A stretch of 47,435 nt of DNA. Origin: Aquificota bacterium (GTDB lineage Bacteria > Aquificota > Aquificia > Aquificales > QOAS01). The DNA lies in NCBI GenBank assembly GCA_013154305.1, contig JAADCT010000035.1, forward strand, positions 1-47,435, read 5' to 3'. The position numbers and the translations under genes are program-made. The number at the start of each line of letters is the position of its first letter. Position 1 is the stretch's first letter. The notes beneath the pieces were generated by a model. It was not told where the DNA came from, made no database searches, and saw only the letters and a program-made list of their open reading frames with translations. Positions 1 through 47,435 of the stretch are shown here, in pieces.

Positions 1-1
1 A

Positions 2-1123
2 CCCTTCATCGTTATGGAAATTCTCGAAAGGGCTAAGGAACTCGAAAGGGAGGGAAGGGATGTAATCCACATGGAGATAGGTGAGCCCGACCTTCCGCCC
101 TCGCCGAGGGTTTTGGAGGCCGTAGAGCGCTTTAAGGACAAAGCCCGCGGCTACACCCATTCTTTGGGTATTTGGGAACTCCGCGAGGCGGTTGCCGAGT
201 ATTACCTTCGAAGGTACGGGGTGGAAGTTGACCCCGAAAGGGTGGTAATTACGACCGGAACGAGCGGGGCCTTTTCCCTGATTTTTTCCGCCCTTTTTGA
301 GCCCGGGGAGGCGGTCGCCTTTACCGACCCCGGCTATCCCTGCTATCCCAACTTTGCAAAGATTTACTGCCTGAGACCGGCGGCGGTTCCGGTGGGACCC
401 GAAACGGATTACGAACTGCGGGCCGACCTCCTCGAGGAGGCGACAAAAAGGGAGAAAAACCTAAAAGGGTTCTTGGTCACTTCTCCCTCCAATCCGGTGG
501 GAAACGTTTATTCCGAAACCACTCTTAGGGAATTGGCCGAGTTTGCCCTCGAAAGGGACCTCGTTTTTATTTCCGACGAGATTTACCACGGTTTGGAATA
601 CGAAAAGAGGGCGTCCACGGCCTTGGAGTTTTCCGACCGGGCCGTCGTCGTGGGCGGTTTTTCAAAGTTTTTTTGCATGCCCGGCTACAGGCTCGGTTGG
701 GCGATAGTTCCTAAAGAGTGGGTTCGCCGGCTTCAGGTGGTGGCCCAAAACCTCTTTATCTCCCCGCCGACTTTGAGCCAGCTGGTTGCGGCCGAGGCGC
801 TTCGCGACGAAAGCCATCAAAACTTCGTTCGCGAAACTTTTAAAAAAAGGCGCGACTTTCTTTACGGCGAGCTCAAGGAGCTTTTCGAAGTTCCGGCCCG
901 GCCGGAGGGGGCCTTTTACGTATGGGCCGGGGTTGACCGATACGGTCTCGGCGGCTTCGAGTTTGCAAAAAGGCTTTTGGAGGAGGCGGGCGTTGCGGTA
1001 ACTCCGGGAGTGGACTTCGGCCGAAACGACACCGAGGGGTTCGTAAGGTTCGCCTACGCCTCTTCCCTCGAGAGGTTGAAAGAGGGCGTTGACCGGATAA
1101 AGGAGTTTCTGAAAAAACTCTAA
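2..1123 (+). CDS. Class I/II PLP-dependent aminotransferase (aspartate aminotransferase-like), 5'-truncated by window edge
   Basis: IGEPD, SPSNPVG, SDEIYH and FSKFFCMPGYRLG (PLP Lys) motifs; frame is open upstream of Met at 14 (PFIVMEI). Confidence 0.92.
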   Translation, partial: PFIVMEILERAKELEREGRDVIHMEIGEPDLPPSPRVLEAVERFKDKARGYTHSLGIWELREAVAEYYLRRYGVEVDPERVVITTGTSGAFSLIFSALFEPGEAVAFTDPGYPCYPNFAKIYCLRPAAVPVGPETDYELRADLLEEATKREKNLKGFLVTSPSNPVGNVYSETTLRELAEFALERDLVFISDEIYHGLEYEKRASTALEFSDRAVVVGGFSKFFCMPGYRLGWAIVPKEWVRRLQVVAQNLFISPPTLSQLVAAEALRDESHQNFVRETFKKRRDFLYGELKELFEVPARPEGAFYVWAGVDRYGLGGFEFAKRLLEEAGVAVTPGVDFGRNDTEGFVRFAYASSLERLKEGVDRIKEFLKKL

Positions 1124-1215
1124 ACCCTTTGCCGTTTTTCGCGGTCCCTTTCGCGGTAGCGGAAAGGGGGTGTCCCGTAAAGGGTGCGGCGGTCTTAGGC
1201 GCCGCGAAAGGTCCT

Positions 1216-1671
1216 TCAGTCTTTTTCGTCGTCCTCTCGGCGGAGTTTTCGAAAGAACTCCTTTAAAAGTTCGGAGCACTCCCCGCACCTGAGAAGTTCC
1301 CAAGGAATTTTGTACTCCTCGAGGAGGAAGAACTTGGTCAGGACCGCACCGTGTTTTTCGTTTTCGGTCCCGAAGTAGAGTTTTTTAAAGCCGGCCAGGG
1401 CCACGGCGCCGGCGCACATGGGGCAGGGCTCCAGCGTGACGAAAATTTCGCAATCCCGAAGGGCCTTTATTCCTAACTTCGATGCCGCTTCGCGGATGGC
1501 GAGAATTTCGGCGTGGGCGGTGGGGTCGGACAGTTCCTCGACGCGGTTGTGGGCCCGGGCCACCACCTTCCCGTTTTTGGCTATCACGCATCCGACGGGC
1601 ACCTCGCCCTTTTCGAAGGCCTTTTTGGCCTCCTCGAGGGCCTCCAGGAGAAGGCGTCTTTTTTCCTCCAT
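1216..1671 (-). CDS. tadA: tRNA adenosine(34) deaminase TadA
   Basis: GEVPVG, DPTAHAE and TLEPCPMC Zn motifs, C-terminal FFRKLR; start reassigned to ATG at 1671 (the ORF-track extension is antisense to the GNAT gene). Confidence 0.88.
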   Translation of the reverse strand: MEEKRRLLLEALEEAKKAFEKGEVPVGCVIAKNGKVVARAHNRVEELSDPTAHAEILAIREAASKLGIKALRDCEIFVTLEPCPMCAGAVALAGFKKLYFGTENEKHGAVLTKFFLLEEYKIPWELLRCGECSELLKEFFRKLRREDDEKD

Positions 1672-1698
1672 CGGGAGCGGGGCCAATTTTAAAACCTT

Positions 1699-2169
1699 AT
1701 GGCGGTAAAGGAGAAGGAGATTACCGTCGAAAGGTGGGAGAGGATGGAGGACTTCGGAAGTTTCTTTCCCATGCTTCGCGACATGTTGGGGGCCATTTAC
1801 GGTTCCCCCGAAAGGGGCCTGAAGATTTACCAGGAGCGCTACGACGCGGTTAACTACTACCGAAACTACGAGGCCTATCCGGGCTCTTTTCTTTTGGTGG
1901 CCAAAAACGAAAAGGGCGAGCCGGTCGGCTTTCTCTACGCCCGCAGGAAGAAAAACCACACCTACCTTTACGACGTTTTCGTAAAGCCGGAGTACAGGAA
2001 AAGGGGGGTGGCCCGCCGTTTGGTGGAGGAGCTCGAGAGGCTGGCGGGCGGGCCGATAAGGGCCGACACCCACGAGGGCGCGCTGGAGGCCTTCCGCCGC
2101 TTGGGCTTTAGGGTTTTAAAGGAGTACTTTGAGGACGGTATTCGCTGGTTTCTCGTCGAAAAGGACTAA
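1699..2169 (+). CDS. GNAT-family N-acetyltransferase
   Basis: VFVKPEYRKRGVARRL acetyl-CoA motif A; FRRLGF motif. Confidence 0.85.
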   Translation: MAVKEKEITVERWERMEDFGSFFPMLRDMLGAIYGSPERGLKIYQERYDAVNYYRNYEAYPGSFLLVAKNEKGEPVGFLYARRKKNHTYLYDVFVKPEYRKRGVARRLVEELERLAGGPIRADTHEGALEAFRRLGFRVLKEYFEDGIRWFLVEKD

Positions 2170-2702
2170 AAGGTCGGAACCGAAAAGAGCAGTCTGCGGA
2201 GGTCCTTTTCGACCTCTACGAGCGTGCGGGCGCCCGCGCGGCGGTAGGTTGCCTTCGCGCACCCGTAGGGGTTGCAAACTTCGGCCTCCAGCGGCCGGGC
2301 CTCCCCGTCGGTAAGGAGCGAGACGGTCAAGTGGGGAAGGGGTTTTGATGTGAAGCGATAACCGCCGTCGGCGACCCGTTTGCGGCAGTCGGGTCCCAAA
2401 AGGCGGGCCGAAAGGAGCCTCCACAACTCGGTCGGGAAGGTCAGTTTTTCCCCTCCCAACCGCAGGGTCTTGTTTCGGTATTCGACGAAACCGACGAATG
2501 TAAGGGGAAAGACCATTCGGTCCTTCGAGGGGTAATACTTAAAGGGCACCTCAAAGGAACCGACCAGGAGTTTCCCCTCAAAGGGAGGGGGAACGGCGTT
2601 CCAGTCCAGTTTCGGAGGGGGGAGGCAGGTTTTGCCCCGCTTTGGAGGGGTGCAGGAAAGGGAAAGCAGGAGAAGGGGAAGGAGGAGTTTCGTCCTCGTC
2701 AT
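2166..2702 (-). CDS. Hypothetical lipoprotein
   Basis: Signal peptide with lipobox LLLSLSC; ATGA overlap with rlmB stop. Confidence 0.7.
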   Translation of the reverse strand: MTRTKLLLPLLLLSLSCTPPKRGKTCLPPPKLDWNAVPPPFEGKLLVGSFEVPFKYYPSKDRMVFPLTFVGFVEYRNKTLRLGGEKLTFPTELWRLLSARLLGPDCRKRVADGGYRFTSKPLPHLTVSLLTDGEARPLEAEVCNPYGCAKATYRRAGARTLVEVEKDLRRLLFSVPTF

Positions 2703-3454
2703 GGAGTTTCTATTTTGGGTTCCACCTTGGGGAGGCGGTCGCGGTTAATCTCCCAGAGGGCGATGGCGGTCGCCGCCCCCACGTTGAGGGAGGGAACCTT
2801 TCCGACGGTGGGAATGGTCGCTATCAGGTCCGACTGCTCGAGGACGCTTTTGGAAATTCCCTCCCCTTCGGAGCCGACCACCACGGCCAGGGGAAAGGGA
2901 AAGTCCACCTCCCTTATGTCCTTGCCGCCGGTTTCGACGGCGGCGACCCACCCGCCCATTTTTTTAAACTGCCGGAGCGCCCGCTGGAGGGAGGGGACTT
3001 TCGCCACCTTGAGGTGGAAGATGGCGCCGGCGGAGGCCTTTACGACCGTTTCGTTTATCGGGCTGCTCCGGTCCTTGGGTAACAAAACGCCGACTCCGCC
3101 GAAGAGTTCGGTCGTTCGGATGATGTTTCCCACGTTTTGGGGGTCGGTTATGTGGTCGAGGACGACGAAAAACGAGTTTTTTTCTATCGCCTCTTTGAAG
3201 AGTTCCTCCTCGTCGACGTAGGATATCGGCGAAAGGAGGGCCACGACGCCCTGGGTCTTTTTGGTCCCGGCCAATTCCTCCACCCTTTTGCGGGGAACTT
3301 TTTGAACCTTAACGCCCCTTTCCTTGGCCAGTTTTAGAAGTTCGCGCGGGGGGTGGCTGTCGTGGGCGACGAAGATTTTTTCAATGCTTCGGCCCGCCCT
3401 CAGGGCCTCTATAACCGGATTTCTCCCCCAGACGGTAAACTTCTTTTTTTCCAT
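2699..3454 (-). CDS. rlmB: 23S rRNA Gm2251 2'-O-methyltransferase RlmB (SPOUT/TrmH family)
   Basis: GRNPVIEAL, TDPQNVGNIIRT, VGSEGEGI and SLNVG motifs. Confidence 0.92.
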   Translation of the reverse strand: MEKKKFTVWGRNPVIEALRAGRSIEKIFVAHDSHPPRELLKLAKERGVKVQKVPRKRVEELAGTKKTQGVVALLSPISYVDEEELFKEAIEKNSFFVVLDHITDPQNVGNIIRTTELFGGVGVLLPKDRSSPINETVVKASAGAIFHLKVAKVPSLQRALRQFKKMGGWVAAVETGGKDIREVDFPFPLAVVVGSEGEGISKSVLEQSDLIATIPTVGKVPSLNVGAATAIALWEINRDRLPKVEPKIETP

Positions 3455-3554
3455 CGGTAGGTTTAAAAAGTTAGGACCTCCGTCGGTTAACGATTGTCAA
3501 AACCGCCTTATTAACTTTAAACTTAAGGAGAACTTCGAGGCGGAGGTTTTAAAG

Positions 3555-3983
3555 ATGGGTTCGGCCGGCGCCCTCGTTGCCTTCAGCAACGACAAGAACA
3601 TCCTCATCGTCCTAAAGGCCTGCGAAAACGCGGAGAAGCTTTTGGAGGACAGAAACCTCAAGGACTTCGTGAAGTTTTCCAACGAGCTTTTGGAGCACAT
3701 CGACGAACCTACCGACGTTCTCGACTACTACACCCACGCCAAGATGCTCTACAGGCTGATTAAAGAGAGGTTGGGGACCGAAAAGGTCGGCTTTTACGTC
3801 TACGACCTCGAGGTTTCCTATCCCATAAAGGGGAATACCCCGGAGGAGCTCGAGAGGGCGATAGAGAGCGAGGCGTTGATAGACAAGCCGATTTTGGCCT
3901 ATTCCAAGTGTTTCGAGGACGTTCCGATATTGGTGATTGTCGACCTCGACACCTACCGCACCTACGAGGTCAGAAAACCCTGA
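3555..3983 (+). CDS. Hypothetical protein (142 aa)
   Basis: SD GGAGG upstream of ATG 3555; genome-typical codon use; TGATG coupling to the next gene. Confidence 0.75.
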   Translation: MGSAGALVAFSNDKNILIVLKACENAEKLLEDRNLKDFVKFSNELLEHIDEPTDVLDYYTHAKMLYRLIKERLGTEKVGFYVYDLEVSYPIKGNTPEELERAIESEALIDKPILAYSKCFEDVPILVIVDLDTYRTYEVRKP

Positions 3984-4216
3984 TGCTGGTCCGGGTGAGG
4001 GCAAAACCCCGCTCCAAGAAGGAGGGCGTAAAAAGGCTTTCGGAGGACCTCCTTGAGGTCCGCGTTTCGGTCCCCCCCGAGGGGGGAAGGGCCAACGAGA
4101 GGATAAGGGAACTTTTGGCCTCCTTTTTCGGCGTTTCCAAGTCGAGGGTGAAACTCCTCAAGGGGGAAACCTCGAGGGAAAAGCTCTTTGAGGTCGACCT
4201 TCAGCCGGAGCGGTAG
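3983..4216 (+). CDS. DUF167/YggU (UPF0235) family protein
   Basis: VRAKPRSKK...PPEGGRANE...GETSREK pattern. Confidence 0.88.
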   Translation: MLVRVRAKPRSKKEGVKRLSEDLLEVRVSVPPEGGRANERIRELLASFFGVSKSRVKLLKGETSREKLFEVDLQPER

Positions 4217-4893
4217 GTGAGCGGATAGCTTTGGAGCATCCTCAGGACCTCTTCCTCGTCGAGGTCGCGCCACCGGCGGTAGGCGGCGGCTACGGCAAAG
4301 GGCAGGTTTCGGCGGTAGTTGGCGCAAACGAGGAGGTCCACCAGCGGGGCCAGGCGGGCAACCGAGCCGGCGCTGCAGGTGGGAACGGCGACGACCACTT
4401 TAGAGGGTTTCAGCCGTTTTACGGCCTCGAGGGCGGCCAGGAGGGTGTAGCCGGAGGCCAGGCCGTCGTCGACGATTATAGCGGTCTTTCCCTCGAGGGA
4501 GGGAAGACTTTGCGTTTGAAAGAGCTCGAGGCGGCGCCGGACGCTTTCGAGGGCCTTGGTCAGCTGGGTTTGAACCTCCTCGGCCGTCAGGCCGAGGCTT
4601 TCAACCGCCTCCTCGTTTAAAACGACGTCGCCGAACTGGTTGACGGCGCCAAAGCCGGCTTCGGTGTCCCAGGGCAGCTGGGCCTTCCTTACGACGAGGG
4701 GAACGAGGGGGGCGCCGAGGGCCTTGGCCACCTCAATTCCGACGGGAATGCCCCCGGAGGGAATGGCCAAAACGACGGGGTTTTCGAGGTTCAGCTCCTT
4801 TAAAAGGAGGGCGAGTTTCCTTCCGGCGTCGGTGCGGTCCTCGAAGACGAATTCCCTGTCCGTCAGGGTGGGGTCTATTAAAACTTCGCCCAT
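4201..4893 (-). CDS. Phosphoribosyltransferase-family protein
   Basis: FEDRTDAGRKLA N-terminus; IIVDDGLASG PRPP-binding loop. Confidence 0.88.
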   Translation of the reverse strand: MGEVLIDPTLTDREFVFEDRTDAGRKLALLLKELNLENPVVLAIPSGGIPVGIEVAKALGAPLVPLVVRKAQLPWDTEAGFGAVNQFGDVVLNEEAVESLGLTAEEVQTQLTKALESVRRRLELFQTQSLPSLEGKTAIIVDDGLASGYTLLAALEAVKRLKPSKVVVAVPTCSAGSVARLAPLVDLLVCANYRRNLPFAVAAAYRRWRDLDEEEVLRMLQSYPLTYRSG

Positions 4894-4994
4894 GGGAGGG
4901 AAATTAGGAGTCTTTAACCGAAAAGGGTGATGCGGCGGGGAGGGCGGTCCCCGCGGGGTCGTTAAACTTTAAACTTTGCAAGGAGGAGAGTCCG

Positions 4995-5900
4995 ATGGAC
5001 GGTTTTACCCTCAGGGGTTCGATTATCGCCCTGATTACGCCCTTTAAAAACGGCGGGAAAGAGGTCGACTACGAGGGTCTGGCCCGCCTCATCGACTATC
5101 AGATTGAGCAGGGCACCGACGCGATTTTGGTCTGCGGAACCACGGGCGAGAGCCCGACTTTGACTTACGACGAACACCGCAGCGTTATAGAGTTTGCGGT
5201 TAAGCACGCGGCCGGTCGCGTTCCGGTAATTGCGGGAACGGGTGCCAACTCCCTCCACGAGGCGGTGGAGCTGACGGGTTTTGCCAAGGAGGCGGGGGCC
5301 GACGCGGCCCTGGTGGTGGTTCCCTACTACAACAAACCCTCCCAGGAGGGTCTTTACCGCCACTACAAAACGCTGGCCAAGGAGGTCGACATTCCCATAA
5401 TCGTTTACAACATTCCGGGTAGGACCTGCAGGGAAATAGAGGTTTCGACGCTGGCGCGGCTGAGGGAGGAGTGTCCCAACATAGTCGGTTCGAAAGAGAG
5501 CGTTTCCGACATGGACCGCATTTCGGAAATGAGGCGCGTTCTCGGCGAGGACTTTTTAATCTACTCGGGCGACGACAGTCTGACCTTGCCGATGATGGCG
5601 CTGGGGGCCGACGGCGTCGTTTCGGTTGCCAACCACGTCCTTCCCAAAGAGGTTAAGGAGATGGTTCACTCGGCCCTCAAAGGGGACTTTGAAAGGGCGC
5701 GCAAGCTCCACTACGAGCTCTTTCCCCTCTTTAAGGCCCTCTTTATGGACACCAATCCGATTCCGGTAAAGACGGCGGTTTGGATGCTCGGCCTTATAGA
5801 GGAAAAGTCTTTCCGACTGCCTTTGTGCGAGATGCCGCCCGAAAAGGAGGAGCGGCTGAGGGAGGTTTTGCGCTCTTACGGTTTGAAGGTGGTGCGGTAG
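4995..5900 (+). CDS. dapA: 4-hydroxy-tetrahydrodipicolinate synthase
   Basis: GTTGES, PYYNKP, YNIPGRT, GSKES and SGDD motifs; SD AGGAGG. Confidence 0.96.
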   Translation: MDGFTLRGSIIALITPFKNGGKEVDYEGLARLIDYQIEQGTDAILVCGTTGESPTLTYDEHRSVIEFAVKHAAGRVPVIAGTGANSLHEAVELTGFAKEAGADAALVVVPYYNKPSQEGLYRHYKTLAKEVDIPIIVYNIPGRTCREIEVSTLARLREECPNIVGSKESVSDMDRISEMRRVLGEDFLIYSGDDSLTLPMMALGADGVVSVANHVLPKEVKEMVHSALKGDFERARKLHYELFPLFKALFMDTNPIPVKTAVWMLGLIEEKSFRLPLCEMPPEKEERLREVLRSYGLKVVR

Positions 5901-5943
5901 GTCCTTTCGGAGGGCGCCGGTTAAGCTATTAGTTTTTGACGCT

Positions 5944-6879
5944 ATGAACGGTCGAAATTTGGCCCTCTTTTTGTCCCTCCTTTTGGTCCTCTCTTGCGGC
6001 AAACCGACGGAGGAGGAGAGGGCCAAGAAGGCGGCCTCCGACTACGCCAAGGGCGTCGAGCTTTACAAAAAGGGTGACTACGGGGAGGCGGCCCGCCTTT
6101 TGAGGGAGGCCGAGGCGGGAATGGCCTACCTCACGCCGGAGCAAATTCGCGACCTGAAGTTCAAACTCGCCCTTTCCCTCTACAAGGCGGGAAAGTACGA
6201 GGACGCCATTTTGGAGTTGGAGGACTACGTAAGCTACTATCCGACGGCGCCGAACGTTGAGGAGGCCTACGTTTACCTCATCCGCGCCTACCTGAAAATT
6301 TCACCCGACCCCTGGCGCGACCAAACTTACGCCGAAAAGGCGTTGGCCCTGATAGAGGAGTTTCTCCGCCGATTTCCCGACAGCCGCTACCTGCCCCAGC
6401 TGGAGGAGCTCAAAAACGAGGCGCTGGCGCGGTTGGCCCGCCACCACCTGCTGGTTGCCGAGTTTTACGAAAACTACGGCCTTTACTATCCGGCGGCCCT
6501 GCGCTACGAGTTCCTGCTGTACAACTTTTCCGACCTCCTCGACGAGAGGGAACTCCTCTTTAGGTACGTTAAAAACCTCTACCTCGTTCCCCTTTACGCG
6601 GCAAAGAAAAAGGGCGAATTCCTGAAAAAGGCCGAGAAGCTGGAGGAGCAAATTAAGGAGGGCGAGGTAAAAGACAAGGAGGCGGCCAAAAGGCGGGTCG
6701 AATTCTTTAAGGAGCAGGCCCGCCGGTGGGACCGCATAGCCGCCGAGGCCCTGAAAAAGGCCGAAGAAAACCTGAAGCTCTACGAGCGGCGTTTCGGCCG
6801 CGACAAAAACTACGAAATACTTTTAAAGATTAAAAAAGGGCAAAGGGAAGAAAGGTCATGGATAGAAAGGATTTTGTAA
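5944..6879 (+). CDS. bamD: Outer membrane protein assembly factor BamD (TPR lipoprotein)
   Basis: Lipobox LVLSC; TPR helices; RDQT and RFPDSRY motifs; AEFY. Confidence 0.85.
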   Translation: MNGRNLALFLSLLLVLSCGKPTEEERAKKAASDYAKGVELYKKGDYGEAARLLREAEAGMAYLTPEQIRDLKFKLALSLYKAGKYEDAILELEDYVSYYPTAPNVEEAYVYLIRAYLKISPDPWRDQTYAEKALALIEEFLRRFPDSRYLPQLEELKNEALARLARHHLLVAEFYENYGLYYPAALRYEFLLYNFSDLLDERELLFRYVKNLYLVPLYAAKKKGEFLKKAEKLEEQIKEGEVKDKEAAKRRVEFFKEQARRWDRIAAEALKKAEENLKLYERRFGRDKNYEILLKIKKGQREERSWIERIL

Positions 6880-7196
6880 AGGAAATCGTTTCGATTTTGG
6901 ACGACAAAAAGGGCGAAAACATCTCCGCCCTCGACGTTCGGGGTCTAACCTCTTTGACCGACTACTTCGTGATAGCGTCGGCCACCTCCGACACCCACGC
7001 CAAGGCTCTGGCCGACTACGTTGAGGAGGAGATTAAAAAGCGAAGGGGCGAACTGCCCCACCACGTCGAGGGCAGGGAGTGGAACCGCTGGATAGTCCTC
7101 GACTACGGCGACGTAATAGTCCACATAATGCTTCCCGAGGTTCGGGACTACTACGGTATCGACTGGCTCTGGTCCGACGCCAAAAGGGTCGAATGA
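6858..7196 (+). CDS. rsfS: Ribosome silencing factor RsfS (Iojap)
   Basis: DKKGENI, DYFVIAS, WIVLDYGDVIVH and W-terminal motif. Confidence 0.95.
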   Translation: MDRKDFVKEIVSILDDKKGENISALDVRGLTSLTDYFVIASATSDTHAKALADYVEEEIKKRRGELPHHVEGREWNRWIVLDYGDVIVHIMLPEVRDYYGIDWLWSDAKRVE

Positions 7197-7828
7197 ACCT
7201 TTTGGAAAAGCTCCTCTTTGGCGAATTTTGCGCCCACTGCGAGAGGCGGGAGGTGGGCGCTTACGGCCTCGTTTGCGACCCTTGCCTCTATTCCCTTCGG
7301 CCCGAACCCTCCTTCAGGGAGGTTCCCTACGCCGACGGCGTTTTGGCGTTTGCCCCTTACAAAGGGGCGGCCAAAACCCTTTTAAACCTGATAAAGTTTC
7401 AGGGCGCAAAGAAACTCCTGGAACCTTTGGCCGAGGTTGCCAAACCCACCTTCGAAAGGTTTTTGAGGAAAGTGGACCCCGATTGGGTTTCGTTCGTGCC
7501 CACCCACCCCTTGAGGGTTTGGTTTTCGAGGGGCTTTGACCAAACGGAGGAACTTCTAAAAAGGCTCTATCCGGAGTACGCGAGGGTTTTTTCGCGGCGG
7601 TGGGTGCCGAGGCGGCCGCTGGCGCGGCTAAAGGGAAGGGAGCGCCGCTCGGCGATAAAGGGCGTTTTCGAACTTCGCCTGCCGCCTCCGGCGGTAAAGG
7701 GAAAGAGGTTTTTAATAGTCGACGACGTCGTTACCACCGGTTCGACGGCCGCCGAATTGGCCCTTTTGCTGAAGTCGGCCGGTGCCTCCGAGGTCTTCTT
7801 TTTTGCACTCTTTGACGGTTCGGCTTAA
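7193..7828 (+). CDS. comF: ComF-family protein (Zn ribbon + PRTase domain)
   Basis: CAHC/CDPC, RGFDQ, IVDDVVTTGST; ATGA overlap with rsfS. Confidence 0.85.
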   Translation: MNLLEKLLFGEFCAHCERREVGAYGLVCDPCLYSLRPEPSFREVPYADGVLAFAPYKGAAKTLLNLIKFQGAKKLLEPLAEVAKPTFERFLRKVDPDWVSFVPTHPLRVWFSRGFDQTEELLKRLYPEYARVFSRRWVPRRPLARLKGRERRSAIKGVFELRLPPPAVKGKRFLIVDDVVTTGSTAAELALLLKSAGASEVFFFALFDGSA

Positions 7829-7840
7829 AAAACTTTTCCA

Positions 7841-9019
7841 ATGGGCGTTGAAGTCGCGTTTTATTCGCCGGTCGAGGTTACCTTTCCCTTCGACGAAAGG
7901 GCCGTTTTTGAAGCCCCTTTTACGCTCGAAAGGAGGGAGCTGATAGAGGCGGTCAAGGAGGGCCTCAAGCCGGTAAAGGAAAAGTTTGAAACGATGGTAG
8001 TTTGCGGAATGGGCGGCTCCTCCTTAGGGGCCAAAACCATAAACGCCTTCGCCGGGGCCTTCAACGAAACTCCGAGGAGGCTCGTCTTTTTGGACAACCT
8101 CGACCCCACCTTCGTCCGGCAAACCCTGGAGGGTCTTGACTGGAAAAGGACCGCCTTTTGTTTCGTGAGCAAGTCGGGAACGACTTTGGAAACGGTGGTT
8201 TTTCTAAACCTGGTTTTGGACGGACTGAAAAGGAGGGGCCTAAAGCCTTCGGAGCACCTCCTCTTTGTGGGCGACCGGGGCAAAAACTTCGAAAGGATGG
8301 CGCGGGCCCTGGAGGCGCCCTTTTTCGAAATTCCGGCCGAGGTCGACGGCCGCTTTTCGGTCCTGACCTCCACCGGACTGGTTCCCGCCCACTTCGTCGA
8401 CTTCGACGTCGACGAGCTTTGGGAGGGTGCGAAGGAGGCCCTCCGTCCCCGCGGGCCCGAATCGCCGGCCCTTCGGCTGGCCCAATTTAAGGTCGACCAC
8501 TACCTGGCCGGGAGAAACGTTTCGGTAATGTTCGCCTACGGGAACTTCGTCTACACTTTCGCCTTTTGGTACAGCCAGCTTTGGGCCGAAAGTTTGGGAA
8601 AGGACGGCAAGGGTCAAACGCCCCTTAAGGCCCTCGGAACGGTCGACCAGCATTCGCTGGTCCAGCTATTTATGGACGGCCCCGACGACAAGGTGTACCA
8701 GTTCGTCAAGGTGGGCGAGGTCCACTACGACCTCACGCTTCCGCCCGAGGTGCTTATTCACGACTACGTTGCCGGCAAGAAGGTTTCGGAGGTTTTCGAC
8801 GCCCTTTACGCGGGAACAAAGGAGGCCCTCCTCCGAAAGGGCCGCCCGCTGGTGGAGCTCCTGATAGACCGCTACAGCGCCTTCAACCTCGGATACCTGT
8901 TTATGCTCTACATGCTGGCGACGGTGGCGGCGGCCCAGGTGCTCGGCGTAAACCCCTTCGGCCAGCCCGGCGTCGAGCTCGGCAAAAAACTGGCCAAGGA
9001 AAAACTTTCAAACCCGTAA
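7841..9019 (+). CDS. pgi: Glucose-6-phosphate isomerase (short form)
   Basis: GMGGSSLG, SKSGTTLE, GRFSVL, QLWAESLGK, DQHS and QPGVELGK motifs. Confidence 0.93.
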   Translation: MGVEVAFYSPVEVTFPFDERAVFEAPFTLERRELIEAVKEGLKPVKEKFETMVVCGMGGSSLGAKTINAFAGAFNETPRRLVFLDNLDPTFVRQTLEGLDWKRTAFCFVSKSGTTLETVVFLNLVLDGLKRRGLKPSEHLLFVGDRGKNFERMARALEAPFFEIPAEVDGRFSVLTSTGLVPAHFVDFDVDELWEGAKEALRPRGPESPALRLAQFKVDHYLAGRNVSVMFAYGNFVYTFAFWYSQLWAESLGKDGKGQTPLKALGTVDQHSLVQLFMDGPDDKVYQFVKVGEVHYDLTLPPEVLIHDYVAGKKVSEVFDALYAGTKEALLRKGRPLVELLIDRYSAFNLGYLFMLYMLATVAAAQVLGVNPFGQPGVELGKKLAKEKLSNP

Positions 9020-9026
9020 AGGGTTT

Positions 9027-9962
9027 TTAAATTTTTCCCTCCTCCCTCAGGAGTTTTACGTATTCCTCGACGCCCCTTTCGAGGGGCCACTCCGGTTCGT
9101 AACCCAAGAGGGTTTTCGAACGCGTTAGGTCCGCCTCGGTGTAGTTCTGGTAAAAGGGATAAGGGTTGTCGATGTATTCGGGCTCGAAGTCGGTTCCGAG
9201 AACGCGGTTTAGAATTTCCACCAATTCGTTGAAGCTGCGGCCTTTTCCGAAACCGACGTTGAAGATGCCCCTCACCTCCCTTTCGAAGGCGAGGAGGTTG
9301 GCCTTTACGACGTCCTTAACGTAGACGAAGTCCCGCCGCTGCTCTCCCCACTTAAAGAGGCGGGGCCTCTCGCCGCGGGCCATTTTAACGGCCAGCTGAT
9401 AGACCATGCTGGCAAAACGCCCTTTGTGGGCCTCCCCGGGCCCGTAGACGTTGAAGTAGCGCAGGCCGACTATTTGCGCCCGCGGAAACCTCCTGAGGTA
9501 GACCTCCGCCGTCCGGTCCATCATCAGTTTGGAAAAACCGTAGACGTTTTCCGGTTTGAGGCATCCGTCCTCGCGCATGGGAGCCGGGCAATTGCCGTAA
9601 ACGGCCGCCGAAGAGGCGTAAATTACCTTTGCCCCCCACCTCTTTACGGCAACTTCCAGCAGGTACTTAAAGGCGAGGGTGTTTACCTCCGTCATTCTCC
9701 TTTGGTCGGTAACGGTGGTGTCGGTTATCGCCGCCTGGTGAAAGACGGCGTCGAACTCGTAAAGGTCGGCGAGGTATTCCCAAAACCGACGGTCGGAAAC
9801 GTCCCCGGTTACGAGCTCCCCTTTAAAGTCGAGCAGGTTTTCAAAGGAAGCGCTGGAAAAGTCGTCGACGGCGACGATTTCGGCTTCGGGATAGCGGTTT
9901 TGGAGGGCTTTTACGAGGTTGGAGCCGATAAAACCGGCGGCCCCGGTAACCAGTATGCGCAT
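9027..9962 (-). CDS. rfaD: ADP-L-glycero-D-manno-heptose 6-epimerase
   Basis: TGAAGFIGSN, YASSAAVYG, YGFSK and RYFNVYGPGEAHKG motifs. Confidence 0.9.
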   Translation of the reverse strand: MRILVTGAAGFIGSNLVKALQNRYPEAEIVAVDDFSSASFENLLDFKGELVTGDVSDRRFWEYLADLYEFDAVFHQAAITDTTVTDQRRMTEVNTLAFKYLLEVAVKRWGAKVIYASSAAVYGNCPAPMREDGCLKPENVYGFSKLMMDRTAEVYLRRFPRAQIVGLRYFNVYGPGEAHKGRFASMVYQLAVKMARGERPRLFKWGEQRRDFVYVKDVVKANLLAFEREVRGIFNVGFGKGRSFNELVEILNRVLGTDFEPEYIDNPYPFYQNYTEADLTRSKTLLGYEPEWPLERGVEEYVKLLREEGKI

Positions 9963-10014
9963 AGTCGGCAAATTTTAAAATAGAGGTAAACCCCCCAAGG
10001 GGAGGCTTTTTTCT

Positions 10015-11121
10015 ATGTCCGTGGACGTTTACATAACCAACATCCTCGAAGAGGCGGTAAAGCAGGGGGCCTCCGACGTTCACATTACGGTCGGTTCGCC
10101 GCCGCGCATCCGCGTTGACGGTCAAATCAAACCCCTCGAGCAATTTCCCGTCGTTACCCCCGACATGTCCAAAAAGCTGATATTCGAAATAATGCGCGAG
10201 CGCTACCGCAAAACGCTGGAGGAAGAGGGGCAGGTCGACTTTTCCTTCGGCGTTCCCGGCATCGGTCGCTTTCGCGTAAACGCCTTCTATCAGCGCGGAA
10301 CGGTGGCCGGCGTCTTTCGGAGTCTTCCCGCCCGCATTCCCCACTACAAGGAACTGGGCCTTCCCGACCGAATAATAGACCTCTGCCACAAGTCGATGGG
10401 TCTGGTTTTGGTGACCGGACCGACCGGAAGCGGTAAGTCGACCACTTTGGCGGCGATGATAGACTACATTCTCGAAAACTTTCCCCACCACGTTCTGACG
10501 ATTGAGGACCCGATTGAGTACCTCTTCAAGCACAAAAAGGGCATCGTCAACCAGAGGGAAATAGGAACCGACGCGGCCAACTTCAACGACGCCCTGCGGG
10601 CGGCCCTGAGGGAGGACCCCGACGTCATCATGGTCGGTGAGATGCGCGACGCCGAGACCATAGAAACGGCCCTGCGGGCCGCCGAAACCGGTCACCTCGT
10701 TTTCGGAACCCTTCACACCAACACCGCCATATCGACCATAAACCGTATAGTCGACGTCTTTCCCCCCGAAAGGCAGGAGCAGATAAGAATTCAGCTTTCC
10801 TTTACCCTCGCCGGCGTAATTTCCCAGAGGCTCGTACCCAAAGTAGGGGGCGGAAGGGTTTTGGCCTACGAACTTTTAATACCCAACAAGGCCATTCGAA
10901 ACCTGATTAGGGAAAACAAACTCCAGCAGGTTTACGCCCTGATGCAAAGCGGCCAGGCCCAAACGGGCATGCAGACCATGAACCAGTCGCTGGCCAAGCT
11001 CTACAAAGAGGGCCTAATTACCCTCGAGGACGCCGTCCGCTACTCGCCCGACCCGGTCGAGCTGGCAAAACTTCTGGGCGTTCCCTACTCGCAGATTGCC
11101 CACCTGGCGGAGGAGGTTTAA
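10015..11121 (+). CDS. pilT: Type IV pilus retraction ATPase PilT
   Basis: GPTGSGKSTT, TIEDPIE, LREDPD, GHLVFGTLH and AIRNLIRE signature. Confidence 0.96.
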   Translation: MSVDVYITNILEEAVKQGASDVHITVGSPPRIRVDGQIKPLEQFPVVTPDMSKKLIFEIMRERYRKTLEEEGQVDFSFGVPGIGRFRVNAFYQRGTVAGVFRSLPARIPHYKELGLPDRIIDLCHKSMGLVLVTGPTGSGKSTTLAAMIDYILENFPHHVLTIEDPIEYLFKHKKGIVNQREIGTDAANFNDALRAALREDPDVIMVGEMRDAETIETALRAAETGHLVFGTLHTNTAISTINRIVDVFPPERQEQIRIQLSFTLAGVISQRLVPKVGGGRVLAYELLIPNKAIRNLIRENKLQQVYALMQSGQAQTGMQTMNQSLAKLYKEGLITLEDAVRYSPDPVELAKLLGVPYSQIAHLAEEV

Positions 11122-11124
11122 AGG

Positions 11125-12372
11125 ATGCCGCTTTTTGAATACGAGGCCGTCGACGCCTCCGGAAAGCGCTACCGCGAGAGGATTGAAGCCGCCTCGCCGG
11201 TCGAGGTGGTGGCCAAACTCCGCGAGCTGAACCTGGTAGCCCTCGACGTTCGGCCCGTCCGCGCCCCCAAGGAGGAAAAAACCCAAAAAGGTCAGAGGCG
11301 AAGCATCTGGCAAATGGAGATTACCATCGGTAAAGGGGTCTCCTCCAAGGACCTTTCGGTGGTGGCCAAACAGCTGGGGGCGCTGGTTCAATCGGGAATA
11401 GGTATTGTCGACGCGCTGGAGCTCGTGGCCGATTCCATCGACAACCGCATTCTAAAGCGGGAGCTGGCGGCCATAGCGCAGGAAATCCGCGAGGGCGTTT
11501 CCCTCTCCAAAGCCCTCGAGCGGCGGAAAAAGATTTTCGGCGACTTTTTCGTCAGCATGGTTCAGGTGGGGGAGGAAACCGGTCAGCTCGACGTGGTCCT
11601 TTACAAGGTTTCCGACTACTACAAGCGCATCAGCGAAATCGTAAACAAAATAAAGTCGGCCTCCTTCTATCCCGCCTTCGTTTCGATAACGGCCGCCGTT
11701 ATCACCTTTGCAATCCTCTACTTTCTGGTGCCCACCTTCGCCCAGATTTACCGCTCCCTCGGCGGCGAATTGCCCGCCATGACGCAAATGCTGATTAAGG
11801 CCTCCAACTGGCTTCAGGAAAACGTTCTCTACTTTCTGGGCGGAACTTTGGCCTTCGCCGTCTTGTTTACCCTGCTATACAAAAAGGTTTACCCCTTCAA
11901 AAGGGCGGTCCACTACCTTCAGCTCAAACTTCCGCTTTTTGGGCCCCTCTTTGCGAAAGGTGCGCTGGCAAAGCTTTCGAGGACGTTTGCAACGCTCTTT
12001 GCCGCCGGCGTTTCGGTCGAAAGGGCCCTCGAACTTTCGGGTAAGGTGGCCGGAAACGCCATTTACGAAGAGGCTCTAAAGCGCGTCAAGGAGGACGTGG
12101 TCCACGGTGAGCCCCTTTGGCGGGCCTTCGAAAAGACCAAGCGTTTTCCCAAGATGTTCGTGGCGATGGTGAAAATCGGCGAGGAGACCGGTCAGCTCGA
12201 CAGCATGCTCGAGTCGCTGGCCGACTTTTACGAGGACGAGGTGAGGACCACCATCGACGGTCTCATATCGATGATAGAACCCCTGATGATGGTCGTTATA
12301 GGCGCCGTCGTCGGTCTCATTCTGATAGCGCTTTACCTGCCCATATTCAAAATGGGAGAGCTCATCCGTTGA
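11125..12372 (+). CDS. pilC: Type IV pilus platform protein PilC (GspF family)
   Basis: Two GEETGQLD repeats, EP-ALYLPIF C-terminus, three TM segments. Confidence 0.93.
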   Translation: MPLFEYEAVDASGKRYRERIEAASPVEVVAKLRELNLVALDVRPVRAPKEEKTQKGQRRSIWQMEITIGKGVSSKDLSVVAKQLGALVQSGIGIVDALELVADSIDNRILKRELAAIAQEIREGVSLSKALERRKKIFGDFFVSMVQVGEETGQLDVVLYKVSDYYKRISEIVNKIKSASFYPAFVSITAAVITFAILYFLVPTFAQIYRSLGGELPAMTQMLIKASNWLQENVLYFLGGTLAFAVLFTLLYKKVYPFKRAVHYLQLKLPLFGPLFAKGALAKLSRTFATLFAAGVSVERALELSGKVAGNAIYEEALKRVKEDVVHGEPLWRAFEKTKRFPKMFVAMVKIGEETGQLDSMLESLADFYEDEVRTTIDGLISMIEPLMMVVIGAVVGLILIALYLPIFKMGELIR

Positions 12373-12409
12373 GCCTTTCCTCCCCTTACCGCTTTTAATA
12401 AGAACTTCT

Positions 12410-13438
12410 ATGAAGCGCTTTTGGTATTGGGCCGAACCCTTCGACAAAAAGGCGGTCACCACCGCCATAGAGAGCGGGGCCGACGCCGTGGTGGTTCCCT
12501 CCGCCGAACGCGTGAAGGAAGTAAAAAAGCTGGCAAAAGTGGAGGTCGTGGCGCCTTCCCCCGAGGCGGACAAAAGGCTCTGCTTTCCCCAAAAGGGGGA
12601 AAGCGTTTCCGACTGCGACGTTGCTTTCGTCAAAATAGAGGGTAAGGAGGACGAGGAGCTGGCGGCCAAGCTCCCCGTTCCGGTAATAGTGGAAACCACC
12701 GACTGGACCGTTATTCCGCTGGAAAACATACTGGCCCAAAAGAGGGACGTTTACATGGTCGTCAGGAACGCCGAGGAGGCCCAAACGGCCCTGACGACCC
12801 TCGAGGTGGGGGCCGCCGGAGTGGTTTTAAAAACCACCAACCTGAACGAGATAAAGCGGGTCGGTTCCGCCGTAAAGGAGTATTCGGAAAAGCTTCCGCT
12901 GGTGGAGGTCGAAATTACCAAAATCCTCCCCCTGGGGCTCGGCGACCGCGTTTGCGTCGACACGACGTCGCTCCTCAGGCGCGGGGAGGGGATGCTGGTC
13001 GGAAACTCCTCGGCCGGCATGTTTTTGGTCCACGCCGAAACGGAGGAAAACCCCTACGTGGCGGCCCGCCCCTTCAGGGTCAACGCCGGGGCCGTCCACA
13101 TGTACGTCCGCGTTCCGGAAAACAAAACGAAATACCTGTGCGAGGTGGAGGCCGGAATTCCCGTAATGGTTTACAACTACAAAGGTGAAGGGCGGCTGGT
13201 TTACGTAGGCCGCGCCAAGGTCGAGCGCCGCCCCATGCTACTGATTGAGGGAAAAACCAAAGAGGGTAAAAAGGTCAGCGCCGTCCTCCAAAACGCGGAA
13301 ACCATAAGGCTTACCAAACCCGACGGCGAACCGATTTCGGTCGTCGACCTCAAGCCGGGGGACAAGGTCCTCGGCTACGTCGAGGAGGCCGGTCGCCACT
13401 TCGGAATGAAAGTTAAGGAAACTATTATCGAAAAGTGA
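12410..13438 (+). CDS. 3-dehydroquinate synthase II (archaeal-type AroB')
   Basis: DWTVIPLEN, GDRVCVD, RPFRVNAGAVH, LQNAETIRL and GRHFG motifs. Confidence 0.93.
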   Translation: MKRFWYWAEPFDKKAVTTAIESGADAVVVPSAERVKEVKKLAKVEVVAPSPEADKRLCFPQKGESVSDCDVAFVKIEGKEDEELAAKLPVPVIVETTDWTVIPLENILAQKRDVYMVVRNAEEAQTALTTLEVGAAGVVLKTTNLNEIKRVGSAVKEYSEKLPLVEVEITKILPLGLGDRVCVDTTSLLRRGEGMLVGNSSAGMFLVHAETEENPYVAARPFRVNAGAVHMYVRVPENKTKYLCEVEAGIPVMVYNYKGEGRLVYVGRAKVERRPMLLIEGKTKEGKKVSAVLQNAETIRLTKPDGEPISVVDLKPGDKVLGYVEEAGRHFGMKVKETIIEK

Positions 13439-13455
13439 ATTAAAGGGGGGAAAGT

Positions 13456-14742
13456 TCAAACCCCCACCGGTTCCTCCTTTCCGACTACCTCTTCGGGGTG
13501 GGCAATCCTTCCCAAAACGGCCGAGGCGGCGGCGACGGCCGGCGAGGCGAGGTAAACCTCCGCCGTCACGTGTCCCATCCTCCCGGGAAAGTTTCTGTTG
13601 GAGGTGGAAACGGCCCTTTCGCCGGGGGCCAGAATGCCCATGTGGCCGCCGAGGCAGGGTCCGCAGGTGCAGGGTCCTATTACGCAGCCCGCGTCTATCA
13701 GCGTTTGAATTATGCCCTCCTCGAGGGCCTTTTTGTACACGCCCGGCGTGGCCGGGATAACTATACAGCGGACGTAGGGGTGGACCTTTCGCCCTTTGAG
13801 GATTTCGGCGGCGATTTTTAGGTCCTCGAACTTTCCGTTGGTGCACGAGCCTATAAAGACCTGGTCTATCGTTATGTCGGTCGACTCCCAAACGCTCTTT
13901 ACGTTGTCGGGCGAAAAGGGATGGGCCACCACGGGTTCGAGGTCGCTGACGTCCCACTCGTAGACCGAGTGGTATTCGGCGTCGGGGTCCGAGTAGTAGA
14001 GCTCGAAGGGGGCGTCGGTCCTCTCCTTTACGTAGGCGACCGTCTTTTCGTCGGGGGCGATTATGCCGGCCTTTCCGCCCGCCTCTATGGCCATGTTGGC
14101 CATGGTCAGCCGGCTTTCGACCGAAAGGTTGCGGATAACCTCTCCGTCGAATTCCATAACGCGGTAGAGGGCCCCGTCGACGCCGATTTGGCCTATCGTG
14201 TAGAGAATGAGGTCCTTGGCGGTGGTCCAGCGTTTCAACCTTCCCCTGTAGACGAACTTCATGGTTTCGGGAACCTTTAGCCAGACCTCGCCGGTTGCCA
14301 TGGCAAAGGCGATGTCGGTCGAACCCATGCCGGTTGAAAAGGCGCCAAGGGCCCCGTAGGTGCAGGTGTGGCTGTCGGCGCCCACGACGAGCATTCCCGG
14401 CCTTACCAGCCCCTTTTCGGGGAGGAGGGTGTGCTCGATACCGACCTCTCCGCCCTCGTAGTAGTGCTTTATGCCGTGCTTTCTCGCAAACTCGCGGACG
14501 TACTTGACCTGGGTGGCCGCCTTTATGTCCTTGGGAGGGGTAAAGTGGTCCATTACGAGGGCTATCTTTTCGGGGTCAAACACCTTGTCGATGCCGTGCT
14601 CCTCGAGAACCTTTATGGCCAGGGGGGCGGTAATGTCGTTGGCCAAAACGAGGTCGACCTTTGCCATTACCATGTCGCCGGGAAAGACCTCCTTCTTTCC
14701 CGCGTGGGCCGCTATTATCTTCTCCGCTATGGTGTGTCCCAT
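13456..14742 (-). CDS. leuC: 3-isopropylmalate dehydratase large subunit (aconitase family)
   Basis: GADSHTCT, IGSCTN, CGPCLG and SNRNFPGRMG motifs; start at ATG 14742 after SD GGAGG. Confidence 0.92.
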   Translation of the reverse strand: MGHTIAEKIIAAHAGKKEVFPGDMVMAKVDLVLANDITAPLAIKVLEEHGIDKVFDPEKIALVMDHFTPPKDIKAATQVKYVREFARKHGIKHYYEGGEVGIEHTLLPEKGLVRPGMLVVGADSHTCTYGALGAFSTGMGSTDIAFAMATGEVWLKVPETMKFVYRGRLKRWTTAKDLILYTIGQIGVDGALYRVMEFDGEVIRNLSVESRLTMANMAIEAGGKAGIIAPDEKTVAYVKERTDAPFELYYSDPDAEYHSVYEWDVSDLEPVVAHPFSPDNVKSVWESTDITIDQVFIGSCTNGKFEDLKIAAEILKGRKVHPYVRCIVIPATPGVYKKALEEGIIQTLIDAGCVIGPCTCGPCLGGHMGILAPGERAVSTSNRNFPGRMGHVTAEVYLASPAVAAASAVLGRIAHPEEVVGKEEPVGV

Positions 14743-14870
14743 TTTTTTCCTCCGAAGGGATTTAAAGTTTGAGGGCACTTTTAAAGTTTAACGATAACCG
14801 CAGGCGGAAAGGGGCCTATCTGAGTAGAACCACTTTCGGGACCCGCCTTTGCGGTTATAACTACCTACTT

Positions 14871-15113
14871 ATGTTCAAGATAGAGTTTGCTACCTTCCCC
14901 GAGTGGGACATGTCGAGGTGGCTGCGCTTTATCGCCGGCTCGGTTCTTTTGCTGGTTACGGCGGTGGGCGTTTTGCCGGCCGACTGCGTCCACTGGCTCG
15001 TAAAGGCCTTTTTGCTGTTTATGGCGGTGAACCAAATTCAGTCGGCCTTTACAAACTGGTGTCCGGTCATGGACCTTCTCAGGGCGATGAAGGTAAAAGA
15101 GTGCAAGTGCTGA
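14871..15113 (+). CDS. DUF2892/YgaP-like small membrane protein
   Basis: R-x-x-R-F-I-A-G, two TM helices, QSAFTNWCP motif. Confidence 0.8.
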   Translation: MFKIEFATFPEWDMSRWLRFIAGSVLLLVTAVGVLPADCVHWLVKAFLLFMAVNQIQSAFTNWCPVMDLLRAMKVKECKC

Positions 15114-15135
15114 GACCTTTCGGGGGGCTTTTCAA

Positions 15136-15765
15136 TTGGAAAAACTCATAAAGTCGTGGGAAAACCTCCCCCTCCCTCCGGAGGAGCTGGAGAGGAAGAG
15201 GGAGAAACTCCGAAGGCTTTTTGAGGAGGTTTTGACCGTTTTGGGGTACGACTGGAAAAACGACCCCAACATGGTCGACACCCCCCGCCGAATGGCGGGC
15301 ATGCTTTTGGAACTGGTCGAGGGAAACTTTTCGCCGATGCCGCCGATAACGACCTTCGACCTTTCGGCGATGGACGGCGCCCCGGTGCCCGTTCCCGTCT
15401 TCGTCGGACCTATAGAGATAAAGTCGCTCTGCTCCCATCACTTTCTGCCCGTGGTGGGCCGCGTTTACTTCGAATACCTGCCTTCGGAAAGGGTGTTGGG
15501 TCTTTCCAAAATTCCGCGGGTTATAAAGTGGCTGGCGCGCCGTCCGATGATACAGGAGCTTTTTACGCGGCAGGTGATAAAAACTTTTAAGGAGCTCCTT
15601 CCGGAGACGAAGGGCATGGCCGTTTACGTAAAGGCGAAGCACATGTGCATGACCGTCCGGGGCGTCAACGAGTCGGGCGCCTACATGGTGACCGAGGCCT
15701 TCGACGGCCTCTACGAAAAGGACGAAAACCTGCGGGCCAACTTCCTCAGGAAAGTCGGAGAATGA
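15136..15765 (+). CDS. folE: GTP cyclohydrolase I
   Basis: DTPRRMA, SLCSHH, GLSKIPR, IQE and HMCMTVRGV motifs. Confidence 0.92.
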   Translation: MEKLIKSWENLPLPPEELERKREKLRRLFEEVLTVLGYDWKNDPNMVDTPRRMAGMLLELVEGNFSPMPPITTFDLSAMDGAPVPVPVFVGPIEIKSLCSHHFLPVVGRVYFEYLPSERVLGLSKIPRVIKWLARRPMIQELFTRQVIKTFKELLPETKGMAVYVKAKHMCMTVRGVNESGAYMVTEAFDGLYEKDENLRANFLRKVGE

Positions 15766-15965
15766 GCCTTTACGAGAAGCTGAACTTTGCCGCCTTTTTC
15801 TTTATGGCGTTGCTTTTTCTCTTCGTCTACTTTTTGACGGTTCAAATAGCGTTCAAGGCGGGGCTTTACCGGACCGTTCGCAGGATTTTCCAAAGCAGGG
15901 TCGAGTTTTGGAACCGCCGCGACGCGCTGAGGTACTTTCGCCGCTTCGGAAACCGCGGCAAATAG
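15762..15965 (+). CDS. Small hypothetical membrane protein (67 aa)
   Basis: ATGA overlap with folE stop, SD GGAG, one TM helix plus basic tail. Confidence 0.55.
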   Translation: MSLYEKLNFAAFFFMALLFLFVYFLTVQIAFKAGLYRTVRRIFQSRVEFWNRRDALRYFRRFGNRGK

Positions 15966-16029
15966 CCGTTTGGTCTTTTTCACCCTTTGTGGAATAATAA
16001 CCCATTTCGTTTTTTGGCGGTTTGGGGCC

Positions 16030-16965
16030 ATGGGAACCAGAATTGAGGGTTTGGGCGTTTACCTCCCTTCCGAGGTCCTGACCAACTTCGACCTCGAAAA
16101 GATGGTCGACACCTCCGACGAGTGGATAACCCAAAGGACGGGTATAAAGGAGCGCCGCATCGCCAGGAGCGAGAGCGTGGTCGACATGGCGACGGCGGCG
16201 GCCGAGGAGGCCATCAGAAACGCCGGCGTAAACAAGGAGGAGATAGAGCTGGTGGTTTTGGCCACTTTGAGCCCGGAGCTGGGTTTTCCCGCCACCGCCT
16301 GTTTGGTGCAGGAGCGGCTCGGTCTGCCCCCCTCGGCCATGGCCTTCGACGTTTCGGCCGCCTGCAGCGGCTTTTTGTACGCCCTCGACGTTGCCGACGC
16401 CTACTTAAAGAGCGGAAAAAAGAAACTGGCCCTGATAATAGGGGCCGAAAAGCTTTCCTCGATAGTCGACTGGAGCGACCGCTCGACGTGCGTGCTCTTT
16501 GGCGACGGGGCCGGGGCGGCCGTCGTGCGCTTTGACGAAAACTCCGAAAGCGACGTTTTGGCCTCCAAACTCTACGCCAAAGGGAGCGAGTGGAGGGCCC
16601 TCTACCGGGAAAACTGCGGATACCTCAAAATGGAAGGCCGGAAGGTCTTTAAGGAGGCGGTAAACGGCATGGCCCAGGCTTCGCTGGAGGCGCTCAGGGA
16701 GGCGGGCCTGCGGCCGGAGGACGTCGACCTGGTGGTTCCCCATCAGGCCAACCTGCGCATTATTAAGGCGGTGGCCGAAAGGCTCGGCATTCCGATGGAA
16801 AAAGTTTTCGTAAACGTCGACCGCTACGGAAACACCTCCGCCGCCTCGATACCGATAGCGCTCTACGAGGCCCTTAAGGAGGGGAAACTGAGGAGGGGAA
16901 TGACGGTTCTCCTGACGGCCATGGGCGGCGGCTTGACTTGGGGCGCAATGGTTTTGCGCTACTAG
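16030..16965 (+). CDS. fabH: 3-oxoacyl-ACP synthase III
   Basis: DTSDEWI, AACSGF, PHQAN and YGNTSAAS (Cys-His-Asn triad). Confidence 0.95.
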   Translation: MGTRIEGLGVYLPSEVLTNFDLEKMVDTSDEWITQRTGIKERRIARSESVVDMATAAAEEAIRNAGVNKEEIELVVLATLSPELGFPATACLVQERLGLPPSAMAFDVSAACSGFLYALDVADAYLKSGKKKLALIIGAEKLSSIVDWSDRSTCVLFGDGAGAAVVRFDENSESDVLASKLYAKGSEWRALYRENCGYLKMEGRKVFKEAVNGMAQASLEALREAGLRPEDVDLVVPHQANLRIIKAVAERLGIPMEKVFVNVDRYGNTSAASIPIALYEALKEGKLRRGMTVLLTAMGGGLTWGAMVLRY

Positions 16966-17831
16966 TCGGTCCGGTGGACTTGGCGGGCGAGTTCGGCGTC
17001 GGCGGCGATTTGCTCGACGAGGTCCTCCGCCGTCTTAAAGACCCTTTCCTCCCTTAAAAAGCGCTTGAAGACTATCCTCGGCCGGTCGGAAACTTCAAAG
17101 GGCGTCTCGAGAACGTGGACCTCCAGCGTTCGTCGCTCCCCTTTTAGGGTGGGTGCGGTTCCGAGGTTGGCCACCGCCGGCAGACCGTCGATGCTAACGG
17201 CGTAAACGCCGTCGGGCAGGCAAAGTCCTTCCACCCGGCCGAAGTTGATGGTGGGAAAGCCGAGGCGTCTTCCGAGACCTTTACCTTTTACGGGTTTCCT
17301 CCTAATCCAGTAGGGGCGGCCGAGGTAGAGCGAGGCCTCCTTCAGTCGGGCCCGCCGCAGAAGGTCCCTTACGAGGGAGGAAGATACCGTCTTTCCCCCG
17401 ACGCGGTAGGGTCCGACGCGGACGACCTCGCACCCGAAGCTTTGGCAAAACTCCTTTGCGAGGTTGAAGTCGCCGGCCGCGTTTTTGCCAAAGCGCCAGT
17501 CGTAGCCCAAGACCAGCAGCCGGGCCCCGAGGCGCCGGAGCAGGTATTCCTTTAAAAATTCCTCCGGCCGAAGGCCGGCAAACTCCTCGGTAAAGGGTAA
17601 AACGACCGGTTCCACTCCGAGACTTTTTAAGACTTCGGCCTTTTCCTCGGCCGTCGACAGGCGACAAAAGCGGCGGTCGGGGGGACGCAAAACCTCCGCC
17701 GGGTGGGGGTCGAAGGTGACGACCACCGGCTTTAGGTTCCTCCTTCGGGCCTCCTCCTTAAGGCGGGAAAGGAGGTGAACGTGGCCGAGGTGAACGCCGT
17801 CGAAGTTTCCGACGGTAACGGCGGTTTCCAT
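16962..17831 (-). CDS. ribF: Bifunctional riboflavin kinase/FAD synthetase
   Basis: GNFDGVHLGH, SSSLVR, GRRLGFPT and LEVH motifs. Confidence 0.93.
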   Translation of the reverse strand: METAVTVGNFDGVHLGHVHLLSRLKEEARRRNLKPVVVTFDPHPAEVLRPPDRRFCRLSTAEEKAEVLKSLGVEPVVLPFTEEFAGLRPEEFLKEYLLRRLGARLLVLGYDWRFGKNAAGDFNLAKEFCQSFGCEVVRVGPYRVGGKTVSSSLVRDLLRRARLKEASLYLGRPYWIRRKPVKGKGLGRRLGFPTINFGRVEGLCLPDGVYAVSIDGLPAVANLGTAPTLKGERRTLEVHVLETPFEVSDRPRIVFKRFLREERVFKTAEDLVEQIAADAELARQVHRTD

Positions 17832-17928
17832 TTCCTACGAAAGGTAGTTAATAGTAAGGGTTTGGGGCCGCTTGCGGTTTAGGTCCGTTCCGTCCCCCCG
17901 GCGGGAAAACTAATTTATTGTCCGACCG

Positions 17929-19227
17929 ATGGGTCGAATTTCCCTTCTTCCCGAGGAGGTCAGAAAGGTTTTGGCCGCCGGGGAGGTGGTCGAGCGTCCC
18001 GCGTCGGTGGTCAAGGAGCTGGTCGAAAACGCCCTCGACGCCGGTGCGGGCCGCGTTGAGGTGGAGATTGTCGGTGCGGGCAAGAGGTTGATAAAGGTCC
18101 GCGACGACGGTGAGGGTATTTTAAGGGAGGACCTGCCGAAGGTCGTTTTGGAGGGGGCCACCTCGAAGGTCTCCTCGCTGGAGGACCTCTACTCGCTCAA
18201 AACCTACGGCTTTAGGGGCGAGGCCCTCCACTCGATAGCCCGCGTTTCCGACTTTTTGGTCCGCAGTCGCCACTTTTCCCAGGAAAGGGGTGCCGAGCTC
18301 TACGCGCCGGGGGCAGAGGTCCGCTACGTGAAGGAGCTGGCCCACCCGGTGGGCACCACCGTCGAGGTCCGAAACCTCTTTTTCAACCTGCCGGCGAGGC
18401 TGCGGTTTTTAAAGTCGCCGAGGACGGAAAGAAGACTCGTTTTCGAAACGGTGGCGGCCTACGCGCTGGCCCATCCGGAGCGTTCCTTTCGCCTCGAGGC
18501 CGAAGGGCGCGAGCTCTTTGACCTGAAACCCTCCTCGGTTGAGGAGAGGATGGCGGCGCTCTTTGACCTCGACTATCCGCCGGAGCATCGGGCGGCCGAG
18601 GGCGACGAGGGAAGGGCCGAGCTTTACTACTACCAAAACTACAAAAGCAACCGGTTTTTAATCTTTTTAAACGGGCGGCCGATAAAAAATCGGGAGCTTC
18701 AGACCTACCTCAAAAACCGTTTGGGTTACCGCGCCCTGGCGGTCCTCTTTTTGGAACTTCCGCCCCATCTGGTGGACTGGAACGTTCACCCCCGGAAGGA
18801 GGAGGTCCGCTTTTTGAAAGAGAGAAAGGTCCTCGGGCTGGTCGGCGCGCTCTTTGGCCGACCGAGGGTCGAGGACCCCCTTTCCTCCCTTTTGAGGAGA
18901 CCGACGGTCGTTTCCTACGGGAGCGGGTTGAAGTTTGAGGTGCTGGGCCAGGTGGAGGAAACGCTGATTTTGGCCTACCGCGACGGGTTTCTCTACTTTT
19001 TCGACCAACACCTTTTGGACGAGAGCGTTCGTTTCGCTCAAAGCGGCGACGCCGCTTCGGCCTGCCGCCGGGCTCTGAAGGCGGGCCGCGAACTGTCGAG
19101 GGAGGAAATGGAGGAGCTCGTCAGGCGCTGGTGCGAGGCGGGGGAGCCCCGGACCTGCCCCCACGGGCGGCCCGTCTTTTACAAGCTCCCCCTTTCGGAG
19201 GTCTACGCCAAGATAGACCGTCAGTAG
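17929..19227 (+). CDS. mutL: DNA mismatch repair protein MutL (short Aquifex-type)
   Basis: AGEVVERPASVVKELVENALDA, GFRGEAL, DQH, ACR and CPHGRP motifs; 432 aa. Confidence 0.95.
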   Translation: MGRISLLPEEVRKVLAAGEVVERPASVVKELVENALDAGAGRVEVEIVGAGKRLIKVRDDGEGILREDLPKVVLEGATSKVSSLEDLYSLKTYGFRGEALHSIARVSDFLVRSRHFSQERGAELYAPGAEVRYVKELAHPVGTTVEVRNLFFNLPARLRFLKSPRTERRLVFETVAAYALAHPERSFRLEAEGRELFDLKPSSVEERMAALFDLDYPPEHRAAEGDEGRAELYYYQNYKSNRFLIFLNGRPIKNRELQTYLKNRLGYRALAVLFLELPPHLVDWNVHPRKEEVRFLKERKVLGLVGALFGRPRVEDPLSSLLRRPTVVSYGSGLKFEVLGQVEETLILAYRDGFLYFFDQHLLDESVRFAQSGDAASACRRALKAGRELSREEMEELVRRWCEAGEPRTCPHGRPVFYKLPLSEVYAKIDRQ

Positions 19228-19982
19228 ATGAGGGCGCTGAGAAAGTAGTCGACTATCAGTATCAGCATCGAGGAGGTTACGACCGAGGCGGTGGTGGCCC
19301 TTCCGACGCCCTCGGCGCCCCCGCGGGTGGCAAAGCCGAAGTAGCAGCTGACGGCCGCTATGATGAGACCGAAGACGGCCGCCTTTATCAGGCCCCCCAG
19401 AAAGTCGTAAAACTCGACGATGTCCCGCATCTTCTGCCAAAAGAGGTATTCGTTGACGCCAAAGAGCTTTACGGCGACGAACCAACCGCCGAAGATGCCG
19501 ACCACGTCGGCCACAATAGTCAGCAGGGGAAGCGAAACGACGGCGGCGAAAATCCGCGGGCTCACCAGGTAGCGGACGGGATTGACGGCCAAAACGCGCA
19601 GGGCGTCGATTTGCTCCGTTATTTTCATCGTTCCGATTTGGGCCGTCATCGCCGAGCCGACCCGCGCCACCACCATCAGGGCCGTCAGGACGGGGCCCAG
19701 TTCCCTCGCCATCGAGATGGCCACGACCGCCCCCAGCAGGTATTCGGCGCTGAAGCGGTGGAAGGTCGAATAGGTTTCCACCACTATGACGCCGCCGGAA
19801 AAGAAGGAGGTGACCAGGACGACGGGCAGGGTTTCGGCGCCGACGTAAGAGAGCTGTTTTATCAGGTGTTCGGCCTTCGGCGGTTTTCGGAGGAGAAACC
19901 AAATCGCCCGCAGGGTAAGAAGGGTCGCCTCCCCCACGGCGGTAAAGAAGCGAACGAGTCTTTCCCTAAAGGCGGACAACAT
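19221..19982 (-). CDS. mlaE: MlaE-family ABC transporter permease
   Basis: RELGPVLTAL, IGTMKITEQIDAL and GGAEGVGRATT motifs. Confidence 0.92.
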   Translation of the reverse strand: MLSAFRERLVRFFTAVGEATLLTLRAIWFLLRKPPKAEHLIKQLSYVGAETLPVVLVTSFFSGGVIVVETYSTFHRFSAEYLLGAVVAISMARELGPVLTALMVVARVGSAMTAQIGTMKITEQIDALRVLAVNPVRYLVSPRIFAAVVSLPLLTIVADVVGIFGGWFVAVKLFGVNEYLFWQKMRDIVEFYDFLGGLIKAAVFGLIIAAVSCYFGFATRGGAEGVGRATTASVVTSSMLILIVDYFLSALIY

Positions 19983-20072
19983 CAAAAAATAGTTTCTCCC
20001 CGCCGACGGAAAGGGCGGGAAAAAGGACCGCGGGCGTAAAAGTTTTAAAAAAGACCGCCGAAGGAGGGAGGT

Positions 20073-21182
20073 TCAGTCCCCCCCTTCGGGGGAAACGACG
20101 ACCCTTATCGGCAGGCCGTACTTTCGGGCAAACTCGTAGTCCCTCTCGTCGTGGGCGGGAACGGCCATTATGGCGCCCGTTCCGTATTCGGCCAAAACGT
20201 AGTTGGCGGTCCAAATCGGTATCAGGTCCCCCGTCAGGGGGTGGATGGCGTACCTGCCCGTAAAGACGCCTTCCTTTTCTTTGACCCTGCGGCGTTCCTC
20301 GACCGGCGTCTTCTTTATCCTCTCGAGAAACTCCTTTACCTTCTCCTCCTGCGGGGTTCCCTCGGCGAGTTTTTCCGTCAGGGGGTGTTCGGGCGCCAGG
20401 ACGAGGAAGGTGACGCCAAAGAGCGTGTCGGGACGGGTGGTAAAGACGACGATTTCGTCGCCGGTATCTTCGACCTTAAAAACTATTTCGGCGCCCTCGG
20501 AGCGCCCAATCCAATTCCTCTGCTGGGCGATGACCCTCTCGGGCCACTTGCCTTCGAGCTTTTTCAGGTCCTCCAAAAGTCGGTCGGCGTAGGCGGTAAT
20601 CTTCAGATACCAGGAGGGGATTTCCCTTTGGACCACCTCGCTGTCGCAGCGCCAGCAGCGGCCCTCTATCACCTGTTCGTTGGCCAAAACGGTTTCGCAG
20701 GAGGGGCACCAGTTTACTACGGCGCTCTTTCGGTAGGCGATGCCCCTTTCGAGCATCTTTAGAAATATCCACTGGTTCCACTTGTAGTATTCGGGGTCGC
20801 AGGTGGCTATCTCGCGGTCCCAGTCGTAGGACAGGCCGAGCCGCTTTAGCTGGCGGCGCATGTTTTCGATGTTCTTTTCGGTCCACTCGGCGGGGTGGAT
20901 TTTGTGCTTTATCGCCGCATTTTCGGCCGGCAGGCCGAAGGCGTCCCAACCCATCGGGTGGAGGACGTTTTTGCCCTTCATTCGGAGGTATCGGGCAATC
21001 GCGTCGCCTATGGTGTAGTTTCTAACGTGACCCATGTGGATGTTTCCCGAAGGGTAGGGAAACATTTCGAGGACGTACTGCTTCGCGTCCCGCGGCCGGT
21101 CCTCGGAGGCCTTAAAGGCCTTTTCCTCCTCCCATATTCGTTGCCACTTCTTTTCCACCTTTCGGGGGTCGTAGCGCTCCAT
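20073..21182 (-). CDS. leuS: Leucyl-tRNA synthetase N-terminal fragment (369 aa; split subunit or truncated)
   Basis: MFPYPSG-HMGH, Zn domain CPSC/CWRC, CP1 TTRPDT and [15 protein letters not shown]; stops before the end of CP1, with no KMSKS. Confidence 0.92.
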
Positions 21183-21221
21183 CGCAAGGGTAATATTTTG
21201 GCACCGCCGCCCCGCGGCCCC

Positions 21222-22076
21222 TCAGAGCTCCAGCCTCCAGTTGTCTATCAGCCTCGCCGACGGCATCCTAACGGCCACCAGTATGCGCTCGCCGCCCTTA
21301 ATCTCCCGGGCCGGCTCCAGCGTTTCGGGGTCGACCACCGCAACGTAGTCGACCTTTTCTATCAGCGGGAAGGACTTTAGAAACTCCAGCAGGCGCCTTT
21401 CCAGCTCCCGCGGGTCGCGCAGGCCCTCCTCGACCAGCCTTTGGGCCAGCTGAAAGCTCCGGTAGAGGGCCGTCGCCTGCCTTCTCTCCTCGGGGGAGAG
21501 GTAGGCGTTTCGCGAGCTCATGGCCAGACCGTCGGGCTCGCGCACGGTGGGGCAGGGAACGACTTGAGTCTCCAAGTCGAGGTCGCGGACCATCCTTTCG
21601 ACCACCTTCAGCTGTTGGTAGTCCTTTTCCCCGAAGTAGGCCCGGTCGGGTCTGACCAGGTTGAGGAGTTTGGTCACCACCGTGCAAACGCCCCTAAAGT
21701 GGCCGGGCCGAAATTCCCCCTCCCACCTTTTGGACAGTTCGGTCTCCTCGACGAAGGTGGAAAAGTTTTTCGGATACATCTCCTCCGCCGAAGGGGCGAA
21801 GACGGCGTCGACGCCCTCCCTTTCGAGGAGCCGAAGGTCCCTTTCGAGGTCCCTCGGATAGCGCTCGAAGTCCTCGCCGGGACCGAACTGGGTCGGATTT
21901 ACGAATATCGAAACCACCACCAGGTCGTTTTCCCCCCTCGCCCTCCTTACGAGGGAAAGGTGCCCCTCGTGCAGGTATCCCATCGTGGGAACGAAACCGA
22001 CCGTCTTTCCCCCCTTTCTGGCCTCCCTCAGGAAAGAGCGCAGCTCCTCTTTTGTCCTAAAAAGCCTTACCGCCAT
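21222..22076 (-). CDS. panC: Pantoate-beta-alanine ligase
   Basis: [35 protein letters not shown] and RLIDN motifs. Confidence 0.96.
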
Positions 22077-22104
22077 CGGTAGAAAGAATTAGTTTGTTAA
22101 GACT

Positions 22105-22125
22105 CCCGCCGCCTCCGGCGACGGG
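22105..22125 (-). terminator. GC-rich hairpin after the AEC transporter gene (weak terminator candidate)
   Basis: Minus strand CCCGTCGCC-GGA-GGCGGCGGG (one G-U pair); poor U tract. Confidence 0.35.
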
Positions 22126-22130
22126 CTTTA

Positions 22131-23027
22131 TTAACCAAAAAGAACTTCGGAAACTTTTAGCCAAAGGGGCACCGTCAGCGGTAGCAGCAAGAGACCCAGG
22201 TTTGCCGCCGCCAGGGAGAGGTCGGGGTTCAGCCGATACTTTTCGCTCAAAATTACGGCCATGACAAAGGGCGGCATCGAGCTCTGAAGCAGGGCGACGG
22301 CGGCCGCCTCGTGGGAGAGCCTCAGCGGCTCCTTCAAAAGGAGCAAAAGGAGCAAAACCAAAAGGGGCGAAACCAGCTGGCGCCAGAGGACGGCCAAGAG
22401 GGCGAGGGGGAGGTTTTTGAGGGCCGCCCGCGGCTCAAACCGCAGGCCGAGGGCAAAGACGACGGTCGGAACGAGCGAGGCCTTGGCGGCGGCAAAAAAC
22501 CCCTTCAGGGGCTCCAGCGACGCCCCCTTGAGGGCGAAGGCGGCCAAAAGGGCGCCGGCGGGCGGAAAGCGGTAAAAGAGCCGCCAGTCGGGCCTTTGGC
22601 CGATAAGGGCCACGGCCAGGGTAACCACCAAAAGGAAGTTTCCGACAACATCGTAGACTATCGCGTAGGCCAGTCCCTCCTCGCCAAAGAGCGAGTAGGC
22701 TATCGGGTAGCCGGCGAAGGCGGTGTTTCCGAAGGTGGCGCTCAGAAAGAGGGACTTGAGGCTCGCGCGGTCGGCCACCAGCTTGGAAAAGAGGAAAAAG
22801 GAAACGAGGGTCGAAACGGCGGCCGAGGTCCAGGCGACGGCCACGACGGCGGCCAAGTCGGCCGAAAGCTCCAAATCCTTAAAGACGGCAAAGACCGTCA
22901 GCGGAAGGGCGAAGTAGACGACGAAGTTGACGAAGACGGCGGTGTCCTCCGTCTTGAAGACGCCGAGCCGCTTCAGCAGGTAACCCGACCCCAGCAGGAG
23001 GTAAAAGGTCAGGAGGGTTTCGACCAT
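22131..23027 (-). CDS. AEC (auxin efflux carrier/malate permease) family transporter
   Basis: FVVYFALP, FGNTAFAGYP and QSSMPP motifs; about 10 TM segments. Confidence 0.88.
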   Translation of the reverse strand: MVETLLTFYLLLGSGYLLKRLGVFKTEDTAVFVNFVVYFALPLTVFAVFKDLELSADLAAVVAVAWTSAAVSTLVSFFLFSKLVADRASLKSLFLSATFGNTAFAGYPIAYSLFGEEGLAYAIVYDVVGNFLLVVTLAVALIGQRPDWRLFYRFPPAGALLAAFALKGASLEPLKGFFAAAKASLVPTVVFALGLRFEPRAALKNLPLALLAVLWRQLVSPLLVLLLLLLLKEPLRLSHEAAAVALLQSSMPPFVMAVILSEKYRLNPDLSLAAANLGLLLLPLTVPLWLKVSEVLFG

Positions 23028-23053
23028 CGGAGGTTTTCAAAAATTTAACACCT

Positions 23054-24741
<1,688 letters not shown>

Positions 24742-24743
24742 TC

Positions 24744-25520
24744 ATGGAAAACTTAGGCCGAGCGTGGCGCCGCCTCCTCGAGCGGCGCGAAACGGCCGGC
24801 CTCCTGGTCGGCGTTTTGACTTTGGCCGCCGCCGTCTTGCCCCCGCCCCTCTTTGCCGCCGCTTTGACCCTCTTTGCCTACGGCCTCGGTTGGGAGCTGG
24901 GGCGGATAACCGGCCGTTCCTTTTTGGCACCCGTTTCCGCCCTGACGCTCTTTGCCGCCCTCCTTTCGCCCTTTTTCGGACTGCTGACGGCCCTTTCGGC
25001 CGCCCTGGCCGCCGGCTACGCCTCGGTCCGGCGAAAGGGCTACTACGGAAACGAAACCCTTTTGACCTTTTTATTGACCCTCTTGACCGGCGTTTACGCC
25101 GGGCTGGTCCCTTACGCCCTCTTTGAGGTAAAACTCGAGGGTTCTAACCTCCTCCTCGCCCTGATTTTTACGGTCTGGGCCGCCGACACGGCCGCCTACT
25201 ACGCCGGCAAAAACTTCGGTCGGAGAAAACTCGTTCCCCTCCTCTCGCCGGGAAAAACCTGGGAGGGCCTGCTGGCGGGCCTGTTGGCCGGAACCCTCGT
25301 CGGGACCCTGTCGTCCGCCCTCCTCCAAACGGGCCTTTCAAGTCCGCCGATTTGGCTCTTTGCCGCCGCCGCGGCCGCCGCCGGCGACCTCTTTGAAAGC
25401 TTCCTAAAGCGCTCTTTCGGCAAAAAGGACAGCTCCGACCTCCTCGGAAGCCACGGCGGCCTGCTCGACCGCTTTGACGGCCTCCTCTTTGCGGCCCTCG
25501 CCGTCGCCTCCTTCGTTTAA
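24744..25520 (+). CDS. cdsA: Phosphatidate cytidylyltransferase
   Basis: DTAAY, SPGKTWEG and GDLFESFLKR...KDS...HGGLLDRFD motifs. Confidence 0.93.
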   Translation: MENLGRAWRRLLERRETAGLLVGVLTLAAAVLPPPLFAAALTLFAYGLGWELGRITGRSFLAPVSALTLFAALLSPFFGLLTALSAALAAGYASVRRKGYYGNETLLTFLLTLLTGVYAGLVPYALFEVKLEGSNLLLALIFTVWAADTAAYYAGKNFGRRKLVPLLSPGKTWEGLLAGLLAGTLVGTLSSALLQTGLSSPPIWLFAAAAAAAGDLFESFLKRSFGKKDSSDLLGSHGGLLDRFDGLLFAALAVASFV

Positions 25521-25548
25521 AAAAAAAGCCCGCGCCTTTCGGCGCGGG
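25519..25548 (-). terminator. Intrinsic terminator between convergent cdsA and hisIE
   Basis: Perfect 8-bp stem CCCGCGCC/GGCGCGGG next to a 9-nt A run (U tract on the minus strand). Confidence 0.75.
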
Positions 25549-25554
25549 AAGTCC

Positions 25555-26211
25555 CTAGCCCTCCTTTTTCGGGCGGCGGCCAAAGCGCGAGGCCAGCTCC
25601 TCCAAAACCTCCGTCAGGTCCACGCCCAGATAAGTCAGCGCCAAAAGCCAATGGTAAAGGAGGTCGGCGCTCTCGTAGACGATTTTTTCCTTGTCGCGGT
25701 TCATCAGCGCTATCAGCGTTTCGACCGCCTCCTCCCCCGCCTTTTGGACTATGCGGTCGAAACCCGCCTTTACGAGCTCGGTGGTGTAGGAACCCTCCGG
25801 CAACCGCTCCAGCCGGTCCCTCAGGACCTCCTGGAGGCGGGCCAGGACCTCAAACGGCAAAGGTTTGTCGAGGGCGTAGCTTCCGTCGAGGTTTCGGTAA
25901 AAGCAGTTTCTCTCCCCCGTGTGGCAGGCGCGATTTTTCTCCTGCTCTATCAGGTAGAGGACCGCGTCCCCGTCGCAGTCGACGCGAACCTCCCTGACCC
26001 TTTGGAGTTCCCCGCTCGTTTCGCCCTTTTTCCAGAGCCTTTTTCGCGAGCGCGAGTAGTAGTGGGCGTAGCCGGTTTCGAGGGTCTTTTCTATCGCCTC
26101 GCGGTTGGCGTAGGCGAGCATTCGGACCTCGCCCGTTCGGTAGTCCTGAACCACCACCGGGACGAGGCCCCGCTCGTCGAACCTAATCAGGTCCAAAATC
26201 CCCTTTTCCAT
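25555..26211 (-). CDS. hisIE: Bifunctional PRAMP cyclohydrolase/PRATP pyrophosphatase
   Basis: YSRSR...[31 protein letters not shown] and ESADLLYH motifs. Confidence 0.95.
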
Positions 26212-26220
26212 AACGCGGAA

Positions 26221-27477
26221 TTAATTTTCCACCGCCCCCGAGGGAGTTTTCGCGGCCTTTTTCCCCATCAGGCGGTCGATAATCTTGGCCCCCACCAGGT
26301 CACCCCAAACGTTAACCGCCGTCCTCAGCATGTCCAGAAAGCGGTCGACCGCCAAAATGAGGGCGATACCCTCCAGCGGCAGACCGACGGCCGTAAAGAC
26401 CAGCGTCATCGTAACCAGTCCGGCGCTGGGAATGCCCGCCGCGCCGATGGCCGCCAGCGTCGCCGTTATCAAAATAATCAGCTGCTGCTCCAGCGAAAGC
26501 TCGATGCCGTAGACCGACGCGACGAACATCGCCGCAACCGCCTCGTAGAGGGCCGTTCCGTCCATGTTAACGGTGGCCCCGAGGGGCAAGACGAAACCGG
26601 CCACCCGGCGGTCGATGCCCGCCTTCTTTTGGGCCACCTCCAGCGAAACGGGCAAGGTGGCCGAGGAGGAGGCCGTCGAAAAGGCCACCAAAACGGCCTC
26701 CCTCACTTTGGCAAAGTACTCCCAAGGTCTGAAGCGCCCAAACAGGTACCCGATGAGGCCGAGGTTGACCGTCGCGTGCCAAAGCAGACCCACGACGACC
26801 GCCAGCGCGTACTTCCAAAGCTCCAAAAAGGCCTCAAAGCCGTGGACGGCCACGGTGTAGTAGACGATGGCAAAGACGCCAACCGGCGTCAGCTTAATAA
26901 TCCAGCCGGCCATCTTCAAAAGGGCGTCGTTGACGCCCGAAAAGAAGCTGACGACCGTCCCTTTGGCCCTTTCGTTGGCAATCGCCAAAACCCCGAGGGC
27001 AAAAAGGAGCGTAAAGACGATGATTTGAATAACCTTTCCCTCCGCCAGCGCGGCGAAAACGTTGTCGGGAAAGAAGCTTACGAAAAAGTCCGAGAGGGAA
27101 ACCTCTTTGGGCTCAAAGTCGGCCGCCGGTTTGGCCTCCAGCTCCGGCGCGCCCGTCAGCCCGAAAAAGAGGTTTACGACCACCAAACCGGTCAGGACGG
27201 CCAAAAAGGTGGTTGAAGCGTAGTAAAGGAGCGCCTTCAGTCCCAGCTCCTTTAGCTCCCTCAAAGAACCCAGGGAAACGATGCTGACGAAAATCGAGGC
27301 CATTACCAGCGGAACCGCTATCGCCTTTAGGAGTCTCAAAAAGGCGTCTCCTATCGGCTTTAGGAATTCGGCCGCCTGCGGCGCCAGCGCGCCCAAAAGC
27401 AGGGCCGCCACCACCGCGTAGAGGGTTTGATTTTCGAGCTTTCGGTAGTCCAAAAGGCCCTTCAGAAGGGAAACCAT
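26221..27477 (-). CDS. Dicarboxylate/amino acid:cation symporter (GltP/DAACS family)
   Basis: AFSTASSSATLP, GATVNMDGT and DRFLDMLRTAVNVWGD motifs; start reassigned to ATG 27477. Confidence 0.93.
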   Translation of the reverse strand: MVSLLKGLLDYRKLENQTLYAVVAALLLGALAPQAAEFLKPIGDAFLRLLKAIAVPLVMASIFVSIVSLGSLRELKELGLKALLYYASTTFLAVLTGLVVVNLFFGLTGAPELEAKPAADFEPKEVSLSDFFVSFFPDNVFAALAEGKVIQIIVFTLLFALGVLAIANERAKGTVVSFFSGVNDALLKMAGWIIKLTPVGVFAIVYYTVAVHGFEAFLELWKYALAVVVGLLWHATVNLGLIGYLFGRFRPWEYFAKVREAVLVAFSTASSSATLPVSLEVAQKKAGIDRRVAGFVLPLGATVNMDGTALYEAVAAMFVASVYGIELSLEQQLIILITATLAAIGAAGIPSAGLVTMTLVFTAVGLPLEGIALILAVDRFLDMLRTAVNVWGDLVGAKIIDRLMGKKAAKTPSGAVEN

Positions 27478-27517
27478 AGCGGAGCGATATTTTAAAATTG
27501 GTAAACGCCGGCAAAAG

Positions 27518-28291
27518 ATGTTCAGGTTCGTCCTGCACCTCAAACCGGAGGACCTCCTAAAGGCCTACGAGACCTACCCCGGGGGGTTTGAGGTCGTCCG
27601 AACCTACCCCGACGGGTCGCTCGACATAGCCGTCTACTCCGAAGAGAGGCCCCAAAGTTTCCCCTTCCCCCTCGTGGCCGAGGAGGAGGTAAGGACCAAG
27701 GACTGGAGGGAGTTTTACAAACCCGTCGAGGTCGGAAGGGAGACTTTGATAGTTCCGCCGTGGGAAACCCGCCGACCCGAGGACAAAACCGTCGTGGTGA
27801 TAAAACCGGGAAAGGCCTTCGGAACGGGCCTCCACGAGAGCACCCAGCTGTGCCTGGAGCTGATGGAGGAGCTCGACCTTAAGGAAAAGACGGTCCTCGA
27901 CGTCGGTTCCGGGAGCGGAATACTCTCGATTTTTGCCCTCAAAAGGGGCGCAAAAAAGGCGGTGGCCGTCGACGTGGACCCCCTGGCGGTCGAGGAGACG
28001 CTCGAAAACGCGGTCCTAAACGGCGTTGCCGACCGCATCGAGGTCCTTCAGGGAGGACCCTCGGCGGTCAAGGGAATTTTCGACCTCGTTTTGGCCAACC
28101 TCGAGCTCAAAATCTTCAAAAGGTTTTTGGACCAAATAGCTCCCAAGGTGGGGAAAGAGGCCGTCTTTTCCGGCCTCTACGGTGAGAGGGAGCTGGAGGA
28201 TATGCTCCGCCTTTTGGAAAGGTTTAACCTTGAGCCCCTAAAGGTGGCCTCCAAAAACGACTGGCACGCCCTTTTAGTCCGAAGGGGGTAA
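27518..28291 (+). CDS. prmA: Ribosomal protein L11 methyltransferase
   Basis: DW...KPV, PGKAFGTGLHEST and LDVGSGSGILSI motifs. Confidence 0.92.
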   Translation: MFRFVLHLKPEDLLKAYETYPGGFEVVRTYPDGSLDIAVYSEERPQSFPFPLVAEEEVRTKDWREFYKPVEVGRETLIVPPWETRRPEDKTVVVIKPGKAFGTGLHESTQLCLELMEELDLKEKTVLDVGSGSGILSIFALKRGAKKAVAVDVDPLAVEETLENAVLNGVADRIEVLQGGPSAVKGIFDLVLANLELKIFKRFLDQIAPKVGKEAVFSGLYGERELEDMLRLLERFNLEPLKVASKNDWHALLVRRG

Positions 28292-28295
28292 AGGT

Positions 28296-28649
28296 ATGCC
28301 GTGGCGCGTTCGCGTTCGAAAGAAGTTTGAGGCGGCCCACTACCTCACCGACTATCCCGAGAGGGGACAAAGGGAGCCCCTTCACGGCCACAGCTGGACG
28401 GTGGAGGCCGTCTTTCGGGTCGAAAGGCTCAAACCTTCGGGAATAGACCTCGACTTCGTCGAGGTGGAAAGGTTCCTGGACGAGGTCCTGCCCCACTACA
28501 GGCTCCTGAACGAGGTTTACGACTTTTCCCCCAGCGCGGAAAACCTCGCCCGCCACCTCTACGGGGAACTCAAGAGGCGCTTTCCCCAGCTGGAGAGGGT
28601 GATAGTCTGGGAGACCGAAAACGGCGGCGCCGAATATTGGGAGGACTGA
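28296..28649 (+). CDS. 6-pyruvoyl-tetrahydropterin synthase/QueD family protein with PTPS-III-type motif
   Basis: FEAAH, EPLHGHSW, PSAENLA and VWETE motifs; no Cys in the protein. Confidence 0.88.
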   Translation: MPWRVRVRKKFEAAHYLTDYPERGQREPLHGHSWTVEAVFRVERLKPSGIDLDFVEVERFLDEVLPHYRLLNEVYDFSPSAENLARHLYGELKRRFPQLERVIVWETENGGAEYWED

Positions 28650-28690
28650 TGCTGGTATAACCCTATTTAGAAGACCCTTCGGAGGACGAA

Positions 28691-29791
28691 ATGTCTTGGA
28701 AACCTTTGAGGATAGGAAAGTGGGAGGTCCCCGTTCCCATAATTCAGGGGGGAATGGGGGTGGGCCTCTCTTGGGAGAGACTGGCCGGTAGCGTGGCCCG
28801 CGAGGGCGCCGTCGGCGTCGTTTCGGCCGTCGGAACGGGCTACCGCTTTCCCGAGCTGGTCAAGCGCGACCGCTTCGGCCGCCCCATCGGCGAGCACAGC
28901 ACCAACTCGCCCGAGGCCCTCAAGAAGATAATCCGAATGGCCTACGACCTGGCCGGCTCCGACGACGCCGTAATCGGCGTAAACGTCCTCTACGCCATAA
29001 CCAACTACGGCGAGGTCGTGAGGGCCGCCTGCGAGGCCGGCGCCAAGCTGATAATAACCGGCGCGGGCCTGCCGCTCAAGCTCCCCGAATACACCAAAGA
29101 CTTTCCCGACGTGGCGCTCGTTCCCATAGTCTCCTCGGCCAGGGCCCTCCGCCTCATAGCCAAGACCTGGAAAAAGCGCTACGGGCGCCTGCCCGACGCC
29201 GTCATTTTGGAAGGACCCCTCAGCGGCGGCCACCAGGGTTTTAAGTACGAGGACTGTTTCAAACCCGAAAATCAGCTCGAAAACCTCCTGCCCTCGGTGC
29301 TCGAGGAGGCAAGGCGCTGGGGCGACATTCCGGTAATAGTGGCCGGCGGCGTTTGGGACAAAAACGACATCGACCGCTTTATGAAAATGGGCGCCGCCGG
29401 CGTTCAGATAGCCACCCGCTTCATAGCCACCCACGAGTGCGACGCACCCGAGGTTTACAAGAGGCTCCTCCTTAACGCCGAAAAGGACGACATAATCCTC
29501 CTGAAGTCGCCCGTCGGCTTTCCCCTGAGGGTGGTAAGGACCCCCTTCGTCGAAAGGCTTCTGAGCGGCTACAACGGTTGGAAGGGGTGCGTTTCCAACT
29601 GCGTGGTTCCCTGCAACCGCGGCGAGGAGGCCAAAAAGGTCGGCTTTTGCATCGCCGACCGCCTCGGGGCGGCCTACCTGGGCGACCTGGAGGAGGGCAT
29701 CTTCATAAGCGGCGCCAACGGCTACCGCCTCAAGGAGCAGGGAATAATTCCGGTCAAAGAGCTCATCGAGCGCCTGACGAGGGGCGAGTAG
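28691..29791 (+). CDS. fabX: FabX-like FMN/[4Fe-4S] acyl-ACP dehydrogenase-isomerase (nitronate monooxygenase family)
   Basis: QGGMGVG, EGPLSGGHQGFKYEDCFK and CVSNCVVPCNRGEEAKKVGFCIAD closely match H. pylori FabX as recalled. Confidence 0.8.
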   Translation: MSWKPLRIGKWEVPVPIIQGGMGVGLSWERLAGSVAREGAVGVVSAVGTGYRFPELVKRDRFGRPIGEHSTNSPEALKKIIRMAYDLAGSDDAVIGVNVLYAITNYGEVVRAACEAGAKLIITGAGLPLKLPEYTKDFPDVALVPIVSSARALRLIAKTWKKRYGRLPDAVILEGPLSGGHQGFKYEDCFKPENQLENLLPSVLEEARRWGDIPVIVAGGVWDKNDIDRFMKMGAAGVQIATRFIATHECDAPEVYKRLLLNAEKDDIILLKSPVGFPLRVVRTPFVERLLSGYNGWKGCVSNCVVPCNRGEEAKKVGFCIADRLGAAYLGDLEEGIFISGANGYRLKEQGIIPVKELIERLTRGE

Positions 29792-29793
29792 CC

Positions 29794-30030
29794 TCAACCG
29801 CCTCCGACGGGCGGAATTACGGCGACGGTGTCGCCGTCTTTCAATTCTCCCTCGTAGTATTCCCCGTTAACCGCGAAGCGGCTCACGCTTAACACCTTCT
29901 CCAGGGCGGGATACTTGTGGGCCAACAGGGTGCGGAGGTCTTCGGTCGTCTTGCCGGTAAAGCGGATGGTTTCGGCCTCCTTTCCCACCAGTTCCCTCGC
30001 CTGGGCGAAGTAAAGAACTTTTACCTCCAT
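29794..30030 (-). CDS. moaD: MoaD/ThiS-family sulfur carrier protein
   Basis: VLYFAQARE N-terminus, FAVN, LKDGD-VAVIPPVGGG C-terminal di-Gly. Confidence 0.88.
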   Translation of the reverse strand: MEVKVLYFAQARELVGKEAETIRFTGKTTEDLRTLLAHKYPALEKVLSVSRFAVNGEYYEGELKDGDTVAVIPPVGGG

Positions 30031-30082
30031 AAGGTTTTTAGGGATACACCGACTGGGAGGGTTTAAGCTTTTAAACCTTCCG

Positions 30083-30571
30083 ATGGGCAAAAGCCGCCGT
30101 CCCGCCCTCGTGGTGGTGGCCTACGGTTGCAACCGGGGCGACTGCCCCTCCCAAATAGAGCGGGCCCTCCTTTCGGTTCGGAGGGAGGTTTTCGTCCGCG
30201 GGGTCTCAAAACCGGTCGTTTCCGAGCCCTACGGGGTGAAAAATCAGCCCCCCTTTTTAAACGGGGTCCTCTTCGGCTACACCCGCCTGGCCCCCTTTGC
30301 CCTCCTGAGGTTTCTGAAGGCCGTCGAAAGGGAGGTGGGAAGAAAGCCGCGCTGCCGCTGGTGCGAGCGCGAAATCGACCTCGACCTGATTTACTACGAC
30401 GACCTCGTCTTGGAGTTTGAGGAGCTTAAAGTTCCCCACCCCGACCGTCTCAACCGCCCCTTCGTCCTCGGGCCGCTGGCCGAGCTCCTTCCCACTTTTG
30501 TCGACCCGCTGGTCCGAAAGACCGTCCGCCAACTCTACGGGGAGCTGAAGGAAAAGGGCAAAGCCCTCTGA
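30083..30571 (+). CDS. folK: 2-amino-4-hydroxy-6-hydroxymethyldihydropteridine diphosphokinase
   Basis: SEPYG..QPPFLN, REIDLDL, VPHP and RPFVLGPLAEL motifs. Confidence 0.9.
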   Translation: MGKSRRPALVVVAYGCNRGDCPSQIERALLSVRREVFVRGVSKPVVSEPYGVKNQPPFLNGVLFGYTRLAPFALLRFLKAVEREVGRKPRCRWCEREIDLDLIYYDDLVLEFEELKVPHPDRLNRPFVLGPLAELLPTFVDPLVRKTVRQLYGELKEKGKAL

Positions 30572-30577
30572 GGGATT

Positions 30578-31825
30578 TTAGGAGGAGGCCTCCTTCAGCC
30601 TCCGAACGACCTCCTCGAAGGGAAGCCTCTCCTGCTCCCTGCGCCGCAGGTCCTTAAGGGTGTAGAGGCCGCTCTTTAGCTCGTCCTCGCCCACCACCAG
30701 GGCAAAGTCGGCCCCTATCTTGTCGGCAAACTCAAACTGCTTCTTGATTTTGCCCTCGCGGTAGGAGAGCTCGGTGCGAACGCCCTCCTTACGCAGCAGC
30801 CGGGCCACCTTTAGGGCCTCCCTTTTTACCTCCTCGCCGCCGAAGGGGATTACGACCACCAGCGGGGGCCGCGGCGGAAGCTCTTTGAGCAAAAGCATGA
30901 GGCGCTCGACGCCGGCGGCAAAGCCGAGGGCGGGCGTGGGGGGGCCGCCCAGCTCCTCAACCAGGTAGTCGTAACGGCCGCCGGCCAAAACGGTCTTTCC
31001 CAATTCGGGGGAAACGAATTCGAAAACCGTTTTGGTGTAGTAGTCGAGACCGCGAACCAGGTAGGGATTTTCGGTAAACTCCACCCCGAGGGCGGAGAGG
31101 TACTCTTTGACCTTTTCGTGGTGGGTTTTACACTCCTCGCACAGGTAGTCGGTAATTTTGGGCGCCTCTTGGGCCACCCTCCGACAACCCTCCACCTTAC
31201 AGTCCAAAACGCGGAGGGGGTTTCTTTCGAGCCGCCTGCGGCAGTCTTCGCAGAGTTCCTCCTCGTGTTCCCTCAGGTATCGCAAAAGGGCCTCCCGGTA
31301 GCGGGGACGGCACTTTTTGCACCCGAGGGAGTTAATCTCGAGCCTCGCCTCCACGCCGAGGGTTTTTAAAATCTCGTCGGCGAGGCCCACGAGCTCGGCG
31401 TCGGCGACCGGGTTGGCGGTTCCGAAGACCTCGGCCCCTATCTGGTGAAATTCGCGGTAGCGCCCCCTTTGGGGCCTCTCGTGGCGAAACATGGGACCCT
31501 CGTAAAAGAGCTTTTTGTAGGTCCCGTCGGCGTAGAGCTTGTTTTCGATAAAGGCGCGGACGGCACCGGCCGTTCCCTCCGGCCGGAGGGCCACCTCCCT
31601 TCCCCCCTTGTCGGTAAAGACGAACATCTCCTTTTCGACGACGTCGGTGGCCTCCCCAATCGAACGGGCAAAGAGCTTGGCGTATTCGACCGTCGGGAGA
31701 ATGACCTCCTCGAAGTTGTACCTTTCGAGGACCTTGCGGGCCGTGTCGACCACGAAGCGGTACTTTCGGGCCTCCTCCCCGACGAGGTCCCTAAAACCGC
31801 GGACGGTCTTTACCTTCTCGGCCAT
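30578..31825 (-). CDS. hisS: Histidyl-tRNA synthetase
   Basis: LRPEGTA, FRHERPQRGRYREFHQ, LVRGLDYY, GGRYD and GFAAGVER motifs. Confidence 0.97.
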   Translation of the reverse strand: MAEKVKTVRGFRDLVGEEARKYRFVVDTARKVLERYNFEEVILPTVEYAKLFARSIGEATDVVEKEMFVFTDKGGREVALRPEGTAGAVRAFIENKLYADGTYKKLFYEGPMFRHERPQRGRYREFHQIGAEVFGTANPVADAELVGLADEILKTLGVEARLEINSLGCKKCRPRYREALLRYLREHEEELCEDCRRRLERNPLRVLDCKVEGCRRVAQEAPKITDYLCEECKTHHEKVKEYLSALGVEFTENPYLVRGLDYYTKTVFEFVSPELGKTVLAGGRYDYLVEELGGPPTPALGFAAGVERLMLLLKELPPRPPLVVVIPFGGEEVKREALKVARLLRKEGVRTELSYREGKIKKQFEFADKIGADFALVVGEDELKSGLYTLKDLRRREQERLPFEEVVRRLKEASS

Positions 31826-31847
31826 CGGTAAAGGTAAAAGTTTAGCC

Positions 31848-31876
31848 TTGCTTCGGGCCGCCTATTTTGGTATATT
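31848..31876 (+). promoter_or_regulatory. Sigma70-type promoter for tRNA-Pro
   Basis: TTGCTT-17 bp-TATATT with TG extended -10, 14 nt before the tRNA. Confidence 0.65.
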
Positions 31877-31890
31877 TATCTTTTTGTCCA

Positions 31891-31965
31891 CGGGGCGTAG
31901 CTCAGAGGCAGAGCGCTGGCATGGGGGGCCAGAGGTCGCCGGTTCGATCCCGGCCGCCCCGACCA
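31891..31965 (+). tRNA. tRNA-Pro (GGG)
   Basis: Acceptor CGGGGCG/CGCCCCG + ACCA; D arm GCTC/GAGC; anticodon arm CTGGC-ATGGGGG-GCCAG; T arm GCCGG-TTCGATC-CCGGC. Confidence 0.96.
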
Positions 31966-32113
31966 TCCTGAGTTAAAAACCTTACCTTTCCCTCCGTCGG
32001 TCTTAAAAAACCTTTCCCCGTCGGGAAAAAGGAGCGCTTCCGTTCGGCGGAAGAAATTTCTGGTCGGCGGTCCCCTCCTCGGCGACACTTTTTCTATTTT
32101 GGAGGTGTTGCCC

Positions 32114-34009
32114 TTGCTCGAGAGGTACGAGCTTTTAAAGGAATACAGGTCGCCCGAGGACCTAAAGAGGTGGGACTACGAAAAGCTTAAGAAACTGGCC
32201 GAGGAGGTTCGCGACTACATAATCCGCGTAACGGCCAAAACGGGCGGCCACGTTGGACCCTCCTTGGGAACGGTCGAACTGACCATAGCCCTCCTGAGGG
32301 TCTTTAATCCCCCCGACGACGCCGTCGTTTGGGACGTGGGCCACCAGGCCTACGCCTGGAAGATACTGACCGACCGGAAGGAGGCCTTCCAAACCCTGCG
32401 CCAATACGGGGGAATTTCCGGTTTCGTAAAGAGGGGGGAAAGCCCCTACGACGCCTTTACGGTGGGCCACAGCTCCACCTCCATATCGGCGGCCCTCGGC
32501 ATCCGAAAGGGAAAGGACCTGACCGGTAGACAAAAGGACTTCGTGGTGGCGGTTATAGGCGACGGGGCCCTGACGGGCGGCGAGGCTTGGGAGGGCCTCA
32601 ACAACGCCGGACAGCTCAGGCCCGACCGCTTTCTGGTAATCCTCAACGACAACGAGATGTCGATTTCACCCAACGTGGGCGCCGTGTCCAACTACCTGAA
32701 CAAGGTCTACAGCGGTAAGGTCGTCCAGGAGCTGAGGCAAAAAATCAAACGGCTTTTGGAAAACAACTTCAAGCCGGGCCTGCGGCTGATGAAGCTCCTC
32801 GAGGAATTTATGAAGGGTCTCATCTCGCCGGGCATCCTTTTCGAGGAGTTGGGGTTTAACTACATAGGCGTCATCGACGGCCACGACCTCCCCCTTTTGG
32901 TCCAAACGCTGGAAAACACCAAACACATCGAGGGTCCGGTCCTGCTTCACGTTAGGACCGTCAAGGGGAAGGGCTACCGGCCGGCCGAGGAAAACCCGGT
33001 AAAGTGGCACGGCGTCGGACCCTACAAGGTGGAAACGGGCGAGAGCCTCAAAAAGGGGACCAAAAGCTGGTCCAAGGCCTTCGGCGAAGCCCTGGTGGAA
33101 CTGGCCGAGCGCGACGAGAGGATAGTGGCGATAACGCCGGCCATGAAGGAGGGCTCGGGTCTGGCCGAATTTGCCGAGCGCTTTCCCGACCGCTTTTTCG
33201 ACGTGGGGATTGCGGAGCAGCACGCGGCCACCTTCGCGGCCGGCCTGGCCACCCAAGGCCTCAGGCCCGTCTTGGCCTACTACTCGACCTTTATGCAGCG
33301 GGCCTACGACCAGATAATCCACGACATAGCCCTCCAAAAGCTTCCGGTGGTTTTGGCCGTCGACCGCGCCGGCTTGGTGGGCGAGGACGGACCGACCCAC
33401 CACGGGGCCTTCGACCTCTCTTACCTGAGGGTCGTTCCCGGCGCGGTAGTGGCCGCCCCCAAGGACGAGGTCGAGCTGAGGAACCTCCTCTACACGGCCC
33501 TGAAGTGGGAGGGCGGACCCTTTGCGATAAGGTATCCGCGCGGGGCGGTCGTCGAGAGCCTGAGCGGCCGTCCCCCCGAGGGCTTCGAGGAAATAGAGGT
33601 GGGCTCTTGGGAGGTCCTGCGGAGGGGAAGCCTCCCGGTGGCCCTTTTGGGCGTCGGCGTTGCGGTCTCGTGGTGTCTGGAGGCGGCCCGCCTGGTCGAA
33701 AGGGAGCTGGGCGAGGCGCCGACGGTCGTAAACGCCCGCTTCGTCAAACCCCTCGATTCGGAGCTTTTAAAAACCCTCGCCCTCAAAAAGGAGTTTCTGA
33801 TAACCGTTGAGGAAAACGCCCTCAAAGGGGGATTCGGTTCGGCAGTTTTGGAGGAGCTTTCCGACGCCGGACTCTCGAAGGAGGTTTCCGTCGTTCGGAT
33901 AGGACTTCCCGACCGCTTTATCGAACACGGTCCCCAAAAGGTCCTGAGGGAAAAGTTGGGCCTGACGCCGGAGGCGATTGCCAAAAGGGTCCTCTCGTTG
34001 GTCGCCTGA
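32114..34009 (+). CDS. dxs: 1-deoxy-D-xylulose-5-phosphate synthase
   Basis: GGHVGPSLG, WDVGHQAY, GDGALTGG, DVGIAEQHA and DRAGLVGEDGPTHHG motifs; TTG start at 32114 after SD GGAGGT. Confidence 0.96.
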   Translation: MLERYELLKEYRSPEDLKRWDYEKLKKLAEEVRDYIIRVTAKTGGHVGPSLGTVELTIALLRVFNPPDDAVVWDVGHQAYAWKILTDRKEAFQTLRQYGGISGFVKRGESPYDAFTVGHSSTSISAALGIRKGKDLTGRQKDFVVAVIGDGALTGGEAWEGLNNAGQLRPDRFLVILNDNEMSISPNVGAVSNYLNKVYSGKVVQELRQKIKRLLENNFKPGLRLMKLLEEFMKGLISPGILFEELGFNYIGVIDGHDLPLLVQTLENTKHIEGPVLLHVRTVKGKGYRPAEENPVKWHGVGPYKVETGESLKKGTKSWSKAFGEALVELAERDERIVAITPAMKEGSGLAEFAERFPDRFFDVGIAEQHAATFAAGLATQGLRPVLAYYSTFMQRAYDQIIHDIALQKLPVVLAVDRAGLVGEDGPTHHGAFDLSYLRVVPGAVVAAPKDEVELRNLLYTALKWEGGPFAIRYPRGAVVESLSGRPPEGFEEIEVGSWEVLRRGSLPVALLGVGVAVSWCLEAARLVERELGEAPTVVNARFVKPLDSELLKTLALKKEFLITVEENALKGGFGSAVLEELSDAGLSKEVSVVRIGLPDRFIEHGPQKVLREKLGLTPEAIAKRVLSLVA

Positions 34010-34059
34010 AGTTCGGCTTCACCTTTTGCCGGCCTTAAGTTTTTAATTTCCGTTTGGGG

Positions 34060-35811
34060 ATGGGTTTTACCTACGTGACCGAAGAGGGGACCCTCGGGGA
34101 AGTTCTAAAAAGGTTGGAAAGGGCGCGGTTCGTCTACCTCGACATCGAAACCACCGCCTCCGAAGACTTTAGAAAGAGTAAAGTTCGGTTGCTGCAGCTG
34201 GGCGACGACGAGGAGACTTTCGTCGTCGACCTCTTCGAGTGCCCCTCCTGCGCCCAAAGGCTGAAGGAGGTTTTGAACAAAAAGGCCTGGGTCGGGCACA
34301 ACCTGCGCTTTGACGTAAAACACCTTTACTACCACTTCGGAATGCAGCCGCTGACCACCTTCGACACCTACATAGCCTCCCTCCTTTTGGGAAACGAGAG
34401 AAACAGCCTCCAGGCGGTGGTCGAAAAGTACTTGGGCGAATACCTGGACAAGACGGAGCAAACTTCCAACTGGGGGGCCTCGGTCCTCTCGCGCCAACAA
34501 ATCGAATACGCGGCCAAGGACGTCGAAATTCTGCGGCGCCTCTTTCCCATCCTGCTTAAGGAGCTGAACGCCGCCACCTCCCAAAGAAGGCCCGAACTTT
34601 TGAAAACTCAGGTGGCCGAGATTTTCGGTCTCGAAAACCCGGTTGCGATTGTTGAGATGGCGGCGGTAAAGCACGTGGCCAAACTCGAGGCCCACGGCTT
34701 TGCCCTCGACGTTGAGGTTTTGAAAAAACTCCTGAAGGAGCTCAAGCTCAAACTCCAAAAGGCGCAAATCGACTTCATCACCCGGTACGGGAAAATCGAC
34801 GTCTTTTCCTCTAAACAGGTGGCCCAGTTTCTGACCAAAAGGCTCGGTCTCTCCCTACCCTCGACCAAAAAGGGGAACGTTTCGACCGACGACAAGGCGC
34901 TTTCGGAGTACCTGGAGGTTCCCGCCGTTGCCGAAATCGTCAAAATCCGCAAGATGAAGAAAACCTACGACAAGATTCGCGAACTGGCGGGCTACGTCAA
35001 GGAGGACGGCCGCGTCTATCCCGAATTTAAGCAAATCGGCGCCAAAACGGGTCGGATGTCCTCCAGTGAGCCCAACGTCCAAAACATTCCCCGCGACCTT
35101 AGGAAAATCTTTAAGGCGCCCGAGGGCCGCCTGCTGGTCATCGCCGACTTTTCCCAAATCGAGCTGCGGATAGCGGCCGAGTTCGTAAACGAGGAGCGGA
35201 TGATAGAGGCCTTTAGGAGGGGCGAGGACATGCACGTTTTGACCGCCTCCCTCGTTTTGGGAAAGCAAAAGGACGAGGTTACCAAGGAGGAGAGGCAGCT
35301 GGCCAAGGCGATGAACTACGGTCTCATTTACGGTATATCGCCGAGGGGTTTGATGGAATACGCCAAGTTCGGTTACGGCGTCGACGTTTCGCTCGAGGAG
35401 GCAAAGGAGCTGATTAAAAAGTTCTTCAGGGCCTTTCCGCGCTTTTACGAGTGGCACAAAAGCCTGCGCGAAACGCTGCGCGACAAGGGCCGCGTCGAGG
35501 GCGAAACGCTTTTGGGCCGCCGCTTCGTGGCCGAGACGTTTCAAGACGCGGCCAACTATCCCATTCAGGGAACGGGTGCCGACATTTTAAAGCTCGCCGT
35601 CGACATTTTCGGCTATCAGTGCGAGGTCCAGGGTCTGGAGGCCCGGTTGGTAAATCTGGTCCACGACGAGATTGTCTGCGAGGTTCCCGCCGAAAAAGCG
35701 GGGGAGGTGGCCGAACTGCTCAAAGAGAGCATGGAGTTTGCCGGGAGCCTCGTTCTCAAGAAGGTTCCCGTCGAGGTGGAAACGGCCGTTTCCGAAAGGT
35801 GGGAAAAGTGA
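34060..35811 (+). CDS. polA: Family A DNA polymerase lacking the 5'-3' nuclease (3'-5' exonuclease + polymerase; Aquificae type)
   Basis: Exo I DIET, Exo II GHNLRFD, Exo III YAAKD; motif A DFSQIELR, motif B RQLAKAMNYGLIYG, motif C VHDE. Confidence 0.95.
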   Translation: MGFTYVTEEGTLGEVLKRLERARFVYLDIETTASEDFRKSKVRLLQLGDDEETFVVDLFECPSCAQRLKEVLNKKAWVGHNLRFDVKHLYYHFGMQPLTTFDTYIASLLLGNERNSLQAVVEKYLGEYLDKTEQTSNWGASVLSRQQIEYAAKDVEILRRLFPILLKELNAATSQRRPELLKTQVAEIFGLENPVAIVEMAAVKHVAKLEAHGFALDVEVLKKLLKELKLKLQKAQIDFITRYGKIDVFSSKQVAQFLTKRLGLSLPSTKKGNVSTDDKALSEYLEVPAVAEIVKIRKMKKTYDKIRELAGYVKEDGRVYPEFKQIGAKTGRMSSSEPNVQNIPRDLRKIFKAPEGRLLVIADFSQIELRIAAEFVNEERMIEAFRRGEDMHVLTASLVLGKQKDEVTKEERQLAKAMNYGLIYGISPRGLMEYAKFGYGVDVSLEEAKELIKKFFRAFPRFYEWHKSLRETLRDKGRVEGETLLGRRFVAETFQDAANYPIQGTGADILKLAVDIFGYQCEVQGLEARLVNLVHDEIVCEVPAEKAGEVAELLKESMEFAGSLVLKKVPVEVETAVSERWEK

Positions 35812-35814
35812 GGG

Positions 35815-36168
35815 CTACTCCAGGCCGAGGATGCCCTTTAGCCTCCTCTTTACCTTCGTCAGGCCAAGCTTCATGCCGGCGTAGCTCATTATTCGGGCCA
35901 TTTGTTTGTACTTTTCCCGCTCGTAGCAGGGGTCGGGACACTTGCGGCAGCGGGGTTTGGGGTCGTGGGGACACTCGGTCAGCCGCTCGACGGCGTAGGC
36001 AAAGAGGGCGTGGCATTCGGGGCAAAGGGCCACCTCGAAGACGAACTCCCTGCCCTTGTAAGTTACCGAATAGCTCCTCGTCTCCTGCCCCGAGTGCTTG
36101 TCGGCGCAGTAGACGGGAAACATCCTTATTAGGGTCCTTAGCTCCTTTTCGAAGTCCTCTACCTTCAC
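35815..36168 (-). CDS. YgbA-family Cys-rich protein ('nitrous oxide-stimulated promoter' family)
   Basis: YC..KH, LCPEC, RLTECP, KPRCRKCPDPCY and IMSYAG motifs. Confidence 0.82.
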   Translation of the reverse strand: MKVEDFEKELRTLIRMFPVYCADKHSGQETRSYSVTYKGREFVFEVALCPECHALFAYAVERLTECPHDPKPRCRKCPDPCYEREKYKQMARIMSYAGMKLGLTKVKRRLKGILGLE

Positions 36169-36260
36169 GGTAAGGTAAAGTTAAAGCTCGGCGCCGCCCC
36201 CTTTCCTTGACCGCGGACAAGAAGGGCGTTGGCGTTCGCTAAAATGTGAGATAACTCCTA

Positions 36261-36288
36261 TTGACAAGTTAAAACGGCGCAATATATT
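36261..36288 (+). promoter_or_regulatory. Sigma70-type promoter for the peroxiredoxin gene
   Basis: Consensus TTGACA, 16-bp spacer, TATATT; SD AGGAGG downstream. Confidence 0.6.
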
Positions 36289-36327
36289 AAGGTTGGTGAA
36301 AAAAATTTGCAACAAGGAGGTAGGGCG

Positions 36328-36996
36328 ATGAGCCTGCTGCTGCAAAAGTTTCCCGAAATGGAAGTGGTTACCACCCACGGAAGGATTAAGCTCCCCGACC
36401 ACTTTACCGGTCAAGGAAAGGGCTTTATCCTCTTTTCCCACCCGGCGGACTTTACCCCCGTGTGCACCACCGAGTTCGTCGAGTTTCAAAGGCGCCAGGA
36501 GGAATTCAGGAAAGAGGGCTTTGAACTAATCGGTCTGTCGGTGGACCAGGTCTTTTCCCACATCAAGTGGATGGACTGGATTAGGGAAAAGCTCGGCGTT
36601 GAGATTCAGTTCCCCATCATCGCCGACGACACCGGTGAGGTGGCCCGCGCCCTCGACATGATTCCCGAGGGCAAGACCAAAACCGTAAGGAGCGTCTACG
36701 TCGTCGACAAAAACGGCATCGTCCAGGCCATCATCACCTATCCCTACGACGTCGGCCGTAACATCGACGAAATTCTGAGGTACGTTAAGGCCCTAAACGT
36801 TTCGCAGGCAAACGGCGTGGCCATGCCCGCCAACTGGGGCGTCGACATGGTCGAGTGGAGGCCCAACTCCCTCATCGGTAACAAGGTGATTATTCCCCCC
36901 GCCGCCGACGTCGAAACGGCCAGAAAGCGCCTCGAGGCCGCCGAAAGGGGCGAAATCGAGTGCTTCGACTGGTGGTTCTGCTGCAAGTCCCTCTAA
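36328..36996 (+). CDS. Peroxiredoxin (Prx6/archaeal-type AhpC with C-terminal Cys)
   Basis: [21 protein letters not shown] and C-terminal ECFDWWFC. Confidence 0.93.
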
Positions 36997-37011
36997 TCCT
37001 TTAAAAACCTC

Positions 37012-37039
37012 CCCGCGGCCCTTAGGCCGCGGGCTTTTT
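37012..37039 (+). terminator. Intrinsic terminator after the peroxiredoxin gene (copy 1 of the 23-bp element)
   Basis: CCCGCGGCC-CTTA-GGCCGCGGG followed by CTTTTT. Confidence 0.7.
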
Positions 37040-37046
37040 CCCCTTT

Positions 37047-37541
37047 TTAAAATCCGCAGTCGGTAAATTCGACCTCCAGCTCCAGCCTGTAGGGGCCGAG
37101 GGATAGGCTCCAGCGTTTGGGAACGAAAGTCCAGGTTTTTCCCTGCGGGGTTTCCTTAAAAACGCACCGGGGAAAGGTGTCCCTTGCGACCGTCCCGTCG
37201 GGGGTCTTGAAGAACATCAGTCGGCCTCCGCGGTACCAAAGTTCGAGCGACACCTCCTTTCGGACCTCCGGCCTCCGGAGTTCCACCTCGAGGACGCCGA
37301 AGAGTTTTTGTTCCCGAACCTCGCCGCCGCCTCTGAACTCCATCTCGAGGCGGTAAAGGTTTTCGCCCACGGGCCTAACGCGGTAGCGCTCGAGCCGCAG
37401 CCTTCCCTCGGGTCCGACGAGGTAGGAAGCGCCGGGTCGGAGGAAAAAGTCCACCTTCGGGTCGGGAAAGAGGGAGGGGACCTCCGACAGGTCGAGGGCA
37501 AGGACGAGGACCGGCAGGAGGGGAAAAAGTTTTTTGACCAT
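37047..37541 (-). CDS. Hypothetical exported protein
   Basis: Signal-peptide-like N-terminus MVKKLFPLLPVLVLA; beta-rich; fills the gap between known genes. Confidence 0.6.
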   Translation of the reverse strand: MVKKLFPLLPVLVLALDLSEVPSLFPDPKVDFFLRPGASYLVGPEGRLRLERYRVRPVGENLYRLEMEFRGGGEVREQKLFGVLEVELRRPEVRKEVSLELWYRGGRLMFFKTPDGTVARDTFPRCVFKETPQGKTWTFVPKRWSLSLGPYRLELEVEFTDCGF

Positions 37542-37583
37542 CAAAGGTTAAGAATTTGGACCCGTTTACCATAGAGGGTCTTG

Positions 37584-38918
37584 ATGGAGTTTGACCTGGT
37601 GGTGCTGGGCTGCGGAAGCGCCGGAACCGAGGCGGTGAAGGAGGCCCTCCGCTACACCAAAAGGATTTTGTGCGTCGACCGCTCGCCCGAGGCCGTTGGC
37701 GGAACCTGCCTAAACCGCGGCTGCGTTCCCGCCAAGTTTCTCCGAAAGGGCGCCCTCCTTTCGGAGGAGGTGAAAAGGGCCTCCTTTTACGGCCTTTCGG
37801 CCTCTTTAGGCGAAACTTCCTTCGCCGGGGCCGTCGATTCGGTCCGGCGCAGCGTAATAACCCCGATAAGGGAGGGTCTTTTAAAGTTTTTTAAGGCCAA
37901 GGGGGTAAAACTCCTCTTTTCCCCGCAGGTGAGGGTTTTGGGTCCAAACCTCCTGGAGGTCGGGGGCAAAAGGGTTTCTTTCCGATTTTTACTCGTTGCG
38001 ACGGGCTCGTCGCCGTCGGCCCTGCCCGGTCTCGTTAGTGACGGAAGGTTCGTCCTCGACACCGACTCCCTTTGGGACCTTACCGAACTTCCCCGCCGGC
38101 TTTTGATAGTGGGAGGGGGCGTTTCGGGCGTCGAGTTTGCCTACTCGCTAAAGCTCTACGGCGCCGAGGAGGTCTACCTCGTCGAACTGGAAAAGGGTCT
38201 TTTGCCGACGGCGGGCTTTCCTCCCGATGCGGTCCGCAGGCTCGAGAGGGCCCTCAAGGGCCTCGGGGTAAAGGTTTTCACCGGCCGGTCGGTCGCCGAA
38301 GTCGACGCCGCGCGCAGAAGGGTCCTCCTTTCGGACGGAACCGTTTTGGAGGTCGACGCCGTTCTCCTGACCGTCGGAAGGAGGCCCAACACCTCGGACC
38401 TCGGACTGGAGGAGGTCGGCGTCGAGCTAGACCCCAAGGGTTTCGTAAAGACCAAAAAGGGCTACCGCACTTCGGTGGAGACGATATTCGCCGCCGGCGA
38501 CGTTTTGCCGACGCCCGCCCTGGCCCACGCGGCCGAGGGGGAAGCCCGACTGGCGGTCCGAAACGCCTTCGAAAACCGCTTCGAGGAACTCGACTACGAC
38601 CGCCTCCCCTCGGTGGTCTACTCCTACTACGAACTGGGAAGGTTCGGAAAGACCGAGACCGACCTGAGGAGGGAAAAGGTCCCCTTCGAGGTAAAGCTCC
38701 TTAACTTCCGCTCCGTAGCCCGCGCCCTGGCCGAGGGCGAAGAGGGCCTCGTCAAGGTCTACGCCTCCCCCGAGGGAAGGATTTTGGGTGCGGTGGTTTT
38801 GAGCCGAAAGAGCACCGACTCGCTCCTTCACCTCCTGCTCGAGGCCGAAAACCTCGGACGCCTCAAAGGGCTCGTCTTCGCCCACCCGACGGTCGAGGAG
38901 GTCCTCAAAAACCTTTAA
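37584..38918 (+). CDS. Dihydrolipoamide dehydrogenase-like pyridine nucleotide-disulfide oxidoreductase
   Basis: GGTCLNRGCVP redox disulfide, GGGVSGVE, GRRPN, AAGD and HPTVEE motifs. Confidence 0.87.
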   Translation: MEFDLVVLGCGSAGTEAVKEALRYTKRILCVDRSPEAVGGTCLNRGCVPAKFLRKGALLSEEVKRASFYGLSASLGETSFAGAVDSVRRSVITPIREGLLKFFKAKGVKLLFSPQVRVLGPNLLEVGGKRVSFRFLLVATGSSPSALPGLVSDGRFVLDTDSLWDLTELPRRLLIVGGGVSGVEFAYSLKLYGAEEVYLVELEKGLLPTAGFPPDAVRRLERALKGLGVKVFTGRSVAEVDAARRRVLLSDGTVLEVDAVLLTVGRRPNTSDLGLEEVGVELDPKGFVKTKKGYRTSVETIFAAGDVLPTPALAHAAEGEARLAVRNAFENRFEELDYDRLPSVVYSYYELGRFGKTETDLRREKVPFEVKLLNFRSVARALAEGEEGLVKVYASPEGRILGAVVLSRKSTDSLLHLLLEAENLGRLKGLVFAHPTVEEVLKNL

Positions 38919-38933
38919 CCCCTTTCGGAAAGG

Positions 38934-38956
38934 GCCCGCGGCCTAAGGGCCGCGGG
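38934..38956. repeat. Copy 2 of the 23-bp palindromic element, exact reverse complement of 37012-37034
   Basis: GCCCGCGGCCTAAGGGCCGCGGG is the reverse complement of CCCGCGGCCCTTAGGCCGCGGGC. Confidence 0.85.
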
Positions 38957-39008
38957 ATTTCAAACTCTTTAACTAATTTACAATTGTCTTCTTCGAAAGG
39001 AGGTTGTA

Positions 39009-39797
39009 ATGCCCGCCAAAGTTTTCGTCGTTACCTCGGGCAAGGGAGGCGTCGGAAAGTCGACGACCACGGCCAACGTTGCCACCGCCTTGGCCAAGCT
39101 GGGCAAAAAGGTTTTGGCCATCGACGCCGACATAGGCCTCAGGAACCTCGACATGCTTTTGGGTCTCGAAAACCGCATCGTCTACGACATACTCGACGTG
39201 GTCGAGGGCCGCACGACGCCCGAAAAGGCCTTCATCCGCGACAAGAGGGGATTGCCGCTGTACCTTTTGGCGGCCAACCAGACCAAGAACAAGGACGCCA
39301 TAAGCGAGGAGCAGATGGTCGAGCTAGTCAAAAACCTGAAGGAGAACTACGACTTTGACTACATACTGATAGACTCGCCCGCCGGCATAGAGCAGGGCTT
39401 TAAAAACGCCGCCGCCCCGGCCGACGCCGCCCTAGTCGTCGTAAACCCGGAGGTGGCCTCCGTCCGCGACGCCGACCGCGTCATAGGCCTCCTCGAAAAC
39501 ATGGGCAAGGAGGAAATCCACCTCATCATCAACCGCATCGACTGGAAGAAGGTCAAGAAGGGGGAAATGATGTCGGTCGAGGACATCGAGGAGCTCCTCA
39601 AAACGCCCGTAATAGGGGTGGTCCCTTACGAGGACAAACTGGTCGACTTTACCAACCGCGGGGTTCCCATAGTTCTCGAAGAGAAGTACGACTCGGCCAA
39701 GGCCTTTATGGACATCGCCCGCCGCATAACCGGCGAGCAGGTTCCGCTCAAGTTCTACGGCCAAAGGAAGGGCCTTTTGGGCTTTCTCTTCGGCTAA
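39009..39797 (+). CDS. minD: Septum site-determining ATPase MinD
   Basis: SGKGGVGKST, DIGLRNLD, DSPAGIE and C-terminal amphipathic helix GLLGFLFG. Confidence 0.96.
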   Translation: MPAKVFVVTSGKGGVGKSTTTANVATALAKLGKKVLAIDADIGLRNLDMLLGLENRIVYDILDVVEGRTTPEKAFIRDKRGLPLYLLAANQTKNKDAISEEQMVELVKNLKENYDFDYILIDSPAGIEQGFKNAAAPADAALVVVNPEVASVRDADRVIGLLENMGKEEIHLIINRIDWKKVKKGEMMSVEDIEELLKTPVIGVVPYEDKLVDFTNRGVPIVLEEKYDSAKAFMDIARRITGEQVPLKFYGQRKGLLGFLFG

Positions 39798-39812
39798 GGG
39801 GAGGGTGAAAAA

Positions 39813-40064
39813 ATGGGCATTTTCGACTTCTTTTTCCGCAGGCGGGGCGGCAGCGCCAAGGAGGCCAAGGAGCGCCTTATGGTCGTTTTGGGCTACGACC
39901 GCAAAAAGCTTCCCCCCAACTTCGCCGAAAGGCTCAAAGAGGACCTGATAAAGGTCTTTTCCCAATACGAGCAGTTCGACATAAGGAGCATCGAGGTGGA
40001 GATGAAGGAGTCGGCCGACGGTAAGATGGCCGAACTCTGGATTTCCATACCTTTTAAGGAATAG
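39813..40064 (+). CDS. minE: Cell division topological specificity factor MinE
   Basis: IFDFFF membrane-targeting helix; SAKEAKERL..V...DR. Confidence 0.92.
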   Translation: MGIFDFFFRRRGGSAKEAKERLMVVLGYDRKKLPPNFAERLKEDLIKVFSQYEQFDIRSIEVEMKESADGKMAELWISIPFKE

Positions 40065-41033
40065 ATGGTTTACTTTTTGCTGCGGCGCCTGCTTCAGGGC
40101 TTTTTCGTGCTCTTTGGCGTCTCGCTCCTGAGCTTTTTGATTATTAAGCTTTCGCCCGGCAGCGTTCTCGACCAGCTGAAGCTCAACCCCGCCGTATCGC
40201 CCGAGACGCTGCGGCGCCTCGAGGAGGCCTACGGCCTCAACGAAAACGCCCTCGTTCAGTTCTTCAAGTGGTTTTGGAACGCGCTGCGCTTTGACTTCGG
40301 CTACTCGCTCCAGTACCACGCGCCCGTTTCCCAGCTCCTTTGGGAGAGACTTCCCAACACCCTCGCCCTGACGGCGGGCGCGGCCCTCTTTGCGTGGCTT
40401 TTGGCCTTCCCGCTGGGCATCCTGGCCGCCCTCAAAAGGGGCTCCCTTTTGGACCGCCTCCTTTTGGCCTTTTCCTACCTGTTTATGTCGGTTCCCTCCT
40501 TTTTCCTGGCCTTTTTGGCCGTCTTTTTCGCGGTAAAGACCGGCCTCTTTCCCGTCGGGGGAACCCACTCGCCGAATTACGCCGACCTTTCGACGCCGGA
40601 AAGGGTTTTGGACTACCTCCACCACCTGGCCCTTCCGGTTCTCGTTTTGGGCCTCGGGGGGCTGGCCGGGCTTTTGAGGCTGGTAAGGAGCTCGGCCCTC
40701 GAGGTCCTAAACTCGCCCCTGATGGTCTACCTGGAGGCCAAGGGCGCCCCCTTCAGGGTAAAGCTCAAACACCTTTTGAGGAACATGCTAAACCCCTTTA
40801 TTACCCTTTTGGGGTTTGAGATAGCGTCGCTCGTTTCGGGGGCCGCGCTGGTGGAGATAGTCCTCGGCTGGCCGGGCCTGGGGAGCCTGATGCTGGAAGC
40901 GGTTCTGGCCAAGGACGTTTTCCTCGTAATGGGTTCGCTCTTTGTCGGAACGCTCCTTTTGGTGGTCGGAAACCTGATTGCCGACCTCCTTTTGGCCCTC
41001 AACGACCCCCGCGTACGCGAAAAGGGCTTTTGA
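40065..41033 (+). CDS. Peptide/nickel ABC transporter permease (OppB/DppB family)
   Basis: DFGYS, RLPNTL, HLALP and SGAALVE...WPGLG motifs. Confidence 0.9.
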   Translation: MVYFLLRRLLQGFFVLFGVSLLSFLIIKLSPGSVLDQLKLNPAVSPETLRRLEEAYGLNENALVQFFKWFWNALRFDFGYSLQYHAPVSQLLWERLPNTLALTAGAALFAWLLAFPLGILAALKRGSLLDRLLLAFSYLFMSVPSFFLAFLAVFFAVKTGLFPVGGTHSPNYADLSTPERVLDYLHHLALPVLVLGLGGLAGLLRLVRSSALEVLNSPLMVYLEAKGAPFRVKLKHLLRNMLNPFITLLGFEIASLVSGAALVEIVLGWPGLGSLMLEAVLAKDVFLVMGSLFVGTLLLVVGNLIADLLLALNDPRVREKGF

Positions 41034-41060
41034 GGGCCCGTCCCTATATTTAACTCTTTG

Positions 41061-43400
41061 ATGGTAGAGCAACCTTTCGGAGCACCTCCCCAGCTTCCCG
41101 ACGAGCTGGTCCTTCAAACCGTTCCCCTGAGGGACCTAGTCGTCTTTCCCAACGTCGTTACCCCCCTCTTTATCGGGCGGCCCTTTTCGATAGAGGCGGT
41201 GAGGCGGGCGTGGGAGGGAAACCGCCTCCTCTTTCTGCCCGTTCAATACGACAAGGAGAAGGAGGAGGTCGGGCCCGAAGACGTTTCCAAGTTCGGAACG
41301 GTTGCCCGTTTGCTCCGCATAGCCACCATCGAGGACAACCGCCTCAAGGTTTTGGTCCAAGGCCTTGCCCGCGGCGAGGCCGAGGAATACCGCTTCGGCG
41401 ACACCATAACCGCCAAGGTGAAGGTCCACAAGGAGAAAAGGCCGGAGCTCTCGCTCGAGGACCGGGCCCTGATGCAGGAAATTAAGGAGCTTTTGGAAAA
41501 GGCCGTTGCCCTCGGGAAGAAGGTCATTCCCGACATGCTCTACCTGATAAAGAACCTCGAGGACCCGGTCAAGTTTACCGACCTGGTGGCCTCGGTCCTC
41601 GACCTCAAAACCGAGGAGGCCCTAAAGCTCCTGGAAACGACCGACGTGAGGGAGCGGCTGCGGCTCGTTTACGAGCTTCTCAACCGCGAGGTGGGCCTGC
41701 TCGAAATTCAGCAAAAGATACGGGAGCAGGCCCGAAAGACTATGGAAAAGGAACAAAAAGAGTACTTCCTGCGCCACCAGCTCAAGGCGATACAGGAGGA
41801 GCTTGGCGTCGGTAAAAACCCGGAGGTCGAGGAATACCGCAAGAAGCTCAAGGCCCTGAAGCTCCCCAAGGAGGTCCGCGAGCAAATCGAAAAGGAGATA
41901 GACCGGCTGGAGAAGCTTCACCCCGACAGCGCCGAGGCCGGCGTTCTCAGGACTTGGCTCGACTGGGTTTTGAACCTGCCCTGGAACAAGAAAACGCGCG
42001 ACCGCTACGACCTAAAGAGGGCCCGCGAGATTCTCGACCGCGACCACTACGACCTGGAAAAGATTAAGGAACGCATAGTCGAATACCTGGCCGTTCGAAA
42101 GCTTACCCGGGGAAAGACCAAGGGTCCGATTTTGCTCTTCGTGGGACCGCCGGGCGTCGGTAAAACCTCCCTCGGAAAGTCGATAGCCAAGTCGCTCGGA
42201 AGGAAGTTCGTCCGCATCTCGCTGGGCGGCGTCCGCGACGAGGCCGAAATCCGCGGCCACCGCCGCACTTACGTGGGCGCCATGCCGGGCAAAATTATGC
42301 AGGCGATAAAGCGCGCCGGCGTCAAGAACCCGGTCCTGATGCTGGACGAGATAGACAAAATGGCCGTCTCGTTCCAGGGCGACCCGGCGGCGGCACTGCT
42401 GGAGGTCCTCGACCCGGAGCAGAACAAAAACTTCGTCGACCACTACATAAACCTCCCCTTTGACCTCTCGGAGGTCATCTTCATCTGCACGGCCAACCGC
42501 CTCGACACCATTCCGCTGCCGCTTTTGGACCGGATGGAGGTTTTGCGCCTTTCGGGCTACTCGGAGGAGGAAAAGCTCGAAATCGCCAAGCGCCACCTCG
42601 TTCCCAAACTGGTTCCCGAACACGGCTTTAAGCCGGAGGAGGTCCGGTTCACCGACGAGGCCCTGCTGGAGATAATTCGGCGCTACACCCACGAGGCGGG
42701 CGTTAGGAACCTCCAGCGCCAAATTTCGGCCGTTTTGCGCAAGCTGGCGGTCAAAAAACTCGAGGGCGAAAAGCCACCCTTTGTCGTTACGGCGGAGCTG
42801 GTTCGCAAGCTTTTGGGAACGCCGCGCTTTTTGCCCTCCAAGAAGGAGAAACCGGAAGTCGGCGTCGTTACGGGGCTGGCGTGGACCGAGCTGGGCGGGG
42901 AGATTATGTTCATCGAGGCCCTGCGGATGCCGGGTAAGGGTAACCTGATTTTGACCGGAAAGCTCGGCGAGGTTATGAAAGAGAGCGCAAAGACCGCCCT
43001 ATCCTACATTCGGTCCAACGCCGAGCGCTACGGCGTCGACGCCTCCCTCTTTGAAAAGAGCGACGTGCACATCCACGTTCCGGAGGCGGCCATTCCCAAG
43101 GACGGACCTTCGGCGGGCGTTGCGATAGCCACGGCCCTCCTTTCGGTCTTTACCGAAACGCCGGTCAGAAACGACGTCGCCATGACGGGTGAGATTACCT
43201 TAACGGGCGACGTTTTGCCCGTCGGGGGGATAAAGGAAAAGATTTTGGCCGCCAAGAGGGCCGGCATTTACGAGGTCATCCTTCCCAAGGAGAACGAGAA
43301 GGAGGTTACGGAGGACCTTCCGGAGTTCGTCCGCGACAAGATGAAGTTCCACTTCGTGAAAAAGGTCGACGAGGTTTTCGACCTGGCGTTGGTAAAGTAG
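41061..43400 (+). CDS. lon: ATP-dependent Lon protease
   Basis: [28 protein letters not shown] (catalytic Ser) and GGIKEK (Lys). Confidence 0.97.
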
Positions 43401-43538
43401 TCTCCCTTCCCCTTTCGGTCCTTCCTCTCCCGCGGAGCGGGCTTTTTCCTTAAGTTAAAAAACTTTCAAACCGTTTTCCTAAGCCGATAACGGCCGCGCC
43501 GCCGACGATTTCTTTTGTGGGAAAATAAATGGGCACCA

Positions 43539-44390
43539 ATGGCCTCCCCTCTGCTCGAAAGGCAGTCGGTAAACCTCTACTACCTCGGTTCGAGAACGGC
43601 CTTTGCCTTTTTGCTCCTAACGGTGGCCCTCTTTAAAAACGCCTTTACCTTCGAAAGGTCCTTTACGACCTTTTTACTCCTGTCGTATGCGACTTTAAAC
43701 CTTCTGCTCTTTTTGAGGGGTGAGGGTTTTCTTTCGGCAAGGTGGGTCCGCTACCTGGACTACGGTTTGGCCCTTTTGTTTCTCTCGGCGGCGGTGAACT
43801 TTTACGGAGTGGTTCCCTTCGGGGTGGTGGTGGTCCTCTACTCGGTCCTCTTTTGGGGGGAGGTTACGCTCCTTACCGCCGCCGGTTCGGTCCTCCTGTT
43901 GGTTTGGAGCCTGCTGGGGAGGTTTCCCTTCGACGACTTTTTGGTCTCCTTCGTTTACCTGACGGCGATGGGGTTGGTGGCCACCAAGTGGAACCTCCTC
44001 CGGTTCGTAAAGTTGGAGAGGGAGAGCATCCGCTCCCTCAAGGCGCTGGTCGAGCGGCTTTCGCGCGAAAACGCTCTAAAGAGTGCCGAGCTTCAGGTCT
44101 ACGAGGAGGTCCGGGCGGTGGTAAACCGCCTGGCCGAGACCCGGCGAACGGAGGAGGTTCCAAAGGTTTTGGCCAACTTTTTGGCGGCCGAGGAGGTGGA
44201 AATTGCGCCCTTTCGGGGTAAAACCGCCCTGCGGCGCGACGCGGTTACGGTCCGCGCCGGCCGCGTTCTCCTGACCGTGAGGCCGAAACACCGCTTCCTC
44301 CTAAAGGACAAGCGCTACCGCCAAAAGGTGGCCGTTTTGGTTCAGCTGATTCGCCCCTACTTGGAGAGCTTTTTGGCAAAGAGCAGGTAA
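43539..44390 (+). CDS. Hypothetical membrane protein (about 6 TM + coiled coil + small soluble domain)
   Basis: Long ORF with hydrophobic N-terminal half; start uncertain (43515 or 43539). Confidence 0.7.
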   Translation: MASPLLERQSVNLYYLGSRTAFAFLLLTVALFKNAFTFERSFTTFLLLSYATLNLLLFLRGEGFLSARWVRYLDYGLALLFLSAAVNFYGVVPFGVVVVLYSVLFWGEVTLLTAAGSVLLLVWSLLGRFPFDDFLVSFVYLTAMGLVATKWNLLRFVKLERESIRSLKALVERLSRENALKSAELQVYEEVRAVVNRLAETRRTEEVPKVLANFLAAEEVEIAPFRGKTALRRDAVTVRAGRVLLTVRPKHRFLLKDKRYRQKVAVLVQLIRPYLESFLAKSR

Positions 44391-45112
44391 GCGGTGTGGG
44401 CCACCATCTGGTCCTCGGGTCTGAAGCGGTCGGGGTTGGGCTTGTAGGGTCTCGTCAGGATTTCGACGACCTCAACGTCGCCGAAAAAGGGCCTCAGGTG
44501 CCTCAGAAGTTCCTGAACCTGGTTGGCCGTGGGCAGTAAAAAGCCGACCGGCGCCGAGGGCTTTAGAACGCTCCAAACGGCCTCGACGAAGGGCCAGGGT
44601 TCGCGAACGTCGACGAAGGCGGCGTCAAACTCGACCTCCCCGACCCTTTCGGGTGAAAAGGGTTCGTTGAAGAGAACGACGTTGTCGTAGGGGGCAAACC
44701 TTTCGAGGTTTTTTTTGGCGACCCGGTAGATTCGCTCCTCCCTTTCGAAGGTGTAGACCTTGCCGGAGGGTCCCACGGCGGAGGAAAAGACGAGGGCGGT
44801 GGCCCCGCTGCCGGTTCCGAATTCGAGGACCTTCTTTCCCTCCCTCAGGTCGAGTTTGTGGGCCGCGTAGAAGGTGTCCTTGGGGTAAACGATTTGGGTC
44901 TCGCGGCGGATACCGTAGAGGATTATCTCCTCCAGGGTGGGTTTGAAGATTTGAAGCTCGCCGACGGTAATTCCGAAGGGTTTTCCCACGAGGTCCTTGT
45001 AGTGGAGGACCCCGCCTTTGTAGGAGAAGTTCTTGTCCGACTCGACCCTCTTTAGGTACCGCCGGTCCTTAAAGCGTATCAGAACGAGGTCGCCCTCCTT
45101 GATGGTTTCCAT
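44357..45112 (-). CDS. trmI: tRNA (adenine(58)-N1)-methyltransferase TrmI
   Basis: RETQIVYPKD, EFGTGSG, DVREPW, PTANQV and RP...MVAHTAYL motifs. Confidence 0.93.
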   Translation of the reverse strand: METIKEGDLVLIRFKDRRYLKRVESDKNFSYKGGVLHYKDLVGKPFGITVGELQIFKPTLEEIILYGIRRETQIVYPKDTFYAAHKLDLREGKKVLEFGTGSGATALVFSSAVGPSGKVYTFEREERIYRVAKKNLERFAPYDNVVLFNEPFSPERVGEVEFDAAFVDVREPWPFVEAVWSVLKPSAPVGFLLPTANQVQELLRHLRPFFGDVEVVEILTRPYKPNPDRFRPEDQMVAHTAYLLFAKKLSK

Positions 45113-45156
45113 TAGAGGAATAGGTATTGTAGGCTCGTGGAAAAATCTAATTACTT

Positions 45157-46200
45157 ATGTTCCGTTTGGCCCTCGACGCCATGGGGGGTGACTACGCCCC
45201 CCTCCAAATCGTAAGGGGCGGACTTCAGGCCCTCAAGGAGTTTCCCAACCTCTTCGTCTACTTCGTCGGGAGGAAGGAGGAGGTTTTACCCCTTTTGGGG
45301 AAGGAGGCCGAACCCTACAGGGACAGGTTTGAGGTCGTCGACGCCCCCGACGTGGTCGGCATGCAGGAGGCCCCCTCTAGGGTATTAAAGAAAAAGAATT
45401 CCTCCCTCTTCGTGGCGGCGAAACTCGTTCGCGAGGGGGCGGCCGACGCGCTGGTTTCGGCCGGAAACACCGGCGCGGTTTTGACGGTTGGCAAGTTCGT
45501 AATCGGCGCCATCGAGGAGCTGGAGAGGCCCTCAATCGGCGTGGCCTTTCCCAACCCGCGGGGAAAGACGGTTCTCCTCGACGTGGGGGCCAACGTCGAC
45601 GTAAAACCCCGCCACCTGGTCCAGTTTGCCGTAATCGGCCACACCTACGCGGAGGAGATTTTGGGCATTAAAAACCCGCGCGTGGGCATCCTCTCCATCG
45701 GCGAGGAGGAGGGAAAGGGCAACGAACTGGTGAAGGAAACCTATCCCCTCCTCAAGGAGACCAAACTGAACTTTTTGGGGAACGCGGAGGGTCGGGACAT
45801 TTTCGCCGGCACCTTCGACGTCATCGTTTGCGACGGTTTCGTCGGCAACGTGGTCCTGAAGGCCTCCGAGGCCCTCGGCTTTGCCGTCATAAACATGATT
45901 AAGGAGGAGGTGAAAAAGAGCTTTTGGGCAAAGGTCGGGGCCTTTTTCATGCGAAAGGCCTTCAGGGCGCTCAAGCAAAAGGCCGACTTTGCCGAATACG
46001 GCGGCATACCCCTCCTGGGGGCCAAGGCGCCGGTAATAATCACCCACGGGAGGGCCAACGCCAAGGCCATAAGAAACGCCGTAAGGGCGGCCATGGAGTT
46101 TTACGACCACCACTTTAACGAGGTTTTGAAAAACAATCTGAAAAACCTCGCCGGTGAGGTCCTGGCCAAAACCCGCGCGGGGAACTCAAACAATTCCTAA
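45157..46200 (+). CDS. plsX: Phosphate acyltransferase PlsX
   Basis: LDAMGGDYAP, SAGNTGA, LDVGAN, IGEEEGKG and DGFVGNV motifs. Confidence 0.96.
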   Translation: MFRLALDAMGGDYAPLQIVRGGLQALKEFPNLFVYFVGRKEEVLPLLGKEAEPYRDRFEVVDAPDVVGMQEAPSRVLKKKNSSLFVAAKLVREGAADALVSAGNTGAVLTVGKFVIGAIEELERPSIGVAFPNPRGKTVLLDVGANVDVKPRHLVQFAVIGHTYAEEILGIKNPRVGILSIGEEEGKGNELVKETYPLLKETKLNFLGNAEGRDIFAGTFDVIVCDGFVGNVVLKASEALGFAVINMIKEEVKKSFWAKVGAFFMRKAFRALKQKADFAEYGGIPLLGAKAPVIITHGRANAKAIRNAVRAAMEFYDHHFNEVLKNNLKNLAGEVLAKTRAGNSNNS

Positions 46201-46716
46201 CTCCTTCAGCCTCTTTTCCAACTTTTTCCTGCAGGAGGGACAAAAGTCCTCGCCCTTTAGGTCGACCTCGTAAAGGGAGTTGGAAAAGTTCATCACGCAC
46301 CCGGGAGTAGGGCAGTGCTCCAGTCCGAAAACGTGACCCATTTCGTGGGTAACCTCCTTACGGACGCGGGAGCGAAAGAGGTCCCCGTCGGGGTCGACCA
46401 GCCGGGCGTAGGACACCACCGCCGCCCCGTGGAGCGGCGACGCCAGCCCGAAAACGAAGTTCAGCCCGTTTGAGTAAAGGTCGTGGGGAGTCAGTCCCAG
46501 GGCGGCGACCGCCTGCGGCGGTTTTACCTTCACCAGGTGGTACAAAAGGGCGTCGGCCAGAAGCTGTCCGTCCCTGGCCCCCATCAGCGGCGGCCTGAGG
46601 TCCCCGCCGTATTCCAACCTCAGGTTGAACTTTTCCCTCAAAACCCTTTCGGTTTCGGTCAAAACCGTTCCCGTAAGCCCGTCGACGCCGAAGGTGTAAA
46701 CCGCGCAAGGTTTCAT
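46186..46716 (-). CDS. amzA: Archaemetzincin (peptidase M54)
   Basis: NFVFGLA; HEMGHVFGLEHC-x4-CVM-x-FS...FCPSC. Confidence 0.92.
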   Translation of the reverse strand: MKPCAVYTFGVDGLTGTVLTETERVLREKFNLRLEYGGDLRPPLMGARDGQLLADALLYHLVKVKPPQAVAALGLTPHDLYSNGLNFVFGLASPLHGAAVVSYARLVDPDGDLFRSRVRKEVTHEMGHVFGLEHCPTPGCVMNFSNSLYEVDLKGEDFCPSCRKKLEKRLKELGIV

Positions 46717-46829
46717 AAAACTCAAAAACTTAGAAGGAAAACCCTTTCCCGTCCTTTCGAAGTTTTACGGAGGCCTCCGGAAAAACCCCCGTAGGAATGG
46801 AGTTTGAGAAACCCAAAAAGGGGAGCTTT

Positions 46830-47435
46830 TTAACCCTTTAAGGTTCCCAGGGGTTTTAGTCTCAAAATCGGTTTGGCGATGCCGAGGCCGGCCACGACCT
46901 TGACGACCTCCGAAACGTCCTTGTAAGCCTCCGGGATTTCCTCCATTATCGTGCCCTTGCCGCGGGCGACCACCTTTAGGCCCCTCTCCCTTACGTACTT
47001 TTCGACGCCGCCGGCCGCCCTCACGAGCTTCTTGGCCTTGGCGCGCGACAGAACCCTGCCGGCGCCGTGGCACGTGGTTCCGTAACTCTTTTCCATCGAC
47101 GCCGGCTGGCCCACCAGGAGGTAGGAGTACCTTCCCATGTCGCCGGGAATAATTACCGGCTGGCCGTATTCGCGGTAAGCCGGCGGCACCTCCGGATGGC
47201 CGGGGGGGAAGGCCCTGGTTGCGCCCTTTCGGTGGACGAGGACGGTTTTTTCCTTACCGCCCACCCTGTGGGCCTCCAGCTTTCCTATGTTGTGGGCGTG
47301 GTCGTAAACGACCCGATAGCCCACCTCTTCAATCGTCAGGCCGAGGGCCTTGGCGACCGCCGACGTCGAAATCCAGCCCAAAATTTGCCGGTTGGCAAAG
47401 GCGTAGTTGGCGGCGGCGTTCATCGCCCCCCAATA
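46830..47435 (-). CDS. rtcB: RNA ligase RtcB, C-terminal part (5' end outside window)
   Basis: AANYAFANR, HNIGK, VHRKGATRAF, IPGDMG, HGAGR and EEIPEAYKDV motifs. Confidence 0.94.
   Translation of the reverse strand, partial: YWGAMNAAANYAFANRQILGWISTSAVAKALGLTIEEVGYRVVYDHAHNIGKLEAHRVGGKEKTVLVHRKGATRAFPPGHPEVPPAYREYGQPVIIPGDMGRYSYLLVGQPASMEKSYGTTCHGAGRVLSRAKAKKLVRAAGGVEKYVRERGLKVVARGKGTIMEEIPEAYKDVSEVVKVVAGLGIAKPILRLKPLGTLKG

Follow-up and report, generated by a model that had tools for sequence, protein, structure and literature searches.

A leucyl-tRNA synthetase gene ending within its editing domain

The window (the whole stretch of DNA that was analyzed, 47,435 nucleotides) carries an intact open reading frame (ORF) whose identity as a leucyl-tRNA synthetase (LeuRS) type gene is far beyond chance. 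It is referred to below as leuS piece 1, and is listed here with its motifs, flanking signals and context genes.

19221..19985, reverse strand: mlaE permease gene, context, downstream of piece 1 (PF02405, E 1e-82)
20048..20089, reverse strand: terminator-like hairpin of 12 pairs, 8 of them G-C, then a T-run; overlaps the piece 1 stop codon
20073..20075, reverse strand: TGA stop ending piece 1 within CP1, in a variable loop aligned to the loop P.EGE/WDFEK.AY of single-chain alpha subunits
20073..21182, reverse strand: leuS piece 1 (alpha1), intact ORF of 369 aa, ATG start, TGA stop
20139..20183, reverse strand: editing-site motif with conserved Asp345 (AHDERD), residues 334-348; G336 to D345, R347 and D348 invariant in alignment A1
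20424..20441, reverse strand: Thr-rich editing motif TTRPDT, residues 248-253; T248, T249, R250, D252 and T253 invariant in A1
20646..20708, reverse strand: Zn-module cysteines C159, C162, C176 and C179 (CPSC...CWRC), from the translation; C159, C176 and C179 invariant in A1
21027..21038, reverse strand: HIGH signature HMGH, residues 49-52; H49, M50, G51 and H52 invariant in A1
21191..21199, reverse strand: AT-rich -10-like box AAAATATTA, 9-17 nt before the piece 1 ATG
21222..22076, reverse strand: panC (pantoate-beta-alanine ligase), context, 39 bp upstream of piece 1

All the motifs that a sequence-only reading of this DNA had named are present in the translation, which runs uninterrupted from ATG to TGA. 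Piece 1 comprises the N-terminal half of the Rossmann fold with the HIGH signature and the ZN1 module, together with the N-terminal CP1 linker and approximately three quarters of the CP1 editing domain, counted from its start; the editing domain follows the Zn module as in bacterial-type LeuRS. Pfam placed PF00133 on residues 13-224 (E 2.7e-36) and the LeuRS editing domain PF13603 on residues 222-368 (E 1.9e-64), and the NCBIfam model TIGR00396 (leuS_bact) was matched over positions 1-363 of 843 with 597.1 bits, exceeding its curated cut-off of 548.4. The aligned extent in the Thermus thermophilus LeuRS (1h3n) is residues 1-365. As PF13603 is matched from profile position 1 to no further than 145 of its 185, the stop of piece 1 truncates the editing domain, in agreement with the initial claim that the ORF ends inside CP1. 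In the LeuRS literature, the TTRPDT motif has a role in editing. The distance from the stop of piece 1 to the start of mlaE was also as first described, namely 87 bp, and this interval holds the hairpin and no LeuRS sequence. The hairpin was called by a consensus scan only, which returned 6 sites in the region versus 3.3 expected.

The remaining LeuRS pieces of the same genome

The genome of the window (G000; 78 contigs, 1.15 Mb, 94% complete) was searched for the missing parts, as the sequence-only reading had proposed, and these were found as two further ORFs:

Contig C57 of G000, 1148-1885: leuS piece 2, complete ORF of 245 aa with its own start and stop
Contig C54 of G000, 41897-42784: leuS piece 3 (beta), complete ORF of 295 aa, Aquifex-type

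The three pieces tile the leuS_bact model (positions 1-363, 360-569 and 591-843) from three contigs of the genome, with TIGR00396 matching C57:1148-1768 in piece 2 (322 bits) and C54:42008-42781 in piece 3 (243 bits). Piece 2, whose ATG lies three codons past an in-frame stop, begins with MEENKKLPYTGRGKLVNSGEF and further contains RLRDWNVSRQRYWG and GGIEHAVLHLLYARFF. It encodes the last ~40 CP1 residues and the returning linker strand with RLRDWNVSRQRYWG, along with the RLRDW..SRQRYWG stretch, a second Cys4 module and the second half of the Rossmann fold, and it extends through half of the leucine-specific domain (the first half); it is equivalent to residues 376-581 of the T. thermophilus LeuRS. 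In Pfam, its residues 5-38 matched PF13603 positions 152-185. Piece 3 carries KMSKS, the anticodon-binding domain (PF08264 on residues 134-256, E 4.2e-27) and the C-terminal domain. The contig carrying piece 2 is only 3086 bp long, and it is phylogeny and comparison with the congeners that place it in the bin.

No second LeuRS was found in this genome by searches with bacterial and archaeal LeuRS models. The other matches to LeuRS models were low-scoring and derived from the Ile, Val and Met paralogues and from two weak paralogous frames on contigs C77 and C47; the best score of an archaeal LeuRS model was 112 bits against a cut-off of 648.

Nature and origin of the break

In an alignment with 30 single-chain alpha or full-length relatives, the end of piece 1 and the start of piece 2 fall into one variable loop and no residues are lost; the break had from the outset been placed in the variable loop before the last CP1 segment. 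At the junction, ...PEGGD of piece 1 and MEENKKLPYTGRG of piece 2 are aligned to ...P.EGE WDFEK.AYEEEG of the relatives, which corresponds to about residues 366-375 of the T. thermophilus LeuRS, near the C-terminal end of CP1. The summed length of the two pieces (369+245 = 614 aa) compares with 595-622 aa for the alpha subunits of relatives, and the alignment-invariant columns of the relatives are all kept in the pieces. The C-terminus of piece 2 is aligned with the C-termini of alpha subunits, and the boundary between pieces 2 and 3 is the alpha/beta break of the relatives: in model positions piece 2 ends at ~569 and piece 3 starts at ~591, and two-piece relatives break at 570/571 and 588-603.

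Phylogenies were computed separately for the piece 1 and piece 2 regions by a quick method, with SH-aLRT as the sole measure of support and four full-length family f5 sequences as the root; the f2 label of one tree row (L063) is wrong, the row being identical to the f3 row L023. The genus was monophyletic in both trees (SH-aLRT 100 for piece 1 and 99 for piece 2) and its clade grouped with family f2 (support 90 for piece 1 and 89-93 for piece 2), the two trees being congruent. Family f2 is two-piece and Aquificaceae-like, and includes Hydrogenobacter and a bin named 'Aquifex sp.'. Judged by alignment and phylogeny, the break between pieces 1 and 2 is a real extra fission atop the Aquifex-type alpha/beta split. 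It would have arisen as a secondary fission in the ancestor of the genus, acting on a LeuRS in which the alpha/beta break was already present. Within the flanks compared, no neighboring genes were common to the pieces and the alpha genes of relatives.

Distribution in the genus and the phylum

The genus set consisted of eight genomes (G000-G007), all of them incomplete metagenome bins (85-95% complete). Piece 1 was detected in 7 of the 8, ending in the same loop in all seven; the search found none in G004 (95% complete). Six genomes had piece 2, which in G004 is cut by the start of a contig, and none was found in G002 (88% complete) or G003 (85% complete). Piece 3 was present in all eight (partial in G003). 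In every genome having both, pieces 1 and 2 were located on separate contigs. The same breakpoint was thus found in related MAGs, as the sequence-only reading had suggested checking. Across the seven genomes, piece 1 ends with TGA (2), TAA (4) or TAG (1) and has no internal stops. The gene at its 3' side is mlaE in five genomes (confirmed by tblastn), flhF-like in G006 and purC-like in G007, the last two names being read from translations only. Seven assemblies sharing the ORF end in three contexts, together with dN/dS of ~0.03-0.07, make the misjoin or recent truncation that had initially been considered unlikely.

No frame reading through the break between pieces 1 and 2, and no contiguous alpha or other LeuRS, was found in the eight genus genomes. 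A full-length alpha elsewhere, together with relaxed selection on this copy, had been named at the start as one outcome that would count against a split enzyme; neither was seen. A hidden extra LeuRS, conceivable in absolute terms, would need to be absent from all eight incomplete bins. Piece 2 was also recovered alone on a 130-kb metagenome contig, where a putative glycine-cleavage P-protein gene lies on one side of it and a gene with no known function on the other.

Within the same order, LeuRS was two-piece in 17/17 genomes of family f2, and in family f3 it was two-piece in 10/16 and full-length in 6/16 genomes. A search of the phylum (178 genomes, 157 with a match to piece 2) found free frames of piece 2 size starting at the start of the query in this genus only, and none in the 170 other genomes. 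Short LeuRS frames in five genomes (G104, G052, G056, G093 and G112) were considered as further splits and rejected, as all of them stop at contig ends. This check, made one by one, covered those five; the remaining short frames were those of G043, G060, G078, G094, G127, G081 and G042, of 381-535 aa and thus longer than piece 2, and that of G089 (on contig C63), which is 205 aa long and starts at contig base 9.

In a collection of 5.8 billion proteins, 11 clusters of 232-244 aa showed 81-88% identity to piece 2, and the three of them that were read had N-termini as in piece 2. One further cluster (P0012; 250 aa, 68% identical to piece 2) has a piece 2-like start, MKQHNNLPYKGEG, and lies on an 831-bp contig. 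A metagenome scan for its lineage returned only members of the genus (69-71% identity to P0012) and no partner pieces.

Selection was estimated with the Nei-Gojobori method between species of the genus. For the leuS pieces, pN was 0.07-0.18 versus a saturated pS of 0.63-0.88, and dN/dS values were taken from unsaturated genome pairs only:

Piece 1, G001/G002: dN/dS 0.030
Piece 2, G004/G005: dN/dS 0.025
Piece 3, G004/G005: dN/dS 0.059
Piece 3, G001/G002: dN/dS 0.085

Strong purifying selection acts on all three pieces. What has been observed directly about the pieces is their gene structure, their conservation, the selection on them and their uniqueness.

A predicted three-chain enzyme

We infer that the genus possesses a heterotrimeric LeuRS encoded by three unlinked genes, the chains of which would assemble without covalent joining into an enzyme with an editing domain made from two chains, and we give this reading a probability of roughly 85%. 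A three-chain complex is favored because under any other reading the cell would have no LeuRS. The additional fission with an editing domain assembled in trans, which the sequence-only reading had offered as one of its possibilities, is supported by two further genes, by a breakpoint shared with congeners and by a beta break of the Aquifex type, its assembly being a prediction.

The proposed trimer would have the ordinary LeuRS architecture. Piece 1 would bring the Zn module, the Rossmann half with HIGH and the larger part of CP1, in which the Thr-rich motif and the catalytic Asp lie; piece 2 would supply the rest of CP1 and the second Rossmann half; and piece 3 would supply KMSKS and the anticodon-binding and C-terminal domains. 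The parallel Rossmann sheet would be complemented between pieces 1 and 2, holding the two chains together. The fold of the editing domain would be completed by the N-terminal 40-50 residues of piece 2, a second complementation between the two chains. Leucylation and editing activity would be expected of such a complex.

The complex of pieces 1 and 2 was predicted from alignments of 25 and 23 rows, respectively. The pair reached an ipSAE of 0.83 versus 0.00 for the best control; among 157 solved complexes this mark is attained in 116, and among 215 mismatched pairs in 2. Agreement of contacts between runs was 93% or higher, with a partner pLDDT of at least 82. The contacts of lowest error were the strand pairing of the Rossmann sheet (residues 36-38 of piece 1 with 160-163 of piece 2) and the CP1 linker strands (191-196 of piece 1 with 53-55 of piece 2), and predicted contacts also involved the tail of piece 1 (359-367), the head of piece 2 (7-19) and the editing-site region (342-349). 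This pass may derive from likeness to solved single-chain LeuRS structures, and is to be read as a fit of the fold, not as binding.

The best surviving alternative is that piece 1 is a free-standing protein for trans-editing or regulation, whether or not it also serves as a LeuRS subunit. The editing-site motifs of piece 1, its own promoter-like box and its terminator-like hairpin would suit such a role, and an editing paralog had been among the first suggestions. We nevertheless regard it as improbable. Piece 1 is the only LeuRS N-terminal part, and thus the only LeuRS HIGH half, in the genome and is therefore needed for synthesis. It retains all the invariant columns of the synthetic site, of which it holds half, and lacks the last 40 positions of the editing profile, which are present on piece 2. 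Where a free-standing trans-editing protein would have an editing domain without synthetic-site elements, piece 1 has the HIGH half and the Zn module.

Clearly less likely again is that the pieces represent a decaying pseudogene or a recent truncation, with leucylation performed by another, unassembled gene. The genomes are 85-95% complete bins, so genes may be missing from them. Against this, however, stand identical ORF ends in seven species with saturated synonymous sites, dN/dS of 0.03-0.09 across the three pieces with no internal stops, and the finding of no other LeuRS in any of the eight genus genomes.

We place even less weight on a post-translational joining of the chains (protein trans-splicing or ligation) that would restore an ordinary alpha-beta LeuRS. 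Inteins may occur in the lineage, as the DnaE frames of congeners reach 1407-2213 aa and their match to the model is interrupted at fixed positions. However, pieces 1 and 2 together have 614 aa versus 595-622 aa in relatives, which leaves no room for split-intein halves, and Pfam returned synthetase domains only, and no intein family, on the two pieces.

We assign a negligible probability to an artefact of assembly or binning, such as a contig chimeric at 20073 or a mixture of pieces from different organisms. In its favor, no public contig spans the 20073 junction, and the contig of piece 2 in G000 has a length of only 3 kb. Against it, a stop codon closes the ORF at the same loop in seven independent assemblies, next to three different neighbor genes; piece 2 has its own ATG only three codons past an in-frame stop; and the trees of pieces 1 and 2 are congruent.

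Expression signals and related metagenomic contigs

An AT-rich -10-like box was found 7-17 nt 5' of the ATG in all three leuS pieces, both in the genome of the window and in congeners, and no Shine-Dalgarno motif was found upstream of pieces 1, 2 or 3. Genome-wide, the 222 ORFs with unambiguous starts showed an AT peak at -19..-8, with TANNNT ending at -16..-9, and a separate Shine-Dalgarno peak at -12..-7. This suggests that each leuS piece may have its own promoter and a leaderless or near-leaderless (short-leader) mRNA.

The habitat of the genus is the hydrothermal vent. Related reads were present in public hydrothermal vent metagenome runs, two of DNA (X1 and X2) and one of RNA (X3), with word shares of 0.30, 0.13 and 0.06, respectively. 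When positions 19700-21400 of the window were compared, near-identical short contigs from X1 were found at 19879-20029, 20394-20544 and 21021-21400, none of them bridging 20073. The RNA contigs on the same interval were 90-95% alike, and therefore come from relatives.

IleRS and ValRS of the genus

Unexpectedly, two unlinked genes encode the IleRS of the genus, and another two its ValRS. In the genome of the window, the ileS model was matched at positions 2-430 on contig C40 and 429-856 on C72, and the valS model at 2-430 on C29 and 462-860 on C26. With start codons chosen by judgement, the ORFs are 472 and 519 aa for IleRS and 692 and 419 aa for ValRS. The IleRS pieces map to residues 2-421 and 419-913 of the Staphylococcus aureus enzyme (1ffy), the N piece ending in ...ATPQWF.AMD.P... 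and the C piece starting with M..KK.TLR...RPDWCISRQR. The ValRS pieces map to residues 2-425 and 474-858 of the T. thermophilus enzyme (1gax); the N piece, which has ~245 extra residues at its end, terminates in ...DVLDTWFSSALWPF..FG.PE... and the C piece starts with M...DL...

Two IleRS pieces were present in 7 of the 8 genus genomes, none being found in G007 at E 1e-80, and two ValRS pieces were present in all eight (cut by contig ends in G002 and G007). Stop-to-stop frames of both enzymes in G000, G001, G005 and G006 agree on their ends, and none lies at the edge of a locus. In the f2 and f3 relatives each enzyme occupied one frame in 17/17, of 922-984 aa for IleRS and 974-1168 aa for ValRS. 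Seven unlinked genes therefore encode three enzymes (three for LeuRS, two for IleRS and two for ValRS). The new breaks of the three enzymes are at non-homologous residues, and all are presumably inside the connective polypeptide between the Rossmann halves, as judged from motifs and known structures.

Other long genes of the genome are whole: RpoC is unsplit in a 1589-aa frame and SecA in a 986-aa frame. MetRS is a single frame of 643 aa, and no AlaRS match was found in this 94% complete genome. DnaE was considered as a further split and discarded, as both of its parts in G000 stop at contig ends and congeners have one long frame. As IleRS and ValRS are split while RpoC and SecA (and DnaE in congeners) are whole, something particular to class Ia synthetases in this lineage is indicated.

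A more far-reaching proposal is that the genus dismantled all three of its CP1-bearing class Ia synthetases non-neutrally, under a lineage-specific driver or for a lineage-specific use. We hold this to be unlikely, at around the odds of one in five. One example of a driver would be the separate synthesis and folding of the N-half and the editing module at high temperature; an alternative would be control of proofreading via subunit supply. If the non-neutral proposal were true, the genus would offer natural, selected two-part class I synthetases whose cores meet in trans.

Comparison with known systems

According to PMC3643597, PMC4005665 and PMC4975002, the LeuRS of Aquifex aeolicus is an alpha-beta heterodimer (Xu et al. 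2002; Ma et al. 2006). In PMC4005665, the Aquifex alpha-beta enzyme is the natural split LeuRS that is named and no advantage of the split is identified. The Aquifex enzyme resembles that of the genus in being bacterial-type, in the break within the leucine-specific domain just before KMSKS and in a beta subunit of ~290-295 aa, and the genus pieces group with two-piece enzymes of the Aquificaceae type. On the other hand, the Aquifex type has one alpha subunit of ~600-634 aa with the whole CP1, whereas the alpha subunit of the genus is cut within CP1 into 369 and 245 aa; the predicted enzyme would accordingly need three gene products and an editing domain from two chains.

Class I synthetases split in the laboratory likewise have breaks in the connective polypeptide, and the three-chain LeuRS would similarly be expected to reassemble without covalent joining. 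Fragment complementation of the Escherichia coli IleRS and MetRS was reportedly obtained by Shiba and Schimmel in 1992. The E292-A293 peptide bond in CP1 of the E. coli LeuRS is said, in the title of a paper, to be essential for activity. Spontaneous cleavage of that enzyme at E292-A293 is possible according to PMC3664829, which cites that paper. Not every cut in CP1 is tolerated, and the E292-A293 site differs from the genus break, which lies at about T. thermophilus residues 366-375 as opposed to E. coli residue 292. Moreover, the laboratory and E. coli cuts are artificial or accidental, whereas the genus break is natural, fixed and selected.

Split synthetase genes are also described in Archaea, namely the AlaRS of Nanoarchaeota and split genes of Altiarchaeales (from excerpts of PMC4975002). 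There, too, the gene pieces of an essential synthetase are unlinked, and the lineages have small genomes and live in hot or subsurface habitats; these cases differ in enzyme class and domain of life, they have two pieces, and the excerpts mention no divided editing domain. A different natural departure in CP1 is the LeuRS of Mycoplasma mobile, which lacks CP1 according to PMC3643597 and PMC4005665: the editing domain was lost there and is kept here with invariant motifs, but divided between two chains.

Within the full-text literature outside most subscription journals, we found no three-piece LeuRS, divided CP1 or split bacterial IleRS or ValRS. The genus appears to have a natural three-gene LeuRS with an editing domain on two chains that is apparently undescribed within that literature. 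A three-piece LeuRS would show that two chains can build a CP1 in a functioning cell. It would also provide a natural system in which to study communication between the editing and synthetic sites, the hinge strands being on different polypeptides, and a thermostable, self-assembling set of fragments for structural and engineering work. The finding would further bear on ideas of class I synthetases growing from smaller modules around the CP insertion. With regard to annotation, completeness and pseudogene checks could misflag the leuS genes of this genus as fragments. The NCBI record of a middle piece is named 'class I tRNA ligase family protein [Aquificae bacterium]'.

Division of IleRS and ValRS between unlinked genes

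LeuRS is not the only synthetase in this genus that is encoded in pieces. In the genome that contains the window (G000), IleRS and ValRS, which like LeuRS are CP1-bearing class Ia synthetases, are each divided between two unlinked genes that lie on different contigs (C40 and C72 for IleRS, C29 and C26 for ValRS).

IleRS and ValRS pieces in G000
G000:C40:11614-13032, + strand, IleRS N piece, 472 aa (locus L227)
G000:C72:32366-33925, - strand, IleRS C piece, 519 aa (locus L228)
G000:C29:930-3008, - strand, ValRS N piece, 692 aa (locus L230)
G000:C26:15957-17216, - strand, ValRS C piece, 419 aa (locus L229)
ValRS N piece residues about 449-692 (locus L230), insertion

The IleRS split falls between ATPQWFIAMD and RPDWCISRQR, at approximately residue 420 in S. 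aureus numbering, and that of ValRS between DVLDTWFSSALWPF and a 16-residue segment, at approximately residue 472 in T. thermophilus numbering. The two-piece form was found in seven of the eight genomes of the genus for IleRS and in all eight for ValRS, whereas both enzymes are single chains in all 17 relatives from families f2 and f3. At valS model positions 430-438, ValRS across this order, as compared in the genus and its relatives, contains an insertion of about 100-300 aa that has no counterpart in T. thermophilus ValRS. The ValRS split lies directly C-terminal of this order-wide insertion.

Recurrent changes at the LeuRS alpha/beta break

The Aquifex-type alpha/beta break, which precedes KMSKS, is unevenly distributed in family f3 of this order, where LeuRS is full-length in six of 16 genomes (genera g3, g4, and g7) and two-piece in the other ten, and the two forms are intermixed on trees. 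The full-length state requires three to four changes on these trees. At least two of them are forced by well-supported branches, so that gain, loss, or transfer of the break must have happened repeatedly. In one two-piece relative (G033) the two genes lie close together, an arrangement that may represent the alpha/beta fission at an early stage:

G033:C1:736553-738325 and 740041-740820, LeuRS alpha and beta genes, same strand, 1.7 kb apart

Among the protein-collection matches, a 225-aa LeuRS fragment (P0016) with the N-terminus MLFNSGAFDG showed 70% identity to LeuRS piece 2. It derives from a 942-kb NCBI contig of a different organism and probably represents an alpha gene with a frameshift or a gene-calling error.

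Start regions and other genes

In many G000 genes, all three LeuRS pieces among them, an AT-rich -10-like box lies 7-17 nt upstream of the ATG, and there is no Shine-Dalgarno motif. To judge from sequence, this arrangement suggests leaderless or very short-leader mRNAs. Another class of G000 genes has a Shine-Dalgarno motif at -12 to -7.

Window 21191-21199, - strand, -10-like box of LeuRS piece 1
Locus L002, about 1130-1141, -10-like box

The AlaRS model TIGR00344 had no match in the whole of G000 (94% complete) at an E-value of 1e-15; the AlaRS gene may be unassembled or in an odder situation. DnaE frames of 1407-2213 aa occur in five congeners (G001, G002, G004, G005, and G006) and two relatives (G017 and G019). 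In these genomes the DnaE model match is interrupted at position 363 and at 675/676, a pattern resembling that of one or two putative intein insertions.
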